A stretch of 3,215 nucleotides of DNA from a virus (lineage: Duplodnaviria > Heunggongvirae > Uroviricota > Caudoviricetes), in the IMG/VR virus record IMGVR_UViG_2667527595_000027, positions 1 through 3,215 of that record. The stretch is one strand, 5' to 3'. The notes beneath the pieces are model-generated. The model had not been told where the DNA came from. It made no database searches and saw only the letters and a list, made by a program, of their open reading frames with translations. Of this stretch, positions 1 through 3,215 are shown piece by piece; the first letter of the stretch is position 1, and each line of letters opens with the position of its first letter. The translations under genes and the position numbers were made by a program.

Positions 1-411
1 TCAAAAATTATCAAACCCGGCAAAGTCACCGCCGCCGTGGCAGGGATGGTTTCCGGGATGACAGTCGCCAANNAAGGAGAGGTGGCGAATAAGCGGATCG
101 CGCAGATAGGACGGCAGCAGGCGCAGTGAGGCCATGGCCTCATCTACCGCGCCGCGTGCCTGTTTTCTGGCGTCTCCTGCCAGTGTGATTGTTTTGTCCT
201 GTTTTTCCTGTGCGTCCAGGCTTTTATTAATCAGGTTGCCCAGCGGCGTGGCGGAGAACGCCGCATCAGCCATTTCCTGGCGGCGCTCGTTCTCTGCCCG
301 GTAGGCATCCAGCCAGGAGGAAAGCGCGGATTCAGGAGCGGGGATCCCCGTTCCTTCACGCCCCACTGCGTGGCGCGGTTGTTGCCAGTCCCTGATGTAC
401 TCTGCCGTCAT
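1..411 (-). CDS. Hypothetical protein, 136 aa, with a C-terminal Cys/His cluster (GDCHPGNHPCHGGG); last gene of the minus-strand cassette
   Basis: ATG at 409-411 and TGA at 1-3 on the minus strand. It starts 6 nt after the stop of the upstream 121-aa gene, with only a weak SD (GAAG), consistent with coupled reinitiation. GC-rich relative to the rest of the cassette by eye. Two codons are undetermined because of NN at 72-73. No family recognised. Confidence 0.5.
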   Translation of the reverse strand: MTAEYIRDWQQPRHAVGREGTGIPAPESALSSWLDAYRAENERRQEMADAAFSATPLGNLINKSLDAQEKQDKTITLAGDARKQARGAVDEAMASLRLLPSYLRDPLIRHLSXXGDCHPGNHPCHGGGDFAGFDNF

Positions 412-417
412 AGTGAT

Positions 418-783
418 TTACTTCGTCATGCCATTCAGGGTGTCGCGGCAGACTGTAGCCAGCCGCTGAATTTCCAGCACGGTGTCTTCTGTGTCGGCAT
501 GGCGATGTGTGATGCGGATGCTGTCGGCAATCACATTGACGATTGCAGAGGATGGGCGCTGGTAAATGCCAATAACGGACGGGGTGCCACCTTCAATGCG
601 GTAAAGCCTGTAATTTCCCTCGTGGCTGTCAATCATGTAGCGACCATCAATAACAATCTTTCCGTCAGCGAGCTGCGGTACAAGCAGGGATTTCAGGTAC
701 ATGTCATAACGTTCACGCACGCGAACGGCAAGATCACGCTCTGTGTTGAGCAGGTATTCAAGAAAGTCGTTGGCGAGAATCAT
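418..783 (-). CDS. Hypothetical protein, 121 aa
   Basis: ATG at 781-783 preceded by a GAGGA Shine-Dalgarno about 8 nt upstream; TAA at 418-420. The antisense plus-strand ORF 370-948 has a GTG start and a Cys/His-rich, low-complexity-looking product, so the minus frame is preferred. No family recognised. Confidence 0.55.
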   Translation of the reverse strand: MILANDFLEYLLNTERDLAVRVRERYDMYLKSLLVPQLADGKIVIDGRYMIDSHEGNYRLYRIEGGTPSVIGIYQRPSSAIVNVIADSIRITHRHADTEDTVLEIQRLATVCRDTLNGMTK

Positions 784-924
784 TGCGGCAATCCTCTTGT
801 TACAGATGTGCGAAGGCCTCCCGCCACAAGGTGCAGGAAAGACCCGGAACAGGAATTAATGGAGTTTGTTTTGCTGCCGGATGAGCTGCTGAAGCCCGAC
901 GTGGTTTCCGGCAGTTGGAGGTGC

Positions 925-1170
925 TCATGCTCTGATTTCCCTCAGTAGCTGGTTGAACATCTGGGTTAGTGGGTTGCTACACCCAAACGGCATCGGGTTT
1001 ACCTGATAAGAAAAGCGACCGCCTGTTTTGCGCTCTTTTCTTATGACTGAACCGCTGCGCCAGAGACGGCGTAGCTCCGCATTAATGGTTGTGGTTGGTG
1101 TATTCAGTGCTGCGGCGATTTCTCCACCGCTACAACCCGGATTGGCAGCGATGTAGTCCAGAATGGTCAT
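925..1170 (-). CDS. Putative winged-helix DNA-binding protein, 81 aa (a longer 100-aa form from a TTG at 1225-1227 is possible)
   Basis: ATG at 1168-1170 with AGGAG (plus-strand 1179-1183) 8 nt upstream. The ATG overlaps the TGA of the upstream gene as ATGA. The sequence ILDYIAANPGCSGGEIAAAL...INAELRRLWRSGSVIRKERKTGGRFSY reads as helix-turn-helix followed by a basic beta-hairpin wing. Fold is inferred by eye only. Confidence 0.55.
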   Translation of the reverse strand: MTILDYIAANPGCSGGEIAAALNTPTTTINAELRRLWRSGSVIRKERKTGGRFSYQVNPMPFGCSNPLTQMFNQLLREIRA

Positions 1171-1370
1171 CTGCGTGACTCCTGTACCTGTCTGATAAGA
1201 TTTACCTGCACCACGTTGGTGGCGCAAAAGTAAGTGCCGTCAGTGAGATAGATGTGATGTGCATCCTTTTCTGAACGGTGTTTGTCGATTGTGGTAATCA
1301 GGCGTTCGTCAACTTCGTATTCACGTCCTTTGGAGGTGAAACGAACGACGGGAAAATGCTTAATTGCCAT
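1167..1370 (-). CDS. Hypothetical small protein, 67 aa (MAIKHFPVVRF...)
   Basis: ATG at 1368-1370 sits 4 nt downstream of a perfect AGGAGG (plus-strand 1375-1380 = CCTCCT). The ORF track's longer version starts at a GTG at 1419-1421 and lacks this SD. The stop TGA at 1167-1169 overlaps the next gene's ATG. Confidence 0.55.
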   Translation of the reverse strand: MAIKHFPVVRFTSKGREYEVDERLITTIDKHRSEKDAHHIYLTDGTYFCATNVVQVNLIRQVQESRR

Positions 1371-1456
1371 TACGCCTCCTTGGCGTGTGCGAATACCTCC
1401 GCGAATGCGGATTGTTTTCACATTTTCTTATTTAACCTGGGGTCTTATTTGCGCGG

Positions 1457-1570
1457 TTATTCTTCAGTGAAAAAGCGTTCAATCTTTTTTACTGAATTAA
1501 TAATTCGCATAATCCCAATGGCGCAGACCACCGAAATAATCAGAACAAGCCATGAGATAAATATACTCAT
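1457..1570 (-). CDS. Small predicted single-pass membrane peptide, 37 aa (MSIFISWLVLIISVVCAIGIMRIINSVKKIERFFTEE); absent from the ORF track
   Basis: Translated by hand from the reverse complement of 1457-1570. ATG at 1568-1570 overlaps the TGA of the upstream 80-aa gene (ATGA). A hydrophobic stretch of about 20 residues is followed by a charged C-terminal tail (KKIERFFTEE). It lies in the most AT-rich part of the cassette. Only a weak SD (GGGAAA) is present. Confidence 0.4.
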   Translation of the reverse strand: MSIFISWLVLIISVVCAIGIMRIINSVKKIERFFTEE

Positions 1571-1809
1571 GCGATATTTCCCAGCTTATACGGTTCAATA
1601 TGTTCCCCGCATTCTGCGGCATAGATCAGCTCGGAAAGTTCGTTAAGTGCATCCAGATCATCAGCGTAAAAAGCCACGTCATACAGACTTCGGATTGCTC
1701 TGGTCAATGAGTCACGGGCCGCACGTTCAGCATGAGCGCCTGATGCACTTAAGCGAAAATAAAAACGCTCAAGTGCTTTGTTAATGAGAGTTTTATATTC
1801 TTTGCCCAT
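1567..1809 (-). CDS. Hypothetical protein, 80 aa from the ATG (the track's 81-aa form starts one codon earlier at a GTG, 1810-1812)
   Basis: ATG at 1807-1809 with an AAGGG SD-like motif about 7 nt upstream, and 11 nt after the TAA of the 92-aa gene. TGA at 1567-1569. No family recognised. Confidence 0.5.
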   Translation of the reverse strand: MGKEYKTLINKALERFYFRLSASGAHAERAARDSLTRAIRSLYDVAFYADDLDALNELSELIYAAECGEHIEPYKLGNIA

Positions 1810-1820
1810 CACAACGCCCT

Positions 1821-2099
1821 TTAATCTGCTTTCTGAATTTCAGCTTCTGAATCCATACAAATAATTTCGATATAGGGGTCATCGCCATTAACCTGACGTG
1901 CCTTTTCAGCTTCGCTAATGATTTCTCGTACGGTCTGGTACGGAAGCTCCACAGTCAGGCGCGTACCGTTCAGATAAACGTAAGTAGCTGCGTTTTTTTC
2001 GGATGGAACAACTCCGTCAATGGCTGATGCGCGTAATAACAGTTCACCGCGAAAATCAATAAAACGGATAAATACACCTTGTGCATGCTCTTTGGTCAT
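1821..2099 (-). CDS. Hypothetical protein, 92 aa; first gene of the minus-strand cassette in this window
   Basis: ATG at 2097-2099 with AGGTG 4 nt upstream; TAA at 1821-1823. Its upstream promoter region runs into the ambiguous-base cluster at 2125-2135, so no promoter can be read. Confidence 0.5.
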   Translation of the reverse strand: MTKEHAQGVFIRFIDFRGELLLRASAIDGVVPSEKNAATYVYLNGTRLTVELPYQTVREIISEAEKARQVNGDDPYIEIICMDSEAEIQKAD

Positions 2100-2124
2100 A
2101 AAGCACCTGTTATAAATCAGCCTG

Positions 2125-2135
2125 NNTNATNNACN
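2125..2135. other. Cluster of ambiguous base calls (7 Ns interleaved with called bases) at the cassette/chromosome junction
   Basis: The sequence reads cctgNNtNatNNacNc. Ns mixed with called bases indicate consensus uncertainty rather than a scaffold gap. Confidence 0.9.
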
Positions 2136-2136
2136 C

Positions 2137-2361
2137 AGTTACGGCGCACCGAAAATTGGTGACATTCCGCGTGATTTCCGCGCTGTGCTGGTGCCGAGCG
2201 ACGATAAAGTCGGCCCATTCGGGGCGAAATCGATCTCGGAAATCGGTGTAAATGGTGCCGCTCCGGCGATTGCTACCGCAATTCACGATGCCTGCGGCAT
2301 CTGGTTACGCGAATGGCATTTCACACCGGAGAAAATACTCACCGCGCTGGAAAAAATATAA
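2137..2361 (+). pseudogene. xdhD: 3' remnant of a xanthine dehydrogenase / aldehyde oxidase family molybdenum-binding subunit gene (xdhD-like), about 74 codons with no start codon
   Basis: The frame ending at TAA 2359-2361 translates to ...GPFGAKSISEIGVNGAAPAIATAIHDACGIWLREWHFTPEKILTALEKI, which resembles the conserved C-terminal region of Mo-binding subunits of this family. The frame has no ATG and is open only back to a TAA at 2113-2115. It lies directly upstream of xanQ, as xdhD does in E. coli K-12 (gene order recalled, not checked). The start coordinate is approximate because of Ns at 2125-2135. Confidence 0.55.
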
Positions 2362-2370
2362 GTAATAAAT

Positions 2371-2399
2371 GGCCGCTTCGGCGGCCTGTTTCTCTGTTT
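2371..2399 (+). terminator. Intrinsic (Rho-independent) terminator after the xdhD remnant
   Basis: GGCCGC-TTCG-GCGGCC forms a perfect 6-bp GC stem with a tetraloop (2371-2386), followed by a T-rich tract TGTTTCTCTGTTT (2387-2399). Confidence 0.7.
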
Positions 2400-2513
2400 G
2401 AGCGATGACTAAATAGTGACTGCGAAAATGAGATAAGCCGTTCTCAAGGCGTCCTGCGCCCCAAATTCGTGGGAATTTATTTTACTAATTCAGATGATCA
2501 AATTTACTTTAAA

Positions 2514-2518
2514 AGGAG
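2514..2518 (+). promoter_or_regulatory. Shine-Dalgarno (AGGAG) for xanQ
   Basis: AGGAG lies 7 nt upstream of the ATG at 2526. Confidence 0.6.
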
Positions 2519-2525
2519 TGAAGGG

Positions 2526-3215
2526 ATGTCTGATATAAACCATGCAGGTTCTGACCTTATATTTGAACTGGAGGATCGCCCTCCCTTTCATCAGGCTCTC
2601 GTAGGTGCCATTACCCATCTGTTGGCAATTTTCGTTCCGATGGTAACCCCCGCGTTAATCGTGGGTGCGGCCTTACAGCTTTCCGCTGAAACAACTGCCT
2701 ATCTTGTTTCTATGGCGATGATCGCCTCTGGTATTGGTACCTGGTTACAAGTAAACCGCTACGGCATCGTCGGTTCTGGTTTACTTTCAATTCAGTCAGT
2801 CAATTTTTCATTTGTTACGGTCATGATTGCGCTGGGTAGCAGCATGAAAAGCGACGGTTTTCACGAAGAGTTAATCATGTCGTCGCTACTCGGCGTCTCC
2901 TTCGTTGGCGCATTTCTGGTTGTCGGCTCTTCTTTTATCCTGCCCTATTTACGTCGGGTTATTACGCCTACCGTCAGCGGCATTGTGGTGCTGATGATCG
3001 GCTTAAGTCTGATTAAAGTTGGCATTATTGATTTTGGCGGTGGTTTTGCAGCTAAAAGCAGCGGTACGTTCGGCAATTACGAGCATCTCGGCGTTGGCTT
3101 ATTGGTTTTGATTGTGGTGATCGGCTTTAACTGCTGCAGCAGTCCGTTGCTACGCATGGGTGGGATCGCCATTGGGCTATGTGTCGGCTATATCGCATCG
3201 TTATGCCTGGGCATG
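2526..3215 (+). CDS. xanQ: Xanthine permease XanQ (NAT/NCS2 family), N-terminal 230 aa; the CDS continues beyond the window end
   Basis: ATG at 2526 with a good SD. The translation MSDINHAGSDLIFELEDRPPFHQALVGAITHLLAIFVPMVTPALIVGAALQLS... matches what I recall of the E. coli XanQ (YgfO) N-terminus. It is strongly hydrophobic with several predicted transmembrane segments, and the frame stays open to the window end. Confidence 0.85.
   Translation, partial: MSDINHAGSDLIFELEDRPPFHQALVGAITHLLAIFVPMVTPALIVGAALQLSAETTAYLVSMAMIASGIGTWLQVNRYGIVGSGLLSIQSVNFSFVTVMIALGSSMKSDGFHEELIMSSLLGVSFVGAFLVVGSSFILPYLRRVITPTVSGIVVLMIGLSLIKVGIIDFGGGFAAKSSGTFGNYEHLGVGLLVLIVVIGFNCCSSPLLRMGGIAIGLCVGYIASLCLGM

Follow-up and report, generated by a model that had tools for sequence, protein, structure and literature searches.

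What does a 37-residue hydrophobic peptide do in the early operon of a prophage, and is its reading frame a gene at all? Both questions are raised by a stretch of viral DNA of 3,215 nucleotides (IMG/VR record IMGVR_UViG_2667527595_000027, positions 1 to 3,215; here called the window in its full length), in which an earlier note, made from the letters alone, had picked out a short minus-strand frame that opens on an ATGA junction with an 80-aa gene. The frame is present as described, and its start is the first ATG past an in-frame stop. We hold with high confidence that it is a real membrane peptide gene. Together with the DUF4754 gene that it overlaps, it would form a conserved two-gene accessory module of P88-like prophages, of which the peptide is the early-expressed inner-membrane part; we give this reading a probability of roughly 0.6.

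On the minus strand, roughly the first 2100 positions of the window carry a portion of an early lytic operon, that of a P2-like, P88-type prophage (genus Xuanwuvirus, Peduoviridae). Of 5426 complete E. coli genomes, 1366, about a quarter, have a match to bases 900-2110, and in 1136 of them the match covers at least 80% of the query. In the ST131 chromosome NZ_OX637961 the gene order runs from the divergent integrase and C-type repressor genes through cox, a 68-aa gene and a DUF4761 gene to a 92-aa gene, the DUF4754 gene, the 37-aa gene, a 67-aa gene and a MarR-type gene, and ends with an ash fragment, a 121-aa gene and the gene for replication endonuclease A. Phage P88 (KP063541) has the identical order. 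According to the RefSeq and P88 annotation tables, the small ORF is an early-operon frame, with cox on one side of it and replication gene A on the other. Such an operon is repressed in the lysogen in P2-type phages, as the annotation of P2 and 186 and general knowledge of the C/Cox switch of P2 indicate.

The window itself is a composite. Its prophage part ends abruptly past the start of the 92-aa gene and is without DUF4761, cox, the repressor gene and int; Ns follow at 2125-2135, and from about 2133 on the sequence is ordinary E. coli chromosome, with the 3′ end of xdhD and then the 5′ end of xanQ. None of the 5426 complete E. coli genomes carries the prophage/xdhD junction (window 2100-2135), which is thus probably a scaffold or assembly join. 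Two further Ns, at 71-72, lie inside the minus-strand ORF 1-411, at the start of the replication-endonuclease-side genes, and with those at 2125-2135 they suggest a source sequence of draft quality. The features discussed below are collected in Table 1.

Table 1. Features of the small ORF and its surroundings, in window coordinates.
Feature	Position	Strand	Description or basis
Small ORF	1457..1570	-	37 codons plus stop; encodes MSIFISWLVLIISVVCAIGIMRIINSVKKIERFFTEE
Predicted transmembrane helix, codons 3-21	1508..1564	-	Hessa scan, family alignment, AF2 helix
Basic, then acidic amphipathic tail, codons 22-37	1460..1507	-	Charge pattern, hydrophobic moment, tail variants
Homopolymer runs A6 (1485-1490) and T5 (1471-1475), in coding sense	1471..1490	-	1-nt slippage sites
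ATGA start/stop overlap with the DUF4754 gene	1567..1570	-	Read from sequence; kept in the divergent loci examined, including Salmonella
DUF4754 (PF15946) gene, 80 aa	1567..1809	-	Pfam; predicted three-helix bundle
Hairpin TCCGC-ATTC-GCGGA(GG)	1396..1411 (flanks 1385-1421)	-	46 nt past the small-ORF stop
Next gene, 67 aa, phrog_3459	1167..1370	-	Outside the conserved module; relatives carry another gene here

At the junction, the ATG of the small ORF (1570-1568) shares its TG with the TGA stop of the DUF4754 gene (1569-1567), and the two coding sequences overlap by 4 nt; the earlier note was right about the junction and wrong about its extent, which it gave as one base. The Shine-Dalgarno-like sequence upstream is weak in the window (GGGAAA). 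The region is AT-rich, with a GC content of 0.37, and had been called the AT-richest stretch of the window. It is in fact one of three equally AT-rich troughs, the others being 1768-1881 and 2452-2565 (0.36 each). Likewise, the frame was unannotated only on the ORF track from which the earlier note worked. RefSeq/PGAP calls exactly the same CDS as the hypothetical protein WP_000021668.1, GenBank lists it in phage P88 (KP063541) as AIZ95115.1, 'membrane protein', and UniRef names the peptide 'Prophage membrane protein'. The exact sequence occurs on at least 1000 contigs, ST131, O55:H7 and EAEC 55989 lineages among them. The present finding confirms an already annotated hypothetical gene as real and is not the discovery of a new element. 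Its product is an ordinary small membrane protein of phage, uncharacterised and in no curated family, and is found very widely in E. coli.

Evidence for coding comes in part from close relatives. A sample of 80 IMG/VR loci reached via the DUF4754 gene, together with phage records and an E. albertii locus, gave 58 distinct sequences, most of them above 85% DNA identity. The small-ORF frame is intact in 54 of these and broken in 2, the core (the helix and RII.SVKK) is retained in 56, and DUF4754 is intact in 57. Polymorphic sites at codon positions 1/2/3 number 12/4/18 in the small ORF, 19/15/54 and 12/11/36 in the flanking genes. Frame conservation had been named beforehand as the check, with tolerated frameshifts or stops as the outcome that would speak against a gene. 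With 54 of 58 frames and 56 of 58 cores kept, and with the pattern in the more distant relatives described below, that outcome did not occur, and the gene is taken as real. The overlapping plus-strand ORFs (1278-1646 and 1282-1470) had been dismissed as spurious, and rightly so, as the equivalent of 1278-1646 is open in just 14 of the 58 relatives. It is open in the window because its third codon positions coincide with those of the small ORF.

Among these relatives the last ~6 tail residues are variable or dispensable; tail variants of 45, 41, 34 and 30 aa all retain residues 1-30. The common 45-aa variants, altered only in their last residues, arise when the A6 or T5 run slips by one base (two loci have T4 and one has a changed A run, for example), and rarer changes yield variants of 34, 40 and 50 aa. 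The isolated phage Chuche encodes a 30-aa truncated peptide, and truncated or frameshifted versions are also found in many prophage and IMG/VR sequences. One 'complete genome' record, that of phage 503458 (NC_049341, 1722-2145), has frameshifts both in DUF4754 (70 aa) and in the small ORF (25 aa), due either to sequencing errors or to decay of a prophage. Proteins of 103-128 aa that appear in the database as 'fusions' are frameshift artefacts, and no natural fusions.

More distant relatives extend the evidence. Among 1.84 billion representatives, searched exhaustively with HMMER, there were only 8 matching clusters, all of one enterobacterial prophage family. The divergent 41-aa relatives have 50-65% peptide identity and keep the position, the ATGA overlap and the helix; the Salmonella version is the lowest, at 31%. 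Against the 41-aa homologues dN is 0.25-0.30 and dS about 1, hence saturated, for a dN/dS of 0.25-0.30. Differences at codon positions 1/2/3 from three divergent relatives amount to 10/3/18, 11/6/22 and 12/3/18, second positions changing least. At 64-71% nucleotide identity the frame is still open and the hydrophobicity of the helix preserved. In a six-frame comparison the sense frame has the highest amino-acid identity, and of the other five only one antisense frame is free of stops. When random mutation was simulated to equal divergence, the observed amino-acid identity without a stop was reached in 28, 3 and 430 of 20,000 trials, and the observed helix hydrophobicity in 109, 32 and 120 of 20,000. 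Judged from these alignments, purifying selection acts on the frame, the overlap and the hydrophobic helix in relatives down to ~30-50% peptide identity.

That the locus encodes no protein, its conservation stemming from an overlapping DNA or RNA element or from low divergence and the frame being fortuitous, is very improbable. Such a reading draws on the high DNA identity of most of the sampled sequences, on the conserved RNA hairpin nearby and on the two broken frames. Against it stand the open frame, the sparing of second positions and the preserved hydrophobicity at 64-71% nucleotide identity, the lower identity of every other frame, the closure of the antisense ORF in all but 14 of the 58 sequences and the lack of a meaningful Rfam overlap.

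The peptide has the properties of a single-pass membrane protein. Residues 3-21 (IFISWLVLIISVVCAIGIM) form a hydrophobic helix. When the window was scanned in all six frames, giving 2979 stop-free 19-mers, this one had the lowest summed Hessa insertion energy (dG -3.35, with a mean Kyte-Doolittle hydropathy of 2.81), lower even than that of the XanQ permease helices encoded in the same window. No charge precedes the helix; four K/R (R22, K28, K29, R32) and three D/E follow it. The ~20-residue hydrophobic helix and the charged tail of the earlier description are thereby borne out. From the absence of charges before the helix and the four K/R behind it, the positive-inside rule predicts an N-out/C-in topology. 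Tail residues 22-35 have a high hydrophobic moment, about 2.0, and AlphaFold2, run with the family alignment, predicts a single helix over residues 2-35 (mean pLDDT 86.5). In that alignment S6 and W7 are invariant, and L10, I11, A17, I18, G19, M21, R22 and I24 nearly so. The small residues S6, S/A13, A17 and G19 are conserved and lie on one helical face, which suggests a surface for helix-helix packing.

The gene upstream is a clear member of DUF4754, matching all of profile positions 1-80 of 80 (E=1.9e-52; 175.9 bits against a gathering cut-off of 27), and it also matches phrog_2549. The label 'DNA modification methyltransferase' given to it in the P88 record (3408-3650) is unsupported: Pfam recognises only DUF4754, the structure model is an 80-aa bundle of three helices, and the one related hit, a PADLOC match to a type IIG enzyme, is at chance level (E=0.023). 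The description of PF15946 does not mention a coupled downstream peptide. A search for homologues at the same relative position, proposed at the outset, found them next to DUF4754 in all loci examined: each divergent peptide lies directly 3′ of a DUF4754-type 80-aa gene and overlaps it by 4 nt. Even in a Salmonella prophage, where no gene is called at the site, the ATGA junction opens a 50-aa frame with an FSW...AIAIVR helix. The surroundings change from relative to relative. Upstream of DUF4754 there is a 92-, 84-, 88- or 90-aa gene, or none; downstream of the peptide there is a 136-138-, 92-, 87-, 71-, 162- or 67-aa gene. Because the flanking genes vary on both sides, DUF4754 and the peptide can be regarded as a stable two-gene unit within a mosaic region.

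Within this unit the partners are not locked to each other. DUF4754 diverges to 26-53% identity, the peptide to 51-65% in the 41-aa relatives. The 37-aa peptide type is found with DUF4754 proteins of 100% and of 45% identity, and the 41-aa type with those of 83% and of 40%. Set against window 1457-1809, loci L086-L090 and L096-L100 combine a DUF4754 of 83% with a peptide of 65%, and a DUF4754 of 45% with a peptide of 83%. Such shuffling implies that recombination has had a breakpoint at the ATGA junction or close to it, and it argues against a tightly co-evolving complex. As the peptide is the better conserved of the two, a conserved host target fits at least as well as a partnership with DUF4754. 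We give even odds to the peptide working together with DUF4754.

Past the small ORF lies a short hairpin, present in exactly one copy per related locus whatever gene comes next. Its four-nucleotide loop varies (N4) and its stem is kept. Stem variants include TCCGT...ACGGA, a compensatory change of C:G to U:A, and TCCGT...ATGGA, in which G:C becomes G.U and which pairs only in operon-sense RNA. Stem pairing is found in 100% of cells, against 38-63% in slid controls. The hairpin has no Rfam match and, on the sense strand, no U-run after it; on the plus strand it reads as a weak terminator-like site. The terminators after P2 B and after 186 dhr are unrelated to it. It marks the 3′ edge of the module, ahead of a slot for variable genes, and candidate roles for it are an RNA processing or stability element, an antitermination-type site and a module boundary. 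In the slot (window 1371-1456, compared with six related loci) different relatives carry different genes. The commonest encodes a 136-138-aa protein and is absent from the window; elsewhere an 87-, 92-, 71- or 162-aa gene is found. From this arrangement of genes, we read the slot as a variable-gene insertion point inside the early operon.

Family searches placed the peptide in no known class. Alone and as a family, it had no meaningful match in Pfam, PHROGs, NCBIfam, PADLOC or a PDB profile search. No toxin family of Pfam, NCBIfam or PHROG was matched at E<=1 by the window peptide or by 24 family members, Hok/Gef, Fst/Ldr, TisB, Ibs/Sho and DinQ included, and no holin or lysis family of Pfam or PHROGs was matched by the peptide. 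Rfam gave only chance snoRNA matches over the locus, none overlapping the small ORF meaningfully. A consensus scan, which a weak promoter could escape, detected no promoter-like site on the plus strand of 1100-2150 and none directly upstream of the small ORF. A literature search on DUF4754, WP_000021668 and P88 turned up no functional study, and a CFT073 Ribo-seq preprint does not address the prophage operon of the small ORF.

The toxin-like or lysis-type role that the earlier note had drawn from the architecture of the peptide finds no backing in these searches, in the early-operon location, or in any own promoter-like site or antisense RNA signal, though overexpressed peptide may still be toxic. 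As a type I toxin-antitoxin toxin of the Hok, Fst/Ldr or TisB kind, the peptide would stabilise the prophage, and by general knowledge of these toxins it does resemble the Fst/Ldr and Hok types: it has fewer than 50 aa, an N-terminal transmembrane helix and a short charged tail, and it is encoded on a mobile element. A type I locus, however, must be transcribed independently in the lysogen and requires an RNA antitoxin there. Here there is no match to a toxin family, no Rfam antitoxin RNA, and no antisense promoter-like site in the consensus scan. Whereas the known toxins are independently transcribed and RNA-repressed, the small ORF has no promoter-like site or leader of its own and is ATGA-coupled inside a repressed lytic operon. 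It would for that reason be silent in the lysogen, exactly where a stabilising toxin must act, and the probability of this reading is next to negligible. Scarcely better placed is a holin, antiholin or single-gene lysis peptide. The single helix and charged C terminus would suit it, but a holin would sit in a late lysis cassette, and this gene has an early-operon position, between cox and gene A and well away from the late genes. It matches no holin family, and Chuche and many prophage and IMG/VR sequences carry truncated or frameshifted versions of it.

The main rival to the two-gene module is a stand-alone inhibitor of a host membrane process, modelled on small single-pass division inhibitors and on phage early 'kil' functions. 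The peptide would by itself cause damage to the inner membrane or its depolarisation, or would arrest a process at the membrane, cell division for instance, with DUF4754 a mere neighbour. Lambda kil is a non-essential, host-inhibitory early-operon gene in a similar place. The position of the small ORF is also comparable to that of fil and dhr of phage 186, non-essential and host-inhibitory, which likewise are small dispensable genes between a switch gene (cox/apl) and the replication gene in an operon of lytic growth only. Fil (75 aa) and Dhr (66 aa), unlike the peptide, have no N-terminal transmembrane helix, and there is no similarity between them and it; P2 and 186, checked for a positional equivalent, have neither DUF4754 nor the peptide. 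The single helix of the peptide, very hydrophobic and followed by a charged tail, agrees with such an inhibitor, the conserved small-residue face suits binding to another helix, and the greater conservation of the peptide and its shuffling relative to DUF4754 suggest a host target. Yet early depolarisation would, on general reasoning, cost the phage its own energy supply, the families searched reveal no sequence relation to known inhibitors, and the strict adjacency to DUF4754 with an ATGA overlap in every locus is left unexplained. We consider this rival unlikely, if far from negligible.

How the two-gene module might operate can be outlined from the features above. Ribosomes that finish DUF4754 would reinitiate at the ATG of the small ORF, so that the peptide would be made only upon derepression of the early operon and roughly in step with DUF4754. 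It would then insert into the inner membrane with its uncharged N terminus out, while the tail (R22, K28, K29, R32), an amphipathic continuation of that helix, would face the cytoplasm. The small-residue face may pack against another transmembrane helix, either a second copy of its own or that of a host inner-membrane protein, and the tail may serve as a docking site at the membrane for the DUF4754 protein, a predicted soluble bundle of three helices. Most likely, the module serves a non-essential early accessory function, for example in host takeover or exclusion at the inner membrane; non-essential because Chuche carries a 30-aa truncation and 45-aa tails produced by frameshift are common. 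The module is unlikely to be a lysis device or a type I toxin-antitoxin locus, and any one specific molecular target has a small probability.

Several small membrane proteins offer a frame for this proposal. SidA, Blr, MgrB, AcrZ and MgtS in bacteria and T4 Imm and SPO1 gp56 in phages are examples of the class concerned. The peptide is like these members in size, in its single transmembrane helix, in a small-residue face suited to packing and in its short soluble tails; unlike all of these proteins, bacterial and phage, to which it is non-homologous, it is always paired with a gene for a soluble three-helix bundle. Small single-pass proteins that bind larger membrane proteins make up a functional class (PMC12648545 and general knowledge), into which the peptide falls with fewer than 50 aa, a single predicted transmembrane helix and a positive-inside topology.

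Small membrane proteins are under-studied, and the present one is unusually widespread. Its strict pairing with DUF4754 provides a testable context for two genes of 'unknown function' at once. Should the two act on a membrane protein of the host, a new phage-host interaction would be added, and possibly a small-peptide probe for that protein. More far-reaching, and doubtful in our estimate, is that DUF4754, the 37-41-aa peptide and the downstream hairpin together make up a hitherto unrecognised module in the early operon of P88-like phages, present in about a quarter of complete E. coli genomes; in it the peptide would target a conserved host inner-membrane machine and DUF4754 would be its regulator or cargo. 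Were this so, the divisome, FtsH or a transporter used by competing phages would be examples of such a machine, and the module would take over the host, or exclude superinfecting phages, by a small-protein mechanism that is new.

What the first reader, a model, noticed from the sequence alone, without database searches (positions are those of the whole stretch)
2095..2140. Foreign gene cassette abuts a start-less xdhD remnant; the junction coincides with ambiguous bases
To the left of about position 2100 all coding is on the minus strand and consists of short, tightly coupled unknown genes. To the right, the plus strand carries only the last ~74 codons of an xdhD-like gene, then its terminator and xanQ. 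In E. coli K-12 a full-length xdhD (roughly 2.9 kb, from memory) sits immediately upstream of xanQ, so most of xdhD has been replaced or interrupted here. A protein-coding gene is an unusual insertion target compared with tRNA/tmRNA sites. The N cluster sits exactly at the breakpoint, which could mean a mixed population (with and without insert), a repeat at the junction, or an assembly join.
Basis: partly seen in the sequence, partly recalled or inferred. Interest (0 to 1): 0.6.

Follow-up and report, generated by a model that had tools for sequence, protein, structure and literature searches.

The report
Chimeric contig join, not an insertion
The apparent foreign cassette cutting into xdhD is an artificial join: the window stitches together pieces of three distant E. 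coli loci, and its ambiguous bases mark where the sequences were blended, so it is an artefact.

Summary
Minus-strand phage genes lie to the left. The last 74 codons of xdhD, its terminator and xanQ lie to the right. Six Ns sit at the breakpoint (2125-2135).

The insertion reading fails. The window has three pieces:
- 1-71 is an interior piece of araJ.
- About 72-2133 is an interior, promoterless piece of the early operon of a P88-like (P2-family) prophage. It is cut inside the replication-endonuclease gene on one side and inside the last codons of a DUF4761 gene on the other.
- About 2124-3215 is the xdhD 3' end plus the xanQ 5' part.

In K-12 the corresponding sites lie at 0.41, 1.99 and 3.02 Mb.

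All eight Ns in the window lie at the two joins. Every N falls where the two abutting parental sequences differ. The called bases between the Ns are where the parents agree. So each join is a consensus of two superimposed sequences, not one DNA molecule.

None of 5,426 complete E. coli genomes holds the arrangement. Neither join was found in three large contig collections. All 101 related prophage loci run straight through the right breakpoint. No integrase, att site, target duplication or terminal repeat is present.

Verdict: a chimeric contig or consensus artefact, of low interest.

The parts
1..71 (+). Interior fragment of araJ (sense strand, codons 117-140 of 394), unrelated to everything that follows
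   Evidence: 100% identical over 1-71 to araJ in more than 1,000 E. coli genomes. Register to L003 checked base by base. araJ lies at 0.411 Mb in K-12.
71..73 (.). Join 1: blended overlap of the araJ and phage sequences, with Ns at 72 and 73
   Evidence: At 71 both parents have A. At 72-73 araJ has TT and the phage has GG, and the window has NN. From 74 onward the window follows the phage only.
74..411 (-). First 113 codons of the P2 gpA-like replication endonuclease gene (941 codons when intact), cut off at join 1
   Evidence: Corresponds to the CDS at L001 3516-6338, annotated 'replication endonuclease'. The phage piece as a whole is 99.9% identical to that prophage.
418..783 (-). Phage early-operon gene, 121 aa, hypothetical
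   Evidence: ORF. Annotated CDS at L001 6345-6710. No Pfam match.
780..899 (-). Remnant annotated as an 'ash family protein' pseudogene in the reference prophage
   Evidence: L001 6707-6826, flagged incomplete.
925..1170 (-). Phage MarR-type winged-helix protein, 81 aa
   Evidence: L001 6852-7097. Pfam MarR_2 at E = 1.5e-6 and HTH_24 at E = 2.2e-6.
1167..1370 (-). Phage hypothetical gene, 67 aa
   Evidence: L001 7094-7297. No Pfam match.
1457..1570 (-). Phage 37-aa hydrophobic peptide gene
   Evidence: ORF. L001 7384-7497. Annotated as a membrane protein in related phage records.
1567..1809 (-). Phage DUF4754 gene, 80 aa
   Evidence: L001 7494-7736. Pfam DUF4754 at E = 1.9e-52.
1821..2099 (-). 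Phage hypothetical gene, 92 aa; the last complete phage gene before join 2
   Evidence: ORF. L001 7748-8026.
2110..2133 (-). Stop codon and last codons of the phage DUF4761 gene; the remaining roughly 110 codons, the early promoter, the switch genes and the integrase are all missing
   Evidence: The DUF4761 CDS is at L001 8037-8387, which starts at window position 2110. The phage sequence is compatible with the window only up to 2133.
2124..2135 (.). Join 2 (the finding): blended overlap of the phage and xdhD sequences, with Ns at 2125, 2126, 2128, 2131, 2132 and 2135
   Evidence: Phage GTTTAATAAAAC against xdhD GCGTGATTTACG. The window has N at six of the seven differing positions (at 2134 the xdhD base C is called). 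It has the shared base at 2124, 2127, 2129, 2130 and 2133. The K-12 xdhD allele gives the same result.
2136..2361 (+). 3' end of xdhD (last 74 complete codons plus stop)
   Evidence: Identical to E. coli STEC299 xdhD apart from the Ns.
2371..2400 (+). xdhD intrinsic terminator (GGCCGC-TTCG-GCGGCC hairpin, then a T-rich run)
2526..3215 (+). 5' part of xanQ (230 codons), in its normal position downstream of xdhD
   Evidence: Pfam Xan_ur_permease at E = 7.9e-45.

Best explanation
The window is a chimeric sequence made when the sequence was built, through a computational misjoin or consensus merge. It is not a structure in a genome. Three stretches that lie more than a megabase apart in E. coli were strung together: the araJ interior, the interior of a P88-like prophage early operon, and the xdhD 3' end with xanQ. 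At each join the ends of the two source sequences were laid over each other for a few bases (3 at join 1, about 11-12 at join 2). The consensus caller wrote a base where the two agreed and an ambiguity (now N) where they disagreed.

Shown: the three origins, the position of the breakpoints inside genes, the blend pattern, and the absence of the arrangement elsewhere.

Inferred: the blend arose in assembly, merging or consensus software, or from reads of the intact parental loci overhanging a false join. All three parental loci are therefore intact in the source DNA.
For: 1. Three origins. Bases 1-71 are 100% araJ. Bases 74-2124 are 99.9% identical to a P88-like prophage that sits next to yecA in FORC_069. 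Bases 2133-3215 are identical to STEC299 xdhD-xanQ apart from the Ns. The corresponding K-12 sites are at 0.411, 1.991 and 3.021 Mb.
2. Blend pattern. All 8 Ns lie at the two joins and only at positions where the two parents differ. The bases called between them are the shared ones.
3. The phage piece is interior. Its left end is at codon 113 of the replication endonuclease gene. Its right end is inside the last codons of the DUF4761 gene. The integrase and prophage end lie about 3.3 kb further on.
4. The arrangement is absent elsewhere. None of 5,426 complete E. coli genomes has 80% or more of the window in one place. Both join patterns, with N as a wildcard, are absent from genome contigs and metagenome contigs, and the join 2 pattern is also absent from viral contigs. 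As a control, the uninterrupted phage sequence across the breakpoint occurs in 101 viral contigs. All 101 run straight through the right breakpoint, and none holds araJ or xdhD/xanQ DNA.
5. No mobile-element signature. There is no target-site duplication or terminal inverted repeat at the fragment ends, and no promoter-like site near the join.
6. The flanks are not contiguous. This rules out the 'mobile element inside a contig' pattern that QUAST-LG separates from true misassemblies. The window instead meets the QUAST definition of misassembly breakpoints (PMC6022658).
Against: - Raw reads are not available, so the absence of junction-spanning reads is inferred rather than shown.
- The software or step that made the join is not identified. 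Mainstream assemblers do not normally merge on 3-12 base imperfect overlaps.
- At 2134 the parents differ (A against C) yet a plain C is called, so the blend is not perfectly regular.
- The best-matching complete genome for the xdhD piece (STEC299) is not among the 30 best matches listed for the phage piece. A single source strain carrying all three intact parents has therefore not been demonstrated.
Confidence: 0.72

Rival explanations
1. The chimera is physical but made in the test tube. Sheared fragments (a piece ending in araJ, a 2.06-kb phage fragment, and an xdhD-xanQ fragment) were ligated or template-switched together during library construction or amplification and read as one molecule. 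The consensus at the joins was then blurred by reads from the intact parental loci. This is still an artefact, not a genome feature.
For: The evidence is the same as for the computational join. A complete 2.06-kb middle piece with blunt, homology-free ends inside genes is what end-to-end ligation of sheared fragments gives. Microhomology at the joins is negligible: 1 base at join 1 and 5 scattered bases of 10 at join 2.
Against: A true chimeric molecule has one definite sequence at each join. The N pattern needs an added step in which parental reads are aligned over the join. Nothing in the sequence distinguishes this from a purely computational join.
Confidence: 0.2
2. The rearrangement is real but present in part of a culture or community. 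Illegitimate end-joining after DNA breaks captured a promoterless 2.06-kb prophage fragment between a broken araJ and a broken xdhD. The Ns reflect the mixture of rearranged and normal cells.
For: The N pattern shows that both the joined and the uninterrupted parental sequences contributed to the consensus. A mixture would produce that.
Against: - In a mixture the ambiguity should run along a whole flank, not stop after 3 and 11 bases.
- Joining araJ to xdhD needs a 2.6-Mb deletion or inversion. A deletion of that size would remove a large part of the chromosome.
- Two independent homology-free joins within 2.1 kb are required.
- The arrangement is absent from 5,426 genomes and from three contig collections.
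Confidence: 0.05
3. A prophage or genomic island integrated site-specifically into xdhD, leaving a start-less remnant, with the rest of the element lying to the left of the window.
For: Phage genes do abut a truncated xdhD. Phages that integrate into protein-coding genes exist (general knowledge: e14 in icd, Stx phages in wrbA and yehV).
Against: - The breakpoint lies inside the phage DUF4761 gene, 3.3 kb from the integrase end of this phage family.
- The phage DNA stops after 2.06 kb at a second join, to araJ.
- There are no att-like repeats.
- The minus-strand operon is cut off from its promoter.
- All 101 related prophage loci continue through the breakpoint, and none borders xdhD.
- None of 5,426 genomes has the arrangement.
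Confidence: 0.01

Closest known systems
Misassembled (chimeric) contig with relocation or inversion breakpoints, as defined for QUAST (Gurevich et al. 2013, restated in PMC6022658)
   Same: The flanking sequences at each breakpoint align to places megabases apart in every reference genome. The breakpoints do not coincide with mobile-element ends. The outer flanks are not contiguous in the reference, so it is not the 'transposable element inside a contig' case.
   Different: Typical de Bruijn misjoins occur at shared repeats. Here the parents share no repeat, only a 3-12 base imperfect overlap that was blended into Ns. That points to a merging or consensus step, or to a library chimera, rather than a repeat-induced misjoin.
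Integrated P2-family prophage (P88-like, genus Xuanwuvirus), for example the prophage next to yecA in E. coli FORC_069
   Same: Bases 74-2124 are 99.9% identical to its early operon, with the same gene order and overlapping start and stop codons: gpA-like endonuclease, 121-aa gene, ash remnant, MarR-type gene, 67-aa gene, 37-aa peptide, DUF4754 gene, 92-aa gene, DUF4761 tail.
   Different: Only 2.06 kb of a phage of roughly 31-40 kb (record lengths) is present. It is cut inside genes at both ends and lacks the integrase, att site, switch region, promoter and all late genes.
Prophages that integrate into protein-coding genes (e14 in icd, Stx phages in wrbA and yehV; general knowledge)
   Same: There is a superficial picture of phage DNA next to a truncated host gene.
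   Different: Those insertions place the phage att site at the junction, usually with the integrase gene close by. They duplicate a core sequence at both ends and often regenerate the host gene's end. None of this holds here.

Membership tests
Site-specifically integrated prophage or genomic island | The junction with host DNA coincides with the element's attachment site at the end of the element | tested here: not met
   Join 2 lies inside the DUF4761 gene. Of 101 related loci, 52 end about 3.3 kb further on, at the integrase end. Join 1 lies inside the replication endonuclease gene.
Site-specifically integrated prophage or genomic island | An integrase or recombinase gene is present at or near a boundary | tested here: not met
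   No such gene is in the window. In the reference prophage the integrase lies 2.3 kb beyond the breakpoint.
Site-specifically integrated prophage or genomic island | Direct repeats (att core or target-site duplication) flank the inserted DNA | tested here: not met
   No repeat pairs 71-73 with 2124-2135; only chance-level repeats lie elsewhere.
Site-specifically integrated prophage or genomic island | The two host flanks are contiguous in genomes that lack the element | tested here: not met
   The flanks are araJ and xdhD, which lie 2.6 Mb apart in K-12.
Site-specifically integrated prophage or genomic island | The same arrangement recurs in related genomes | tested here: not met
   None of 5,426 complete E. 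coli genomes has it. There are 0 matches to the join patterns in the contig collections scanned (both joins in two, join 2 in a third). None of 101 related prophage loci holds xdhD or araJ DNA.
Chimeric contig (misassembly in the QUAST sense) | Sequences flanking a breakpoint align to distant positions or opposite strands of the reference | tested here: met
   The three pieces map to separate places in every genome that has them (3 places in FORC_069). The K-12 positions are 0.411, 1.991 and 3.021 Mb. The definition is in PMC6022658.
Chimeric contig (misassembly in the QUAST sense) | It is not explained as a mobile element inside an otherwise collinear contig | tested here: met
   The outer flanks are not collinear (araJ against xdhD). 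The middle piece is not a complete mobile element.
Chimeric contig (misassembly in the QUAST sense) | The consensus at the join shows superposition of both parental sequences | tested here: met
   Ns occur only where the parents differ, and shared bases are called between them, at both joins.
Chimeric contig (misassembly in the QUAST sense) | No reads or read pairs genuinely span the join, and the parental loci are intact in the reads | not testable with these tools
   Raw reads and the source record are not available. The source contig was not found by exact-protein look-up or by pattern scans.
Illegitimate (microhomology-mediated) end-joining with captured filler DNA | A single, unambiguous junction sequence, usually with a few bases of microhomology | tested here: not met
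   The junction sequences are ambiguous blends. Microhomology is 1 base at join 1 and 5 scattered bases of 10 at join 2.

The most novel reading that the evidence does not exclude
The joins are real in a minority of cells. A double-strand-break repair event captured a promoterless 2.06-kb fragment of a resident P88-like prophage as filler DNA between broken araJ and xdhD, as part of a megabase-scale rearrangement. The Ns reflect the mixture with normal cells.
Probability: 0.04. Interest if true: 0.3.

Novelty: not a real feature. Interest (0 to 1): 0.04.

Why it matters
The result matters as quality control. Taken at face value, the window would add a false prophage integration site in xdhD, a false truncated xdhD pseudogene and a false fusion ORF (1-411, gpA N-terminus fused to antisense araJ) to annotation or mobile-element catalogues.

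The diagnostic is simple and reusable. Ambiguous bases that occur only where two candidate parental sequences differ, interleaved with the bases they share, mark a blended false join.

If the join were real it would be a modest curiosity, namely filler-DNA capture in a large rearrangement, and not a new kind of system.

Tried and rejected
- I looked for the arrangement in complete E. coli genomes, phage records, GTDB species genomes, JGI metagenome contigs and IMG/VR. It was found nowhere, while the positive control for the uninterrupted phage sequence gave 101 contigs.
- I tried to find the source contig through the 58-aa ORF that a gene caller would make from the orphan xdhD tail. That returned only two unrelated metagenome scaffolds. 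In one of them (L005) an N gap ends at the equivalent of window position 2137. This looked suggestive at first. It is explained by selection: that ORF is only called when xdhD is disrupted within about 105 bases upstream of 2185.
- I looked for target duplications, terminal inverted repeats or an att-like core at the fragment ends. There are none.
- I looked for a promoter that could drive the minus-strand genes from the join. There is none.
- I looked for structured RNAs in the window. There are none.
- I tested whether the 18-nt inverted repeat at 2045-2062 and 3025-3042 could have caused the join. It lies 62 bases from the join, its longest exact run is 11 bases, and a repeat this good occurs in 7 of 200 shuffles. 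I rejected it as chance.
- I rejected a repeat at the junction, because the parents share no repeat there.
- I rejected a simple with-and-without-insert mixture, because the ambiguity is confined to 3 and 11 bases.

Full report
**Observation.** The window has eight ambiguous bases: 72, 73, 2125, 2126, 2128, 2131, 2132 and 2135. Left of the second cluster lies a run of short, overlapping minus-strand ORFs. Right of it, the plus strand holds the last 74 complete codons of xdhD (2137-2358, stop at 2359-2361). A GC hairpin with a T-run follows at 2371-2400, and xanQ starts at 2526. In K-12, xdhD is 2,871 bp and ends 164 bp before xanQ.
- The breakpoint is at 2124-2135, not about 2100.
- The genes are identifiable phage genes.

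**What the three pieces are.**
- A megablast search of the whole window against 5,426 complete E. coli genomes gave no genome with 80% or more of the window in one place. In the listed genomes that carry the phage piece, such as FORC_069, the matches fall in three or more separate places.
- Bases 74-2124 are 99.7-99.9% identical to a prophage found in many strains, and 88-95% identical to P88-like phages (Xuanwuvirus and relatives). P88 is a P2-like coliphage (PMC5285337).
- In FORC_069 that prophage lies next to yecA. The window stretch corresponds to its early operon, in this order: the first 113 codons of the replication endonuclease, a 121-aa gene, an ash-family remnant, a MarR-type winged-helix gene, a 67-aa gene, a 37-aa peptide, a DUF4754 gene, a 92-aa gene, and then only the stop and last few codons of a DUF4761 gene.
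- Bases 2133-3215 are identical to the xdhD-xanQ region of strain STEC299 apart from the Ns.
- Bases 1-71 are 100% identical to an interior stretch of araJ, codons 117-140.
- In K-12, araJ is at 0.411 Mb, the yecA/leuZ region is at 1.991 Mb and xdhD is at 3.021 Mb.

**The joins are blends.** I put the window in register with both parents at each join.
- *Join 1.* Both parents have A at 71. At 72-73 araJ continues TT and the phage has GG, and the window has NN. From 74 the window follows the phage.
- *Join 2.* Across 2124-2135 the phage reads GTTTAATAAAAC, xdhD reads GCGTGATTTACG and the window reads GNNTNATNNACN. Every N sits on a position where the parents differ. Every position where they agree (2124, 2127, 2129, 2130, 2133) carries the shared base. 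The one exception is 2134 (A against C), where the xdhD base is called.
- The K-12 xdhD allele gives the same picture. The phage sequence used is shared exactly by 101 IMG/VR contigs.
- Placing 6 Ns at random among the 11 positions would hit only differing positions with p = 0.015. On top of that, all four shared bases are correct, the same rule holds at join 1, and no N occurs anywhere else in 3,215 bases.

A DNA molecule has one base per position. A consensus that records both continuations for a few bases means that sequences of the uninterrupted parents were laid over each other there.

**Why it is not an insertion.**
- Both phage breakpoints are inside genes.
- The operon's promoter, the switch genes and the integrase lie beyond the right breakpoint. 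No promoter-like site exists near the join.
- All 101 related prophage loci fetched from IMG/VR run uninterrupted through the right breakpoint. Fifty-one of them also run through the left breakpoint.
- Fifty-two of those loci end at L001 coordinates 11,250-11,400, which is the integrase end, about 3.3 kb beyond the window's breakpoint.
- None of the 101 contains araJ or xdhD/xanQ DNA.
- No direct or inverted repeat links the two ends of the fragment.
- The outer flanks, araJ and xdhD, are not neighbours in any genome examined.
- Both join patterns, with N as a wildcard, are absent from the GTDB species genomes and the JGI metagenome contigs. The join 2 pattern is also absent from IMG/VR.

**Explanation.** The most likely account (about 0.7) is a computational misjoin or consensus merge. 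A test-tube chimera from ligation or template switching, later blurred by parental reads, is the main alternative (about 0.2). It is equally an artefact. In QUAST's terms the window contains two misassembly breakpoints and does not fit the 'transposable element inside a contig' exception, because its outer flanks are not collinear (PMC6022658). A real rearrangement in a subpopulation is not strictly excluded (about 0.05). It would need two homology-free joins 2 kb apart, a 2.6-Mb deletion or inversion, and ambiguity that unaccountably stops after 3 and 11 bases. Site-specific integration into xdhD is refuted.

**Limits.**
- There are no raw reads and the source record was not identified.
- The tool or step that produced the blend is not identified.
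- The irregular call at 2134 is unexplained.
- The best-matching complete genome for the xdhD piece is not among the 30 best matches listed for the phage piece. The pieces may come from a strain not in the collection, or from more than one strain.

**Verdict.** This is not a real biological feature, and its interest is low.

Noticed in passing
Bases 1-71 are an interior piece of araJ (plus-strand sense), and Ns at 72-73 mark the blend with the phage replication-endonuclease gene.
   Followed up: yes
window 1-411 (minus strand): The 136-aa ORF listed here is a false fusion. It consists of 113 codons of the phage gpA-like endonuclease, then two X codons, then 21 codons of antisense araJ. It ends at a chance stop formed by window bases 1-3. 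A gene caller would report it as a complete small protein.
   Followed up: yes
window 2045-2062 and 3025-3042: An 18-nt inverted repeat with 17 of 18 bases complementary lies between the phage 92-aa gene and xanQ. A repeat this good occurs in 7 of 200 composition-matched shuffles. It is 62 bases from the join, so it is probably chance and not the cause of the join.
   Followed up: yes
L001 2161-3439 (FORC_069 prophage, downstream of the replication endonuclease): The reference P88-like prophage carries genes annotated as ParM plasmid segregation protein and a plasmid partitioning/stability protein directly after the replication gene. A plasmid-type segregation module in an integrated P2-family prophage may be worth a look.
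   Followed up: no
window 780-899 (L001 6707-6826): An 'ash family protein' remnant, annotated as incomplete, sits between the 121-aa gene and the MarR-type gene of the phage operon. It may be a decayed gene inside an otherwise intact operon.
   Followed up: no
L005 341-405; L004 whole: Two ENA metagenome scaffolds carry the same orphan 58-aa xdhD-tail ORF. L005 has a 65-N scaffold gap that ends at the equivalent of window position 2137. In L004, xanQ is split into two ORFs. The near-coincidence with the window's breakpoint is explained by how the look-up selects contigs, since xdhD must be disrupted within about 105 bases upstream of 2185.
   Followed up: partly
window 74-2124 against window 2133-3215: The best complete-genome matches differ by piece. 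The xdhD-xanQ piece is identical to STEC299 (marmot isolate) and 99.6% identical to the other listed strains, such as NC101 and NGF1. The phage piece is closest to FORC_069, 55989 and ST131 prophages, and STEC299 is not among the 30 best matches listed. The pieces may come from an unsampled strain or from more than one strain.
   Followed up: partly
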